Shown here in pieces: positions 1 to 64,000 of a stretch of DNA of 64,000 bases. The stretch is from positions 64,001 through 128,000 of the forward strand of contig CAWCLO010000007.1 in NCBI GenBank assembly GCA_963796455.1. The letters run 5' to 3'. Under the pieces are notes generated by a model. It worked only from the letters and a program-made list of their open reading frames with translations, was not told the origin of the DNA and did not search any database. Each line of letters begins with the position of its first letter. Position 1 is the first letter of the stretch. Position numbers and translations under genes: made by a program. This stretch comes from Candidatus Sulfomarinibacteraceae bacterium. Its GTDB lineage: Bacteria; Acidobacteriota; Thermoanaerobaculia; Thermoanaerobaculales; Sulfomarinibacteraceae.

Positions 1-885
1 GACGGTCTCGATCTCGGCCGCCCGCCACTGCCCTCTCCGACCTCGACGGCGACAGCCACGGCGACCGTGGTTCCGACCGCCACGCGGCGAGCCACGGCGG
101 TGCGGCAGGCGCGCACCGAACCAACACCTGCAAGTGCACCGCCGGTCCTGCAGATCGTCGGGGACGCGGGAGCCAGAATCGCCATCACATTTGACGGAAA
201 CGCTTCGTCGAAGCGGACCGACGAACTCCTCGATATGCTCCAGGATCTCGATCTCCAGGTCACATTGTTCGTGACCGGGCAGTTTATCGAGAAGTACCCG
301 GCTGTGATCCGGAGGACGGTGCTCGCCGGTCACGAGATCGGCAACCACACCTATTCGCATCCCCACCTGACGACCTATGCGGAAAACCGACGGCACGCTC
401 TCAAACCAGGGATGACCCGGGAGAGGCTGCAACGGGAGCTCCGCAGAACCGAGGAAGCCTTCGAGGCCGTCACCGGCAGATCCATGGCGCCTCTCTGGCG
501 ATCACCCTATGGTGAGGAAAACCGGACCCTGCGGGGCTGGGCACTGGAAATGGGATACCTCCACGTCCGCTGGAGTTCACTCCAGGGCGCATCACTCGAT
601 ACCCGGGACTGGGTCGACGACGAACACTCCTCTCTGTACCAGAATTCGAACTCCATCATGGAACGGCTGCTCAAGTTCCCCAAGCTCGAGGGCGGTCTGA
701 TCCTGATGCACCTGGCCACCGAACGGCAGGAGGCGCCATGGACCGAATTGCCGTCCTTCGTGAAGGCACTCAGGGATCGTGGTCTCGAACCGGTAGAGGT
801 CACAACAATTCTCGAAGCCTCGCCCACCTGGCGATCATGGCTGCAACGCGCCCGGCAAAATCATGCCGCGAGGAACGGAGAATAG
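1..885 (+). CDS. Polysaccharide deacetylase (NodB/CE4), 5'-truncated by window edge
   Basis: Frame open from base 1; TFDG, HEIGNHTYSHP, RSPYG and LMH motifs; Pro/Thr-rich linker. Confidence 0.85.
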   Translation, partial: DGLDLGRPPLPSPTSTATATATVVPTATRRATAVRQARTEPTPASAPPVLQIVGDAGARIAITFDGNASSKRTDELLDMLQDLDLQVTLFVTGQFIEKYPAVIRRTVLAGHEIGNHTYSHPHLTTYAENRRHALKPGMTRERLQRELRRTEEAFEAVTGRSMAPLWRSPYGEENRTLRGWALEMGYLHVRWSSLQGASLDTRDWVDDEHSSLYQNSNSIMERLLKFPKLEGGLILMHLATERQEAPWTELPSFVKALRDRGLEPVEVTTILEASPTWRSWLQRARQNHAARNGE

Positions 886-917
886 GCTTGGGACCTGGGG
901 TTTGAGGCTTGAGGCTT
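884..917 (+). repeat. Heptamer tract (AGGCTTG/GGGCTTG-type), left arm of an inverted pair
   Basis: aggcttgggacctggggtttgaggcttgaggcttg starts on the deacetylase stop codon; inverted CAAGCCT partner at ~1340-1370. Confidence 0.8.
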
Positions 918-918
918 G

Positions 919-1335
919 GATCACTCGTGTCCAAGACAGTGTCTCGGACAGGATTCAGGGACAGCGACGGGGACCGGCTGGCAGCGTCAGGGTTCAGGGA
1001 CAGCGACAGCGAACGGTAGTCAGCGTCAGAGTTCAGTCGGCAGCGTCAGCAATCAGCGATCAGCGACCGGGACAGCGAACAGCACTCACATCTTCGGGGC
1101 TCCGGCCTTTGTGGTGCGGCCGTCTCGGCCGCACGGTGTGCGGGCGAGACGCCTACACCACAACGGCTGTTCCTTCCGCTGAATGACCCGGAGGTGGCCA
1201 CTTCGCCGACTGGAATCCTGATCGCTGCCGCCGCCGCTGTCCTCTGTCGCTGTTCCCTGTCGCTGCCCCTGATCGCTGTTGCCTGTCGCTGACGCTGCAA
1301 ATCGGGAGCGCGATCGGGTGTGGGCCGTTCGCGAA
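919..1335 (-). mobile_element. MITE-like composite element, copy A (reverse orientation, far end degenerate)
   Basis: End gatcactcgtgtccaagacag at 919; CAGCGA-rich arm; REP-like doublet 1111-1161; TCGCTG-rich arm; homologous to copies at 32785, 36860 and 39303. Confidence 0.7.
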
Positions 1336-1353
1336 CATCTCAAGCGGCAAGCC

Positions 1354-2241
1354 TCAAGCCTCAAGCCCCAAAAACTCGAGCGCTGCCTGCCGCCCCGCAT
1401 CGACAAAGTCGTCAAAGTGCTGCCACTCGGCCCACCGGGCACCTCCGACGTCGGGCCGGATCACGTGGGTCGCAGATCTGAGTTGGCGCCGCCGCAGGAG
1501 CCGAGCCGTCATCATCTGGGTCCGCATCATGGTATCGAGGACGAGATCATCATCGCGGAGCGGTGCCACATCCATCGAGACATCGACCGCAATCACAGGC
1601 CATCCCTCGTCGCGCGCCGCCACCGCGGGAACTTCGGCCACGACTCCGCCGTCCACCAGCAGCCGCCCGTCGACCCTGGTCGGAGGCACCATTCCGGGAA
1701 TCGCGCTGGACGCAGCCATTGCAGGCCGCAACGAACCTTGACGCAGCCTGACTTCCTCACCGCTCTCGAGATCGGTGGCGACCACCACAAAGGGTTTCGG
1801 AAGCTCCGAAAACTGGAGGTCCGGAATCAGGAAATCGAGGGCCTGCGCCAACGCCTGTTCGTCGAGCACGCTGCTGCGGTTCATCGCAAAGGAAACCACA
1901 ACCCGGTTTCTGATCTTGCGAGCGACCTGAATCAAAGGATGCTCGGTGGACGCCGTATGGGGAAGCCTCCCGATCGGCCGCACGGTGGGGATCAGCTCCC
2001 TCTCGAGCGCCTCTTTCCACAAATCGATGGCACGGGCCGCAGATCGATGAGCCAGGAACATCCCGCCGGCGATAGCGCCCATACTGGTCCCGACAATGGC
2101 TCGCACATCGAGACCCACCTCTTCAAAGACCTGGAGGACCCCAAAATGGGCAAAGCCGCGCGCTCCGCCGCCGCCGAGCGCCAGCACAGGTGGCCGCAGG
2201 CGCCAGGATGCCCTTTTGATCGAATGCCTGAATTTGCTCAC
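1354..2241 (-). CDS. Patatin-like phospholipase
   Basis: GGGGARG, GTSMG and DGG motifs; GTG start inferred; stop codon lies in the CAAGCCT tract. Confidence 0.88.
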   Translation of the reverse strand: MSKFRHSIKRASWRLRPPVLALGGGGARGFAHFGVLQVFEEVGLDVRAIVGTSMGAIAGGMFLAHRSAARAIDLWKEALERELIPTVRPIGRLPHTASTEHPLIQVARKIRNRVVVSFAMNRSSVLDEQALAQALDFLIPDLQFSELPKPFVVVATDLESGEEVRLRQGSLRPAMAASSAIPGMVPPTRVDGRLLVDGGVVAEVPAVAARDEGWPVIAVDVSMDVAPLRDDDLVLDTMMRTQMMTARLLRRRQLRSATHVIRPDVGGARWAEWQHFDDFVDAGRQAALEFLGLEA

Positions 2242-2296
2242 AGGTTTCCGATCTCGTCGATTCAGCTCGGGTCGGCCCGTTTCGGCTGAATCGGGC

Positions 2297-3223
2297 TCAT
2301 TTCGCGGACTTCCGTTTCTTTGCCCCTTTCGCAGTCTTTGCAGCACTTTTGCGCTTTCGACTGCGCTGAGCATCTTCGGCCATCAACCCGAGCACCGCCT
2401 CCAACACACCCTCGGCCACCCGGCGTGACTTGTCCGAGATATGGTCGAGGTCATCGGTCCTGCCACGCGGATCCACATCGGCGATGCGGTCTCCCTTTTT
2501 CACCGGAACTCCGTCTCGGAGAAGGCCCCGAATGACTCCGGAGATCCGGGCCGTGACCGGGTAGGACGCATCAACCGGAACTCCCTCACGGAAATCCTCG
2601 ACGCCATAGACCGAAACGACCGTACCTATGCGTTCACCGCGCTGAACTTCCTGGCCGATTGTGTTCTGGGTGAAGAAGATCCCGTCGCGCACCGCCTTGA
2701 CGGCGCGTTCGTCGGCATATCCCATGATCTGAGCCGGAGGCTCGTCGGCGAGCCGCTCCCCGGTGTCTTCGAGCACCGCACCGACCTGCGGACCGCGGAC
2801 TGTGTCGACCACAGCATCACAGTCCTTTCGGGCCACGTATCCCGGCCCGAGTGCGATGACCACGGGAGCAATGCCCCGCTTGAGACCCCAGTTCTTTCGC
2901 AGCATGGCGGCCTCGATAAAGATCTTTGGCTGCCAGTCGAGCAGCACGTCTTCGAGATCGAGAGCGGCAACTGCGATCGCTCCTGAAGCGTTTGCTTCTC
3001 TGATCTCGTCGACGTCACGGGCAAATTTCCCTTTGACGCCTTGGACCGTGGTCGTGCCGTCGAGGATCGCTTCCGAAAAACAAACCTGACGTCGCACAGC
3101 CTTCGGGTACCGTCGTTCGAGCATGAGAATGTTGACGAACCCCTGCGTGTAGAGATGGTACGCAGTTCCGGATGCAAGCTCGCCCGCACCCCGGATCAAC
3201 ACTCGGTATTCGCTCGGCTTCAT
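2297..3223 (-). CDS. yqeB: Selenium-dependent molybdenum cofactor protein YqeB (EF2563 family)
   Basis: IRGAGELASG, AVRRQVCFSEA, IALGPG, GVIRGLLRDG and DVDPRG...ISDK motifs. Confidence 0.82.
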   Translation of the reverse strand: MKPSEYRVLIRGAGELASGTAYHLYTQGFVNILMLERRYPKAVRRQVCFSEAILDGTTTVQGVKGKFARDVDEIREANASGAIAVAALDLEDVLLDWQPKIFIEAAMLRKNWGLKRGIAPVVIALGPGYVARKDCDAVVDTVRGPQVGAVLEDTGERLADEPPAQIMGYADERAVKAVRDGIFFTQNTIGQEVQRGERIGTVVSVYGVEDFREGVPVDASYPVTARISGVIRGLLRDGVPVKKGDRIADVDPRGRTDDLDHISDKSRRVAEGVLEAVLGLMAEDAQRSRKRKSAAKTAKGAKKRKSAK

Positions 3224-3364
3224 CCATCCTCCGTCAGACTTCGGAAACGGACCCGCTAGATCACGAAGCGCGATGTTCGGACGAGCTGGCCTGCGTTGGC
3301 ACATTCTAGCGTGGGGAAATCAACCTGTCACGTGAAGGATTGGAATACATGGTTTTTGATACAT

Positions 3365-3634
3365 GATGCTCGATACTCGATACTCGATATTTGATGCGAA
3401 ATTCAGGATTCAGCACTCATTTCGCCGGGTTCAACAGGCGCCAGATCGTGGCACGGTCCTGATCGAAGGTATTCATCGTGTCACGGGCGGCCGCCCACCG
3501 GCTACCCATTCTGTTGAACGACCCGGAGGCGGCCACTTCGTCGCCTCGACTCCTGACCGCTGCCGCTGGACGCTGCCGCTGTGGCTGCAATCCGGGCACG
3601 GGCATGGGGCAACCGCGAACCGGTATAGGCCAAA
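3365..3634 (-). repeat. Degenerate, rearranged copy E of the composite element (no REP doublet)
   Basis: CTCGATA-type tract 3365-3397; 3510-3634 matches the reverse complement of the left half of copies C/D. Confidence 0.65.
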
Positions 3635-3637
3635 AGG

Positions 3638-4168
3638 TCAGGCCTCGTCGCCCTCTAATTCGAGCACATGAATATCCGGCAGGTTTCGGTAGACCTCGCC
3701 ATAATCCAGTCCGTAGCCCACCACGAAGAGATCCTCGATTTCGGTTCCCAGGAAGGCAATATCGATTTCGACTTGACGCCGCGATGGTTTGGATAAAAGA
3801 GAAACCACCTGAATCGATTTCGGGTGGCGCGCCCCGATCAACTGGATAACGTCGGTCAAGGTGATCCCTGTATCGACGATGTCTTCAACCAGATACACAT
3901 CCCGGTCGCGAACATCGACCGTAATGTCCTTGACCAATACCACCGAACCTGCCGAGGTCGTGCTCGCTCCATAGCTCGAAACCTGGATGAAATCCATTTC
4001 GATCGCGCGATTGATCTGCCGTGTGAGATCGGTGAAAAAAAAGACGCAGCCTTTCAACACGCCGATGAACACCGGTGACCGGCCCTCGAGATCGGTATTG
4101 ATCTCAGCTGCCACCCTCGCAGTCATTGCCTCGATCTCCTGCTTGCTCACTACAATTCGTCCAAGCAT
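3638..4168 (-). CDS. hpt: Hypoxanthine phosphoribosyltransferase
   Basis: GVLKG, VEDIVDTG and FVVGYGLDY motifs. Confidence 0.95.
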   Translation of the reverse strand: MLGRIVVSKQEIEAMTARVAAEINTDLEGRSPVFIGVLKGCVFFFTDLTRQINRAIEMDFIQVSSYGASTTSAGSVVLVKDITVDVRDRDVYLVEDIVDTGITLTDVIQLIGARHPKSIQVVSLLSKPSRRQVEIDIAFLGTEIEDLFVVGYGLDYGEVYRNLPDIHVLELEGDEA

Positions 4169-4287
4169 TTTGCCTCCTGACCCTCAGAATAACCAGGCCC
4201 TCGATCCAATCGGCCTCGCATACGGGATTCGCGATCTCTGCCGACTCAATTGCTACACCAACGCTGGTCGGTGTATCCTCAAATATC

Positions 4288-5937
4288 ATGGAATCTTCCA
4301 GCCAGACCACCATGAGCGTTCGGTATACCACAATGTCCGATCGCTTTCGATCTTTGTGGACCTTCTATCAATTCCTGGGCGGCGTTCTCAAACACCTCGG
4401 CGAAGGCCCGATGCCCTACAGCTACGATTTCCAGGGGCTCCATCGCAGAATGAAGGATCTGATCCACAAAATCGGCGTCGAGAACTCGGGCGACGCATCA
4501 CCCGAATTGGATCAACTGGAACGCGAACTCGATCGAATATGGGTCGATCTCGCGCGGATCGAAAAAGAGTTCCCGCCGTCGACGATGCGGAAATTCTTCG
4601 ACCACATCAAGCGCCAGGACGAAAAGGTACTGAGCGCCCTCCTCAAGTTCTATCTGCAATCGAGCCATTTCGAACAGGACACCCTCGACAAGCTGGACAT
4701 CCTCTTCACCCGCCTCGCGGAGGTTCCCCTGGAGGACGGTCTGGTCGGCGCGAAGGATCCGAACGACATTCTCCCTACCTTCATACGTCTCTGCGAATTT
4801 ACCGACATACCGGATCTACCTCCCGCTGAAGCGCAATCGCTGGTCCAGTCCGTGATCGCGATTCGCGATGAACTCGAGTCGATCGCGGACTACGGAACTC
4901 TGGTGGACTCGCGGGTATTCGACCGCTACCGCCGCCTGAAACAAAGGCTCGGAACCTCAGGGCTGCAACCTGCCATGCTGGTCGAGATCACTGCCACGAA
5001 CATCGTTGCAAAAAATCGTTTCGAAGAGCTCTTTCGAGCCGAGGAGGCAAAGGTCGCGGAGAATACGAACCGGATCTACGACATCGAGCGCTATCTGGCC
5101 CGGCACCCCGAACTCGCCAGCAGCGATATCAAGCGACAGATCGAGGAGTTCCGGCACAGCCGCATTCGTTATGAATCGAGCCTGCGGCGGAATAATGTCA
5201 AACGCGACGACATCAACGACATGACCCAGGCCATGCACAGCGTCCTGGCACAATTCGACCCAGCATCAAAGCGTCAGGTGAATCCGGCCACCGAATCGGA
5301 GCAAGTTTTTCCAAAACAGACCGGCGGCACTCCCGAGGCCCGCGGAACCGGTTCAAAGGGCGCGGACGAGCCGGATCTTCTGGTCGAAGAACTGGATGAC
5401 GAGGGCCGCCCGAAGGCTGCCACTTTGAACGATGTGCTCCCTCTCGATCCACTGCTCAACGAATCGCTCCACAAAATCATGTTTGCGCTCGAAATGGTGG
5501 TGTGGGATCGCCTCCCCACCCAGGTCACCGAAGCGCCGGAGATCAAAAACCTCGATCTCGAGGTCTGGGAAGTCGACACCTACCGCAAGCTGGCCGAGGG
5601 CAAAGTTGCTCGCGGCACCGCCGAATGGGAACTGGACAGCTTCTTTCTGACCAGCGCCGCACTCCGGGTCAAGATGGATGACGAGCGCAAGGAGATCACC
5701 CGTCTCGAGGACGGAGAAAACCCGGAACGGCTATTCGAAGTTCTGGAAAGGTCGGCGCAGAGTCTGGAGCGCGCACGTGACGCCGAACGTCGGTTTCAGT
5801 GGTTCGTCGACGACATGCTCTTTCGCAACGATACCAACCAACTGGAGCACATCTATCGTTCTCGTTTCCGGTTTCTACACGCCTACTCGGGTCTGTGGCT
5901 GACCCATCAACGCAGCGGCGGCCTGACACCGCTGTAG
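4288..5937 (+). CDS. Hypothetical helical/coiled-coil protein (start 4288 or 4312)
   Basis: Long ORF with native-looking composition; no family recognised. Confidence 0.7.
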   Translation: MESSSQTTMSVRYTTMSDRFRSLWTFYQFLGGVLKHLGEGPMPYSYDFQGLHRRMKDLIHKIGVENSGDASPELDQLERELDRIWVDLARIEKEFPPSTMRKFFDHIKRQDEKVLSALLKFYLQSSHFEQDTLDKLDILFTRLAEVPLEDGLVGAKDPNDILPTFIRLCEFTDIPDLPPAEAQSLVQSVIAIRDELESIADYGTLVDSRVFDRYRRLKQRLGTSGLQPAMLVEITATNIVAKNRFEELFRAEEAKVAENTNRIYDIERYLARHPELASSDIKRQIEEFRHSRIRYESSLRRNNVKRDDINDMTQAMHSVLAQFDPASKRQVNPATESEQVFPKQTGGTPEARGTGSKGADEPDLLVEELDDEGRPKAATLNDVLPLDPLLNESLHKIMFALEMVVWDRLPTQVTEAPEIKNLDLEVWEVDTYRKLAEGKVARGTAEWELDSFFLTSAALRVKMDDERKEITRLEDGENPERLFEVLERSAQSLERARDAERRFQWFVDDMLFRNDTNQLEHIYRSRFRFLHAYSGLWLTHQRSGGLTPL

Positions 5938-6012
5938 GAGCGGCCCCGGCATCAGCAGGATCCTCACCTCGACTGAAGCCCGGCCGCCGATGAAACGGAG
6001 AGATCAGCCAGA

Positions 6013-6606
6013 ATGAGGAATCGACGACTCGATATCGAAGACGGATGGCGGCCGGTCGGTGCCTCGTGGCGACTGGCGGCGACCGTGATCGATATGGCCG
6101 TTTATTGCGGATTGTGCCTGGTGGTCGCGGTTCCGGTGAGCCAGTCCTTTGACTGGAGCGCCATCTGGGGAGGCATCGACGAGATGGCCCTGGCAGCGTC
6201 CGAACCCGCATGGCTCGGCCATGCGTCGTCAATTCTCGGTCTCTGGATCGCGATGTGGTTGTGCTACTTCGTCGTCGGTTGGGGACTGCTCGGAGCGACC
6301 CCCGGGAAGTGGGCGCTCGGTCTCAGAATCATGGACTACCGGCAACGCAGTCCGATCGGAGCCTCACGTTCCGTTCTTCGTTTGGCAGCCTACTGCGTCA
6401 GTTCGGTCACCTTCGAGTGGGGTCATCTCCTGATGCTGATTCGCAGCGACCGCCGAGCCCTGCACGACGTGCTCGCCGGCACCAGGGTGGTCCGTAAATC
6501 GCGCCGCCCGATTCCGGCAGTGTTCGAAGCAGAATCCGAGGCCGTACTCGAAGAAGAGGACGAAACCGAAGCCGACGAACCAACCGAAGTTATCGATCAG
6601 TTCTGA
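6013..6606 (+). CDS. RDD family membrane protein
   Basis: WRLAATVID, GATPGKWALGLRI and RRALHDVLAGTRVV motifs. Confidence 0.88.
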   Translation: MRNRRLDIEDGWRPVGASWRLAATVIDMAVYCGLCLVVAVPVSQSFDWSAIWGGIDEMALAASEPAWLGHASSILGLWIAMWLCYFVVGWGLLGATPGKWALGLRIMDYRQRSPIGASRSVLRLAAYCVSSVTFEWGHLLMLIRSDRRALHDVLAGTRVVRKSRRPIPAVFEAESEAVLEEEDETEADEPTEVIDQF

Positions 6607-6607
6607 G

Positions 6608-6718
6608 GAGGCTTGGGGCTTGGGGCTTGGGGCTTGGGGCTTGGGGCTTGGGGCTTCTAGGAATTCACTGCTCTTCCGACACTGTCAAGCCTCAAGCCCA
6701 AGGTCCCAGGCCTCAAGC
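6608..6718. repeat. Inverted heptamer pair: (GGGGCTT)x6 / CAAGCCY-type, ~30 bp core
   Basis: Six perfect GGGGCTT units 6615-6656; caagcctcaagcccaaggtcccaggcctcaagc 6686-6718; lies between convergent genes. Confidence 0.9.
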
Positions 6719-6728
6719 TTTTTGCGCT

Positions 6729-7595
6729 TCAGCGCAAAAACCCCGCAAGTGAGTGCTTCTTGTGCGATCGGCGGAGCTTGTTGAGCGCTCGGCTTTCGAT
6801 CTGCCGCACCCGTTCCCTGGAGAGGTTCATGAATTCACCGATCTCGCGCAGGGTCTTGGGCTGATCGTCGATGAGACCAAATCGTAGCTTGAGTACGCGG
6901 CGCTCTCTTTCGGGTAGCTCGGCGAGGGCGTCTCGAAGGGCCCGGGCAAAGGATTCACGCAACAACAACTCGTCGGTGTCCGGCAGCCCGGTCTGTTCCA
7001 GAAGATCGCCAAGTTCCGAATCGCCCTCTGCATCGATCGGTTCGTTGAGTGACAGCGAGGAACGGGAGGCCCTGGTCAGCACACGAACATCCTCGACTGA
7101 AATCCCGAGTTCTTCCGACAATTCCTCATCTGTTGGGGAACGACCGAATCGTTCGCTGAGCAGCGATCGGATCCTTTCCAGCCGGTAAAGCGTGTTGGCC
7201 TGCTTCTGCGGCAATCGGAACGATCCTGCATGCTCGGCGAGGGCATGGAGAATTGCCTGGCGAACCCACCACACTGCATAGGTGATGAACTTGACGTCAT
7301 GGCCCTCGTTTGACGGATCGTATTTTTTTGCCGCCTGGATGAGGCCGAGATTGCCCTCGTGAATCAGATCGAGGAAGGGGACGTTGGGGTTTCGATACTT
7401 CTTAGCGTAAGCAACTACGAAACGGAGGTTGGATTCGACCAGTTCGCGCACCGCATTCTCATCACCTTCGTGAACCCGGCGGGCAAGTTCGATCTCCTGA
7501 TCGTGGTCGAGAGGGCGGTACCGGCCGATTTCTTTGAGGTAGCGGCGGAGTGTCGCCACTTCGGTGTCCGGCGAGGAACCGCCGCGACGTTTCAT
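6729..7595 (-). CDS. Sigma-70 family factor, RpoD/RpoS-like, lacking region 1.1
   Basis: YLKEIG, NLRFVV, DLIHEGNLGLIQAA, KFITYAVWWVRQ and SRERVRQIE motifs. Confidence 0.92.
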   Translation of the reverse strand: MKRRGGSSPDTEVATLRRYLKEIGRYRPLDHDQEIELARRVHEGDENAVRELVESNLRFVVAYAKKYRNPNVPFLDLIHEGNLGLIQAAKKYDPSNEGHDVKFITYAVWWVRQAILHALAEHAGSFRLPQKQANTLYRLERIRSLLSERFGRSPTDEELSEELGISVEDVRVLTRASRSSLSLNEPIDAEGDSELGDLLEQTGLPDTDELLLRESFARALRDALAELPERERRVLKLRFGLIDDQPKTLREIGEFMNLSRERVRQIESRALNKLRRSHKKHSLAGFLR

Positions 7596-7966
7596 TCTTC
7601 GTCCACGACCTTGAGAGTCGTCGATTCGACCTTCACCAATGCGTGATATCTGGGGACCGCACCATGCTCTTGGATCGTCCGGCGGATCATCGCGGCCAGG
7701 GCCTCGTTATCCCGCTGTAGGCGACGTATCTGCTGTTTCAGGTTGAGAATGATATCAACGCCCGCCAGGTTGACGCCAAGATCGCGGGTCAAGGCGAGAA
7801 TCACTTCGAGCCTTTCACAACTCTCTTCATCATAGAGCCTGGTATTGCCTCGAGATCGGGTGGGCTGCAGGAGACCTTCGCGTTCCCACAACCGAAGGGT
7901 CTGCGGGTGGACATCGTATTTCTCAGCCACCCACGAGATCATCCGATATTTCGGTTCTGGTTTCAC
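7592..7966 (-). CDS. hspR: HspR-like MerR-family heat-shock repressor
   Basis: VHPQTLRLWEREGLLQPTRSRGNTRLY and DLGVNLAG; directly downstream of dnaK; AGGAGG + GTG start. Confidence 0.82.
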   Translation of the reverse strand: MKPEPKYRMISWVAEKYDVHPQTLRLWEREGLLQPTRSRGNTRLYDEESCERLEVILALTRDLGVNLAGVDIILNLKQQIRRLQRDNEALAAMIRRTIQEHGAVPRYHALVKVESTTLKVVDEE

Positions 7967-8144
7967 GATCCCTCCTGACCAACGATGCCGGCATTCTCGA
8001 GCAGCGTCACTTGACACGACCGTGAGTCATCTCGACTCGTAGCGGCCCGTCTATCCGGCTGGTGATCTGGTGATTACTCTATCACCACCTGGATCTGCGG
8101 ACTTTTGTGACGACACGCTCCCGCAGCTTATTGCGCCTGTGACC

Positions 8145-8180
8145 AAAAAACCGGGGGCGCCGCGACTGCGGCACCCCCGG
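8145..8180 (-). terminator. Intrinsic terminator after dnaK
   Basis: ccgggggtgccgc...gcggcgcccccgg followed by T6 on the minus strand. Confidence 0.8.
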
Positions 8181-8196
8181 CGGCTTCTTTCAGATT

Positions 8197-10119
8197 TCAG
8201 TTCTGCTCTTCAGCGTCGACGTCAACATATTCGGCATCGATCACGTCGTCGTCAGCAGCGGCCTCGCCACCACCAGGCGCAGGACCGCCGTCGGCGCCGG
8301 CAGCAGCCTCACCCTCGGCCGAAGCGCTCTGATAGAGCACCGCCGCCACCTTGTGGCTCGCCTGGGTCAGCTTCTCATGGGCCTGTTCCATAGCTCCCGC
8401 GTCGCCTTCCTCGAGCACCTTCTTGGCTTCGGTAATCGCCTCGTCGATGGCGCCCGCATCAGTCTCAGCGAGCTTTTCGCGATTGTCGTTGACCAGCTTC
8501 TCGGTTGCGTACACGAGTCCGTCGAGTTTGTTGCGGGTCTCGATCTCGTTCCGTCGATTCTCGTCATCCCCAGCGTGGGTCTTGGCCTCATCCACCATAC
8601 GGTTGATCTCATCGCCGGACAAACCGGAAGAACTCGTGATCTCGATCTTCTGTTCTTGTCCGGTGCCGCGGTCCTTCGCCGCCACATGGAGGATGCCGTT
8701 GGCATCGATATCAAAGGTGACCTCGATCTGCGGTACACCGCGGGGCGCAGGCGGAATTCCAACCAGGTGGAATCGACCGAGCGGTCGGTTATCAGCCGCC
8801 ATCGGCCGTTCACCCTGGAGCACGTGAATCTCGACCTGGTTCTGATTGTCGTCGGCAGTCGAATAGACCTTCGACTTGTTCACCGGAATCGTCGTATTGC
8901 GCTCGATCACGACATCGGTCACGCCGCCAAGAGTCTCGACTCCAAGGGACAAGGGGGTGACGTCGAGCAGCACCACGTCCTTGACGTCGCCCGCCAGTAC
9001 GCCGGCCTGAACGGCGGCGCCGATCGCGACCACCTCGTCAGGATTGACGCCCTTGTTGGGCTCTTTGCCAAAGAAATCGGTCACCAATTTCTGAACCATC
9101 GGGATCCGGGTGGAGCCGCCCACCAGGACAACCTCGTCCACATCCTTGGCCTCGAGCCCCGCATCCTTGAGCGCCTGGCGCGAGGGAGCGAGGGTGCGTT
9201 GGATCAACGGCTCGATCATCTGCTCGAACTTCGACCGCGAGAGCCGAATATTGAGATGTTTGGGCCCCTCGGAGTCGGCGGTGATAAACGGCAGGTTGAC
9301 GTCGGTCTCCATCGTCGAGGAGAGCTCCATTTTGGCCTTTTCCGCCGCTTCCTTGAGCCGCTGAACGGCCATGCGGTCCTTGGACAGATCAACACCCTGG
9401 TCCTTTTTGAACTCTTCTTCCATCCACTCGATGATCACCTGGTCGATATCGTCGCCACCGAGATGGGTGTCACCGTTTGTCGATTTGACCTCGACAACGC
9501 CTGCACCCACTTCGAGGATCGAAATATCAAAGGTGCCGCCACCGAAGTCGAAGACGGCGATCGTCTCGTCATCTTTGTTTTCGAGACCATAGGCCAGGGC
9601 CGCGGCGGTTGGTTCGTTTACCAAACGCAAGACCTCGAGGCCGGCAATCTGTCCGGCATCTTTGGTGGCCTGTCTCTGAGAATCGTTGAAATAGGCGGGA
9701 ACGGTAATGACCGCCTGGGTCACCGGGGAACCGAGATAGTCCTCGGCCGCGGTCTTCAGTTTCTGCAGAATCATCGCCGAGATTTCCGGCGGTGAATGAA
9801 CCTTGCCGTCAACCTCGATCCGCGCGGTGTCGTTTTCCCCTTTGACGACCTTGTAGGGGATCGTCTTTATCTCTTCACCGACCTCGTTGAACAACCGGCC
9901 CATGAATCGTTTGATCGATGAAACGGTGTTCTCCGGGTTGGTGACGGCCTGGCGTTTCGCCACCTGGCCCACCAGCCGTTCTCCATTTTTCGAAAAACCC
10001 ACGACCGACGGGGTCGTGCGATTGCCCTCTTGATTTGGAATGACGACTGGTTTGCCGCCTTCCATTGCGGCGACAACCGAGTTGGTCGTGCCGAGATCAA
10101 TTCCTATAACATGAGACAT
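8197..10119 (-). CDS. dnaK: Chaperone DnaK
   Basis: [17 protein letters not shown] and DFGGGTFD motifs; full length. Confidence 0.99.
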
Positions 10120-10154
10120 GATTCTATCCTCCTCAACTTTCGCATCCGGGCTTA

Positions 10155-10184
10155 AATATAAAACCTGAGCGTTCGTTTGTCAAG
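10155..10184 (-). promoter_or_regulatory. Sigma70 promoter of dnaK overlapped by a HAIR-like (HspR) operator
   Basis: Minus strand TTGACA-17-TATATT; CTTGACA-N7-GCTCAGG vs HAIR consensus CTTGAGT-N7-ACTCAAG (10/14). Confidence 0.7.
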
Positions 10185-10278
10185 TCTTTTATATTGTTTC
10201 TCCAAATTGGAGTTTTGAATCACCGAAAAGCCTGCGAGGGAACACAACGGCGGCCTCGGAGTCCCGCCCCGCGATTGT

Positions 10279-11568
10279 TCAAGGCAGGAGCTGGACCCCC
10301 GGTCCGGTCGGCCTCTCGATCCTCTCGCCGGTGGCCTCCCAGGCGAGGTGGCGGCTGAGAATCAGGCTTTGAATCGGTTGGCCGTGGGCATCCGATCCGC
10401 TGACGAGCAACTTTTCCCCGCGCGTCACCAGGCGATAGGGCCGACCCCACGGATCCTCCGAAACCGGGCTCGAAATGCTGGCCGCAAGCTCGGGGATGTC
10501 TTGCGGATAGATTCCCGTCAGGTAAAACGCTGTTTCGGCCTGGTGGGAAACGCGATCCAGACTGATCCATGAGAGGCTCTGCAGAACATATCTGTTCCAT
10601 ACGCTCTCGCGAATCTGAAATCCAGGATTGAGCGGGTTTTTCGGCACGATCATCAACGAAAAACCGAGCAGAACAAGGAAAGGAATCGCCAACCACGGCA
10701 ACGAACCAATACTGATTCGCTGAGTCCTCGCGGCCTCGATCCCACGCCGCATCTCGCGGGCGATCTCCTCCTGAGTTGCCTCACGAATGAGCCCTCTTTC
10801 GAGGAGCTCCGCAATCGCTTTGCATGTTTCGAACTCGATCAGGCTGCTCTCGAGGATGATCTCGCTGACCGAGTCCTTCCCGTTGATCAGCGGATAAACA
10901 GCCATCTGATCTTCCGAAACCTGGTTGTCGCGCATCGATCCGTTCTTGGCCGGTTCGTCACCATCAAAGCTGAATTCCAGGTCGCCTACGAACTCACCAT
11001 TTGACTCGGCGACTTCGAGATGCAAGCTCGGATTGACCTTTCGAAAGACCGTATTTCGATCCGGAATCCGTTGATCGATAAACGGCCACTCGTCCGTCAT
11101 CCTCGCGCCTTCCATGATGATGGAATCCGCCGCCATCGGCTGCAAGAGGTCGCGGTCGTAGTCGATATCGGTTTCCTGCGAGAAGTGGTAATCACCATCG
11201 GCCCAGCGAAAGACCCGGTAGACGATCTGCAGAATCTGTTGTTGCAGCGCCACCCGGACCGTCTCGATCGGCACGACATGATGATCAATCAGAATCCGAC
11301 CGAGACGCTGCAAGGTCTCTTCCTGGCGGCGAAGCGCGCCGTCCAGTTCCTGCTGGCTCACCTCACCCCTTTTCAGAAGAATGAGGCCGATCATGTCCTC
11401 AGTATGCTGATTGAGGGTTGAAGCCCCGACGATACAACCGTCCTGGAACGACACCGTGACCAGGTTCTCCTCGGTTCTGAGGGTCAGGACTCCCGTTTTA
11501 CGCTGCAACGAGATCAGCTGCAGGATATCGGCGAAGGAAAAGTCTCGGAGGGTGCCTTCGAGCGCCAT
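10279..11568 (-). CDS. DUF4388 (PatA-N-like) membrane protein with C-terminal GspG-like DPWGRPY motif
   Basis: MALEGTLRDFSFADILQLISLQRKTGVL N-terminus; one TM helix; EDPWGRPY. Confidence 0.8.
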   Translation of the reverse strand: MALEGTLRDFSFADILQLISLQRKTGVLTLRTEENLVTVSFQDGCIVGASTLNQHTEDMIGLILLKRGEVSQQELDGALRRQEETLQRLGRILIDHHVVPIETVRVALQQQILQIVYRVFRWADGDYHFSQETDIDYDRDLLQPMAADSIIMEGARMTDEWPFIDQRIPDRNTVFRKVNPSLHLEVAESNGEFVGDLEFSFDGDEPAKNGSMRDNQVSEDQMAVYPLINGKDSVSEIILESSLIEFETCKAIAELLERGLIREATQEEIAREMRRGIEAARTQRISIGSLPWLAIPFLVLLGFSLMIVPKNPLNPGFQIRESVWNRYVLQSLSWISLDRVSHQAETAFYLTGIYPQDIPELAASISSPVSEDPWGRPYRLVTRGEKLLVSGSDAHGQPIQSLILSRHLAWEATGERIERPTGPGVQLLP

Positions 11569-11569
11569 C

Positions 11570-13378
11570 TTATCTCCGGTTCCAGCCGGCCACGCCCGAC
11601 TTCAGCACGATCAGGCCGAAAAGAACGAAGCACGCGGGTCGAAAATAACTGATGAGAGCCAGCGGTTCGATCTGCTCGAGGTATAGAGGAATCCAGATCA
11701 GAGCGCCGGTCAAAAAGAACCAGGCAAAGAAGCCGGTGATGAGGCCGCGAACCACCTCGCCATCCAAAAGACTCGGACTGCCGGGAATGACAAAGGCGCC
11801 AACCCGTCGCACGAGCGAGGTCACGGTCTCCCAGTGCCGGATCTGTCTCAGTTTCGCGGTCTGTTGCTCAATCGAAACCACATCACGTTTTTGAAAGACC
11901 GAAACGCACTGAGAACAGTAGACGCTACTCTCTCCGAAGCCCTGGGCCATACGGTAGAGCTTGCCGCACTTTGTGCATTCGCGCGCGGGTGGATAAGTTC
12001 GGAGACGAACCAGGAGCACGATCAAACCGAGGATGGCGCCGACGATGAAAACCGCCGAAAGCTCCGTCCCGATCTTTTTGAAGGGGTCGAGTGAAAAGCT
12101 GGAGTGACCCATGCTGAGTCGCTGGTCAGGGTCGAGCTCATCGATCAAATGATCCACATCCCTGGACGTGAGCCAGGGATAACGAATCCTTGGATCCAGG
12201 CCACGGAGACCGTTTTCCGCCGAATCACGACCGGCGATCTCTCGAGCGCGGGCCCGCGCCTCATCGCCCTCTTGGAACCTCCGGGTCAGATCGAATGCCA
12301 GGGAAAGATTGTGATACGCAAACGAATTTCGTTCGTTGATTTCGAGTGCCTGGTTGAAGAGTTGAATGGCACGTTTGGTGTTGCCCTCTTCCAACTCGAG
12401 GTTGCCGACAAAAATCAAGGGCCGGGCCTGGCCCTCGTCGAGCAACGCCGCCTTTTGAAACTGCACCTTGGCCCGTGCGGGCTCACCATGCATGCGCAGG
12501 AGTTCGCCATAGATGAGATGGTAGAGCGCGATCTCATCGAGCTCAGTTGCCAATTGGTCGGTCTCTCGAAGGCTCGAGAAATCCAGCTGCCGCTCATCCA
12601 GCATGACCGCGACTCGGTCGCTCAAGGTCCTTGCCTGGAGTTTGTTCTCCTGAATCCACTCCAGTGTCGGTACGAACAGGGAGAGAGAAAGACACGCCAC
12701 AAACGCCCAGATCCTGAGCCTCTGACCGAGATAGATCCAACTCAGGCTGAAGAGATAGACCAGAAGCCAGATGGGGCCGAGGCCGGCGAAAATAGGCAAC
12801 AACAAGATGACGACCCCGAAAACCCACGCGTTGGCCGACCGGAACATCTTGCCGCCCAACTCCCGCGCATCGTGGAGGGAGGAGCGCAAATAACGAAAGG
12901 TCACCACGACAATCATTGCCAAAAAGGCCAGCGCCAAGGAGAAGATGCTCCAATATGCCAGCCAGGCCCCGACAATTCGACGGGTCGGCTCGAAGCGGAT
13001 CAGACTGACCCAGCCGGATGCATAGCCTCGAATGGCTGCCACCGGTGTCCCTCGCTGCCAGGCCCAACGCGCCTCTAAAAAGTAACTGGTTGGATAGTCG
13101 GGATCGAGCCGCTGCGCAATGCGAACCGCCGTCTCTCCTGCAGTTCCCGGCCGTCCCTCAGCCCACCGCACCAGGGCCGTGGCAAAGGCCGTCATCCGCC
13201 GGACATCGAGCTCTCCCGCCCTCTCTTCCAGAACCTGCGCCGCCCGTTCGGCACCCGCCGCATTCCCCGATGCCAGATTCGCCTGAACCTCATGCCACGC
13301 GTCCATCAGGTTCGCCTGCACCGGAGTTGCTGCGGCGACCAACAATGAAAAAATGAAAAATAAGCGCCGAATCATCAT
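11570..13378 (-). CDS. Multi-pass membrane TPR protein with Cys-rich (CxxC..CxxC) motif
   Basis: Signal peptide, TM helices, TPR-like repeats, CTKCG...CSQC. Confidence 0.75.
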   Translation of the reverse strand: MMIRRLFFIFSLLVAAATPVQANLMDAWHEVQANLASGNAAGAERAAQVLEERAGELDVRRMTAFATALVRWAEGRPGTAGETAVRIAQRLDPDYPTSYFLEARWAWQRGTPVAAIRGYASGWVSLIRFEPTRRIVGAWLAYWSIFSLALAFLAMIVVVTFRYLRSSLHDARELGGKMFRSANAWVFGVVILLLPIFAGLGPIWLLVYLFSLSWIYLGQRLRIWAFVACLSLSLFVPTLEWIQENKLQARTLSDRVAVMLDERQLDFSSLRETDQLATELDEIALYHLIYGELLRMHGEPARAKVQFQKAALLDEGQARPLIFVGNLELEEGNTKRAIQLFNQALEINERNSFAYHNLSLAFDLTRRFQEGDEARARAREIAGRDSAENGLRGLDPRIRYPWLTSRDVDHLIDELDPDQRLSMGHSSFSLDPFKKIGTELSAVFIVGAILGLIVLLVRLRTYPPARECTKCGKLYRMAQGFGESSVYCSQCVSVFQKRDVVSIEQQTAKLRQIRHWETVTSLVRRVGAFVIPGSPSLLDGEVVRGLITGFFAWFFLTGALIWIPLYLEQIEPLALISYFRPACFVLFGLIVLKSGVAGWNRR

Positions 13379-13809
13379 TTATTGGTGTTCTGGATAAAAA
13401 GGGTACGAAGCTGGAATACGAGGTTTTCGAGTATTTGCCCCTCCTCCGGGGAGAGATTTCCAGCGGTCTTTTCCTCGAGGGCCCCAAGATAGTCGATGAC
13501 CCGCTGCGCCTCTGCCGGTTGCGCGGGAAGATCCTCAGCTCCCACCATCAGGATTTCCGCCTGGTGGGCAAGCATCGCCACCAACTCCAGGAACTTAACG
13601 GAAGTCTCGGCATTCGCCGGACCGGGCTCGTCATTGCGAACATCCGTCCGCCCGGGCTGCTTCATTTCCGGCGGCGGTTCCTCGACCGGTTGCCTCGCTG
13701 GAACCGGCTCGGGAGCATCGACACCTCGATCGCGCGGATCACCCGCAGTAGTGAACTTCCTGCGGTCAACAACCTTGACCTTGCGCGGCGGTGTTTTGTT
13801 CTCGTCCAC
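13375..13809 (-). CDS. DUF1844 domain protein
   Basis: KVVDRRKF and LEEKTAGNLSPEE motifs. Confidence 0.8.
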   Translation of the reverse strand: MDENKTPPRKVKVVDRRKFTTAGDPRDRGVDAPEPVPARQPVEEPPPEMKQPGRTDVRNDEPGPANAETSVKFLELVAMLAHQAEILMVGAEDLPAQPAEAQRVIDYLGALEEKTAGNLSPEEGQILENLVFQLRTLFIQNTNK

Positions 13810-13928
13810 TCATGTCCTCCTGAAACGCAACTCTCCCGTTCCAAGGATACTACGTAGGCGGCCAACCGCGATCAAGCGGCAACATCCCGGTGGTCCAGCG
13901 AGGTCGATATCAGAACGATATCGGAAGC

Positions 13929-14708
13929 TCAGGAGCGAAAATCAGGCTTGCGTTTTTCAAGAAACGCCGCCGTCCCCTCGCGCATTTGATCGCTCGCCGC
14001 TCCGACCCCGAAGAGTGTCGCCTCCAACAGACAACCATCATCGAAAGGAAGATCGAGGCCGTGGTTGACCGCTTCGATACAGTGGCTGACTGCCAGTGGT
14101 CCATTACCGAGAATCCTTCGCAGCAATCCCTCGACACATTCGATCAGGTCCTCCTGTCCACAAACGAGGTTGACCAGCCCGATGCGCTCCGCTTCCTCGG
14201 CAGTGACGTTGTTCCCGGTCAGAATGATTTCGAGGGCGCGACCGCGACCGACCAATCTAGGAAGCCTCTGGGTACCGGCGTAGCCTGGAATCAAACCGAG
14301 CTTGACTTCCGGCTGACCAAATATGGCATTCGAGGAGGCCACACGGAGGTGGCACGCCATGGCCAACTCGCATCCTCCGCCCAGGGCGAAACCGTTGACC
14401 GCCGCGACAACCGGTTTGGAAGACCGCTCCAGGCGGTTGAAAATCGCCTGTCCGCGCAACGAGAACTCCTTTGCCTCGACCGGACCAAGGGAATTCAATT
14501 CGCTGATATCCGCTCCAGCCACGAATGCCTTTTCGCCCGAACCCGTGACGACAATCGCAAAAGCTTCGTCGTCCGCTTCGGCCGCCACGATCGCCGTCTC
14601 GAGTTCATCGAGAATCGATCGATTCAGCGCGTTCAGTTTGTCCGGGCGGTTGATCGTGATCCACAGAATACCGTCGCGATTCTCAGTGAGCAGATTTTCA
14701 AAAGCCAT
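13929..14708 (-). CDS. Enoyl-CoA hydratase (crotonase family)
   Basis: AFVAGADISE, GFALGGGCELA and GQPEVKLGLIPG motifs. Confidence 0.93.
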   Translation of the reverse strand: MAFENLLTENRDGILWITINRPDKLNALNRSILDELETAIVAAEADDEAFAIVVTGSGEKAFVAGADISELNSLGPVEAKEFSLRGQAIFNRLERSSKPVVAAVNGFALGGGCELAMACHLRVASSNAIFGQPEVKLGLIPGYAGTQRLPRLVGRGRALEIILTGNNVTAEEAERIGLVNLVCGQEDLIECVEGLLRRILGNGPLAVSHCIEAVNHGLDLPFDDGCLLEATLFGVGAASDQMREGTAAFLEKRKPDFRS

Positions 14709-14749
14709 CTTCACCTCCGTGCGTTTCGCGGGTCAGTCTACAACGGCGG

Positions 14750-14864
14750 TGGGGCTATGGGGCATGTGAGGCTATGGGCCTGAGTCTTTGAACCTGTCTG
14801 AGGCAACAAAAAAACCCATTGCCTCATAGCCAGGCCTTGGCCGGTCATAGCCCCATAGCCTCAT
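14750..14864. repeat. Inverted octamer pair (GGCTATGR / YCATAGCC)
   Basis: ggggctatggggcatgtgaggctatggg ... cccattgcctcatagcc...catagccccatagcctca. Confidence 0.7.
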
Positions 14865-14913
14865 TCTGGAAAATCGAAAAATCTTCTGGTCTTGCGCGCA
14901 AGCCCCTGAAGGA

Positions 14914-15789
14914 CTACTTGAAGTCCGACGGCGAGACAGCTCCACCCACGGTATAGTTGAGGACGTTGGTCTGATCGAAACACGGCACGCATTGGCGGCA
15001 CGCACCATCAGAACGCTTGATCCCGTCAGCCCCGACCCGAGCGACCACTCCGGCACACATCCAGTGGAAAGCCGGTTTGCCCTCCTGCCAGGGGGCCGTC
15101 TCTCCGACGACCAGGTTCGCCGCCTCACCAAGCTGTTTGGGGGTCAACTCAACATCGCAGGAGTCGGCGCTGCGGACCTCGCCGGCCATCATCGGAGATC
15201 TGGCGACCACTTCGCCCTGCGCGCCGACGACCGCCACAAAGTACTCGACCGGTTCGAACTCGAGGCCGTTGATCCAACTCTCGAACTCTTCGTCACTCAT
15301 CTGGGCCAGCCAGCTTCGGTCCTCGGTCTTGCCCACGCTGGCTCGTTCGCGGATGGTTTCGTCGTCGAGATCCTGATTGGGATTGCGGTGATCAGAGTCT
15401 TCCTTGTCGCGCCACCACGCAGCCTGGAGATAACGTTCTTCCTCGCGCCGCCGACTATCTTCGATCTCGTGGCGATCGAGCTTGCGTTTTTCAGCCTTTG
15501 GCATCACACCCCAGAATCGGCCTTCGCCTTCGGGGTACATATCAACGAAATACAGATCCTCCACGGTGTCGTGCAGCCGCCTGAAATACAGTTTGACCGA
15601 GGTCTCTGGCTGATTGTCTTCGACGGTCGCCCAGATGGCTCCGTTGCCGCCCACTGGAATACACTTCACCTGATCCGGCGCGACCGAAGTCGGCCCGGCC
15701 GCCCAACTCGTTGCCGCACCGCCCGCGGCGCCGGCAAACCCGGCGATGAAAGCGATTGATACGATCCATCGTCTGGATATGTCCAACAT
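14914..15789 (-). CDS. Secreted hypothetical protein with several Cys
   Basis: Signal peptide; AGGAG RBS; no family recognised. Confidence 0.7.
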   Translation of the reverse strand: MLDISRRWIVSIAFIAGFAGAAGGAATSWAAGPTSVAPDQVKCIPVGGNGAIWATVEDNQPETSVKLYFRRLHDTVEDLYFVDMYPEGEGRFWGVMPKAEKRKLDRHEIEDSRRREEERYLQAAWWRDKEDSDHRNPNQDLDDETIRERASVGKTEDRSWLAQMSDEEFESWINGLEFEPVEYFVAVVGAQGEVVARSPMMAGEVRSADSCDVELTPKQLGEAANLVVGETAPWQEGKPAFHWMCAGVVARVGADGIKRSDGACRQCVPCFDQTNVLNYTVGGAVSPSDFK

Positions 15790-15934
15790 ATCGACTCCTC
15801 AAAAGTGCGTCGGAGGGATGGAAACCACTTGGTGTCCTCATTCGAGTCTACGAAGCAGGCAAAATATTGTCAACCTATTGGATGACAAATAGATACAACT
15901 CTGTGGCGGGTCCAGGCAGCGACCGACAAAAGGG

Positions 15935-16777
15935 TCAGAAGAACCGTCTCTTCACAAAAACCACGTCACCCGCAAGGACGGCCGGATCGCCGAGACGACC
16001 CTTGCGAATATGCGCCAGGTCAAAGCTGGCGATCTCTTTCTCACCATCTACGAAGCGGTGGATCTCGATCTCTTGCGAGGCGAATTTTCCCACCCCACCG
16101 GCCTGGGATATGGCCTGCATCAGCGTCAGGCCGAGCGAAATCTCATATTGTCCGGGGCGGGCGACCTCTCCGGTGATGAAAAAGAGCTTTTTGGGAGAAA
16201 CGAAGAGCACATCTCCGGAGCGAATCAGCACATCCGGACCGACCTCCCCAGTCAGCAGCTTGGCGGTTTGAAATGTCATCGGCGGCGGTGGGCCTTCGCC
16301 ATCGACCGCCTCCGGAGCAGTGCGCCGAAGTTCAAGAACATCGCCCGCGGTCGGTTTCAGCCCGCCCGCGCGCGAGAGCAACTCGGTCAGGGTGGTCCGC
16401 CCCTGAAGATAGTAGGTCCCTGGCTTCTGGATTTCTCCGAGCAAGGTCACCGGTTGCGACACAAAGAGCTTGACGGCGACCTTGAGCTGCACATCAACGT
16501 AATAGTCCTTTTCGAGGAGCTCTTCGAGGGCAACCACGATTTCAGCCGCGGTTTTGCCCGCAACGGGCACCGAACCAAGCAGAGGGAACGTGATGGATCC
16601 GGTCGGTTCGACTGTGAAATCGCCCGATATCTCATCCTGGTCGAATGCCATGATCTCGATGACATCACCGACGCCGACGCGATAGTTCTCCTCCAGGGGT
16701 GGCTGGGTCTCCTGGGCAACCGCAAAAACCAGTGGAGCGCAGGCAAGCACAAACGATAAAACGCGAGACAAGCTCAT
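15935..16777 (-). CDS. Polysaccharide export protein (Wza/Poly_export + SLBB domains)
   Basis: YRVGVGDVI, GSITFPLLG, GEIQKPG and GEVARPG motifs. Confidence 0.88.
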   Translation of the reverse strand: MSLSRVLSFVLACAPLVFAVAQETQPPLEENYRVGVGDVIEIMAFDQDEISGDFTVEPTGSITFPLLGSVPVAGKTAAEIVVALEELLEKDYYVDVQLKVAVKLFVSQPVTLLGEIQKPGTYYLQGRTTLTELLSRAGGLKPTAGDVLELRRTAPEAVDGEGPPPPMTFQTAKLLTGEVGPDVLIRSGDVLFVSPKKLFFITGEVARPGQYEISLGLTLMQAISQAGGVGKFASQEIEIHRFVDGEKEIASFDLAHIRKGRLGDPAVLAGDVVFVKRRFF

Positions 16778-16811
16778 CTTCGCACCCTAGCACACGGTTG
16801 GGCGATGAGTT

Positions 16812-18113
16812 CTAGAAGCCATAGGTCAGACCGATTGTAATGATATCGGTTGTGTAGGAAAACCTTTGCAGCGACTCGCGGTCTTCATAGACAAAAGAAC
16901 CCCACAACGAAAAGCGTGGGGTGAACCTGTATCCGAGTCCGAGCCCGAGTGTGATGATGTCATCCGATCGGGGCAGTCCCGTGATCGGGTCCGGCAACTG
17001 ATAATCATTGTTCTGGAACCTGCCGCTGGCCTGACCGAAGATCGAACCGCGATCGAGGCTGTAGAGAAGCCCTGCGCCGGTCGCCAGATAATTTGCGTTG
17101 AAGGCAAAATTCGAGGGATAGGGCATCCTCAGCGCGTCAACTCTTATGACCGAACCGTGGGCGAGATCCCAACTGAGAAATCCCTGCGTAATGAACCCGG
17201 AAAAGTCTTCGACCGGGGGATCACCGGGCTGGAGGTCATAGCTGATGACCCGATAGCCCACCCGAAGCTCCGTTCCGACGACCGGGCCAAGTTGACCCTG
17301 GATGCCCACGGTCACGTCGTTGGAGACCGAATCCCTGAAGTCATTACTCAGGAACTCGTTGTCGTGGGCGTCGAAATCCGCAACTCCGTAGCGGACATCC
17401 ATCGTGAGCGATGAATTCAGGAGATGCATCCAACCGATGCCGCCCGAAACCACCGTGTAATCGTAGAAGAATCTCGGATCCGAGTGGTCGAGATCGGCCC
17501 AATCGAAGTCCACAAATATCCCGTCCCGGTGTGTCAACCAGTATTCGACGCCCACCCGTGCGGAATTCTTGACGAAACCCGGGTCCCCAAATACCAGCTC
17601 ACCCCCCGGATCGACCAGCCGTGTCTGCAGATTTCCGAAGACGTAGTTGTAGGCGGCGTCAATAATCAGACCGGATGAAAAAACGAAACGCCCTCCGAGT
17701 TCGAAAAAGTGGGACCACTTGTCGCTCAGCTCATAGTTCTGATAGGAGGTGTATTGCGGCGAATACGAGAAGCGAATGTGTGACTGATTGATCGGCATGC
17801 GAAAAAGAAAGCGTGCACTCGCCTGGAGTACCTGGTCGCGGACAGGATTTTCCGCGGTAAAGAAGATATTGTCGCGATCCTGCCAGGTCAGCTGCACTGC
17901 GGGGCTGAATAGAAATGGACCGACGGGAATCGCATCATCGACGACACCGCCCGCCAGGGAAGTCGACTGAGCCGTCATTGGCGCCGTTTCCTGTGCCCAA
18001 AGCGGCGCCGAAACCGAGAGCATATAGGCGAGAATCGCGGTGAATAAACACCCATCCTTCAACCTACAAGCTCCCCGCATACAGGTCATTTTCTCATTGT
18101 CCAATTTCTTCAA
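16812..18113 (-). CDS. Outer-membrane beta-barrel protein, EPS-associated (start uncertain)
   Basis: Signal peptide, amphipathic beta strands, C-terminal Phe; upstream of the Wza-like gene. Confidence 0.72.
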   Translation of the reverse strand: MKKLDNEKMTCMRGACRLKDGCLFTAILAYMLSVSAPLWAQETAPMTAQSTSLAGGVVDDAIPVGPFLFSPAVQLTWQDRDNIFFTAENPVRDQVLQASARFLFRMPINQSHIRFSYSPQYTSYQNYELSDKWSHFFELGGRFVFSSGLIIDAAYNYVFGNLQTRLVDPGGELVFGDPGFVKNSARVGVEYWLTHRDGIFVDFDWADLDHSDPRFFYDYTVVSGGIGWMHLLNSSLTMDVRYGVADFDAHDNEFLSNDFRDSVSNDVTVGIQGQLGPVVGTELRVGYRVISYDLQPGDPPVEDFSGFITQGFLSWDLAHGSVIRVDALRMPYPSNFAFNANYLATGAGLLYSLDRGSIFGQASGRFQNNDYQLPDPITGLPRSDDIITLGLGLGYRFTPRFSLWGSFVYEDRESLQRFSYTTDIITIGLTYGF

Positions 18114-18645
18114 TTCAAAGGGTCAGCCAGCCGGCGCACAAAAAATCATCTAAACCACTGCTCCCAATGACTATACCATATTGGGAATCGATTCCAATTG
18201 ATCCTCGTTCAGACTGCGAGGAGGGCCGGTTTTTAAATCACAATGAGCGGATCAAAGACTGTTGAATTTTTGATCTCTCGTTTTATTTTCCTTGAATCGT
18301 TCCTCGATACATTGACAGGAACGACGCGCAAAAGTCACGTCGGTTTCTGATTCTTTCGCCACGATCCGAAAACCGAGATCCAGGCATCTCTCAGAGTGAA
18401 ATCCAAGCTGCCTGAGCCGACAACCAGGGCGATGGCGAAGGGCTGGATCACAACTCGATTGTAACCCATACACCCGTCTGATGCCGCATCTCGTCAACAA
18501 TCGATACCGAGCGAATGAACGGGCCGTCGAAAAGGATGCAACCCCTTCTATTCCGTGACTTGGAATCTGCCAGACCACATCCAACTCGAAACCCGGACGC
18601 GGAAATCCTCAAAATCCTTGCCAACCTGCGGCGAAACGTGCAAAA

Positions 18646-18663
18646 TGAATGAGTGTTCATTCA
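18646..18663 (+). promoter_or_regulatory. FadR(YsiA)-type TetR operator upstream of fadN-fadA
   Basis: Perfect TGAATGA-N4-TCATTCA palindrome next to a TTGCCA-17-CAAAAT promoter candidate (18618-18646). Confidence 0.7.
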
Positions 18664-18730
18664 CCACAGAGCATCACACGGTCCCCCGGCGCAACGCCGA
18701 TGGACCCAAATCAAGGTTGGAGGTTGATCC

Positions 18731-21157
18731 ATGGGCACTGAGATTCGCAGGGCCGCAGTTCTGGGGGCCGGGGTAATGGGTTCCGGCATTGCCGCCCACC
18801 TCGCCAACGCCGGTATTCCGGTTCTGCTCCTGGACATCGTGCCGCCGGAATTCGGCGATGACGACAAGAAAAAGGGGCTCACCGAGACCGACTCACGGTT
18901 CCGCAACAAGTTTTCGCTCGCCGGCCTCGAGGGCATCAAAAAGTCGAAACCGGCAGCCCTCTATTCGAAACGATATCTTCCGCTGATCGAAATCGGCAAT
19001 TTCGAGGACGATTGGGGCAAGCTCGCCGAGTGTGACTGGATCGTCGAGGTGGTGGTCGAGCGCCTCGACATCAAACAGAAGATCTTCGCCCGGGTCGACG
19101 AGATCCGCAAACCGGGAAGCATCATCTCCTCGAACACCTCCGGTCTCTCCATCAAAGGCATGACCGAGGGACGCTCGGATGATTTTCGACAGCACTTCCT
19201 CGTCACCCACTTTTTTAATCCGGTGCGTTACATGCGCCTTCTGGAACTTGTGGCCGGCGAGGAGACAAAAGGCGAGATTCTCGACTTTTTCACCGACTTC
19301 GGTCGCTTCCGTCTCGGTAAGGGCATCGTGTTCGGCAAGGACACTCCGAACTTCATCGGCAACCGAATCGGAACCTACGGGATCGCCGCCACCTTCAAGG
19401 CCATGATGGAAATGGACTACCAGGTGGATGAGGTCGACGCCATCACCGGCCCGGCCATGGGTCACCCCGGCAGCGCCTCCTTCGGCACCATCGACCTCGT
19501 GGGGCTCGACGTACTCGCCCACGTGACCAACACCATTTACGAGGGTTGCGCCGATGACGAACAACGTGAAGTGTTCAAGGTGCCCGATTTCCTCACCAGG
19601 ATGATCGACGCCGGTTCGCTCGGCCGCAAGACCAAAGCCAAAGGCGGCTTCTATCGGATCCAAAAAGAGGAAGACGGATCGAAAACCAAACTGGTTGTCG
19701 ACTGGAAGACCGGAGAATACCGGCCCAAGGCACGACCGAAACTCGATTCCCTCAAAAAGGCCAAGGCGACCCACGATGTCAAGAAGCGCATTCACGACGT
19801 GGTCTATTCGGATGACCGCGCCGGTGCCTTCGCCTGGCGGCTGATGCGCGATACCCTCGCATACAGCTCGATCCGGTTCGGCGAGATTTCGGATTCCATC
19901 GTCGACATCGACAACGCCATGCGCTGGGGCTACAACTGGGATCTCGGCCCCTTCGAGACATGGGATGTCCTCGGTGTGGCAAAGGTCGTCGAGAAAATGC
20001 AGTCCGAAGGCATCGAGCCCGCACCTTGGGTCAACGAAATGTTGGCCGCGGGCAACGAGACCTTCTATATCGAGTCCGCAACCGGACGCGAGTACTACGA
20101 CCCGGCGACAAAATCCTATCTCTCCGAGCCCAGACCCGAGACCTTCCTCTTCTTGCCCGAGATCAAGCGCGATGAGAAAAAGATCGTCTACGGCAACAAG
20201 AGCGCGTCCCTGGTGGATCTGGGCGACGGAATCGCCTGCGTCGAATTCCACTCGGCGCTGCAGCCGCGAATGAACCCCATCGACGACAAGATCATGGACG
20301 TCATGTACAAGGGCCTGGAGATCGCGGAACGAGACTTCCGGGGTCTGGTCATCCACCACCAGGGTGAGAACTTCTCGGCCGGTGCAAACCTCCTGATGGT
20401 CCTCGAAGGCATCCACGCCAACCAGTGGGGGGCGATCAGCGAGATGATCGAACACTTCCAGGGGATGACACGGAACCTGCTCAAGGCGCGAATCCCGGTC
20501 GTGACCGCACCCTTTGCCTATACCTTCGGCGGTGGCTGTGAAATCACCATGGGAGGAGACCGCGTCTGCGCCGCCGCCGAGACCTATATGGGTCTGGTGG
20601 AGGTCGGTGTCGGTCTGATCCCCGCGGGCGGCGGTTGCTGGGCCATGCTCGAGCGGGTGCTCGAGGGTGTCGACGAACCGGTTCTATCGAACCTCCCGTT
20701 TATCCGAACCGCCTTCGAGAACATCGGCATGGCCAAGGTGGCCACTTCCGGTGAAGAGGCCCGCGACCGCAAATTCCTGCGGCCATCGGACAAGGTGGAG
20801 ATCAACCGCGACCAACAACTGTGGACCGCCAAACGAATGGCGATCGGTCTCGCAGAAGAGGGTTACACTCCGCCGCTGCCAAAGAAGCTCAACCTTCCCG
20901 GCAAAGAAGGACTGGCCACTCTGGAGATGATGCTCCACAACATGAAACTCACCCACTGGGTCTCGTCCCACGACGAAAAGATCGGACGGCACCTCGGAAG
21001 GATCTTGACCGGCGGCGACACCACCATCAACGATCCCGTCGATGAGCAGACGATCCTCGATCTCGAACGCGAGGCCTTCCTCTCGCTCTGCGGCGAACCA
21101 AAGACCCAGGACCGCATCTCATACATGCTGGTCAACAACAAGCCGCTGCGGAACTGA
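18731..21157 (+). CDS. fadN: 3-hydroxyacyl-CoA dehydrogenase/enoyl-CoA hydratase (FadN-like)
   Basis: [22 protein letters not shown] and [11 protein letters not shown] motifs; C-terminal crotonase domain; ends KPLRN. Confidence 0.9.
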
Positions 21158-21171
21158 AAAGGAGCCAGGAA

Positions 21172-22335
21172 ATGAGAGAAGCCGTCATTGTTTCCCGCGC
21201 CCGCACGGCCATCGGCCGCGCCAAGAAGGGCAGCCTGCGAGACACACGCCCCGAATATTTCGCCTCTGAATTGATCAAGGCGCTGGTCGAACGCACCCCC
21301 GGGATCGAGCCCGAAATGGTGTCCGATGTCTTCCTCGGGTGTGCCATGCCCGAGGGCGAACAGGGCATGAACATCGCCCGGATGATCACCCTCGCCGCCG
21401 GGTTTCCGACATCGGTCCCCGCCATCACGATCAACCGCTTCTGCAGTTCAGGATCGCAGACTATCGCGATGGCCGCCGACTCCATTCGGGCCGGTAACGC
21501 CGACATCGTCATAGCCGGCGGTGTGGAGTCGATGTCGATGGTCGCCATGGGTGGCAACAAACCGATCGCCTACCCCGGTCTGATGAAGACCATGCCCAAC
21601 GCCTATGCCGCCATGGGAACTACCGCCGAAATGGTGGCGAAACGCTACGGCATCACCCGCTCCATGCAGGATGAGTTCGCCTATAACTCCCACAGGAAAG
21701 CGGTGGCCGCTCTCGAGAGCGGAAAATTCAATGAAGAGATCGTGCCCCTCGAGGTCAGGACCCGTGAAAACGGCTCCTGGCGCAACTTCACCTTCGACAC
21801 CGACGAGGGCCCACGGGCCGACACGACGGTGGAGGGTCTGGCCAGGCTCAAGCCGGTTTTCGACCCCATGGGCACCGTCACCGCCGGCAACGCATCGCAG
21901 ATCAACGACGGTGCTGCGGCGGTCGTCATCATGGGCTCGGACGTGGCCGAAACCCTCGGGCTGGAACCCATCGCCTACGTCCGCCACTGGGCGGTTGCCG
22001 GAGTCGATCCGGACGTCATGGGCATCGGGCCGGCCTTTGCGGTGCCCAAACTTCTCGACCGGGTCGGTAAAAAACTCGAGGACATCGACCTGATCGAAAT
22101 CAACGAGGCCTTCGCGAGCCAATCGGTCTACTGCGTCAACGAACTCGGTCTCGATCCTGAAAAAACCAACGTCAACGGCGGCGCCATCGCCACCGGCCAC
22201 CCACTCGGTGCCACCGGCGGCGTGCTCACCGTCAAGATTCTGGGTGAGCTCGAACGGACCGGCGGCAAACTCGGCATCGTCACCATGTGTATCGGTGGCG
22301 GAATGGGATTCGCCTACCTGCTCGAAATGGCGTAG
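21172..22335 (+). CDS. fadA: Acetyl-CoA acyltransferase (thiolase)
   Basis: [20 protein letters not shown] and MCIGGG motifs. Confidence 0.95.
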
Positions 22336-22355
22336 CCACAGTCAACAGACCGCAC

Positions 22356-22387
22356 AACCCCCGGACCCCGGTTCGGGGGTTTTTTTA
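22356..22387 (+). terminator. Intrinsic terminator after fadA
   Basis: aacccccgga...ttcgggggtt followed by a T run. Confidence 0.8.
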
Positions 22388-22789
22388 TGAGTTTTTGACC
22401 GGCGCCTCTAGCGTGCCCAGGCGCTTTTCAATATTGCGCAGGATCTGGAGCGAGATTGAACGATCGCCAAAGGTCCCCACCTTGATCCGGATCGAGGTGC
22501 TTTCGAAATCCACCGACTGCAGATTGATGCCCACCTTCTTGCCGACCGCCATCCGGGCCGTGATTCGGCCTTTGAGCTGGTCGACGTTGCTGTCGATGGC
22601 CACCAACTCGAGATCTTTGAGGGTCTCCGTCGTGGCATTGACCACGTCGGTCATTGAAGCGCCGAGAGTCGAACGAAGCAGACCTTCCGCCGTGCTGTAA
22701 GTCGCCTCGGTCCCCTCCGGCGTAACGACCGAAGATTTGCATCCGAGAAGGACCCCGAAACACACCGCGACAATCAATATTTTCTTCAT
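22385..22789 (-). CDS. Lipoprotein, DUF3568-like
   Basis: Lipobox LLGC; IRIKVGTFGD motif. Confidence 0.75.
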   Translation of the reverse strand: MKKILIVAVCFGVLLGCKSSVVTPEGTEATYSTAEGLLRSTLGASMTDVVNATTETLKDLELVAIDSNVDQLKGRITARMAVGKKVGINLQSVDFESTSIRIKVGTFGDRSISLQILRNIEKRLGTLEAPVKNS

Positions 22790-22892
22790 ATTGGGAACCC
22801 TACCCGCTTGACTCAGAAAAGTCGAGTGACCCGCACCACATGAACTTGTCGGGCGACCCGAACAGAGGTACTCTCACCGACGGAGGTGTCGG

Positions 22893-24209
22893 ATGGCAGG
22901 GAAGGTCGGTGTGCGGCGCGAAACCAAGAGCACGTGGGAGCGGCGCACTGCTCTGACGCCCGAACTCGCGCGTAAACTCATTCTCCAGAATGACATCGAG
23001 GTTCATGTGCAACCATCCTCCCGACGCGTGTTCCGCGACAATGAATACGTCCGGGTGGGGGCCCGGATGACCGAAAACCTGTCCGACGTGCCGATTGTCC
23101 TCGGTGTCAAAGAGATTCCTTCTGAACTGCTGGAAAAAGAAACCGCCTATGTCTTTTTCTCACACGTCGTCAAGGGCCAGCCCTACAACATGCCGATGTT
23201 GCAGAAAATCCTCGACCTCCGCTGCACCTTGATCGACTATGAAAAGATCGCCGACGACTCCGGCCGCAGGTTGATTTTCTTTGGTCGCTTTGCCGGTCTC
23301 GCCGGGATGATCGACTCGTTGTGGGCCCTCGGTCGACGCCTCCAGGTCGAGAGAATTCGCACACCGCTGGCCGACCTCGAGCCGACCCACAGCTATCCGA
23401 GCCTGCACGACGCCAAACTCGCCATCCGGGCCGCCGGAGAACGCATCGCCTCCGAAGGCCTGCCCCCCGAACTGACCCCGTTCACCATCGGAATCGCCGG
23501 TTACGGCAACGTCGCCGCGGGAGTGCGCGAGATCCTGGCAGAACTGCCGACCCGGGAAGTGGCGCCCGAGGGTCTGGCCGATACCTTTGCGGATCCGAGC
23601 CCACACTGCATCTACCAGACCACCTTTCGCGAGGAACATCTCGTCGAGCCGATCGATGAGGACCGGCCCTTCGTTCTCCAGGACTACTACGATCACCCGG
23701 AAGGATATCGCTCGGTTTTCAGCGCCTATCTACCGCATCTGACCGTGCTCATGAACTGCAACTATTGGGATGAACGGTATCCGCGGCTGGTGACCAAAGA
23801 ACATCTCAAAACCCTCTTCGCACCCGGTGCCGAGCACCGCCCCAAGATCATCGGCGACCTCGGTTGTGATGTTGAAGGTGCCATCGAATGCACCCTCAAA
23901 TGCACCGAACCGGCCGATCCGATCTACGTCTATGATCCGGCCACGGGCACCATCGAGAGCGGAATCGATGGCAAGGGTCCGGTGATCCTCGCGGTGGATA
24001 TTCTGCCTGCCGAGCTGCCGCGTGAAGCATCCGAGGAGTTCTCCAGCGCCCTGGCTAAATTTTTGCCCGCCCTGGCCCGGGCGGATTACAGCCTCCCCTT
24101 CAATGATCTCGACCTGCCCCCGGAAATCCACCGCGCGGTGATCGCCCATCGCGGCCGCCTGACCCCGGACTACACCTACCTCGAGGACCATCTGCAAAAA
24201 ATTGGTTGA
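22893..24209 (+). CDS. Lysine-ketoglutarate reductase-like protein (AlaDH/PNT fold)
   Basis: RRETKSTWERRTALTP, FFSHVVKGQPYNM, DYEKI and AVDILPAELPREAS motifs. Confidence 0.85.
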   Translation: MAGKVGVRRETKSTWERRTALTPELARKLILQNDIEVHVQPSSRRVFRDNEYVRVGARMTENLSDVPIVLGVKEIPSELLEKETAYVFFSHVVKGQPYNMPMLQKILDLRCTLIDYEKIADDSGRRLIFFGRFAGLAGMIDSLWALGRRLQVERIRTPLADLEPTHSYPSLHDAKLAIRAAGERIASEGLPPELTPFTIGIAGYGNVAAGVREILAELPTREVAPEGLADTFADPSPHCIYQTTFREEHLVEPIDEDRPFVLQDYYDHPEGYRSVFSAYLPHLTVLMNCNYWDERYPRLVTKEHLKTLFAPGAEHRPKIIGDLGCDVEGAIECTLKCTEPADPIYVYDPATGTIESGIDGKGPVILAVDILPAELPREASEEFSSALAKFLPALARADYSLPFNDLDLPPEIHRAVIAHRGRLTPDYTYLEDHLQKIG

Positions 24210-24340
24210 TTTGCGCAACAGGACAGGTTAACGTCGTGACCGTTCCGCAGTGCCGGGCCTTCGGGTCCAACGCCACGGACATTCAATTCATTCGTCGAGA
24301 GCTCCGGCTCTCCGCGACAAAATCCATTTATCCCTGATCT
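24210..24340 (+). ncRNA. Candidate structured RNA, family not recognised
   Basis: Closing stem gtcgtg/cgcgac; hairpins gggcc-TTCG-ggtcc and gagagc-TCCG-gctctc; terminator follows. Confidence 0.35.
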
Positions 24341-24342
24341 CT

Positions 24343-24404
24343 CCGGGTCTCCCGACCCGGTTTTTTTGTGTCTGGCGCGCAGCGCCAGACACAAAAAAAC
24401 CGGG
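24343..24404 (+). terminator. Terminator hairpin overlapped by a 23-bp perfect inverted repeat
   Basis: ccgggtc-tccc-gacccgg-T7 (24343-24367); IR arms 24356-24378 and 24382-24404. Confidence 0.75.
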
Positions 24405-24583
24405 GCTTGAGGCTTGGGACCTGGGGCTTGGGGATCGAACCCGCGTCCGAACCACCTCTGGTGCCCAGATTGTGGTGCAGGCGTCCCGCCTGCATTCTGT
24501 GCGGCCGGGACGGCCGCACCACCATGAGTTCCTCTCCCCTTCCCCCTTTCTCCCTTTCTCCTCTGCCCCTCTGCCCCTCTGCC
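24402..24583. repeat. Heptamer tract + stand-alone REP-like doublet (24472-24522) + pyrimidine octamer tract
   Basis: ggggcttgaggcttgggacctggggcttgggg; gtggtgcaggcgtcccgcctgca-ttct-gtgcggccgggacggccgcaccac; (ctgcccct)n. Confidence 0.8.
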
Positions 24584-24645
24584 TGATCCGGACGCGGGTG
24601 GATGCAACCGCGATGCCTGCTACGATCGGAGACGAGGGGGCTGCC

Positions 24646-25707
24646 ATGCAGTTCATTGAGAGATTCTCCCGCTGGGAAGGCATCATCTTCGGCTTCGTCG
24701 TGGGAGTTGCAGCGACAATCGTCGGCTCCATGGCCTACAACGAGGTCAACGGTCTGCTCGCGGTGTCACAGTTCAAACGCAGCCTCCACAATCAGCAACT
24801 CGATCGTCTTTCGGTACTGATGGAAGCGGAACTCGCGACGGCGACCAACGCCATGATCGACGGCGTCCCCCTCGAACTCAGCCACTACCTCGCCACCCAG
24901 TACATGCCAAAGCTCTATGCCCACCACATGACCTACGCGATGACGCTCCTCAAAAACGAGGACGTGCTCAAGTTCAACGCCCTCCGCCGTAACTCGCCTT
25001 TCCTGACCTTCAATCTGGTGCAACGGGACTTCACCGGACTCGATCTTCAGGGGGCCGATTTCTCGGGCGCCGAATTGACCGGCACGAAATTCACCGAGTG
25101 TAATCTCGAGGACGCCTCGTTCTGGGTCGCCGAAATGCCACGGGCCAATCTCACCCGAGCCAACATCACCAACGCTAATTTCAGCAACGCGATTCTGTCC
25201 AGTGCGATCCTCAGCGGGATCCGTGGCGAGAACGCGAACTTCGAAGGCGCCGTACTCGTTGACGCCTCCATGGTCAATGTGGACGGTCTCAGAACCGCCA
25301 ACTTCTCGGGTGCCGAACTGTCCCAGGCCAATCTTTTCGACTCGAGTTTTCCCGATGCACGTTTCGACGGTGCCGACTTCACTCTCGCTTCCGCCGTCGG
25401 TTCCGATTTCGAAAGGGTCCAGAGCATGAATGACGTCAACCTCACCGGCGCCAATCTCACCGGGGCACGGCTCGATCCGGAGCGGGTCGAACGTGCCTGG
25501 TTCGTGAACGCCGACGGCATTCAACCCAGCGTCGCCAACGGACTCCGACGCGCCGGCGGCGTCGCCCGTCCCGAAGAGGTCCTGCAACATGTCGACGACC
25601 GAATTATCGCCGGCTTCCGAGCCCAGATCGAGGAGGACGACTCGATTCGCCCGCAGGATCGAGAGGCGGTTTTGTTATTGATGCTCCAGGAGTATTACCT
25701 CCGCTGA
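24646..25707 (+). CDS. Membrane-anchored pentapeptide repeat protein
   Basis: N-terminal TM helix; many A(D/N)(F/L)xx repeats; GAGGGG RBS. Confidence 0.85.
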   Translation: MQFIERFSRWEGIIFGFVVGVAATIVGSMAYNEVNGLLAVSQFKRSLHNQQLDRLSVLMEAELATATNAMIDGVPLELSHYLATQYMPKLYAHHMTYAMTLLKNEDVLKFNALRRNSPFLTFNLVQRDFTGLDLQGADFSGAELTGTKFTECNLEDASFWVAEMPRANLTRANITNANFSNAILSSAILSGIRGENANFEGAVLVDASMVNVDGLRTANFSGAELSQANLFDSSFPDARFDGADFTLASAVGSDFERVQSMNDVNLTGANLTGARLDPERVERAWFVNADGIQPSVANGLRRAGGVARPEEVLQHVDDRIIAGFRAQIEEDDSIRPQDREAVLLLMLQEYYLR

Positions 25708-25737
25708 CCTGATCTGAGAACAAAGGCTCCTGATTTC

Positions 25738-26622
25738 ATGCGCTACGAAGGCACCGTCTACAGACCACCGAGCGAAGCGGGCTCGCTGATCATCCAGGCC
25801 ACGATCGGGTGCCCCCACAACCTTTGTGCTTTTTGTTCGATGTATTCGGACAAGGAGTTCCGCGCCAGGCCGACGGCGGAGGTGATCGAAGATCTCGACG
25901 AAGCCGTCAGAATCTGTGGTCAGGATGTTCGGACGATTTTCCTTGCCGACGGCAACACGGCAGCCCTTTCCACCAATCGGCTGGTGTCGATCGGCAAGGC
26001 CGCCTGCGAGAGATTTCCCGACCTGCAGCGGATCACCGTTTACGGCTCGGCCCGTTTCCTGGCAAAAAAGAGCCGCGAGGAATGGCAGCAGATCTCCGCA
26101 GCCGGCATCACCCGGATACACACCGGTCTCGAGTCGGGTGACCCGGTCACCCTCGAGGACATCCGGAAGGGTGTCACTCCGAAGCAGGCTGTGGCGGCCT
26201 TCAACCATGTCAGAGCAGCCGGTATCGAGCTTTCCGTGTACCTGATGATCGGCGTGGCCGGCACCGAGCGGTCAGAAGAACACGCACTGGGTTCGGCGAC
26301 GGTCCTCAATCAGGCCTCGCCCGATTTCATTCGGCTGCGGACCTTCGTTCCGGCACTGGGAACCGAGTGGTGCGAGCGTTGGAAGCGCGGCGATCTGACC
26401 CTGCTCGACGCCTACCAGGCGCTGGCGGAGACCCGTCTACTCATTGAAAGCCTGCATGGACCAAGCTCGTTGCTATCCGATCACATCTCGAATTTTCTCG
26501 ACGTCAAAGGTCTTGTTCCCGATGACAAAGCGGCGATGCTCGAGCACATCGACGAGGCCCTCACCTGGCCGCTCTCGGCGTTCCGGCCACCGACCGAAAG
26601 GCTGATTCGCCTGACTCTGTAG
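25738..26622 (+). CDS. Radical SAM protein
   Basis: CPHNLCAFC (CxxxCxxC); YRPPSEA, FLADGN and SDHISN motifs. Confidence 0.9.
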   Translation: MRYEGTVYRPPSEAGSLIIQATIGCPHNLCAFCSMYSDKEFRARPTAEVIEDLDEAVRICGQDVRTIFLADGNTAALSTNRLVSIGKAACERFPDLQRITVYGSARFLAKKSREEWQQISAAGITRIHTGLESGDPVTLEDIRKGVTPKQAVAAFNHVRAAGIELSVYLMIGVAGTERSEEHALGSATVLNQASPDFIRLRTFVPALGTEWCERWKRGDLTLLDAYQALAETRLLIESLHGPSSLLSDHISNFLDVKGLVPDDKAAMLEHIDEALTWPLSAFRPPTERLIRLTL

Positions 26623-26674
26623 CTGGGTGCCGCACCGTGATACCTTCTACTATCGAGACTGTCGAGGGGGTTCC

Positions 26675-27655
26675 ATGGCGCAGGTTTTCAAGACGAGAGT
26701 GACCGAAGATTTCGGCATCGATCATCCGATCATCCAGGGCGGGATGATGTGGGTTTCGCAGCCCGAACTCGTGGCTGCAGTCTCCGAAGCCGGTGGGCTC
26801 GGTATTCTGACCGCGCTCACCTTCGAAACGGCAGAGGGCGTGGCAGACGCCATCGCCAGAACCCGCGCCCTCACCGACAAACCTTTCGGAATCAATCTCA
26901 CCTTTCTTCCGACCCTGGTCCCCAAAGATTACGGCAGCCTCATCGATGCCTTTGTCGATGCCGGAATCGAGATCGTGGAGACCGCCGGCCGCAACCCCGA
27001 GCCCTATCTGGAACGCATCAAAAAGGGCGGCGCCAAAGTCATCCACAAGTGCACCTCGGTTCGGTTTGCGCGCAAGGCGGAGGCTATTGGTTGCGACTAC
27101 GTCAGCATCGATGGCTGCGAGTGCGCCGGACATCCAGGGGAAGAGGACATCACGTCCCTGGTGCTCATCCCCGTGACCGTCGATGCCATCAAGATCCCCG
27201 TCATCGCTTCGGGAGGATTTGCCGACGCCCGGGGTCTCGTCGCCGCCCTGGCCCTCGGTGCGGAGGCCATGAACATGGGCACCCGTTTTGTCGCGACTCA
27301 GGAAGCGCCGGCTCATGACAATGTCAAACAGTGGATCGTGGATGCCTCCGAAACCGACACCATGTATGTCATGCGTTCACTGCGAAATACCGAACGGGTG
27401 CTGCGCAACGAGATCTCTGAAAAGGTGGTCGAACTGGAAAGCCAGGGCGCCGGCATTCAGCAACTCGCACCACTGGTCACCGGCCAGAATGGTCTCCGGG
27501 TCCTCAAAGACGGGGAAACAGATGTCGGACTCATGGCCGCCGGCCAATCGGTTGGTCTGGTGCACGACGTCCCGACCGTTCAGGCATTGATCGACACCAT
27601 TATCTCCGAGGCCCGGGAAATCGTCGGCGACCGTCTCGCTGGGATGACCCCCTGA
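26675..27655 (+). CDS. Nitronate monooxygenase / FabK-like flavoprotein
   Basis: PIIQGGM, ECAGHPG, ASGGFAD and MGTRF motifs. Confidence 0.9.
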   Translation: MAQVFKTRVTEDFGIDHPIIQGGMMWVSQPELVAAVSEAGGLGILTALTFETAEGVADAIARTRALTDKPFGINLTFLPTLVPKDYGSLIDAFVDAGIEIVETAGRNPEPYLERIKKGGAKVIHKCTSVRFARKAEAIGCDYVSIDGCECAGHPGEEDITSLVLIPVTVDAIKIPVIASGGFADARGLVAALALGAEAMNMGTRFVATQEAPAHDNVKQWIVDASETDTMYVMRSLRNTERVLRNEISEKVVELESQGAGIQQLAPLVTGQNGLRVLKDGETDVGLMAAGQSVGLVHDVPTVQALIDTIISEAREIVGDRLAGMTP

Positions 27656-27658
27656 GTC

Positions 27659-30238
27659 ATGACCGACTCTATTCATAATCTGGGATCCCGAGTCCCCAAA
27701 GGTGGGGTCTCGGGTCCTGACCAGGTTTTCGATATCTTCCTCGATTGGGCGACGGAGGTTGGATTCGATCTTTACCCTGCCCAGGAAGAGGCGCTGCTCG
27801 AGCTGATGGCCGATCGCCACGTAGTGCTCGACACACCGACCGGGTCCGGAAAGTCGCTCGTCGCTCTCGGGCTGCAGTTCCGGGGTCTGTGTGAAGGCCG
27901 CAGGAGCTATTACACGACACCGATCAAGGCCCTCGCAAGCGAAAAGTTTTTTTCCCTCTGTTCGGAACTCGGGGCCGACAACGTGGGCATGTTGACCGGC
28001 GATGCCAGCATCAACCCCGATGCATCGGTCATCTGCTGCACCGCCGAGGTGCTGGCGAATCTGGCGCTCCGCAAGGGGGAAAGCCTCGACGCCCCCTACG
28101 TGATCATGGATGAGTTCCACTACTACGCGGATCGCGACCGCGGGTGGGCGTGGCAGGTACCGCTGATCAGCCTGCCAAAGACCCAGTTCCTCCTGATGTC
28201 GGCCACCCTCGGCGATATGAGCGTGATCATCGAAAAGATCGAGGAAAATACCGGCCGCGAGGCATCCCTCGTCCATTCCGACGTGCGACCCGTGCCGCTC
28301 GATTTTCTCTACCGGGAGACCCCGATTCACGAGACCATCGAGCATCTGATGGAGGTCGACAAGGCGCCGATTTATCTGGTCAATTTCACCCAGCGCGAGT
28401 GTGCCGAGACCGCCCAGAAGCTGACCAGCATGAAGCTCACGACCAAGGAGGAGAAAGCCGCCATTCGCGACGCCGTCGGCGACACCCGCTTCGACACTCC
28501 TTACGGCAAGGAGTTCAAACGATTCCTCGGTTTCGGCATCGGCGTTCACCACGCCGGGCTGCTGCCGAAATACCGCCTCCAGGTCGAACAGCTCGCCCAG
28601 AAGGGCATGCTCAAAGTGATCTCCGGCACCGACACGCTGGGCGTCGGCATCAACATCCCGCTCCGAACCGTGCTCTTCACGAAGCTCGCCAAGTACGACG
28701 GCCGCAAGGTGGGACGGCTCAAGGTTCGCGAGTTCAAACAGATCGCCGGCCGGGCCGGGCGCAAGGGCTTCGATGACGAGGGCAGCGTCGTGGTCCAGGC
28801 ACCGGAAGAGACGATCGAGCGACTCAAGGAGCAACGCAAGGCCGCAGCTGATCCCAAAAGGAAACGTAAAAGTCCACGAAAACAGCCCAAAGCAGGCGAG
28901 GTCTCGTGGTCGGAAGACACCTTCAAGAAACTTGTCGCCGATCCTCCGGAGCGGCTCGTCTCACGATTTCGAATCACTCCCGGGATGTTGGTCGATCTGC
29001 TGCAGAAGGATGCCGCCACCAACGATCCCGAGGCCGGGAATTTTCACTCGGTTCGTGAGTTGATCAGGGGCTGCCACGATGACGAAGCCGGGAAAATGAG
29101 CCATCTCGAGCGCGCCGCCCAACTCGCCCGATCGCTCTACCGGGCCGACATCATCCGAATGGAACGCGATACCACCGGCCGCTACCTTTGGGTCACGGTG
29201 GATGAGGACCTCCAGGTCGACTTCTCTCTCTTTCACAATCTATCGCTCTTTCTGATCGGGGCCATCGAAGGGCTGGACCCCGAAAACCCGGAGCACTCCC
29301 TCGACCTGCTCAGCCTGGTGGAGTCGGTCCTCGAAGACCCGGTGATCATCCTCCGCCGCCAGGTCGACCGTTTGAAGACCGAGCTCATCAATCGCCTCAA
29401 GGCCGAGGGGGTGTCCTACGACGAGCGAATGAACCGGCTCGACGAGGTGACCCACCCGCAACCAATCGCCGATTACATCCACGCCGCCTTCGATCATTTC
29501 TGCCGCGACCACCCGTGGGTCGGCGGTGATCTGGTGCGGCCAAAGTCGGTGGCGCGCGAGATGGTGGAGGAATATCTCAGTTTTACCGACTACGTCCGCA
29601 AATACGGGCTCCAGCGTTCCGAAGGGGTCCTCCTCCGCTATCTGTCGCAGGTCTACAAGACCCTCGACCAGAACGTGCCGGATCAGATCAAGACCGAGGA
29701 CGTCAACGACCTCATCGCCTTCCTGCGCGCCATGCTCGAACGGGTGGACACCAGTCTCATCGAGGAGTGGGAATCGCTACGCCACCCCGAACTCATCCTC
29801 GAAGGCGAAGGAGACGCCAAAACAGTTCATCGGCTACTTGCCGCCAGAGAGCTTCGATCGGACCCGCAGCGCCTGGCCTCGAGACTGCGGGCCGAGATGC
29901 ACCTGCTGGTGGCCGCCCTCAGCCACCGCGATTGGGAGGAGGCTTCGGCCTGCGTTCGTAGGAGCGGCGACCATCCTTCAGCCCTGACCACGCCCGAAGA
30001 TTTCGCCGAAGCGCTGGCTCCGTTTTATGAGGAATTTGATCAGCTGAGGTTTGATCACCAGGCCCGTTTGACCGAACACACTCAAATCAGTGAAACCGGC
30101 AACAACAGATGGAAGGTGGTTCAGATCCTGGTCGATCCCGAAGACGACAATCTGTGGCACATCGAGGGCGAGGTGGATCTTTCGGACGAGGCGAGCATCG
30201 AAGGGCCGCTTGTCGCGGTGAAGCGAATCGGGACATAG
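27659..30238 (+). CDS. DEAD/DEAH-box (Ski2-like) helicase with DUF3516-type C-terminus
   Basis: PTGSGKS, DEFH, SAT, HHAGLLP and QIAGRAGR motifs. Confidence 0.9.
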   Translation: MTDSIHNLGSRVPKGGVSGPDQVFDIFLDWATEVGFDLYPAQEEALLELMADRHVVLDTPTGSGKSLVALGLQFRGLCEGRRSYYTTPIKALASEKFFSLCSELGADNVGMLTGDASINPDASVICCTAEVLANLALRKGESLDAPYVIMDEFHYYADRDRGWAWQVPLISLPKTQFLLMSATLGDMSVIIEKIEENTGREASLVHSDVRPVPLDFLYRETPIHETIEHLMEVDKAPIYLVNFTQRECAETAQKLTSMKLTTKEEKAAIRDAVGDTRFDTPYGKEFKRFLGFGIGVHHAGLLPKYRLQVEQLAQKGMLKVISGTDTLGVGINIPLRTVLFTKLAKYDGRKVGRLKVREFKQIAGRAGRKGFDDEGSVVVQAPEETIERLKEQRKAAADPKRKRKSPRKQPKAGEVSWSEDTFKKLVADPPERLVSRFRITPGMLVDLLQKDAATNDPEAGNFHSVRELIRGCHDDEAGKMSHLERAAQLARSLYRADIIRMERDTTGRYLWVTVDEDLQVDFSLFHNLSLFLIGAIEGLDPENPEHSLDLLSLVESVLEDPVIILRRQVDRLKTELINRLKAEGVSYDERMNRLDEVTHPQPIADYIHAAFDHFCRDHPWVGGDLVRPKSVAREMVEEYLSFTDYVRKYGLQRSEGVLLRYLSQVYKTLDQNVPDQIKTEDVNDLIAFLRAMLERVDTSLIEEWESLRHPELILEGEGDAKTVHRLLAARELRSDPQRLASRLRAEMHLLVAALSHRDWEEASACVRRSGDHPSALTTPEDFAEALAPFYEEFDQLRFDHQARLTEHTQISETGNNRWKVVQILVDPEDDNLWHIEGEVDLSDEASIEGPLVAVKRIGT

Positions 30239-30240
30239 GG

Positions 30241-30324
<84 letters not shown>

Positions 30325-30334
30325 GGGGCCGAGT

Positions 30335-30838
30335 TCAGTCCGTTTTCACAAACGCCAAGACTTTGCGGTCTTTTGTAACTCCCGGAAACTGCAACACCCG
30401 ATTGTGCATCGCCACAAAGACCCCCCGGCCGACGAGCCGCGCGGCGAGGAGCGCTTCGATCACGTTCTGCTTGGCATCGGTGTCGCGAAATTCGTAGGGA
30501 CGCATCGCGCCGGTCAGAACCACCGGGATTTCGAGATCGCCGCACTCTCGGCACAACAACTCCCCGGTGTCCTCGAGGGTGTCGGTTCCGTGCAGGATGA
30601 CGATTGCGTCTGATTCGGGAGCGGCATCAAGCACTGCCTGAGCCACGATTTCTCGATCCTCTTCGGTCATATCGAGAGAGTCCTTGTGCATGACATCGAC
30701 ATGGCTGATCACGAGGTCGGGAAGCCGCAAACCGTCCAGGATCACATCCAGGACCGTGTGCTCGTTGCGCAAGCGCCCCTGGAATTCATCATAGGTTTTG
30801 TCGATTGTGCCACCGGTCGTCAGGATCGTCAGTCGCAT
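30335..30838 (-). CDS. Short asparaginase (N-terminal domain only)
   Basis: TTGGTIDK, HGTDTL and LTGAMRP motifs. Confidence 0.88.
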   Translation of the reverse strand: MRLTILTTGGTIDKTYDEFQGRLRNEHTVLDVILDGLRLPDLVISHVDVMHKDSLDMTEEDREIVAQAVLDAAPESDAIVILHGTDTLEDTGELLCRECGDLEIPVVLTGAMRPYEFRDTDAKQNVIEALLAARLVGRGVFVAMHNRVLQFPGVTKDRKVLAFVKTD

Positions 30839-30857
30839 ATCTTCCTCACTGAAGCAC

Positions 30858-30957
30858 TCCGAGTTCGGAGTTCGGAATTCCCGGTCACCAATTGGTGCGA
30901 GCCGGCAACCCAGAATCAAGAGACAATTCCGAACTCCGAACTCCGAACTCCGAACTC
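30858..30957. repeat. Inverted heptamer pair GGAGTTC / GAACTCC around a ~45 bp core
   Basis: gagttcggagttcggaattcc ... aattccgaactccgaactccgaactccgaactc; right arm overlaps the kdsD stop. Confidence 0.85.
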
Positions 30958-31918
30958 AAAATAGTCCAACCCCCCACAAATCGTGCACGTGAAGCACCCC
31001 TTTCACCGGGGCCTCGCCATCACAGACCATGAGGGAGGTGATGCGTTTTTCTTCGAGCAGCTTGAGGGCTGCCGTCGCCAACTCACCCGGAGGGATACAC
31101 ACCCCGCCGCGATGCATCACCTCACCGGCCGTCCGCGCCATCGGGTTCTCGTCACGCTCCATCAAGCGCCGGAGGTCACCATCCGTGACGATCCCGAGCA
31201 ACCGCCCCTCGTCATCTTGGACCGTGGTCAGACCGAGACCCTTGCGGCTCATCTCGTAGATCACGTCCTTCATGGTGGTGCCTTCAGCTACGCGCGGAAT
31301 ATCGTCGCCTGAATGCATCAGGTCTGCGACCGTGAGGAATTTTTTCCCCAATTTGCCACCGGGATGCAGACGGGCAAAATCTTCTTCTTTGAAGCCCTTT
31401 GTGACCGATACCGCCATCGCCAACGCATCGCCGAGCGCGAGACTGGCGGTGGTGGAGGCGGTCGGCGCAAGATTCATCGGACATGCTTCGCGCCGCACCC
31501 CCACATCGAGGTGGAGATCGGCGGCGGTGGCCAGCGCGGAACCGGGGCTCGAGGTCACGGTGATGAGCGAGACTCCAATACGACGCAGAACGGCCAACAA
31601 ATTGAGGATCTCCTCGGTGGTACCCGAGTTGGAAACCGCCACAACCAGATCTTCTTCGGTCACCATCCCGAGATCGCCGTGAATTGCCTCCGCCGGGTGC
31701 ATGAAGAGCGCCGGGGTCCCGGTCGATCGCATCGTGGCCGCGATCTTGCGGCAGATGATCCCCGACTTGCCCATCCCGGTCCAGATGACGCGGCCCCGGC
31801 ACTCGGTGATCATCTCCACCGCCCGGTCGAATTCTTCGCCCAGGCTCTCCATCAGGTTTCTGATGGCGTTGGCCTCGGTCTCGAGCACCTGGCGGGCGAC
31901 ATCCCGGTTCACCGGCAC
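30956..31918 (-). CDS. kdsD: Arabinose-5-phosphate isomerase (KpsF/GutQ; SIS + 2 CBS)
   Basis: GMGKSG, HGDLG, APTASTT and HPGGKLG motifs. Confidence 0.95.
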   Translation of the reverse strand: MPVNRDVARQVLETEANAIRNLMESLGEEFDRAVEMITECRGRVIWTGMGKSGIICRKIAATMRSTGTPALFMHPAEAIHGDLGMVTEEDLVVAVSNSGTTEEILNLLAVLRRIGVSLITVTSSPGSALATAADLHLDVGVRREACPMNLAPTASTTASLALGDALAMAVSVTKGFKEEDFARLHPGGKLGKKFLTVADLMHSGDDIPRVAEGTTMKDVIYEMSRKGLGLTTVQDDEGRLLGIVTDGDLRRLMERDENPMARTAGEVMHRGGVCIPPGELATAALKLLEEKRITSLMVCDGEAPVKGVLHVHDLWGVGLF

Positions 31919-32742
31919 ACCTCACGGACGGTGTAGGACACCGCCTCGAGCTGGCCGATCAATCGGTCGAATTCGGCGAAGGAGAGCTGGGTCGTGGCAT
32001 CCGAAAAAGCGTTTGCAGGATCGGGGTGAACTTCGATGAAGAAGCCATCGACGCCGGCCCCGGCCGCCGCCCGCGCCAGATAGGGGTGGAACTCTCGGGC
32101 TCCGCCGGTGGCGTGGCCGAGGCCTCCCGGAAGTTGCAGCGAATGGGTTGCATCGAAGACCACGGGAGCAAATTGGCGCATGGTCGGCAACCCCCGCATG
32201 TCGACCACCAGATTGTGATAACCAAAGGTCGATCCGCGTTCGGTCAGGACGATTTTTTCATTGCCTGTGGCCGCCACCTTTTCAACCACATTGGCCATGT
32301 CCTCGGGTGCCAGGAACTGGCCCTTTTTGACGTTCACCGGAAGACCGGTCTCGCCGCAGGCATGGAGCAAATCGGTTTGCCGGCACAAGAACGCCGGCAC
32401 CTGCAACATATCGACCACTTCCGCTGCCTGCGCTGCCTGCTGAGGATGGTGGACATCGGTGATCACCGGCATCCCGGTCACTCGTTTGACCTCGGCCAGT
32501 GCCTCGAGGCCAGCATCCACCCCGGGCCCGCGAAAGCTCGACTCCGACGACCGGTTCGCCTTGTCATAGGACGCCTTGAAGACAACCGGCACACCATGGC
32601 GCTGGGTGATTTCCTGAATCCGTCCAGCCACCTCGACAACAAAATCCCGCGACTCGACAACACATGGACCGGCGAGATAAACAGGCCGCGCACCGTTCCC
32701 AATCTCAATCCCCGGAGCGATCTCGAAGCTCTTGATTGTCAT
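31909..32742 (-). CDS. kdsA: KDO-8-phosphate synthase
   Basis: AGPCVVES, KASYDKANRSS, PAFLCRQTDL and DATHS motifs. Confidence 0.97.
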   Translation of the reverse strand: MTIKSFEIAPGIEIGNGARPVYLAGPCVVESRDFVVEVAGRIQEITQRHGVPVVFKASYDKANRSSESSFRGPGVDAGLEALAEVKRVTGMPVITDVHHPQQAAQAAEVVDMLQVPAFLCRQTDLLHACGETGLPVNVKKGQFLAPEDMANVVEKVAATGNEKIVLTERGSTFGYHNLVVDMRGLPTMRQFAPVVFDATHSLQLPGGLGHATGGAREFHPYLARAAAGAGVDGFFIEVHPDPANAFSDATTQLSFAEFDRLIGQLEAVSYTVREVCR

Positions 32743-32784
32743 GGGAGGTAGTTTACCAGCAGGTGACCGGATCCTTGATCGTCG

Positions 32785-33241
32785 GTCACTGCTGTACAAA
32801 ACAAATCGTCCTATGACGTTGGCCACTTGACGTCACGAGGTCTGCGGGTTGGATTCTGGCATTTCCGATTCGCCGTTGCCCCGAGTCCGAGTCCGTGTCC
32901 ACGCCCGTATTACAGCGGCAGCGACGGCGTCCAGGGACAGCGACAGGCAGCAGCGACAGAAAACAGCGATCAGTGTTCAGCGGCAGCGGTCAGCGATCAG
33001 CTGCCGTGACGGCGTGGCCACCTCCGGGTCGTTCAACGGAAGGAACGGCCGTTGTGGTGTGAGCGTCTCGCCTGCACACCGTGCGGCCGAGACGGCCGCA
33101 CCACAAAGGCCTGAGCCCCGAAGCAGTGAGCGCTGTTCGCTGTCGCTGTTCCCTGTCCCTGCCGCCGATCGCTGGCGCTGATGACTGAACGCCGCCGCTG
33201 TCCCTGAACGTTATCCGAGACACTGTCTTGGACAAGAGTGA
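32785..33241 (+). mobile_element. MITE-like composite element, copy B (between pyrG and kdsA)
   Basis: Degenerate left end gtcactgctgtacaaaac; REP-like doublet 33054-33104; right end ctgtcttggacaagagtga; CAGCATC tract follows at ~33250-33306. Confidence 0.75.
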
Positions 33242-33320
33242 GCAGTGATCCTGCATCCAGCATCCAGCATCCAGCATCCAGCATCCAGCATCGAGTATCG
33301 AGCATCGCCTCGCGGTGATT

Positions 33321-35808
<2,488 letters not shown>

Positions 35809-35862
35809 CCTGTTCATCGATGCTATCGACCGTCGACGGTGGAGTCAAGGGGCAAAACCAAT

Positions 35863-35880
35863 ATTCATACAATCGTTTGT
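35863..35880 (-). promoter_or_regulatory. Candidate TetR operator upstream of kdsB
   Basis: acaaacgattgtatgaat on the minus strand, 16/18 identical to 36025-36042 at the tetR start. Confidence 0.5.
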
Positions 35881-36036
35881 TAGTTTTTGCTAATTTATTC
35901 TTTTATAGCAATTTACATAACCAATATTCAATAAAACACTCGTCAAAAACCGACCCGGGCGTAAAAAAACCACGGGCCGCCTTCTCAGACCAGGAATAAG
36001 TTGAGACTGGTGCCTAAAAATGATACAAACAACTGT

Positions 36037-36645
36037 ATGAATTTAACGACCCGCGAACGACTGATCGAGGCCGCGATGCGTCTTTTTGCCGACGGAGGGT
36101 ATCGAGGAGCGTCGGTGCGCGATATCTGCAACCACGCAGGCGCAAACCCCGGTGCGATTTCTTATCACTTCGGCGGCAAGCGCCAGCTCTATCGGGCGGT
36201 TCTGCGGCGAGCAGCATCCGATCTTGCCGATACCGGACCCGTGGCCGCGGACGAAAACGGCGAAGCCGCGCCACTTCAGATCCGCGAAGTCCTCCGCCGG
36301 GTCTTTGTCCGGACCGGGGAAAACCAGATCGCCACCCGGCTCCTGCTGCGTGATCTTGCCGACGGAGGAGCGGTTGCCGTTGAATCACTGACCCCGCCGC
36401 TTCGCAACGCATTCAAAGAGATCGCCAATTCACTCGGGCACGGCGACAACCCCCGGGCGAGCTTGGAAAGCCGGCTGTTGTTTCTCGATCTCGCCGCTCC
36501 GATTTTTGTCTTGACCGCAGCCTGGCCCATCGTCGCGCAGGCCCTTGAACTCGATATCGATCAGCGCGAGGCATTGTTCGAGAGGATGGTGGGGCGCGCA
36601 CTGGAATCGGGTGGAGAAGGCGAGGAGATAGAAGCTAGATGCTAG
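36037..36645 (+). CDS. TetR-family regulator (CecR/YbiH-like)
   Basis: TRERLIEAAMRLFADGGYRGASVRDIC...ISYHFGGK HTH; stop codon lies in the GCTAGAT tract. Confidence 0.9.
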   Translation: MNLTTRERLIEAAMRLFADGGYRGASVRDICNHAGANPGAISYHFGGKRQLYRAVLRRAASDLADTGPVAADENGEAAPLQIREVLRRVFVRTGENQIATRLLLRDLADGGAVAVESLTPPLRNAFKEIANSLGHGDNPRASLESRLLFLDLAAPIFVLTAAWPIVAQALELDIDQREALFERMVGRALESGGEGEEIEARC

Positions 36646-36752
36646 ATGCTAGATGCTAGATGCTAGATGCTAGATGCTAGATGCTAGATGCTAGATGCTA
36701 GATGCTAGATGCTAGATGCTAGATGCTAGATGCTAGATGCTAGATGCTAGAT
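36634..36752 (+). repeat. Perfect heptamer tandem repeat (GCTAGAT)x17
   Basis: Counted directly. Confidence 0.97.
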
Positions 36753-36859
36753 GCGGCAAGATCGTCGACTATCCCCAACCGATGTCAAGAGCATTTCTGA
36801 AATCTTGTTGATCTGCCGATTGCAGAGGTTGATGAAAGAGGCTGAATCCTGCTTCCTGC

Positions 36860-37357
36860 ATCACTCTTGTCCAAAACAGGTCGTCACCTGAAGTTTCCCA
36901 CCTGACACCATGTGGTTTAAGGGTTGGTTTTTGGCATATCCGGTTCGCGGCTGCCCGTGCCCGTGTCCGCGTCCGCGTCCGAATTGCAGCGGCAGCGACA
37001 GTGTCCAGGGTGCAGGGACAGCGACAGGAGGCAGCGTCAGCGGCAGGGATCAGCGACGGAGATCAGCAATCAGTGTTCAGCGGCAGCGGTCAGGAGTCCA
37101 GTCGCCGAAGTGGCAACCTCCTGGTAGTTCAACCAAAGGAACGGCCGCTGTGGTGTAGGCGTCTCGCCTGCACACCGTGCGGCCGAGACGGCCGCACCAC
37201 AAAGGCCGGAGCCCCGAAGAAGTGAGTGCTGTTCGCTGTCCCGGCCGTTGATCGCTGACGCCGATGACTGAACGCTGATGCTGACTACTGTCCCTGCTTG
37301 CCGTCCCTGTCGCTGTTCCTGAAATCTGTCCGAGACTCCGTCTTGGACAAGAGTGAT
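36860..37357 (+). mobile_element. MITE-like composite element, copy C (best preserved)
   Basis: Perfect 15-bp IR atcactcttgtccaa (36860-36874) / ttggacaagagtgat (37343-37357); REP-like doublet 37150-37200; CCWGCAT-type heptamers on both sides. Confidence 0.8.
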
Positions 37358-37394
37358 CCAGCATCCAGTATCTTGCACCCAGCGCGCTCCCGCG

Positions 37395-38531
37395 CTACAG
37401 CACCTCTTCGGTGATGACGAATTCCACCCCGTGTCGTGCGAGGTACTGGAAAATGTAGTCGTAGCAAGCCGCATCGCGACCCACGATTTCTGGTGGTGAC
37501 AGTCCTTTTTCCGAAAAGAGGCCGTCGGCAATCGCGTTGACCATCGCCGTACAGGTATAGCCGGTCGTGCGGGCCATCGAGGTGATCCCGGTTTCGTGAT
37601 TGTAGCGGTCGAGGAGATCCCACCGCCGGATGACATATTCGCCGTCGACCACGCCCTCGACCTCGACCCGCATCACCGTCACATCCTCCTCCCCTTCTTC
37701 CAGTTGCCAGGCAGGAATCAAGAGTTTGGCGGTGAGATCGATCGGCCGAACCTCGGTGTCGCCGACGACCATCGGTTCTTCGTCGAAAAACCCGGTATCG
37801 CGAAGCATCGACATCTGTTCGCAATGCCCCGGGTAGCGCATCGTCTTTTCCTTCATATCCGGAACCTTGGAGGTCTTGAGCAGGGTCCGGAGACCATCGG
37901 TATTGAAAGCCTCGAGTGTGCCGACCCTGTCAAAGTCCAGCGCCTCGATCTCGGACAGCGCCGGTCTGGTCACGATCTCACCGGCCTCGACCAGTCGAGC
38001 CGGCCTCGTGTATTCGGCGATCACATCAATGGGCGAAAAGGGCGCCTTGTACTGAAAGGGCCAGTGGCGTGCGACAGGCACCCCACCGACATAGCACCGG
38101 AAGGCATCCACACGTTCCCAGGAAGCCTCCGCGCGACCGAGGATCAGATTCGAACAACCGGGCGCCACGCCGCAGTCCATGACGGCCGTGACTCCGCGAT
38201 TCACGGCAACCAGATGGAGCGGCCACGGCTCTTCTTCGAAAAAGGAGATATCAACGACATTGACGCCGCCTTCGATGATTCTGCCCAGGGTCGAGAAACC
38301 CATCGGACCCGGCACGGCACCGACCACAAGATCACATCCGGCAATGACCCGGTCTATCTCGGTGGGAACCCCAAGATCGGCGCATTCGGTGCGCAGTCCC
38401 GAAACCCGACTCAAGCGACCAAGAGCCTGCTCCGATAAATCCGCAACCGTCAGGTCGAATCGACCCGCCGCCGCCAGATCCCGCGCCATCGCCTCTCCCA
38501 CTCTTCCTGCTCCAAGAATGACAATCCTCAT
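37395..38531 (-). CDS. Saccharopine dehydrogenase family protein (lysine 6-dehydrogenase-like)
   Basis: GAGRVG, DCGVAPG, EAFNTDGLRTL, KTMRYPGH and SMARTTGY motifs. Confidence 0.88.
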   Translation of the reverse strand: MRIVILGAGRVGEAMARDLAAAGRFDLTVADLSEQALGRLSRVSGLRTECADLGVPTEIDRVIAGCDLVVGAVPGPMGFSTLGRIIEGGVNVVDISFFEEEPWPLHLVAVNRGVTAVMDCGVAPGCSNLILGRAEASWERVDAFRCYVGGVPVARHWPFQYKAPFSPIDVIAEYTRPARLVEAGEIVTRPALSEIEALDFDRVGTLEAFNTDGLRTLLKTSKVPDMKEKTMRYPGHCEQMSMLRDTGFFDEEPMVVGDTEVRPIDLTAKLLIPAWQLEEGEEDVTVMRVEVEGVVDGEYVIRRWDLLDRYNHETGITSMARTTGYTCTAMVNAIADGLFSEKGLSPPEIVGRDAACYDYIFQYLARHGVEFVITEEVL

Positions 38532-38667
38532 CAACACCTCCGGGTGGGAAAGATTACACCACCCTCCGTCCCTCACGATACCCATGTGGCGAACTTCTCC
38601 TGCCGGAGACCCGGCTGGACAGATATCCTGTTATTGAGTAAAAACACTCGCGCGAAGGAGTGCTCGA

Positions 38668-39066
38668 ATGGCTGAAAGAAACAATCTCCAAACCCTCATG
38701 CTCATCCTCGAAGCGTTCAACAGCAACGACGTCGATGCAGCCTCCGAACACGTGGCCGAAGACGTCGTCTACACTGTTCGCGGTCGCGCCTCGGTCAGCG
38801 GCACCTTTCACGGTCGCGAAGAGGTCGCCGGAGTCTTGCGACGGATCAAAGAAATGACCGGCGGCACCATGATCGGCATCCCCGAGGTGGTGTTGTCGAA
38901 CGGCAACCACGTCATGATGTATATGAATATCAGTGGACTGCGACCCGACGGCCGCCGGTACGACAACTACCAGGCTTATCTCTACCGTTTTCGCGACGGC
39001 CAACTCATCGAAGGCCAAACCATACCCGTGGATCAGCACGCCTTTGCGGAGTTTCTCGCGGATTAG
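38668..39066 (+). CDS. SnoaL/NTF2-like protein
   Basis: AEDVVYTVRG, SGTFHGREEV and YRFRDGQLIE motifs. Confidence 0.85.
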   Translation: MAERNNLQTLMLILEAFNSNDVDAASEHVAEDVVYTVRGRASVSGTFHGREEVAGVLRRIKEMTGGTMIGIPEVVLSNGNHVMMYMNISGLRPDGRRYDNYQAYLYRFRDGQLIEGQTIPVDQHAFAEFLAD

Positions 39067-39082
39067 TGGAGGCCTCACGGCC

Positions 39083-39195
39083 GCTGGATGCTGGATGCTG
39101 GATGCTAGAATGCTAGATGCTAGATGCTAGATGCTAGATGCTAGATGCTAGATGCTAGATGCTAGATGCTAGATGCTAGATGCTAGATGCTAGAT
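39083..39195 (+). repeat. Heptamer tandem repeat: 3x GCTGGAT + GCTAGAAT + 12x GCTAGAT
   Basis: Counted directly; followed by the same ~95 bp core as at 36753-36848. Confidence 0.95.
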
Positions 39196-39302
39196 GCGGC
39201 AAAACTGTCGATTATCCCCGACCAATGTCAAGAGCATTTCTGAAGTCTTGATGATCTGCCGATTGCAGGGTTTGAGGAAAGAGGCTGAATCCAGCATCCA
39301 GT

Positions 39303-39761
39303 ATCACCGCTGTCCAAAATAGATCGTCACCTGAAGTTTCCCACATGACAACACGTGGTTTATGGGTTGGTTTTCGGCATATCCGGTTCGCGGTTGCCCG
39401 TGCCTGTGCCCGTGCCCGCGTCCGAATTGCAGCGGCAGCGACAGTTTCCAGCGACAGCGACAGGGAGCAGCGACCGGGTTCAGCGATCAGTGTTCAGCGG
39501 CAGCGATCAGGAGTCCAGGCGACGAAGTGGCCTCCTCCGGGTGGTTCAACAGAAGGAACAGCCGTTGTGGTGTAGGCGTCTCGCCTGCACACCGTGCGGC
39601 CGAGACGGCCGCACCACAAAGGCCGGAACCCGAAGAAGTGAATGCTGTTCGCTGTCCCGGCCGCTGATCACTGACGCTGATGACTGATTGCTGCCGCTGA
39701 CTCCTGATCTCTGTCGCTGTCCCTGTTCGCTATCCGAGACTCTGTCTTGGACAAGAGTGAT
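39303..39761 (+). mobile_element. MITE-like composite element, copy D
   Basis: Left end atcaccgctgtccaaaatag; REP-like doublet 39567-39617; right end ctgtcttggacaagagtgat; C(C/G)AGCAT tract runs on to ~39830. Confidence 0.8.
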
Positions 39762-39852
39762 CCAATATCCAGCATCCAGTATCGAGCATCGAGCATCGAG
39801 CATCGAGTATCGGTATCGTGCATCCAGTATCAGCGACAGACAGGGAGCCATC

Positions 39853-40236
39853 ATAAACCTCGAAAAACTCAAGAGCTATCTCACGGCAAAGCACGGTGCT
39901 TCCGAGGGCGCAGCTTTCGGACCCGAACATCTGACCTACAAGGTCATGGGCAAGCTCTTCACCGTCGTTTCCTGGAACGAAGAGCCCGTTCGGATGTCGC
40001 TCAAGTGTGATCCGGCCAAGGTCGACGTCTTGCGTAAGGTGTTTTCGGCTGTCCAACCGCCCCCCTATTTCAACAAGAAACATTGGAATCTGATCATTCT
40101 CGATGGCTCGGTGCCCGAGGCGGAATTCGCAGCCATGATCGACGAGTCCTATGACCTGGTAGCCAAAGGGCTGACACGACGACAGCAGGACGAACTGGAT
40201 TCGACAATTCCTCAGCCCAGGGCCTCCCGCACATAA
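39853..40236 (+). CDS. MmcQ/YjbR family protein (apparent ATA start)
   Basis: YKVMGKLF, SLKCDP, YFNKKHWN and MIDESYDLV motifs; GGGAG 5 nt before ATA. Confidence 0.75.
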   Translation: MNLEKLKSYLTAKHGASEGAAFGPEHLTYKVMGKLFTVVSWNEEPVRMSLKCDPAKVDVLRKVFSAVQPPPYFNKKHWNLIILDGSVPEAEFAAMIDESYDLVAKGLTRRQQDELDSTIPQPRASRT

Positions 40237-40306
40237 AACCGAAGCGCGGAATCCATCACTCGGCGCGTCGGTTGCCATAAGAAACACCAGATAGGACGGT
40301 GGCGGT

Positions 40307-40747
40307 ATGGAAGTCAAGAAGCAGGTCTCCTTCAGAACTCTGGTTCGGGCCGAGCCGGCAAAGGTCTACGACGCATTTGCCACCAGCGAGGGACTCGACT
40401 CGTGGTTTACCACCGGTACCGAACTTGACCCCCGTCCCGGCGGCAGCATCACCCTTCGATGGAAGGACTGGGGACCCGAGAAGTACACCGGCGAACATTC
40501 GGGGCCGGTTCTCGAAGCTGATCGCCCTCGTCGATTCTCGTTCCGGTGGTTGGTGGATTCCGGCGGCTACGAGACCACGGTCGAGATCGACTTCAGTGCC
40601 TGTGACGAAGGCACCTCGGTCGAATTGATCGAGCATGGTTATCAAGAAGGCCCCGACTTCCAGCAGGACATGATCAACCGGGCATCCGGCTGGGCCCAGG
40701 CGTTGACTTTGATGAAGTTCTACGTCGAACACGGCGTCACCTACTGA
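40307..40747 (+). CDS. SRPBCC/AHSA1 domain protein
   Basis: KVYDAFATSEGLDSWF and GWAQALTLMK motifs. Confidence 0.85.
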   Translation: MEVKKQVSFRTLVRAEPAKVYDAFATSEGLDSWFTTGTELDPRPGGSITLRWKDWGPEKYTGEHSGPVLEADRPRRFSFRWLVDSGGYETTVEIDFSACDEGTSVELIEHGYQEGPDFQQDMINRASGWAQALTLMKFYVEHGVTY

Positions 40748-41052
40748 GCACGGGGTCCCCGAAAACATGCACACCGTCGAGTACAAAATGCCCTCAGAAA
40801 AAAATTCCGAAAACGAGGACGACCGGGCGAAGGCAACCTGATCAGCGTTCCAGTTCCGCCGAAGTCACGGCTCCAAAACAATGTCGCGGACTGCAACGAA
40901 GGACCCGTCGCCCGGCCGCTGAAGAATCACGACACCATCGCCAGAACAACAGGGATTCTCGAGCAGCCGTGACACCCGATGTTTCGGCTCATGACAAACC
41001 CTCTTTCCGTGAATATCGTATTTCTTGAATAACCAACCGAAAGGGGCCATTG

Positions 41053-41346
41053 ATGCTTCCGGAAAAACAGGACAGAACATTTGGTGATTTCTACAAATCG
41101 GCCCGTTACAACAAGATACTCGACGAGAAGACGACCCTGATGATCCACCTCGCGGCCGCCATGTCGGTGGCATGCTATCCGTGAATGCAGCACTATCTTG
41201 GCGTGGCCAAGAAAAAGGGCGTGAGCGATGAGGAGATCGGCGCGGTGCAGTCGATCGTGATGGCGGTGGAAGCCGGTCGGGTGCGGGCTCAGTTTCGCGA
41301 GGCGCGAGAACGCAACGCAGAAAGAGGGACGGGTCGGCCTTCGTAA
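41053..41346 (+). CDS. AhpD/carboxymuconolactone decarboxylase-like selenoprotein (CxxU), 97 aa
   Basis: Manual translation MLPEKQDRTFGDFYKSARYNKILDEKTTLMIHLAAAMSVACYP-U(TGA 41182)-MQHYLGVAKKKGVSDEEIGAVQSIVMAVEAGRVRAQF...; hairpin tcttggc-gtg-gccaaga 11 nt after the TGA. Confidence 0.8.
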
Positions 41347-41462
41347 CCTGATGATAGCGATCGCTTTGATCAAGATACTCACGGCCGATGGAGTCGGCAA
41401 CGACGCGGAATAGCCGGATGCGAGTTCTCGTAATGGATGGTAGCTTGAAAGAAGGACTTCTG

Positions 41463-41912
41463 ATGAATTGCCCGTCCTGCACTACGCCGATGATCGAGGA
41501 AACCCACCACGGCGTCACGGTGGATCGCTGCCAAAGCTGCCAGGGTTTCTGGTTCGATATCGAGGAAATCCAGCGCTATCTCAATGCCCGAGGCACTCTT
41601 CCGGGCCAGCCGGTTCCGAAAGACCCGGATTTTGTACAGGCCGAAACCGGCCCCGCACGCGAGTGTCCGTGCTGTGATGAAAACGCCCTCCACGAGGGCA
41701 GGCTCCGAGGAATCGCGTTTTCGCGATGCTCGTGGTGCGGCGGGATCTTTCTTTCCGGTGACGACCTCAACAAAATTCAGCGCGATATCAGCGACGGAAA
41801 AATGGCGCCCATTCCCGGGTCCGGCCGCTCGTATGGGGAACGTTTCACCGGTCTCGATTTTGCCGAAATCGCCTTTGGGCTCATTTTCGGGCTATTCGGC
41901 GGATTCGACTGA
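41463..41912 (+). CDS. Double zf-TFIIB zinc-ribbon protein
   Basis: CPSC...DRCQSCQGFWFD and CPCC...CSWCGGIFL. Confidence 0.8.
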   Translation: MNCPSCTTPMIEETHHGVTVDRCQSCQGFWFDIEEIQRYLNARGTLPGQPVPKDPDFVQAETGPARECPCCDENALHEGRLRGIAFSRCSWCGGIFLSGDDLNKIQRDISDGKMAPIPGSGRSYGERFTGLDFAEIAFGLIFGLFGGFD

Positions 41913-42037
41913 ACGGTCCCGTCTCACGGACAAATGCGCACAAAATGACCAACACCTTCGAGTTTTCGTCGTATCCTTCTGTTGAGGCGAATGATCGGCG
42001 GACCAACCCACCCGGCCCGCCCCTGCTCTGGAGCATC

Positions 42038-42424
42038 ATGATCTGTCCCAACTGCAACGGAGAAATGAGCGAAGAAAGCCGCGGCGGAGTCAAACTGGAT
42101 CTCTGTCAGGTCTGCTTCGGTGTGTGGTTCGATGGCGGCGAACTCGAGGAATACCAGGCAGGCGGCGGTTCGGTGCGCTTGAGCGGCATCCCGGAATCGA
42201 AGTCACACTTCGAACCTCTGGGTGAATCGACCCACGTCAAGTGCCCGCGCTGCGAGAGCGACATCCTCCGCCACGGCAAGATCTCACGTCACAGAGTCAT
42301 GCGTTGCACCTCGTGCCGGGGGCTTTATCTGCCAAAGGCCAACTCGCGCTTCAAACATACTGAGGACAGCATTCTGGATTCTGCGATCGGCGCCTTCGAG
42401 GAGATCGTCAGCGCTCTCTTCTAG
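42038..42424 (+). CDS. Double zf-TFIIB zinc-ribbon protein (paralog)
   Basis: CPNC...DLCQVCFGVWFDGGEL and CPRC...CTSCRGLYL. Confidence 0.8.
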   Translation: MICPNCNGEMSEESRGGVKLDLCQVCFGVWFDGGELEEYQAGGGSVRLSGIPESKSHFEPLGESTHVKCPRCESDILRHGKISRHRVMRCTSCRGLYLPKANSRFKHTEDSILDSAIGAFEEIVSALF

Positions 42425-42752
42425 TTTTCTGAACGTCTGCCAGAAGTTTTCGCAGACTCTCGGCCTCGATGTGCTCCGGTTGTCGAAAACGCAGACAACT
42501 CCTACCGCAATCGGCGCCCGCGAACGCCTCGCGGTGCCTGTCCAAAACCTCGGGCATCACATACAGCGCGACATAGTGCTTCTGGGCCGCGAGGTTGGCC
42601 AGACCGGGATAGCCGAGCATGCCGTACTCGATGATCTCCTCGGCTTCGGGGACAACATCGAAGATCGCTCCCCGGATTGCCTCGAGCATGTCCCGCTGGG
42701 TCCCGGTGACCTCGTTACGGTAGGCCTCGGGTGAGTCGGCATCTCGTTTCAT
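42408..42752 (-). CDS. DUF1801 (YdhG-like) protein
   Basis: EEIIEYGMLGY, LAAQKHYVALY and CGRSCLRF motifs. Confidence 0.8.
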   Translation of the reverse strand: MKRDADSPEAYRNEVTGTQRDMLEAIRGAIFDVVPEAEEIIEYGMLGYPGLANLAAQKHYVALYVMPEVLDRHREAFAGADCGRSCLRFRQPEHIEAESLRKLLADVQKTRRER

Positions 42753-43042
42753 GGCTGTGGGCTCCTCTCCGAACCGGCGACCCGTCTCTGTGGTGAATGT
42801 ATCTTGAACAACCGGCGATGTGCCATGATTATTCGCATTCGGGGTGCGAGGCCCTCGTCGATGTTGCTCGAGACGTCGATCTGGGGCCGAAAACATCACA
42901 AGGAATTTCGCACCACTGAAAGGAACTCTGTCATGAGGATCTGCTCGGAATTGCTTCGATTGACCATGATCTGCAGTGCAGTCATGTCCATCACCGGCAG
43001 CAGCCTCAGGATAGGAAAACCGTTCGGGAGTCCATCAACTCC

Positions 43043-43726
43043 ATGACCGATCCTGCCGCCTGGAACCACCGGCCGAAACTCAAGGTATGTTGCATCGCCA
43101 GTGTCGATGAGGCGAAGCTGGCGATCAGCCTCGGAGCCTCGGCGATCGGGCTGGTGTCTTGGATGCCGAGCGGTCCGGGTGTCATCCCGGAAGAATTGAT
43201 CGAAGAGATTGCGGCTTCCGTCCCATCCGGAATCTCTACTTTCCTGCTGACCAGCAGCGTCGAGATCGACCACATCATCCGCCAGCAACGGCGATTCAAA
43301 ACCGACACCATCCAGTTGGTTGATAGATTGCCGGCGGCGGGCGTCGACGAGCTCAAGCTGGCGCTCCCTCTGGTGACGATCGTCCAGGTCATTCACGTGC
43401 TGAACGAAAACTCGATCGATGACGCGTTGACTGCTGCAGAGTCAGCGGACGTACTCCTCCTCGATTCGGGGAATCCCGGTCTCCCGGTCAAGGAACTCGG
43501 CGGCACGGGAAGGACCCACAACTGGGCATTCAGCCGCCGAATCTGTAAGAAAGTGGATATTCCGGTTTACCTCGCGGGCGGTCTTACACCCGACAACATC
43601 TCCGAGGCGGTGCAACAGGTCAATCCGTATGGTGTCGATGTGTGCTCGGGCGTGCGAACCGACGGCCGTCTCGACCCTGAAAAACTGAGTCGCTTCACAG
43701 GAGCTCTAGTTTCTCCGATACCATGA
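43043..43726 (+). CDS. trpF: Phosphoribosylanthranilate isomerase-like protein (orphan)
   Basis: KVCCI, LLLDS, GGTGRTHNW, LAGGLTPDN and GVDVCSGV motifs. Confidence 0.82.
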   Translation: MTDPAAWNHRPKLKVCCIASVDEAKLAISLGASAIGLVSWMPSGPGVIPEELIEEIAASVPSGISTFLLTSSVEIDHIIRQQRRFKTDTIQLVDRLPAAGVDELKLALPLVTIVQVIHVLNENSIDDALTAAESADVLLLDSGNPGLPVKELGGTGRTHNWAFSRRICKKVDIPVYLAGGLTPDNISEAVQQVNPYGVDVCSGVRTDGRLDPEKLSRFTGALVSPIP

Positions 43727-43744
43727 GCTGGCACGAGGGATTCC

Positions 43745-44299
43745 ATGATGAGAAAAGCCGAACCGCAGATTGGATTTCACTGGCCGGTCGCCGCCAATCG
43801 CGTGATCGCTGCACCGTGCTCCGAAATCTGGAATGTCATCTCGAGCCCGGGGATGCTGGCGCTCTACCACCCGTTCTGCGAGCAAAACCCGGTTCGACAC
43901 TGGCCGGGCACGGGATCGGTCGACGAGGTCCACTATTTCACCGGACGCGTGCTCCGGCGAACCATCACCGATTGGTTCGATGACGTGGGATTCAACCTCG
44001 ATATCAGCCGGCCCGGTGGCAGAACCTCGCAGGTTTCATGGCGGATCGCGGAGCTCGAGGAGCGTAGAACGCGGATCAGCGTCACCATCTATCCCCACGC
44101 AGTCCAGCATCTTCCGTTGCTGATCCGATGGGTCCCCCACCTCCTGATCGTCCGCCGACAACTCGCCAGGTACCTCGACTCCGTACTTCAGGGCCTCGAC
44201 TGGTTCGTGACCATGGGCGAACCGGTGACGCGAAACCAGTTCGGCTCCCACCCGTGGTTTTCTCCAGTTGATGACGCTGGCGAAGGCCCGAGCCTATGA
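43745..44299 (+). CDS. SRPBCC family protein
   Basis: IAAPCSEIWNVIS...HPFC and NQFGSHPWFS. Confidence 0.65.
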   Translation: MMRKAEPQIGFHWPVAANRVIAAPCSEIWNVISSPGMLALYHPFCEQNPVRHWPGTGSVDEVHYFTGRVLRRTITDWFDDVGFNLDISRPGGRTSQVSWRIAELEERRTRISVTIYPHAVQHLPLLIRWVPHLLIVRRQLARYLDSVLQGLDWFVTMGEPVTRNQFGSHPWFSPVDDAGEGPSL

Positions 44300-44754
44300 A
44301 TTCTCCGCGGTCCCGGACGGGCGCCCAACCGACGGGAATCCGGCTCGTCCTGGTCGCGCTGATGTTGATTCTGCTCGGGATGTTCATGCAGGCCTATTCA
44401 CTGATTTACTGGGATCACGCAGTGGACCTCGGCCTTCAGAACGACCGTTTCAACGCCGATCCGGTCGAGAACGCGCGGGCGCGCGAAAGCTGGGGGGTTG
44501 CGGTGGCGGATATGGTGTGGCTGCTGCCTCTGACTCTCTTTGCCATCTGGGGAGTTGCGCGGAGGCGGCTCTCGGGCTTTGCCGCAGGATTCATGGTCTT
44601 TGCGATCGCGGTCTATTTTCCCCTTGTCTTTGCCTTCCAGCGATGGCAAAGCCACCCCGGCACGGTCGCCATTGCCTGTGCGCTGTGGGTCCTTCCGAGC
44701 CTCGCGGCAATAGCGGGTCTGTGGATCCATCGCGGGCACTTCGAAGACCGATGA
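44296..44754 (+). CDS. Hypothetical 4-TM membrane protein
   Basis: Hydrophobic helices; ATGA overlaps on both sides. Confidence 0.7.
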   Translation: MNSPRSRTGAQPTGIRLVLVALMLILLGMFMQAYSLIYWDHAVDLGLQNDRFNADPVENARARESWGVAVADMVWLLPLTLFAIWGVARRRLSGFAAGFMVFAIAVYFPLVFAFQRWQSHPGTVAIACALWVLPSLAAIAGLWIHRGHFEDR

Positions 44755-45221
44755 CCCCAGTCTACGAACCGACAACGTCCGGCGGCACATATATTCTGCT
44801 GGTTTCGCTCCCCGCTCGGGAGACGATATCTGTGGGCAGGTTTTCAGATATCCTGTTCGACCCCGGCCGCTACGCCTACGTCGGCAGCGCATTCGGACCG
44901 GGCGGGTTGGCGGCAAGATTGCGCAGATACGCTGTGGGACCTCGCAGGAATCGTTGGCATATCGATTTCCTGCTCGACCACGCCGAAGTGCTCGGAGCGC
45001 TCATCAGCACGGACGCCGCGCGTCTCGAGTGCCGGTGGGCAAACTGGTGTCAGGATCGAGGCTCCAACATCGTTGACGGATTCGGAGCATCCGATTGCCG
45101 CTGCCGAAGCCATCTCTTTTTTCTCGATTCCGGTCACAAGGCGGAACAGATGATCGGTGCGGCGGGTTGCGAACTACATGCAAAGTATCTCGGTCTCGAC
45201 GAACTGATTGGAGGTCCATGA
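44751..45221 (+). CDS. GIY-YIG family (DUF123) protein
   Basis: GTYIL, YAYVGSAFGPGGL..R, WHIDFL and GFGASDCRCRSHL motifs. Confidence 0.85.
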   Translation: MTPVYEPTTSGGTYILLVSLPARETISVGRFSDILFDPGRYAYVGSAFGPGGLAARLRRYAVGPRRNRWHIDFLLDHAEVLGALISTDAARLECRWANWCQDRGSNIVDGFGASDCRCRSHLFFLDSGHKAEQMIGAAGCELHAKYLGLDELIGGP

Positions 45222-45544
45222 TGACGTACGACGAAGACCTCGACGCGCGCGTCAGCGAAGTGGTGGGTGCGTGGAACGCGACAACAAAGAAGATGTTCGG
45301 TGGCACCTGCCATCTCCTGAACGGCAACATGCTTTGCGGAGTCAAAGAAGACAACCTCATCGTGCGTCTTGGCCACGAGGCAGGCGGCTCCGCACTCGAT
45401 GAACCGCATACCCGGCCCATGGACGTCACCGGTCGACCTATGAAGGGATGGGTCATAGTCGAAGCGGAGGGCCATTCGGGCGAAAATCTTCGGGCTTGGC
45501 TGGAACGCGCCCACGCCTTCGTCTCGACCCTCCCGGCAAAATGA
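45218..45544 (+). CDS. TfoX N-terminal domain protein
   Basis: KKMFGG..LLNGNM and GRPMKGWV motifs. Confidence 0.85.
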   Translation: MMTYDEDLDARVSEVVGAWNATTKKMFGGTCHLLNGNMLCGVKEDNLIVRLGHEAGGSALDEPHTRPMDVTGRPMKGWVIVEAEGHSGENLRAWLERAHAFVSTLPAK

Positions 45545-45858
45545 CCGTCGAAGAGACCGACAAGGTCTTCTGCCGGAACCCCGATCCGGCGAAGGAGGGC
45601 ACCAATGTCCCGCGCTGGAAATATGATGTGGTGCGCCGAGCGATTCTGGACACGCTCGGCGACGATCCCGGGGGTGTGACCTTCAGAGAACTCACCGCCG
45701 AGGTCCGTGGTCGCCTCAGTGCCGAGACCATCGAGCGCCTCGGTTCGGTGTCGTGGCACACGACCGTGGTCAAGCTCCACCTCGAGACCGTGTCGGAGAT
45801 CGAGAGGATTCCGGATTCTCGACCCCATCGGCTGCGTCGTTGCAGCGCTCCGGAGTAG
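45541..45858 (+). CDS. Small conserved hypothetical protein (DUF6958-like)
   Basis: KYDVVRRAIL and GSVSWHTTVVKLHLE; ATGA coupling. Confidence 0.7.
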   Translation: MTVEETDKVFCRNPDPAKEGTNVPRWKYDVVRRAILDTLGDDPGGVTFRELTAEVRGRLSAETIERLGSVSWHTTVVKLHLETVSEIERIPDSRPHRLRRCSAPE

Positions 45859-45880
45859 AATTCAACCAACTGGAGGCATC

Positions 45881-46261
45881 ATGAATCTCCCGGTACTGGC
45901 CGCTGCAGTTCTCACGGTGCTCATCGGAATCGCCCACTCGGTTCTTGGAGAAAAGCTGCTGCTCGGGCCGCTCTTTGCCAAAGGCACCCTGACTCGGCTG
46001 CTCGGCAGCACCACCTTTGCCCGCAATGTCCTTCGATTTACCTGGCATCTGACGACCATCTTCGCTTTCGGTATCGGCGCCGTCATCGCCTACCTCGCGT
46101 GCTGGCCTCTCCACCCCCACGCGGTATGGATCCTCCGTGCCTTTTCGATCACATTCGGTGTATCGACCCTTTTGTCGCTGATTGGTGCCCGCGGTAGACA
46201 TTTTTCGTGGTGGGTCTTTCTCATCATCACGGTGCTCCTGTGGGTGGGGAGCACACCCTGA
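45881..46261 (+). CDS. Hypothetical membrane protein
   Basis: HSVLGE and LRFTWHLTT; four TM helices; GGAGG RBS. Confidence 0.75.
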   Translation: MNLPVLAAAVLTVLIGIAHSVLGEKLLLGPLFAKGTLTRLLGSTTFARNVLRFTWHLTTIFAFGIGAVIAYLACWPLHPHAVWILRAFSITFGVSTLLSLIGARGRHFSWWVFLIITVLLWVGSTP

Positions 46262-46269
46262 AGGGAATC

Positions 46270-46623
46270 ATGCAACCTGCAGCCATCAAAAGTGAAGTCA
46301 GCATCGAAGATCTTGAAAAGCTGGACATCCGGATTGGCACCATCGAAAAGGTGGAGGAGATTCCGTCCTCGAAGAAGCTCATGCGGCTCACTGTCAACCT
46401 CGGTGACCACACCCGCACGATCCTCGCCGGCATCAGACAGGAGCGGCAGAACCCGAGTGAGATCGCGGGTCTCCAGGCGCTTTTCGTGGTCAATCTGCCG
46501 CCGCGGAACATGGCCGGGGAGGTTTCCGAGGGCATGCTCTTCGATATCGGTTTTGCCGATGGTGTGACCCCGGTCCTGGCCACACCCGAAAAACCGGTCC
46601 CCGACGGCTCGCGAGCAGGTTAG
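46270..46623 (+). CDS. tRNA-binding OB-fold protein (CsaA/Trbp111-like)
   Basis: KLDIRIGTI, VVNLPPR and SEGML motifs. Confidence 0.85.
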   Translation: MQPAAIKSEVSIEDLEKLDIRIGTIEKVEEIPSSKKLMRLTVNLGDHTRTILAGIRQERQNPSEIAGLQALFVVNLPPRNMAGEVSEGMLFDIGFADGVTPVLATPEKPVPDGSRAG

Positions 46624-47006
46624 TGCGCGAGAGCATCACGGTTGCCGACCTGGTGCTCCTGATTCACCTCGTTTTCATTCTCTTCGTCGCAGCGGGCGGC
46701 TTGGCGGTCCTGAAATGGCCCCGCATGGCCTGGCTCCACCTGCCCGCTGCGGCGTGGGGCGCATGGATCGAGCTCAGCGGAAGGATCTGCCCATTGACGC
46801 CCCTCGAAAACCGCCTTCGACTGGCAGCTGACCAACCCGTATATCAGGAAGGTTTTATCAACCACTATCTTTCTTTGATCGTCTATCCGCCCGGGTTGAC
46901 CAGGGTGCACCAGATCCTGATGGGTGCGGCGGTGATCACCGTCAACCTGATCATCTACGCGTTCGCGATCAGGAAACTTGTCCGGAGATCAGAGTCCAAC
47001 CCCTGA
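46623..47006 (+). CDS. DUF2784 membrane protein
   Basis: HLVFILFV, WLHLPA and CPLTPLENRLR motifs. Confidence 0.85.
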   Translation: MRESITVADLVLLIHLVFILFVAAGGLAVLKWPRMAWLHLPAAAWGAWIELSGRICPLTPLENRLRLAADQPVYQEGFINHYLSLIVYPPGLTRVHQILMGAAVITVNLIIYAFAIRKLVRRSESNP

Positions 47007-47021
47007 TCACGCCCTGCTAGG

Positions 47022-47180
47022 ATGCCAAACATGTTGTTGACCATTCTGAAAATCGTTGCTGGGCTGGCCGTCCTCGGAATCATCTCGATGGTGATGATCG
47101 CTGTCGTCTCAGGGCTTGTCAGCTCGGCCCGCTCGCTGGGAAACCGGGAGAATCGAGATGACAACCCAAGAGGTCATTGA
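47022..47180 (+). CDS. Possible 52-aa single-TM protein (not in ORF track)
   Basis: MPNMLLTILKIVAGLAVLGIISMVMIAVVSGLVSSARSLGNRENRDDNPRGH fills the gap in a co-oriented run. Confidence 0.4.
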   Translation: MPNMLLTILKIVAGLAVLGIISMVMIAVVSGLVSSARSLGNRENRDDNPRGH

Positions 47181-47580
47181 TCGCATTTTATCCGAAAAGA
47201 CCCTCGCCATCGCTGGGGTCTCCCGAAGCGGCCGGGGTTTTGGAAACAAGGTGCTACGGGATCTGACCGGCAAAGGCTACGAGATCCTGCCCGTGCATCC
47301 GTCGGCTGACGAGGTGGGCGGTCTCAGCGCCTACTCATCGCTCGCCGAGCTGCCGGACAGGGTTGGGGGGTTGATTCTGGTGGTGCCTCCAATGCAGACA
47401 GAGATCCTCGTCAAAAAAGCGCACGCGAACGGCATCACCCGCATCTGGATGCAACCGGGCGCCGAGTCAACCGAATCGATCCAATTCTGCCGCGACAACG
47501 GCATCGAGGTCGTTGACGACCGTTGCATCATGGTGTTGTCAACGCCCTCGAGTTTCGGATCAGGAGGAAGCGATGACTGA
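47158..47580 (+). CDS. CoA-binding protein (YccU-like)
   Basis: AIAGVSR, PVHP, IWMQPG and RCIMV motifs. Confidence 0.85.
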   Translation: MTTQEVIDRILSEKTLAIAGVSRSGRGFGNKVLRDLTGKGYEILPVHPSADEVGGLSAYSSLAELPDRVGGLILVVPPMQTEILVKKAHANGITRIWMQPGAESTESIQFCRDNGIEVVDDRCIMVLSTPSSFGSGGSDD

Positions 47581-47983
47581 GACCGCCATTCGAGGCTCTT
47601 GTCTCTGCGGAGGCGTCGAATTCGAGATGAGCCCGCCCTTCATCTTTTTTCACCACTGCCACTGCAGCCGTTGCCAGAAGAGCTCGGGCTCCGCATACGG
47701 CGCCAATATTCTGGTCAAGGCCGCCCAGTTTCGCTGGACCCGGGGCGAAGATCTGGTCAAACGTTGGGAACTCCCCGAGGCGGAGTACTACTGCACGGGC
47801 TGGTGCGCCACGTGCGGCTGCAAGCTCCCCTGGCAGTCGCGCAATAAAAAGGGCTATCTGGTGCCTGCAGGTCTGCTCGAAGACGACCCGGTCGACCGAC
47901 CCGGCAAGAATATCTTCTGGGCCTCTCGACCCCCGTGGTACGCCAACCCGGCTGATCTCCCGACCTTCGAAGAAGACAAATGA
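47573..47983 (+). CDS. GFA/CENP-V family protein
   Basis: GSCLCG, CHCSRCQK and CATCG motifs. Confidence 0.9.
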   Translation: MTETAIRGSCLCGGVEFEMSPPFIFFHHCHCSRCQKSSGSAYGANILVKAAQFRWTRGEDLVKRWELPEAEYYCTGWCATCGCKLPWQSRNKKGYLVPAGLLEDDPVDRPGKNIFWASRPPWYANPADLPTFEEDK

Positions 47984-48031
47984 CGGAATAGCCTGCTCCC
48001 TCTGTCGTATGAAGAACAAAGGAGGCGGACG

Positions 48032-48460
48032 ATGAATCGCGATCTCGAGCACATCAAGCTGCTGGCAATCTTCCACTATGTGGCGGCAGGCATGGCGGCC
48101 ATGTTCGCCTGCATTCCATTCATTCACTTCTTCATGGGCCTCGCACTGGCCACCGGTGCCTTCCCCGACACCAATACCGAGGCACGAACCATGGGTCTGG
48201 TGATCATGTTGATGGCCGGTTTGATCATTCTTTTCGGGTGGGTCTTCGCCGCCCTGGTTGCCTTTGCAGGACGCAGCCTCCAGCAACGAAAACGCTACAC
48301 CTTCTGTCTGGTGATGGCTGGCATCGAATGCATCTTCATGCCGGTCGGCACGGTCCTCGGGGTCTTCACCATCATCGTCCTGCTGAGAGACGGGGTGAAG
48401 GCGCTGTTCGGGGTTCAAACCGACGAAAATGTTGCATTGGCGCCAACCGGAGAGGACTGA
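48032..48460 (+). CDS. Hypothetical membrane protein
   Basis: HIKLLAIFHYV and PVGTVLGVFTIIVL; GGAGG RBS. Confidence 0.75.
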   Translation: MNRDLEHIKLLAIFHYVAAGMAAMFACIPFIHFFMGLALATGAFPDTNTEARTMGLVIMLMAGLIILFGWVFAALVAFAGRSLQQRKRYTFCLVMAGIECIFMPVGTVLGVFTIIVLLRDGVKALFGVQTDENVALAPTGED

Positions 48461-48720
48461 TGCCTTCGGAGCCGTCATCCACCCCCATCTGCCAACGGTG
48501 CGGCGGTGAGACGGAATACGGCTGTGCCATTGTCCGCAATCCTGGCCGCAGGTTGAGTTGGCTTATCAGGGGCTCGCACCCGCTCACCAAACTTCTATTT
48601 GCGCCGGACGGTGACCTCAACGCCACCGCAGAGTTGATGGCTCAGGAACGCGGTTGCGAAGCATTTCGATGCCTGAAATGTGGGGCCCTCAATCTGAGCA
48701 AGAGGAGATGGATCGGATGA
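48460..48720 (+). CDS. Small zinc-ribbon protein
   Basis: CQRCGG...AFRCLKCG. Confidence 0.6.
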   Translation: MPSEPSSTPICQRCGGETEYGCAIVRNPGRRLSWLIRGSHPLTKLLFAPDGDLNATAELMAQERGCEAFRCLKCGALNLSKRRWIG

Positions 48721-48995
48721 CCGGCCGATCACGTGAAATCTGTCATCGCTGCGGCGGCAAACTCGAAAGAGGTTCCGCCCATATCGGCGACCGCGCCCCG
48801 GGATTGATTTCATTTCTTCCTTGGCGGACGCAGTTGTATTTCCAACCGAAAGACCCAACACTCGAAGAAATCAGGTTCCTCGCCTGGCCGAAAAAACACA
48901 CCGCCTTTCACTGCCTCGGATGCGGTGGTGTTGTTGTCACGAAACATCCCCACCACACAAATCATCCAAGCGATGCGACCGAGGTCGAACCATAA
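48717..48995 (+). CDS. Small zinc-ribbon protein (paralog)
   Basis: CHRCGGKLERG...AFHCLGCG. Confidence 0.6.
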   Translation: MTGRSREICHRCGGKLERGSAHIGDRAPGLISFLPWRTQLYFQPKDPTLEEIRFLAWPKKHTAFHCLGCGGVVVTKHPHHTNHPSDATEVEP

Positions 48996-49039
48996 GCACG
49001 GACCGTAGCGCCGTGTCGTCCCAGGTGAACGAGGCCATT

Positions 49040-49312
49040 CGAATTGGATCTTCGCTCAGGATGACATCGGGAGGCGACCTACCCGGGCCAGCGAATTCAT
49101 AGGCGGGCGTTTCCCCCTTTCCCCCTTTCTCCCCTGCCCCTCTGCCCCTCTGTTCCTCTGCTCCCATTCGGGTTCGGAATCCACAACTGCCGTTCGATAG
49201 CGATAGCGATAGCGATTCCGATAGCGATAGCGAGGATGCCGAGCGGTCCCCTGCACCCTTTCCCCCTTTCTCCCTTTCTCCTCTGCCCCTCTGCCCCTCT
49301 GCCCCTCTGCCA
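49040..49312 (+). repeat. Second composite repeat family, copy 1
   Basis: Pyrimidine octamer tracts flank core ttcgggttcggaatccacaactgccgttcgatagcga + (CGATAG)n + ggatgccgagc. Confidence 0.75.
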
Positions 49313-49327
49313 AGCTACACTTCCCCC

Positions 49328-49927
49328 ATGTGGGACAAACGCTTCTCCGAACCCGGATACGCCTACGGCACCGAGCCGAACGACTTTCTTGTCTCGGTCG
49401 CTGACCGCATCCCGCGCGGGAGGGTGCTGAGCCTCGCCGAAGGTGAAGGACGCAACGCGGTCTATCTGGCGGGACTCGGTCACGAGGTCACGGCCGTGGA
49501 CAGCTCGACAGTTGGTCTCGCGAAAGCCGAAGCCCTGGCTGCCGAACGCGGCGTTCAGATCAATACCATCGCCGCCGATCTCGCCGACTTCGATATCGAA
49601 CCTGCCGCCTGGCAGGGCATTGTCTCGATCTACTTCCACACCGAACCATCGGTCCGAAGGAAGATCAACCGGCTTTGTGTGGAAGGTCTAGTGCCGGGAG
49701 GGGTCCTGGTGCTGGTGGGATTCACCCCCCGTCAGCTCGATCACGCCACGGGCGGGCCCAGGAACCCGATCCTGCTCATGGAGCCCGACGAGATCACAGC
49801 CGAGCTCGAAGGCCTCGACATCGAAATCTCCCGCGAGGTCGTCAAGCAGAACAAGGAGGGCCGGTTCCACGACGGCACCTCCGCGGTTCTCGAGATCCTC
49901 GGCGTCAAACCGAACCGGAGCGTTTGA
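49328..49927 (+). CDS. Class I SAM-dependent methyltransferase
   Basis: MWDKRFS..YAYGTEPNDFL and LAEGEGRNAVYLA motifs. Confidence 0.9.
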   Translation: MWDKRFSEPGYAYGTEPNDFLVSVADRIPRGRVLSLAEGEGRNAVYLAGLGHEVTAVDSSTVGLAKAEALAAERGVQINTIAADLADFDIEPAAWQGIVSIYFHTEPSVRRKINRLCVEGLVPGGVLVLVGFTPRQLDHATGGPRNPILLMEPDEITAELEGLDIEISREVVKQNKEGRFHDGTSAVLEILGVKPNRSV

Positions 49928-50059
49928 TGCGGAGAAACCGCAGATCTCGTAGATGAGCGCAGATTCGCGAGCCCGTCATTTGATCGACCCCGCGAATCGG
50001 TGAAACCACAAATTGCCGCACAACAATCAATCGGCCGCAGCGCGCCTTAGCTCGGGAGG

Positions 50060-50225
50060 ACACCGGGAGGCGACAATCGCGTGGGTAGGAATTCAGTGCC
50101 AGGTGATTCTCCCTTTCTCCCTTTCCCCCTTTTTCCCTTTCTCCCCTGCCCCCCTTCTCCCTTTCGGGTTCGGAATCCATAGCTGCCGTTCGATAGCGAG
50201 AACAAGGATGCCGAGCAGTCCACTG
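50060..50225 (+). repeat. Second composite repeat family, copy 2
   Basis: cgggaggcgac...gaattc, pyrimidine tract, ttcgggttcggaatccatagctgccgttcgatagcga...ggatgccgagc; direct repeat of the 49040-49250 region. Confidence 0.75.
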
Positions 50226-50276
50226 CCCCACCACCCCTTTTCGACATTCAAGTTACGGTTGGGTAGCAGAAACTCT

Positions 50277-50678
50277 TCAGGCAGGGACACCGACGATCAG
50301 CTTGCGGATGACCTTGAGCAGGGTCTCCCGATCGACCGGCTTGCCGAGCACACCATCGGGACCACGTACGCCCTCGTGCGCACCGAGATAGGACTGGCAA
50401 TCATCCTGAAGGAGTTGATCGTTGCCGGTCACGACCACCAGGGGCAGTTTCGCCCAGCGCTCGCTCCGACGCACCGTCACCAAAAACTCCAAACCGGATT
50501 TTCCGGGCAACAGCGCATCGATGAGCACCACATCGGGTTGGAAATCCTCGAGGGCCACAAGGGCTGCAGAACAGCGGTTCGCAGATGCGACCTGAAATCC
50601 CTCGTCTTCAAGGAAGGAAGAAAGATAGTCAACGATGTCCGGGTCGTCTTCGAGCACAAAGACGCGCCCCTCGTTCAT
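50277..50678 (-). CDS. Single-domain response regulator
   Basis: VLEDD, LID, VTG and GKP motifs; ATGA overlap with the kinase. Confidence 0.88.
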   Translation of the reverse strand: MNEGRVFVLEDDPDIVDYLSSFLEDEGFQVASANRCSAALVALEDFQPDVVLIDALLPGKSGLEFLVTVRRSERWAKLPLVVVTGNDQLLQDDCQSYLGAHEGVRGPDGVLGKPVDRETLLKVIRKLIVGVPA

Positions 50679-52150
50679 TGAACGATCTCCTCCGACTGCA
50701 TGCTCGGGTTCGCCACCAGCGGCAGCCGGACCTCGAATCGGGTACCCCGGCCGGGCTCGGACTCCACCCCGATCGATCCGCCGTGTTTGTCGACGATCTT
50801 GTTCGAAATAAAGAGACCGAGGCCGGTGCCCTTGATGCCCTTCGAGGAAAAGAAGAGCGAAAAAATCTTCTCCCGCGTCTCGCGATCCATGCCCATGCCG
50901 TTGTCTTCGACCTCGATCTTCATCCACTCCGCTTCGCGCTGGATCCCGAGACGGATTTCATGGGTGGGTTTGTCCTTGTCCATACGGCAGGCATCGAGAG
51001 AGTTCTCCATGAGATTCAGGAGCATGGCCCGGATCGCCTGCGGGTCACCCGGGAAGACCCCCAGATCATCTGAGATGGCGATATCGACCCCGGTGTTCGC
51101 GTCGCTTGCCTTTTTTTCGATACCGGCCCGGAACTCGGAAACGATGGCCGCGAGATCCACCTCCTCCACCACCAACTCACGGTCCTTGGCGTAGTAGAGG
51201 ATGTCGAGCACCATGGAGCGAATCCGCTCCACGTTGCGCTGCACCATTTCCCATCCTTTGTCGACGCGCTCCGGTTTCTCCTTTTTGAAACCCGAGTTCA
51301 CCATATAGATGCCGCCATCGAGCCCGGTCAACAGACCCTTGATACCGTGCGAGATCGAACCCACGAGCAGACCGATCGAAGCCAGCTGTGTCTGGAGTTC
51401 ACGGATCTGGGTGATGTCGATGCACATTTCGATCACCGCTTCCACTTCGCCTTTCGAATTGCGCAGAGGTGCAGTGGTACACAGGGCATTGAGCTTTTCC
51501 CCGTCTTTTGTAAAAAGGACCTCTTCGTGTTCTCTGGTCTCCCCGGTGTCGAATGTCTGCTGCATCGGGCACACCAGGCACTGCTCGTCGCGATGTTTGT
51601 ACATCGTGAAGCAGTTCTTTCCGATCGGATCGCCAAAGGTCTCGCGAAACTTTCGATTCGCGTGCTTGATGACCCGATCGGGACCCTGGACGGAAATAAA
51701 GCACGGTACTTCTTCAAAAAGCTGGGCGAGCCGCTCCTGAGACCGCTGGAGCTCGTTCTGGAGCTGTTTGACCTCGAGGATATCGGTATGCATCTCCATC
51801 ACCGCCACGACCTCACCGGAATCATCCCGGATCGGAGTGGTGTGGACCATCACCGGCACCTGGCGGCCGTCACTGGTGGTCAGAAGCTGTTCGGACGGGT
51901 GGTTCATGCCGTCTGCAAAGGTCGCCTCGACCGGACAATCGGGACAGACATCGTCGCGGCCCTTGTAAACCTTGTAACAGTACTGACCGAGGCGCTCGCC
52001 GAAGTCCTCCCGAAATCGCCGGTTGCCATCGATGATCCGGAAATCCCGGTCGTGCACCGACAGGTAACAGGGCATTTCCTCCCAGTAACGTTGGTAGGGG
52101 CTGTCCGCAGCCGCCGATTTTTTGCCGGCGGTCATCTCCAGCAATGACAT
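50675..52150 (-). CDS. Histidine kinase with two Cys-rich PAS domains
   Basis: H-box SISHGIK, NSLDA, DNGMG, GTGLGL; PAS motifs C-x9-C-x2-C. Confidence 0.9.
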   Translation of the reverse strand: MSLLEMTAGKKSAAADSPYQRYWEEMPCYLSVHDRDFRIIDGNRRFREDFGERLGQYCYKVYKGRDDVCPDCPVEATFADGMNHPSEQLLTTSDGRQVPVMVHTTPIRDDSGEVVAVMEMHTDILEVKQLQNELQRSQERLAQLFEEVPCFISVQGPDRVIKHANRKFRETFGDPIGKNCFTMYKHRDEQCLVCPMQQTFDTGETREHEEVLFTKDGEKLNALCTTAPLRNSKGEVEAVIEMCIDITQIRELQTQLASIGLLVGSISHGIKGLLTGLDGGIYMVNSGFKKEKPERVDKGWEMVQRNVERIRSMVLDILYYAKDRELVVEEVDLAAIVSEFRAGIEKKASDANTGVDIAISDDLGVFPGDPQAIRAMLLNLMENSLDACRMDKDKPTHEIRLGIQREAEWMKIEVEDNGMGMDRETREKIFSLFFSSKGIKGTGLGLFISNKIVDKHGGSIGVESEPGRGTRFEVRLPLVANPSMQSEEIVQ

Positions 52151-52191
52151 GGCTCTCCCTCGATATGTCAGGCGGGCCGGGCCCGCGTTTG

Positions 52192-53961
52192 TCAGTTCGC
52201 CTTTTCCTCCCGGTGCTCGATGATGTGGTGAGCATATGCCACGAGTTTGTCTTCGTCGACCGGCTTGCCGAGGTAGCCCTCCGGGGGAGCCACCGGACGG
52301 TCATAGATGACCTGCCGGAACTCGGGGTGTCCGGTGACGACGCAGACCGGGATTTCTTGTGTTTCAGGCGTATTGCGAAGTTCGACAAATGCCTCCACCC
52401 CGTCTTTGCCGGGCATCGAGAGGTCAAGGCTGATGAGATCGGGTTGGTGTTGCGTCGCCATGGCGATCGCTTCATCACCATCTTCCGCCGTAATGACCTC
52501 GGCCCCGGCGTCTTCAAAGACCGTCACCAGGAAGGTCCGCACATCTTCCTCATCGTCGACAACCAATATCTTGCGGCCGGCAAGGGGTTCGGGGGCCGCG
52601 ACCTTGGTCACCGCGATATCGCCAGGCCCCGGCGCCGCCGCCGGTGCTTTGCTTTCATCGAGGACCAGCGCATTGGCAACCAGATTCACGAGCTGTTTGA
52701 CCTCGCATCCCAGATCGTAGTGCTTGATCAGGTCGTTGAGACCATCGACACAGTTGTGACAGCTGGTGACCACCACCTTGGCTCCGGTGGCTCGAATCTG
52801 ATCGGCCTTGATCTTGGCCGACTCGAGGCGTTTGGGTGTGTACTCCGACATCGACATGGCGCCACCGCCACCGGTGCAACAGAAGCCCTCGGCCCGATTC
52901 GGGTACATCTCCTGAAAGTCCATCGAGACCATGCTCAGGAGCTCTCTGGGCTCCTCGTAGAAACCGCAGCTGCGGGCGTTGTTGCAGGAGTCGTGGAAGG
53001 TCATCTTTTCGGGGTTCCTGGTCGGGTCGACCTTGATCTTCCCCTCCTTGATGTACTTGAGCATCGTCATGACCGAGCTTTCCATCGGAACCGGTTCGCT
53101 TTCACCCGCCCAGTTCACACCCTCACAACGGGTCGAGCGATAACCGTGGCCGCACTCGGAGATCACGATCTTTTCGACACCGAGCTCACGTGCCTTGTCG
53201 TACTCCCGTTTTGCCGATGCGCCCCCGAGGCCGTCGTCGCCGGAAAAGAGACCGAAGTTCGTGTTGTCCCAGCCTTCCTCCGGCATGGTCCAATCCTCAC
53301 CCGCCGCCCAGAAGATCAGCGCCGCCTCTTTGATTGTCCGCGGGTCGTACTTCACCTCCCGCGGATTGATGCAGTACATGATCTTGGCGTCTTTCTTCTC
53401 GACCGGGATCGTGGCAGCGTCGTGGCCGAGGTCCTCTTCCAGCTCCTCCGACATCCACTCGATTGTGTCGAGATAGTCCTCCTTGAGGACGCCCATCTGG
53501 TTGCCGATCTCCCACTGGTCCTTGGAGACCACGCGCACGCCTTCGGGCATCACACCAACATGGGAGAGTAAACCACGCATGATCCGATTCAGGGTCGCGG
53601 TGTCGACCCCCATCGGACAACTCAGCGTGCAACGGCGACAGTTGGTGCAGGTGCCGAAGGAGATGTCCTTGAGGGTCTCGAGGTCGTCATCCGTCAGGGG
53701 GACCTTGTCGGCTCCGACCCACCAAGGAAAGACGCTTCCGGTCCAGTCGTGGTTGGCTTTGAAGAGTTTGCGCACCTGATCAGCCTTGTACGACGGAGTC
53801 ATCTTGTGATCGTCAGGAAAAGCCAGAACGTAGTGACACGCCTGGTCGCACATGCCGCAGTGGACGCAGCCGACGAGGGAACCCACCACCTGGCGGTTGA
53901 GCTTTCTTGCCAGCTGCTCTTCCATCATTTTGATTTTGTGGGTCTTTGTTTGTTTTGCCAT
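52192..53961 (-). CDS. HdrD/TmcB/HmcF-like CCG Fe-S protein fused to a C-terminal receiver domain
   Basis: Two CxxCxxCxxxC motifs; SECGHG, HDSC, FCCTGGGG, TSCHNC; C-terminal VVDD...LDLSMP...KP. Confidence 0.88.
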   Translation of the reverse strand: MAKQTKTHKIKMMEEQLARKLNRQVVGSLVGCVHCGMCDQACHYVLAFPDDHKMTPSYKADQVRKLFKANHDWTGSVFPWWVGADKVPLTDDDLETLKDISFGTCTNCRRCTLSCPMGVDTATLNRIMRGLLSHVGVMPEGVRVVSKDQWEIGNQMGVLKEDYLDTIEWMSEELEEDLGHDAATIPVEKKDAKIMYCINPREVKYDPRTIKEAALIFWAAGEDWTMPEEGWDNTNFGLFSGDDGLGGASAKREYDKARELGVEKIVISECGHGYRSTRCEGVNWAGESEPVPMESSVMTMLKYIKEGKIKVDPTRNPEKMTFHDSCNNARSCGFYEEPRELLSMVSMDFQEMYPNRAEGFCCTGGGGAMSMSEYTPKRLESAKIKADQIRATGAKVVVTSCHNCVDGLNDLIKHYDLGCEVKQLVNLVANALVLDESKAPAAAPGPGDIAVTKVAAPEPLAGRKILVVDDEEDVRTFLVTVFEDAGAEVITAEDGDEAIAMATQHQPDLISLDLSMPGKDGVEAFVELRNTPETQEIPVCVVTGHPEFRQVIYDRPVAPPEGYLGKPVDEDKLVAYAHHIIEHREEKAN

Positions 53962-53969
53962 GAGAACTC

Positions 53970-54662
53970 CTAACCCCGAGAGATCGGGTAGCTGCCCCGA
54001 TGTCCGAGGGCGCGGCCGATATAGGTCCGAGTGAACGGGTAATACAGATAGTGAGAGATCTTGGAAAATGGGACGTAGAGCAGGAAGAAGCTCGTGAGGT
54101 AGAGGTAGGCGACCAGCAGAGTCTCACTGGTCATCCCCCACATCCCGGCCAAATAGGCCTGGGTCAAAACACCAAGGCCGAACCAGGCTGTGAGCATGAA
54201 GAGCGAGAAGTAGTCATCCGGCGTGCTGATGAGGCGCATCAATGGCCGCATCATCCGTCGCAGAATGCGATAGAGGGAGACGCCGAAGGCACCGATCAAA
54301 AGCGCCATCATGGTCCACACGACGGCCGGAATCCTCAAGAAATCAGGAGCGATCGTGCTGATGAAAGCCAACGTGATGCCCGCCACCACGCCGAGATGGA
54401 AGATCACGAAGCTGATATAGAAAACAAAACCTTTTGGTGAACGGGTGCTCTCCATCGACCACGGCATGGCGACGTTGAACAGGGCATACCGTGCGCCGCG
54501 CTCTTTGGTCGATTGTTCGACGTTTCCCGGCGCAGACTTGTCCTTTGCGAGATTGAAGGAAAGAAACCAACGAATCTTGAGGGTGTAGACGATTGCCATC
54601 ACAGCGAGAGCAATCCAGTGAACGATCTCTGCCGTGTGTAGAGCTGGGCTGATTTCGTGCAT
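53970..54662 (-). CDS. NarI/DsrM/HmcE/TmcC-like membrane subunit
   Basis: Multiple TM helices; IFHLG, ISTPDDYFS and YVPFSKISHY motifs. Confidence 0.78.
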   Translation of the reverse strand: MHEISPALHTAEIVHWIALAVMAIVYTLKIRWFLSFNLAKDKSAPGNVEQSTKERGARYALFNVAMPWSMESTRSPKGFVFYISFVIFHLGVVAGITLAFISTIAPDFLRIPAVVWTMMALLIGAFGVSLYRILRRMMRPLMRLISTPDDYFSLFMLTAWFGLGVLTQAYLAGMWGMTSETLLVAYLYLTSFFLLYVPFSKISHYLYYPFTRTYIGRALGHRGSYPISRG

Positions 54663-54663
54663 C

Positions 54664-55191
54664 TCAGGCTCCTTCCTCGATCTGGGCCTTGAAGGGGTTG
54701 AACTCACGCGGGTCCGGGACGGCGATGAGCACCTCTTCAACGGTGGCTCCATTGGCAAGATGGTTGGAGATGGTCTCCACCATCACCCGCGCACACAGAT
54801 CCATCGGCACCTGATAAATGCCCGTGCCGATCGGGGGGAAGGCGAGTTTTTTGACGCCCTTTTCTTCCGCAGCTGCGAGCGCCGCCTTGACGGTCAGCCG
54901 CAGCTTGCCCTCCTCGTCCTCCTCGCGAAACTTGGGACCGTTGGCGTGGATGATCCAGTCGGCCTTGAGAATTCCAGCCTCGGTCACAACCGCCTCGCCG
55001 GTCGGGCAACCGCCAATTTCGTCGAGCTGCTTTTGAATCACGATCCCGCCCCGCTGCTGAATGGCGGCACCATAGCCGGAGCCAAGCTTGACATCCTCGG
55101 TGATGTCGAAGACAAACGCTTCGACATCCATCAGGGTGATGTCTTCTTGAACCAGCCGCAAAGCCTTGTCACCGATTTTCCGCTCCACCAT
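54664..55191 (-). CDS. Macro domain protein
   Basis: VQEDIT, GEAVVTEAG, IIHANGP and AFPPIGTGIY motifs. Confidence 0.85.
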   Translation of the reverse strand: MVERKIGDKALRLVQEDITLMDVEAFVFDITEDVKLGSGYGAAIQQRGGIVIQKQLDEIGGCPTGEAVVTEAGILKADWIIHANGPKFREEDEEGKLRLTVKAALAAAEEKGVKKLAFPPIGTGIYQVPMDLCARVMVETISNHLANGATVEEVLIAVPDPREFNPFKAQIEEGA

Positions 55192-55220
55192 TTTCTCGTC
55201 CTCCCGATTACCGGATTCGA

Positions 55221-55691
55221 TTAAATTTCTCCACAGCCGACACCTTCCAGCTGCGTATAAAAGTCTTTGGCCGTCTCGCGCAACCATTGGGGATCTGCGA
55301 GATCTGCGAGACTGAACTCGTCGAGCACCTCACCGATACGACGGTTGATCATCGTGTAGACCACCCGGCACTCGCAGTACTCGGCACGCAGGCAGGCCTC
55401 CGGTTCGTCGATGCAATCGACGACGCAAACCGGTCCGATGGTCGCCTCGATGATCTGGCGGATGGAGATCTCTTTGGCTCCTTGAGCCAACTTGTAACCG
55501 CCGTGACGTCCGGCGACGCCGCGCACCAGACGGGCGCTGCGAAGGGCGATCGCCACCTGCTCGAGGTAACCGTGCGAGATCCCGGTTCGTTGCGAAACCG
55601 AGGCCAGGCTGACCGGTTTGTTCTCGCCGTTGTGGCGAGCAATATCGAGCATCATCCGAAGGGCGTAACGGCCACGGGTCGAGATCTTCAT
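55221..55691 (-). CDS. Rrf2-family regulator with three Cys
   Basis: STRGRYALRMM, YLEQ, GRHGGY and C..C....C motifs. Confidence 0.92.
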   Translation of the reverse strand: MKISTRGRYALRMMLDIARHNGENKPVSLASVSQRTGISHGYLEQVAIALRSARLVRGVAGRHGGYKLAQGAKEISIRQIIEATIGPVCVVDCIDEPEACLRAEYCECRVVYTMINRRIGEVLDEFSLADLADPQWLRETAKDFYTQLEGVGCGEI

Positions 55692-55848
55692 CGCCTGAAA
55701 AACATATTCCCTATATTCACACCTGTCAACTAGGAATTACAAAATACATAGTTGATCTCAATCTCAAATCTCATATTCGTTGCTGTGTTTGGTCAGGGGT
55801 GTTATTTTGTTCTAGGAAACAGGACCGTCAGGTCCCTTGGGAGGAAGA

Positions 55849-56265
55849 ATGGAACCCAAGACCGCATTACTCATCGACGACGAGCCCGATATCACTACCT
55901 ATTTCGGGACGTTGCTGAGCGACAACGGATGGAACGTACGGACGTCCAACGACCCGAATGAGGGAATCACAATGGCCCAGGAGGCACCGCCGGACATCGT
56001 GCTTCTGGATGTGATGATGCCCGAACGTGGCGGCCTGAGCACGCTCATCGCCCTTCGCAAGGATGAACGAACCGCTAAGATCCCGGTAGTTCTGGTCACG
56101 GGTATCCAGGAGTCGCTCAAATCCGATTTCGGTGATTTTCTCGAGCGTTTCAAGAAGTACCACCCCGATGCTTACCTCCAGAAGCCGGTCGACGAAGCGG
56201 AACTGCTTCAGACCCTGGCGGAGGTCGTGAGCCGAAGCGGCCACGAAGCAGCCTCACCGGCGTAG
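55849..56265 (+). CDS. Single-domain response regulator, divergent from rrf2
   Basis: IDDE, LDVMMP and QKP motifs. Confidence 0.88.
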   Translation: MEPKTALLIDDEPDITTYFGTLLSDNGWNVRTSNDPNEGITMAQEAPPDIVLLDVMMPERGGLSTLIALRKDERTAKIPVVLVTGIQESLKSDFGDFLERFKKYHPDAYLQKPVDEAELLQTLAEVVSRSGHEAASPA

Positions 56266-56804
56266 TCGACTCCGATTCGAGGCAGACGACGAACCTGATC
56301 GTCATCGAATCGAAAGCCGTCGTCGTGGATCCGAAGAGACGATGATGATGCGCACAGATCGATCGCGTCATCGGCGCGCGAGATTTCAAGCGCCTTGCAG
56401 AGCTTGCCGGGACCGTCAGTCAGCGATCCCCGGCTGACCTTCGGCCCGCGCCTGCACCGGGCGAGCTCTCGACCGGCAATCAGCTCGCCACCGCGGATCA
56501 GCACCGCTTCAGGATGACCGGGAGCAACGGTCACGACGTTGAAACAATTGTGCAGCCCGTAGATGAGATACACGTACGAGAACCCGGCTTGACCCCACAT
56601 CGTCTCGGTGCGCCGGGTCCGGCGCCCGGCAAAGGTATGGCACGCTGGATCGCCCACCCCGAGGTAGGCCTCCACATCAGTCAGTCGCAGCGCCACTGAA
56701 CCGGCCGGATGATCACGGATCACCACCTTGCCGAGGAGGTCCCTGGCGACCTCCTCGGTTGCGCGCTGATAGAATTCTCGTGCAAGAACTGGAGGATTCG
56801 TCAT
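56208..56804 (-). CDS. 3-methyladenine DNA glycosylase (MPG/AAG family)
   Basis: VARDLLGK, EAYLG, YVYLIYG, AVLIRG, GPGKLC and RIGV motifs. Confidence 0.88.
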   Translation of the reverse strand: MTNPPVLAREFYQRATEEVARDLLGKVVIRDHPAGSVALRLTDVEAYLGVGDPACHTFAGRRTRRTETMWGQAGFSYVYLIYGLHNCFNVVTVAPGHPEAVLIRGGELIAGRELARCRRGPKVSRGSLTDGPGKLCKALEISRADDAIDLCASSSSLRIHDDGFRFDDDQVRRLPRIGVDYAGEAASWPLRLTTSARV

Positions 56805-57729
56805 GTCGTCGACCATTTGTGTCACCGGGGGCGCTGGATTTATTGGCAGCCATGTGGCCAAGGCTCTGGTGTCCGCCGGCCAGCAGGTCTTGATTGTGGA
56901 CGACCTGTCTTCAGGCCGCAAGGACAAGGTGCCCGATGGGGCCGAGCTTGCCGTGCTCGACATACGCTCGAAGGAAGCCGCCCAGCTGCTGGTCGACCGA
57001 AAGGTCGAGATCCTGGTCCACCATGCCGCGCAGATGGATGTCCGACGATCGGTCGAGGACCCCGCATTCGACGCTGACGTCAATTTGATCGGGTTGCTCA
57101 ATCTCCTGGAGGGAGGGCGCCGGGGTGCGCTCCGGCAGGTGATCTTTGCCTCGACCGGGGGAGCGATCTATGGCGAACAGGACGTCTTTCCGGCTGATGA
57201 GAACCACCCTGTCCGACCGCTTTCACCCTATGGCGTCGCCAAACTCGCCTCTGAACGTTATCTCTACTTCTATCACTGCCAGTATGGGCTCGAAGCGACC
57301 TGCCTGCGCTATGCAAATGTCTACGGTCCGGGCCAGAATCCCCACGGTGAAGCCGGCGTCGTCGCCATATTCAGCCGTCGTCTTCTCGACGCCGAATCGG
57401 TCGTCATCAACGGCGATGGTCTGCAGACTCGCGACTACGTCTTCGTCGACGACGTCGTTCGTGCCAATCTCGCCGCTCTGGGTCGGCCCGGTTTTGCGAT
57501 TTTCAATGTCGGTACGGGCATCGAGACCGATGTCAACACGCTTTTCAACCTGATCGCCGAATCTGCGGAATACGATGAGGCCCCCCAGCACGGGCCCGGG
57601 ATGCCCGGTGAACAGCGTCGCTCCTGTATTTCGTCTGATCTTCTGCTCGAAGAGTTGAGCGTGGCGGTCGATACGCCTCTCACCGAGGGGATTCCGGCGA
57701 CGGTGCAGTGGTTCATGCATCACTCTTGA
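56803..57729 (+). CDS. NAD-dependent epimerase (GalE-like)
   Basis: GGAGFIG, STGGAIYG, YGVAK and RYANVYGP motifs. Confidence 0.92.
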   Translation: MSSTICVTGGAGFIGSHVAKALVSAGQQVLIVDDLSSGRKDKVPDGAELAVLDIRSKEAAQLLVDRKVEILVHHAAQMDVRRSVEDPAFDADVNLIGLLNLLEGGRRGALRQVIFASTGGAIYGEQDVFPADENHPVRPLSPYGVAKLASERYLYFYHCQYGLEATCLRYANVYGPGQNPHGEAGVVAIFSRRLLDAESVVINGDGLQTRDYVFVDDVVRANLAALGRPGFAIFNVGTGIETDVNTLFNLIAESAEYDEAPQHGPGMPGEQRRSCISSDLLLEELSVAVDTPLTEGIPATVQWFMHHS

Positions 57730-57801
57730 CAATGTCACGGTGGCGAGGCACAGTTCGCCGGTGACCGCGCCGGTCAGGCACCGGCCCCATTTGGAGGAGT
57801 C

Positions 57802-58272
57802 ATGGCAATCGATCTCGATTTTTCGAAACTGAGCGGATCAGACACCCTGGATATGGCGATCGCAATTGAAGACGAAGCGCAGATCTACTACGAGCAACTC
57901 GCTGAGTGGGTCGGCCCTGACAAGACCGACGTCGCCGATTTCTTCAGCCGGATGGCGGTGCGCGAAAAGCGACACAAGGATCAGATCATGGTCCAGCGCG
58001 AGCGGCTTTACGGCGATTCGAAAAAGAGCCATGCCGACAAGGTCTCATGGGCCGTGGAGATGCCTGACATCTACAAGATGCCGGATGATGTGACTTTGGA
58101 AAAGGCCTTCCACATCGCGATGGACGCGGAGACCCGCGCCCACGATTTTTATGCCGGCGCCCTCGAGTATGTAACCGACGAAAAAACCAGTGAACTCTTT
58201 GAAGGCCTCCGCCAGGCCGAAGCCGAGCATCAACGGCTGCTCGAGGAAGAGATGCACCGCTTCCTCGACTGA
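57802..58272 (+). CDS. Ferritin-like/rubrerythrin-type diiron protein
   Basis: Two E..ExxH motifs (EKRH, EAEH). Confidence 0.85.
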   Translation: MAIDLDFSKLSGSDTLDMAIAIEDEAQIYYEQLAEWVGPDKTDVADFFSRMAVREKRHKDQIMVQRERLYGDSKKSHADKVSWAVEMPDIYKMPDDVTLEKAFHIAMDAETRAHDFYAGALEYVTDEKTSELFEGLRQAEAEHQRLLEEEMHRFLD

Positions 58273-58326
58273 GCAGCAGAAACTGACTCCGATTTCAGAA
58301 CGTCATCGACCGACCGCGCAGAGCGG

Positions 58327-59691
58327 TCAGGGACCCATCGTCCAGTCTCCCGGTCCGCCGGACTCAAAACCCTCGTCCAGGATGTAGTCGTTTTCTGCCG
58401 CATAGAGCGGCACCAGATCCGGTCCGTTGACCACCCCGAGCGGCGAGTAGTCGCTATAGCCCGGAAAGACGATGCCGAGCCGGTTGTTGCCCATCCGCCG
58501 GATCAAGATCTCCGACAGGACCCGTCTGAAGTCGGTTGTCACCGCAAGATCGGCGCCGTCAAAGAGCTGTCCCTGAGCGAGACCCGGCCATGCGCCGTGG
58601 ATCCCGCCGGTCCCGTTGCCGGACATGACCATCATCAGATTGCCATGCCCGTGATCCGATCCGCGATCCGCATTCTGAACGAGGCGGCGACCGAACTCGC
58701 TCTGCACCACCACCGTGAGCCGTTGCGTGTAGTTGTTCGGACCGGACCCGTCAAGATCGGTGTAGAGGGCCGCAAGACCTTGCGCGAGCGTCCCGAGCAG
58801 TCCCGCAAAATATCCCCCCGATCCGTCGCCCTGCCCGTTGTGGGTGTCCCACCCGCCAAGATCGAGCGCCGCCACCCGCAGCCCGAGGTCGAGTTTCTTC
58901 ATCTGTGCCACGACTTCGAGGGCATCACCGAATGAATTGTTCGGGTACACAGCTCCATTTGCCGGGGTGTAGCTGCCAGAGGTATTGAGCTCGATGATAT
59001 CCATGGCGTCAAGGGCCTGCAGACCCGACTGGTGCAACCAACTGTCGTCAGCCGTGTAGAACTGCCGCAGCGCGAGACGCTGAGCGTCCCGCCAATACGA
59101 GGGGCCCACATCGAGATTGAACCGATTGACTCCCGAGACGTTGATGGTATTTCGATCACCAAACAGGGAGGTGACCTGGGTCGATCCCACCGAAAGCGAC
59201 GGCATGACGATGTTGTCCGGCAGGTTTGTGGCCGAGGCCAGGTGACGAGCCAGCCACCCGGTGGGAGTCGTTTTGATCCCCGGGGTCCCGCGTTCGATGA
59301 ACTCCATGGCATCGAAATGGCTCCGGTTGGCCTCATCGAGCCCGGCCGCCACCACGAAACCGAACTTGCCGTCCTGATACAGCGGGTGAATCGGCGCCAT
59401 GGCCGGGTGCAGACCGAGTTGGTTGTTGAGGTTGATGGCGCTGCCGGAACCGCTCACCGGCACCTTCAGATCGGGACGGGCCGACTCGTAGTAGCCACGA
59501 TCCGAGCCGTCTCGAGGCATCACGACGTTGAGACCGTCCATGCCGCCGCGAAGAAAGACCACCACAAGGGTTTCCTGGTTGAATCCGCTTCCGGGCTCCG
59601 CGAAAGCGAGACTGGTGAATCGCGTGCCTGCGAGACCCGCAATGGCGGCCGAACATCCGGTAATAAATCCACGCCGAGTTGTTCCAGACAT
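58327..59691 (-). CDS. DUF1501 protein with Tat signal
   Basis: TRRGFI, FLRGGMDG, SHFDAM, GGWDTH, SEFGR and DHGHG motifs. Confidence 0.88.
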   Translation of the reverse strand: MSGTTRRGFITGCSAAIAGLAGTRFTSLAFAEPGSGFNQETLVVVFLRGGMDGLNVVMPRDGSDRGYYESARPDLKVPVSGSGSAINLNNQLGLHPAMAPIHPLYQDGKFGFVVAAGLDEANRSHFDAMEFIERGTPGIKTTPTGWLARHLASATNLPDNIVMPSLSVGSTQVTSLFGDRNTINVSGVNRFNLDVGPSYWRDAQRLALRQFYTADDSWLHQSGLQALDAMDIIELNTSGSYTPANGAVYPNNSFGDALEVVAQMKKLDLGLRVAALDLGGWDTHNGQGDGSGGYFAGLLGTLAQGLAALYTDLDGSGPNNYTQRLTVVVQSEFGRRLVQNADRGSDHGHGNLMMVMSGNGTGGIHGAWPGLAQGQLFDGADLAVTTDFRRVLSEILIRRMGNNRLGIVFPGYSDYSPLGVVNGPDLVPLYAAENDYILDEGFESGGPGDWTMGP

Positions 59692-59693
59692 AC

Positions 59694-61400
59694 TCACCTC
59701 CAGAGAAAGCTCGGCGACATGAAAATCAAGGCGACCATCGCGCGCAGCCGTTCCTGCGTTGCCCAATCGTTGTCTACCGGCAAATCAAAGTTCGGGTTGT
59801 GGCCCTGGGCCATGAAATTGACCAATTCCGTGCGATCAGCCGCCGGCATCGGCCGTACCAACACCCTGTTGATCCAATAATCGACCATCTCGTTGGCAGT
59901 TCGAATGTCTCCGGGAGTTCCTTCCAGAATCCCCAGAAGATGGACGTCGTTTCCGTCCTCCACATCGGCAAGCCAGTTGCACAGCCGCCACAGAAAGACC
60001 CTCGGCGTCGCGCTCTGCCAGTCTTCCTTGTAATCGGAGTATCCATTCGGGGCACGCCAATTGAAAAGCGGCTGCCCCCCCTGGTCGTAGTACCAGAGGA
60101 AATCGTTGGTACGGTTGTCGTCCAGCCTCCAGTTGAACTTGTCCGGGACACCACGCATCATGCCCACGGCAATCTCGAAGGGTCGCTTGATTTTTTCTCC
60201 CCAGGTATTCAGAAACTCGTCGGAGAGCAGAATCGTACGCACCACCTCCGCCAACTGATCGGAGTCGTTCTTTTTCGCCTCGAACACTACGGCGGCCGCG
60301 TCGATGACAGCCTGCGGTGGGTCGTCGGAGATCAACCGGCGGCAGAGTTTGCCGGCGATGTGGCGCGCGGTTCCCGGGTGTTCGGCGAGTCGCCGCAAAA
60401 CCTCCTGGCCATCCGCCAGATCAGCCTGGTTGGCCGGGATCCAATCCCCGAGGACATACTTCTGCCACTTGTCGTGGTCTTCGCCGTCGTAATCGAAAAG
60501 CCCGGTATCAAAATCGAAGGACCAACCGGTAAAGCAACGGGTGATTTCAAAGACATCATCGTCGACATAACCTATCGGCCGTCCCGACCCATCTGTCTCC
60601 ACGTCCCCCTGTCTCCGGACACCGAGGTAGTTCTCGGAGCCGAGAGTGTGCAACTCACACAGCTCGCGAGCCCAGTTCTCGTTCGGGCCCGCCGCCGTCG
60701 ACGTGTAGTTGTCGAGGTAATAGAGCATGCATGGGCTGGCAGCGACGGCGTTGACCATCTCACCGAAGTTTCCGAGCATATTGCCGCGGATGACGTCGCG
60801 GTCCCAATGGGTGAAAAGCGGGCCAATCCAGGAATTCCAACCATAAACGTTGAAATGGTTGTGCCAGAAGTCCGCCAGCACTTCCACGAGTTGGCGCTTG
60901 CTGTGAATCGCCCGCAGAAAGGAGAGCCGTTCGATTTCGTAGACCGGCCTCATCCGTTCGCTCCAGCTGACATCCGCTTCGACATGGTCCTGCCAGAGCT
61001 GGGCCTGGGATTTTCCGAGGGAGGTGAATCCAGCCGCGGCAATCTTCGCATCACACGCCGAGTCGTCGATCGCCCCCGGATTGAGCTGCTGGGCGACATA
61101 CGCGGCTTGTCGTTCCTGTTCCGTGGCGCCAAGTGTCCTGTAGGCCTCGACGTCGCCGTGACGCGGACCGAATGCCATACGGTTGAGCGCGATGATCCCG
61201 GCCTCCGGCGGCGGCTCCACCGCTTTGGGGCGGCCTGGGCTGCGGATGGCCCATGGCGTCCTCATCGCCGAAGCGCGCCCGATTATTTTTCTTGGGCGGC
61301 TTTCAGAAGAAATCTCATCGATCCCGGAATCGATGGGTTGGCGCGCCCTTTTCAAGAGTTCTCGACGGTTGATCGTGGACATGCCCTCGGTACGATTCAT
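59694..61400 (-). CDS. DUF1800 protein
   Basis: LNRMAFGP, FWHNHF, NENWARELCELHTLG and FTGW motifs. Confidence 0.88.
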   Translation of the reverse strand: MNRTEGMSTINRRELLKRARQPIDSGIDEISSESRPRKIIGRASAMRTPWAIRSPGRPKAVEPPPEAGIIALNRMAFGPRHGDVEAYRTLGATEQERQAAYVAQQLNPGAIDDSACDAKIAAAGFTSLGKSQAQLWQDHVEADVSWSERMRPVYEIERLSFLRAIHSKRQLVEVLADFWHNHFNVYGWNSWIGPLFTHWDRDVIRGNMLGNFGEMVNAVAASPCMLYYLDNYTSTAAGPNENWARELCELHTLGSENYLGVRRQGDVETDGSGRPIGYVDDDVFEITRCFTGWSFDFDTGLFDYDGEDHDKWQKYVLGDWIPANQADLADGQEVLRRLAEHPGTARHIAGKLCRRLISDDPPQAVIDAAAVVFEAKKNDSDQLAEVVRTILLSDEFLNTWGEKIKRPFEIAVGMMRGVPDKFNWRLDDNRTNDFLWYYDQGGQPLFNWRAPNGYSDYKEDWQSATPRVFLWRLCNWLADVEDGNDVHLLGILEGTPGDIRTANEMVDYWINRVLVRPMPAADRTELVNFMAQGHNPNFDLPVDNDWATQERLRAMVALIFMSPSFLWR

Positions 61401-61639
61401 CTTTGCCACCTCCACCACACGCCCCTTGCCGCTCGCTCCCGGCGGCACGGTTCTGTTTGTGATCAGACCGCTTCAAGGTAGCGGAAACTCGTGATGCCCA
61501 AACGTGTGCTAGATCACATATACTGGTAATGATTCCTGATTTTAACGAAGCGTTAACACGGGGCTTGGGGCTTCAAGGGATCGATCTCACTTCTGAGCAT
61601 GTCCAACCTCAGTTCTGAATCCAAAAGCCGGCATGAACG

Positions 61640-61890
61640 GGCCTCGGACATAACGGAGAAACCGCAGATCACGCAGATGAACGCAGATCAAATCGGGCCC
61701 GGCAATCGGCGTCTATCTGCGCTATCTACGGTTGCCAGCGCGGATGGGCGGGCAGGAAAAAACTTCAGGCCTCAAAACCGACTCTCCGTGGCGTCTGTGG
61801 CTTTTCCTCCCCCAAAAAACCGTTCTCCCCTGCGCCTTGCCGTGCCTCCAGATTCGGGTTCGGGATCGGGAACGGGAACGGGATCGGACG
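61640..61890. repeat. Inverted nonamer pair (ACGCAGATN / ATCTGCG) plus hexamer run (CGGGAW)
   Basis: accgcagatcacgcagatgaacgcagat ... tctatctgcgctatctacggtt; a similar left arm occurs at ~49936-49965. Confidence 0.65.
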
Positions 61891-61922
61891 CTGCGCCTCG
61901 TGTAGACTGTGAAGCTAAGAAG

Positions 61923-63752
61923 ATGGAACGATTTGGACGATACATACTGGTCGACAAGATCTCCTCCGGGGGCATGGCCGATGTCTACCGTGCAAAGGTC
62001 GTCGGAATTCGCGGCTTCACCAAAACAGTCGCCATCAAAAGGATTCACCCCCACCTCCTCGAGCGCACCCGCTTTCTGCGCATGTTCACCGATGAGGCCA
62101 AAATCGCATCGCGTCTGGTGCACCCGAATATCGTCCAGATTTTCGACCTCGGCGAGGATGACGGTTCTCCCTACATCGCGATGGAATATGTCGCCGGCCG
62201 GGATGTATTTCGAGTCCTTCAAAGGCTTGGTTCGCTGGACCGTAAATGCCCGTGGCGGCTTGCAACGAGGATCGTTCAGGATGTTTGTACGGGTCTGCAG
62301 TTTGCGCACGAGTTCCGCTCCCCGGACGGACAACCCCAGGAGATCGTCCACCGGGACGTGAGCCCACGCAATATCATCATCACCTACGACGGCCAAGTAA
62401 AACTCACCGATTTCGGAGTCGCTCGAGCCCGCGATCGCGAGGAACACACCGAACACGGGATCATCAAAGGAAAGGTTCGGTACCTCAGCCCGGAAGCTGC
62501 CCACGCCAAGGAGGTGGACAGGCGATCCGATCTCTTCTCGCTCGGAATCGTTTTTGCCGAAATGCTGATCATGGCGCCGCTGCGCACCGGCGACAACGAA
62601 ATGGCGATGCTCCTGGACATTCGAAAAGGCGAGTTTGATCGCAAACGATTCGCCAAGGTTTCGAGACCCCTTCGAGCCGTGCTCGATAAGGCGCTCGAAA
62701 CGGAGCCCGACCACCGATATGCCACCGCTTTCGACTTTGCCAACGACCTCGCGAACCGATACGACAAAAACAGCGAACCCATGAACCAGGCCGAGGTCGC
62801 GACCTTTATGCACTCGCTCTTTGCCGAAGATATCGAGCAAGAAGAGGAGCGCGACCAGGTGGTGGAACGCGAACTTCGGAACACGACATTCGAGCCTGAG
62901 GTTCCACAAAACACACAGCAGCAACTTCCCGGTGTGCCGAAAGAGCCGGAAGATCAGAACGGGAACCCTCTCAATATTTTCGCCGGCCGCGGTGCCGGTC
63001 CGGTCGCCGTGCCTGCCGTCGAGACCGAACAGCGGCACCGCGGACCGGCAACGATGGTTGGCACCCTCGAAGAGGTCTCGCTGTGCAGCCTTCTCTATCA
63101 GCTCAGCGAAAAGAAGGTCACCGGCGTCGTGGAATTTCACCGCGAACCGGTCAAGAAATCGATTGATCTCGTCGATGGGGATCCGGTCTTTGCCAACTCA
63201 AACGTCGAGAGCGAGCTCTTTGGCGAACACCTCGTGGCGCAGAAAATCCTCTCCAGAGAACAGCACGCCGAGACTCTTGATTTTGCGGCCCGCAAGGGCC
63301 TCCGTTTCAGCGAAGCGCTTTTGGCGCTTGATGCATGCACCCCCAACGTGCTTTTCCAACAACTCGGCGGCCAGGTCCGGAACCGCATACTCGACCTTTT
63401 CAGCTGGATCAACGGGTCTTTTGCCGTTTACGAGGGAGCGAAGATCCACGAGGCCGGTCTGCCGCTCAACCTGAGAAGCCACACCCTGATCCACGAGGGC
63501 GTACAGGAACGAATGCCACTCTTGGTTATTCGGAGGTTCATGGACGGTCGGGCCAGAAAAACAGTCCTCCGGCACCCCGGCGAGATCCCGGCAGATCTCC
63601 AACTCTCGGGTCGCCAGCAACGGATCCTTCGTTCGATCGAAAGTGAAATCATCACCGTCGAGGGTCTGATCCGCCTCGAACGGGACGAGGAGTGGCTGCT
63701 GCGTCTTTTGTACATGCTGCACGAGATCCAGCGCATCGTTTTCCGGGACTGA
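61923..63752 (+). CDS. Hanks-type Ser/Thr kinase with C-terminal DUF4388-like domain
   Basis: GGMADVY, AIK, HRDVSPRN, DFG and YLSPE motifs; C-terminal GTLEEVSLCSLL...FSWINGSF. Confidence 0.92.
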   Translation: MERFGRYILVDKISSGGMADVYRAKVVGIRGFTKTVAIKRIHPHLLERTRFLRMFTDEAKIASRLVHPNIVQIFDLGEDDGSPYIAMEYVAGRDVFRVLQRLGSLDRKCPWRLATRIVQDVCTGLQFAHEFRSPDGQPQEIVHRDVSPRNIIITYDGQVKLTDFGVARARDREEHTEHGIIKGKVRYLSPEAAHAKEVDRRSDLFSLGIVFAEMLIMAPLRTGDNEMAMLLDIRKGEFDRKRFAKVSRPLRAVLDKALETEPDHRYATAFDFANDLANRYDKNSEPMNQAEVATFMHSLFAEDIEQEEERDQVVERELRNTTFEPEVPQNTQQQLPGVPKEPEDQNGNPLNIFAGRGAGPVAVPAVETEQRHRGPATMVGTLEEVSLCSLLYQLSEKKVTGVVEFHREPVKKSIDLVDGDPVFANSNVESELFGEHLVAQKILSREQHAETLDFAARKGLRFSEALLALDACTPNVLFQQLGGQVRNRILDLFSWINGSFAVYEGAKIHEAGLPLNLRSHTLIHEGVQERMPLLVIRRFMDGRARKTVLRHPGEIPADLQLSGRQQRILRSIESEIITVEGLIRLERDEEWLLRLLYMLHEIQRIVFRD

Positions 63753-63763
63753 GCAACGACGCG

Positions 63764-64000
63764 ATGATTGGATGGAAGGGGCCGCTCGCATGGATGGCGG
63801 CCGGCACCGCATTGTGGATCGCTGCCGGTCTTATCGATCGAAATACCGAGGTCGAGGTGTATTCGAATGGGAACCGCGTCCACCTGACGGTCGCGGATAC
63901 CGATCTTTCTGCTTCGATCGTGGCCGGCCCGATCTCGCGGATCGAGATCATCGCCATGGATTCCGTCGACCCACCGGGCGGCCTCGGAATGACCATCGCG
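63764..64000 (+). CDS. Membrane/secreted protein, 3'-truncated by window edge
   Basis: Frame open to the window end: MIGWKGPLAWMAAGTALWIAAGL... Confidence 0.5.
   Translation, partial: MIGWKGPLAWMAAGTALWIAAGLIDRNTEVEVYSNGNRVHLTVADTDLSASIVAGPISRIEIIAMDSVDPPGGLGMTIA

What the first reader, a model, noticed from the sequence alone, without database searches (positions are those of the whole stretch)
36634..39830. Nested mobile-DNA system: a TIR element inside heptamer microsatellite tracts, carrying a REP-like doublet
Seen: two ~750 bp direct copies (36634-37380, 39083-39830) share three layers. Layer 1 is a (GCTAGAT)n tract, a ~95 bp core, then an inverted (CCAGCAT)n tract. Layer 2 is a 460-500 bp element ending CAC...GTG with AT on both sides, inside the right-hand tract. 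Deleting it plus one AT restores the heptamer register in both copies (C: cctgctt cctgcAT ccagcat ccagtat; D: ccagcat ccagtAT ccaatat ccagcat). Layer 3 is a 51-bp REP-like inverted doublet at its centre, between CAGCGA- and TCGCTG-rich arms. Further copies lie at 32785, 919 (reversed, next to a different heptamer, CAAGCCT) and 3365 (degenerate). No transposase is in the window. Inference: a non-autonomous element that targets microsatellite tracts as safe sites, analogous to telomere-repeat-targeting elements in eukaryotes. I know of no described bacterial equivalent. C and D may derive from one ancestral insertion, so only A and B offer possibly independent sites.
Basis: partly seen in the sequence, partly recalled or inferred. 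Interest (0 to 1): 0.85.

Follow-up and report, generated by a model that had tools for sequence, protein, structure and literature searches.

The report
IS4 mini-transposon landing in heptamer repeats
These repeats are copies of a small DNA element that has the ends of IS4-family insertion sequences but no transposase gene; most copies in this bacterium and its relatives sit inside runs of one 7-base repeat, likely because a borrowed transposase prefers the symmetric 9-base site that those runs contain.

Summary
The nesting is real, but two points need correcting. The target duplication is 9 bp, not 'AT': 9 = 7 + 2, so it mimics AT inside a heptamer tract. The ends belong to a known family: the same termini enclose a 1.4-kb IS4-family (IS4Sa-like) transposase gene in a sister genome and many others.

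Layer 2 is therefore an IS4Sa-type MITE with at least 95 end-paired copies genome-wide. Its ~850-bp form carries a four-helix-bundle (TIGR02436) gene. The window copies are a derivative whose centre was replaced once by a REP doublet, matching REPs that flank a RAYT gene here.

The tract preference is real. 40 of 73 clean copies lie in tracts, against 2% of random non-coding sites, and 49 of 60 do so in relatives, with or without the gene. Tracts also occur without the element at orthologous sites, and one empty layer-1 copy exists. No matching transposase was found in this 90%-complete genome.

The scan had already reported this IS4-ended cassette elsewhere in this genome. What I add is the test of targeting and a second end family that prefers another tract. 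Verdict: new variant of a known kind.

The parts
36629..36754 (+). Layer 1, copy C: (GCTAGAT)n heptamer tract, 18 units; it supplies the stop codon of the upstream TetR-family ORF (36001-36645)
36755..36849 (.). Layer 1 core, copy C (9 copies in the genome by profile search; carries a TTGACA hexamer pointing into the left tract)
36853..36861 (+). Left copy of the 9-bp target duplication of C (TTCCTGCAT)
36862..37355 (+). Layer 2, copy C: IS4Sa-type MITE. The first ~85-110 nt derive from the IS end downstream of the transposase gene, and the last ~25 nt from the upstream end
36986..37110 (+). Left CAGCGA-rich arm of the captured cassette (approximate limits)
37112..37133 (+). Conserved cassette anchor; in the gene-bearing form it is predicted to pair with the ribosome-binding region of the four-helix-bundle gene
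37150..37200 (.). Layer 3: REP doublet (two inverted GTGG-footed palindromes, 5 nt apart)
37213..37225 (+). Remnant of the last codons and stop of the four-helix-bundle ORF
37226..37325 (+). Right TCGCTG-rich arm, complementary to the left arm (approximate limits)
37356..37364 (+). Right copy of the 9-bp target duplication of C (ATCCAGCAT); tract continues to about 37371
39083..39197 (+). Layer 1, copy D: (GCTAGAT)n tract
39198..39292 (.). Layer 1 core, copy D
39296..39304 (+). Left 9-bp duplication of D (ATCCAGTAT)
39305..39759 (+). Layer 2, copy D (455 bp MITE)
39567..39617 (.). REP doublet of D
39760..39831 (+). Right 9-bp duplication of D (ATCCAATAT, 39760-39768) and the rest of the ATCCAGC/ATCGAGC tract
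32787..33240 (+). Copy B: REP-form MITE between kdsA-like and pyrG genes; doublet 33054-33104; no clean duplication; (ATCCAGC)n tract 33248-33306
922..1310 (-). Copy A: REP-form element with one IS end (922) and doublet 1111-1161; other end missing; lies between AGGCTTG and CAAGCCT arms (right limit approximate)
3365..3640 (-). Decayed copy E: tract, 3' stub of the four-helix-bundle ORF (3417-3491), anchor (3513-3534), short arm; no REP doublet (limits approximate)

Best explanation
Layer 2 is a transposase-less element with IS4-family (IS4Sa-like) ends and 9-bp flanking duplications, likely moved by cut-and-paste by a matching transposase supplied from elsewhere, and it likely lands in ATCCAGC-family heptamer tracts because these repeat a symmetric AT-N5-AT target with matching flanks. 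SHOWN: same termini as 1.4-kb IS4 elements; 9-bp duplication; strong, repeatable tract preference that does not depend on the cargo; tracts exist without the element. INFERRED history: (1) an IS4 lost its transposase gene, keeping about 90 nt of one end and about 25 nt of the other. (2) It captured a hairpin-armed four-helix-bundle cassette, which also occurs without these ends. (3) In one founder the leader hairpin and ORF were replaced by a REP doublet, probably by the resident RAYT. (4) Both forms spread while a transposase was present, and later decayed and recombined. INFERRED: the preference is set at insertion by target sequence (9-mer consensus ATSCWGSAT plus periodic arms) and sharpened by loss of insertions in genes. 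Layer 1 is the landing site, not part of the mobile unit.
For: Ends: both termini enclose an NF033592 / DUF4372+DDE_Tnp_1 transposase gene in G017 (1411 bp) with a YREK motif. Of 124 homologous loci screened, 87 gave an end pair, and 22 of those have an exact 9-bp duplication. Named relative ISGme2 (35% identity) has similar ends and is listed in subgroup IS4Sa, defined by CA------T ends and 8-10 bp repeats. Duplication: k=9 peak, 21 of 73 exact; 33 of 60 exact in relatives. Tract preference: 40 of 73 sites have at least 2 neighbouring units versus 2.3% of random non-coding positions; 27 of 52 perfect ATCCAGC-family arrays touch an element end versus 4 of 190 arrays in the eleven other families listed. 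Relatives: 25 of 31 (G021), 17 of 20 (G006), 7 of 9 (G008/G024/G012/G020); the G021 and G008-type shells are too short for the gene and the copies read carry other hairpins. Sequence rule: about 25% of exact ATSCWGSAT non-coding sites in tracts and 20% outside tracts are occupied (26 and 8 hits; p=0.66), falling steeply with mismatches. Orientation relative to the tract does not follow the nearest copy (21 of 47, shuffled mean 24.3). Cargo: 65 near-full ORF copies. Doublet: nearly all of 68 tight doublets share one junction; the same REPs flank an NF047646 RAYT at C1:952604-953227.
Against: No matching transposase in G000 (genome 90.5% complete) and in only 3 of 61 genomes searched, including none in G006 or G021, whose copies look young. 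Only 1 of 23 autonomous elements with a duplication lies in a tract, and their target profile predicts 5-22% tract sites, not 55%, and favours AAATCCG-type tracts that are rarely hit. So the strong preference is not a property of the whole IS group, and the responsible transposase variant has not been found. 64 of 87 autonomous end pairs show no duplication (cause not tested; some are mis-paired). For imperfect 9-mers, tract context still raises the rate (p=0.004 and 6e-5), so the 9-mer alone is not the whole rule. 4 of 73 copies have inverted flanks that cannot be a duplication. Purifying selection on the cargo ORF (58 of 65 intact, dN/dS 0.14) is not expected of an inert passenger. The coding mask used for controls was crude (long ORFs only).
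Confidence: 0.75

Rival explanations
1. The IS4 transposase is brought to the tracts by a protein that binds them (a host factor or a four-helix-bundle protein acting in trans) or by a DNA structure that the inverted arms form, rather than by reading target sequence.
For: Tract context adds 5- to 30-fold for imperfect 9-mers. Young perfect-duplication copies in G021 have varied 9-mers, yet 13 of 15 are in tracts. Autonomous relatives elsewhere show only a weak target profile. A second end family prefers AACGTT-type tracts and carries the same cassette. 8 of 9 layer-1 cores have element DNA beside them.
Against: Exact ATSCWGSAT sites are hit at similar rates inside and outside tracts. The insertion register in the tract is fixed at AT...AT. 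Shells without the gene show the same preference. Decay of duplications can inflate the context effect in G000.
Confidence: 0.2
2. Copies spread by recombination or gene conversion between heptamer tracts, carrying their flanks with them, with no transposase needed after a few founding insertions.
For: No transposase found. ORF copies are strongly mosaic (1885 of 2628 site pairs fail the four-gamete test). End swaps and inverted-flank copies exist.
Against: Site-specific 9-bp duplications occur at non-tract sites. Exact 9-mers across the element (20 of 50) exceed those one unit away (7 and 13 of 50). Flank polarity does not follow sequence kinship. Many different 9-mers are duplicated exactly in young copies.
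Confidence: 0.1
3. The tracts are products of the element: they grow from the duplicated 9-mer, or from cycles of insertion and excision joined at the AT overlap (+7 bp each).
For: The arithmetic fits (9+9-2 = 9+7), and about half of the perfect arrays of this family touch an element.
Against: The same tract family occurs at the orthologous C site in G018, G006, G015 and G022 without the element; G015, G018 and G004 have no end matches at all. Young copies already have degenerate units on both sides. Other tract families are abundant with almost no element.
Confidence: 0.05
4. One reading: a new class of element with 2-bp AT duplication, unrelated to known IS.
For: Inside tracts, removing the element plus AT restores the register; 48 of 73 sites match at k=2.
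Against: k=9 fits better overall and is the only peak outside tracts; the ends are IS4 ends.
Confidence: 0.02

Closest known systems
IS4 family, subgroup IS4Sa (e.g. ISGme2, ISRm22; De Palmenaer et al. 2008, PMC2266710: passages and supplementary file S3 read)
   Same: CA------T ends, 9-bp duplication within the 8-10 bp range; cognate element 1.4 kb with a single DDE/YREK transposase; target-arm specificity is reported for ISRm22.
   Different: No transposase gene; cargo is a cassette or REP doublet; the target arms are heptamer tandem repeats, which the passages read do not mention (0 hits for 'tandem').
MITEs and mobile insertion cassettes (MIC231 of Bacillus cereus; passages of PMC6199540)
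   Same: IS4-family ends without transposase flanking a passenger ORF (850-bp form) or no ORF (window form); MIC231 is shown to move in trans.
   Different: IS4Sa-like rather than IS231 ends; about 65 gene-bearing copies in one genome; movement in trans not shown here.
REPINs and RAYTs (Bertels and Rainey 2011, PMC3116915: passages)
   Same: Inverted REP doublet forming a hairpin; the same REPs flank a RAYT gene in this genome.
   Different: Nearly all of the 68 tight doublets share one junction, so they were likely multiplied inside the larger element, not one by one; the spacer is only 5 nt.
23S rRNA intervening sequences with S23p ORF (Coxiella; PMC4990558: passages)
   Same: PF05635/TIGR02436 ORF in the loop of long complementary arms; heptamer repeats occur beside the Coxiella ORF.
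   Different: Not in rRNA genes; enclosed by IS ends; RNase III excision untested.
Microsatellite-targeting plant DNA transposons (MuTAnT, PMC4486113: abstract only)
   Same: TIR transposons and short non-autonomous copies concentrated in simple repeats, read as limiting harm to the host.
   Different: Bacterial IS4 ends; 7-bp units rather than TA repeats.
Bacterial elements that target other repeats: ISPpu9 into REPs (PMC12288879), Tn7-like into CRISPR arrays (PMC11837452) (search listings only); SDR5 into HIP1 (passage in PMC5861425)
   Same: Insertion into repeated non-coding DNA.
   Different: Different enzymes or unknown mechanism; targets are not heptamer tandem tracts.

Membership tests
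IS4 family, IS4Sa subgroup (as a non-autonomous derivative) | Ends CA------T | tested here: met
   CACTGCTGT / CACTCTTGT against Table 1 of PMC2266710
IS4 family, IS4Sa subgroup (as a non-autonomous derivative) | Target duplication of 8-10 bp | tested here: met
   9 bp
IS4 family, IS4Sa subgroup (as a non-autonomous derivative) | Cognate single-ORF DDE transposase with YREK motif between the same ends | tested here: met
   L033 in G017: NF033592 251 bits (cut-off 115), Y..R...E......K present; not in G000 itself
IS4 family, IS4Sa subgroup (as a non-autonomous derivative) | Transposase clusters with IS4Sa members on a tree | tested here: inconclusive
   Only similarity: best named hits ISGme2 (35%) and ISAbe18 (34%); ISGme2 is listed in IS4Sa; no tree built
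Autonomous insertion sequence | Encodes its own transposase | tested here: not met
   No transposase between the ends in any G000 pair up to 6 kb; none in the genome
MITE / mobile insertion cassette | IS-derived TIRs, many copies, no transposase, with or without passenger ORF | tested here: met
   95 end-paired copies; passenger TIGR02436
MITE / mobile insertion cassette | Mobilisation in trans | not testable with these tools
   Inferred from shared ends and duplications
REPIN | Inverted REP doublet forming a hairpin | tested here: met
REPIN | Same REP flanks a RAYT gene | tested here: met
   NF047646 80.6 bits, just above the cut-off of 80; flanking REPs match
REPIN | Doublet dispersed as an independent unit | tested here: not met
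   Nearly all of the 68 tight doublets share the cassette junction; other REP clusters do occur free
23S rRNA intervening sequence | Located in a 23S rRNA gene | tested here: not met
   No Rfam match in the window; window copies lie between protein genes
23S rRNA intervening sequence | Excised from RNA by RNase III | not testable with these tools
   Arms are predicted to pair (z -6.9 and -5.5); no RNA holder listed

The most novel reading that the evidence does not exclude
In this genus each family of intergenic heptamer tract has its own specialised DDE mini-transposon (IS4Sa ends with 9-bp duplication for ATCCAGC tracts; GGYTCATCCGG ends with 8-bp duplication for AACGTT tracts). These transposons are actively steered to periodic DNA and repeatedly capture and spread a functional four-helix-bundle cassette. 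This would be a bacterial counterpart of microsatellite-targeting transposons and a route of spread for the unexplained intervening-sequence protein family.
Probability: 0.35. Interest if true: 0.75.

Novelty: new variant of a known kind. Interest (0 to 1): 0.5.

Why it matters
The element type is ordinary, but a bacterial IS-derived element that puts 55-85% of its copies into one family of 7-base tandem repeats did not turn up in my paper searches. A candidate transposase with the same ends is in hand, so repeat targeting can be tested directly. The origin and spread of bacterial heptamer repeats and the function of TIGR02436 proteins are open questions (PMC4679880, PMC4990558). This case separates the players: the tracts come first, the IS shell exploits them, and the gene rides along but stays under purifying selection.

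Tried and rejected
Searches for a mobiliser in G000:
- No transposase between end pairs up to 6 kb apart.
- No IS4 transposase by tblastn, protein or family search.
- The only DDE_Tnp_1 hit (L012) has different ends and a DUF772 domain.
- No reverse transcriptase found (PF00078), so I dropped a retro-mechanism for the repeats.

Other checks:
- No Rfam family in the window.
- Sequencing runs: no RNA holder listed. Contigs of four runs gave only short pieces, and none bridged the insertion site, so there is no same-species presence/absence result.
- A bias of duplication mismatches toward AT next to the element was looked for and was not clear.
- No transposase was found for the second end family in the 7 loci inspected.
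- PDB sequence search gave only weak hits to known four-helix-bundle proteins (2gsc E=0.0014).

Literature:
- Elhai et al. 2008 on small dispersed repeats in Nostoc is not held. I recall that it links such repeats to heptamer tracts, but could confirm only the HIP1 statement. It may be a closer precedent than I could check.
- The end alignments in the IS4 paper's supplements are pictures and could not be read. ISfinder itself was not available.
- Searches for 'four helix bundle protein' / TIGR02436 and DUF4372 gave nothing relevant.
Full report
Observation. Copies C and D are as described: a (GCTAGAT)n tract, a 95-bp core, and a short inverted tract interrupted by a 494-bp or 455-bp element with a central 51-bp doublet. 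Both lie between ordinary genes: C between convergent TetR-family and saccharopine-dehydrogenase-like genes, D between SnoaL-like and YjbR genes. The family is genome-wide. Profile searches gave 126 left-end, 183 right-end and 182 REP hits and 95 end pairs. I kept the 73 pairs whose two 15-nt ends are within 3 mismatches of consensus for flank statistics and dropped 22. An anchor-based census found 181 cassettes: 63 with a full gene, 10 with a deleted gene, 63 with the REP doublet and 45 other; many lack one or both IS ends.

The duplication is 9 bp. Mean identity between the last k upstream and first k downstream bases peaks at k=9 (0.79), with echoes at 2 and 16 that come from the 7-bp period. 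At the 23 non-tract sites only k=9 stands out: 0.70, against 0.43 for k=2 and 0.20-0.33 otherwise. In 60 copies from relatives (31 pairs taken from the G021 hit list, 20 from G006, 9 from four other genomes; not all pairs of those genomes), 33 have an exact 9-bp duplication.

The ends are IS4 ends. An end pattern matched in 17 of 25 genomes of the genus, abundantly in G000, G006, G021 and G008. In G017 the two ends enclose 1411 bp with a 402-aa ORF that scores as IS4 transposase NF033592 (251 bits, cut-off 115), with DUF4372 and DDE_Tnp_1 domains and a YREK motif. The first ~100 nt of the window element align with the stretch downstream of that gene. Among 124 homologous loci from genomes and metagenomes, 87 gave an end pair, many with the same CACTCTTGTCCAA / TTGGACAGCAGTG termini. 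Of these, 22 have an exact 9-bp duplication, 1 has 8 of 9, and 64 have none; some of the 64 are mis-paired and I did not test the cause. ISGme2, 35% identical, is listed in subgroup IS4Sa, whose ends (CA------T) and repeat length (8-10 bp) fit (PMC2266710, passages). No such transposase was found in G000, which is 90.5% complete; matches were in 3 of 61 genomes searched.

The cargo. The ~850-bp form holds one ORF of the PF05635 / TIGR02436 family. Of 65 near-full copies, 58 are intact; pairwise identity is 83-99%, dN/dS is 0.14, singleton pN/pS is 0.49, and 1885 of 2628 site pairs fail the four-gamete test. The gene has thus been conserved and its copies recombine. The same cassette, with its CAGCGA/TCGCTG arms and leader hairpin, occurs in relatives without these ends. 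The same ends occur in relatives around other hairpins (G008, G024, G016, G012, G020, G021). Shell and cassette are therefore separate modules. In the window form the leader hairpin and ORF are gone except for the last codons, and a doublet of GTGG-footed palindromes stands in their place. Nearly all of 68 tight doublets share this junction, which points to one founder. The same REPs flank a REP-associated tyrosine transposase gene. That this RAYT made the replacement is inference. Both forms are predicted to fold into long arm-to-arm stems (z -6.85 and -5.51), as expected from inverted arms.

Layer 1 is the target. The core has 9 credible copies in G000 (8 with E up to 0.04, one at 0.27 with matching structure). 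One (C1:1067945) is empty. The others carry element DNA in the left or right arm, in either orientation. At the site orthologous to B, most of 17 relatives carry heptamer or other hairpin repeats, of several different families, and one has nothing. Only G021 and G008 carry this shell, each in an ATCCAG-type tract and with different cargo and position. At the site orthologous to C, none of 11 regions read has the element, while G018, G006, G015 and G022 have the same tract family. C and D are 88% alike and each has closer copies elsewhere (95% and 93%), so separate insertions are likelier than one ancestral event, though both sit in the same register and conversion could blur this.

How strong is the preference, and why? 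Of 73 reconstructed sites, 40 have two or more neighbouring units, against 2.3% of random non-coding positions. 27 of 52 perfect ATCCAGC-family arrays touch an element end, against 4 of 190 in the eleven other families listed. Relatives repeat this: 25 of 31, 17 of 20 and 7 of 9. The symmetrised target of 54 exact duplications is AT(C/G)C(A/T)G(C/G)AT with periodic arms; it is self-complementary in degenerate form, as suits a symmetric transposase (inference). Exact matches are occupied at 25% inside and 20% outside tracts (p=0.66), so the 9-mer explains much. For 9-mers with 1 or 2 mismatches, tracts are still favoured 5- and 30-fold, partly confounded by decay. Against a family-wide rule: only 1 of 23 autonomous elements with a duplication is in a tract, and their profile predicts 5-22% tract sites and ranks other tract families higher. 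Non-tract copies in G000 are more decayed (0.135 versus 0.086) and cluster by sequence (p=0.012), which may mean an older, less selective wave. I therefore favour a lineage-specific transposase variant that reads the 9-mer and its arms; tethering by a protein or structure remains open. All non-coding controls used a crude long-ORF mask.

A parallel case. A second end family (GGYTCATCCGG) is abundant in G008, G014, G005 and G020. Of 30 loci, 21 gave a pair (some spurious, one element counted twice); flank identity peaks at k=8 (0.71, 6 exact), many sit in AACGTT-type tracts, and 8 rows (7 elements) carry the same four-helix-bundle cassette. Its transposase was not identified.

Comparison and novelty. 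It works like, and meets the tested features of, an IS4Sa-derived MITE or mobile insertion cassette (PMC6199540, passages). It is not an autonomous IS and not an rRNA intervening sequence. The doublet is REPIN-like but was not dispersed alone. Repeat targeting is known for plant transposons (PMC4486113, abstract) and for bacterial elements at REPs, CRISPR arrays and HIP1 (listings; passage). My searches found no bacterial IS or MITE in heptamer tracts, but the library lacks most subscription journals and Elhai et al. 2008. Earlier notes of this scan reached the IS4-end reading for other copies in this genome and described heptamer-armed four-helix-bundle cassettes in other genomes. I found the IS4 link before seeing the same-genome notes, and they are not independent support. 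Verdict: real, a new variant of a known kind, interest 0.5.

Noticed in passing
window 36755-36790 and 39198-39235; other cores: A TTGACA hexamer points into heptamer tracts from 20-29 nt away at 16 of 1176 tract sides (about 1.6 expected), in at least three tract families. Several are copies of one core and the -10 match is poor. It could be a promoter starting at the first repeat unit.
   Followed up: partly
window 36634-36645: The heptamer tract supplies the stop codon of the TetR-family ORF; in several relatives the tract also begins at that gene's stop.
   Followed up: partly
window 32741-33320 and L105-L121: The kdsA-pyrG gap holds different inverted heptamer families in different species (CGGAATT, AACGTT-type, GAGGAAT, GATGCGA, GATGCAG) or none: rapid replacement of layer-1-type units at one site.
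   Followed up: partly
L222-L251 (G008, G014, G005, G020): Second TIR family with 8-bp duplication in AACGTT-type tracts, carrying the same four-helix-bundle cassette; transposase unknown.
   Followed up: partly
G000 C4:1278094, C1:983149, C9:2726, C10:733004: Four unrelated four-helix-bundle genes, each between inverted short-repeat arms of its own kind (6-, 7- or 8-base units) and without IS ends.
   Followed up: no
L001:440-600; relatives: The leader of the cassette gene is predicted to form nested hairpins that cover the ribosome-binding region; the inner stem changes on both sides between species while keeping TGTCAA/TTGACA (seen by eye, not counted).
   Followed up: no
G000 C1:371793-372579, C1:610714-611489, C4:217762-218541: Copies in which one end has been overwritten by the other end's sequence, suggesting conversion between the inverted arms.
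   Followed up: no
window 6610-6718, 14750-14864, 24402-24583, 30242-30323, 30861-30957, 49110-49311, 50107-50165: Further 6-, 7- and 8-base tandem tracts of other families, several as inverted pairs, without this element.
   Followed up: no
L012 (G000 C7:289607-293101): An unrelated IS (DUF772 + DDE_Tnp_1) with its own terminal repeats, next to a transposase-like fragment.
   Followed up: partly
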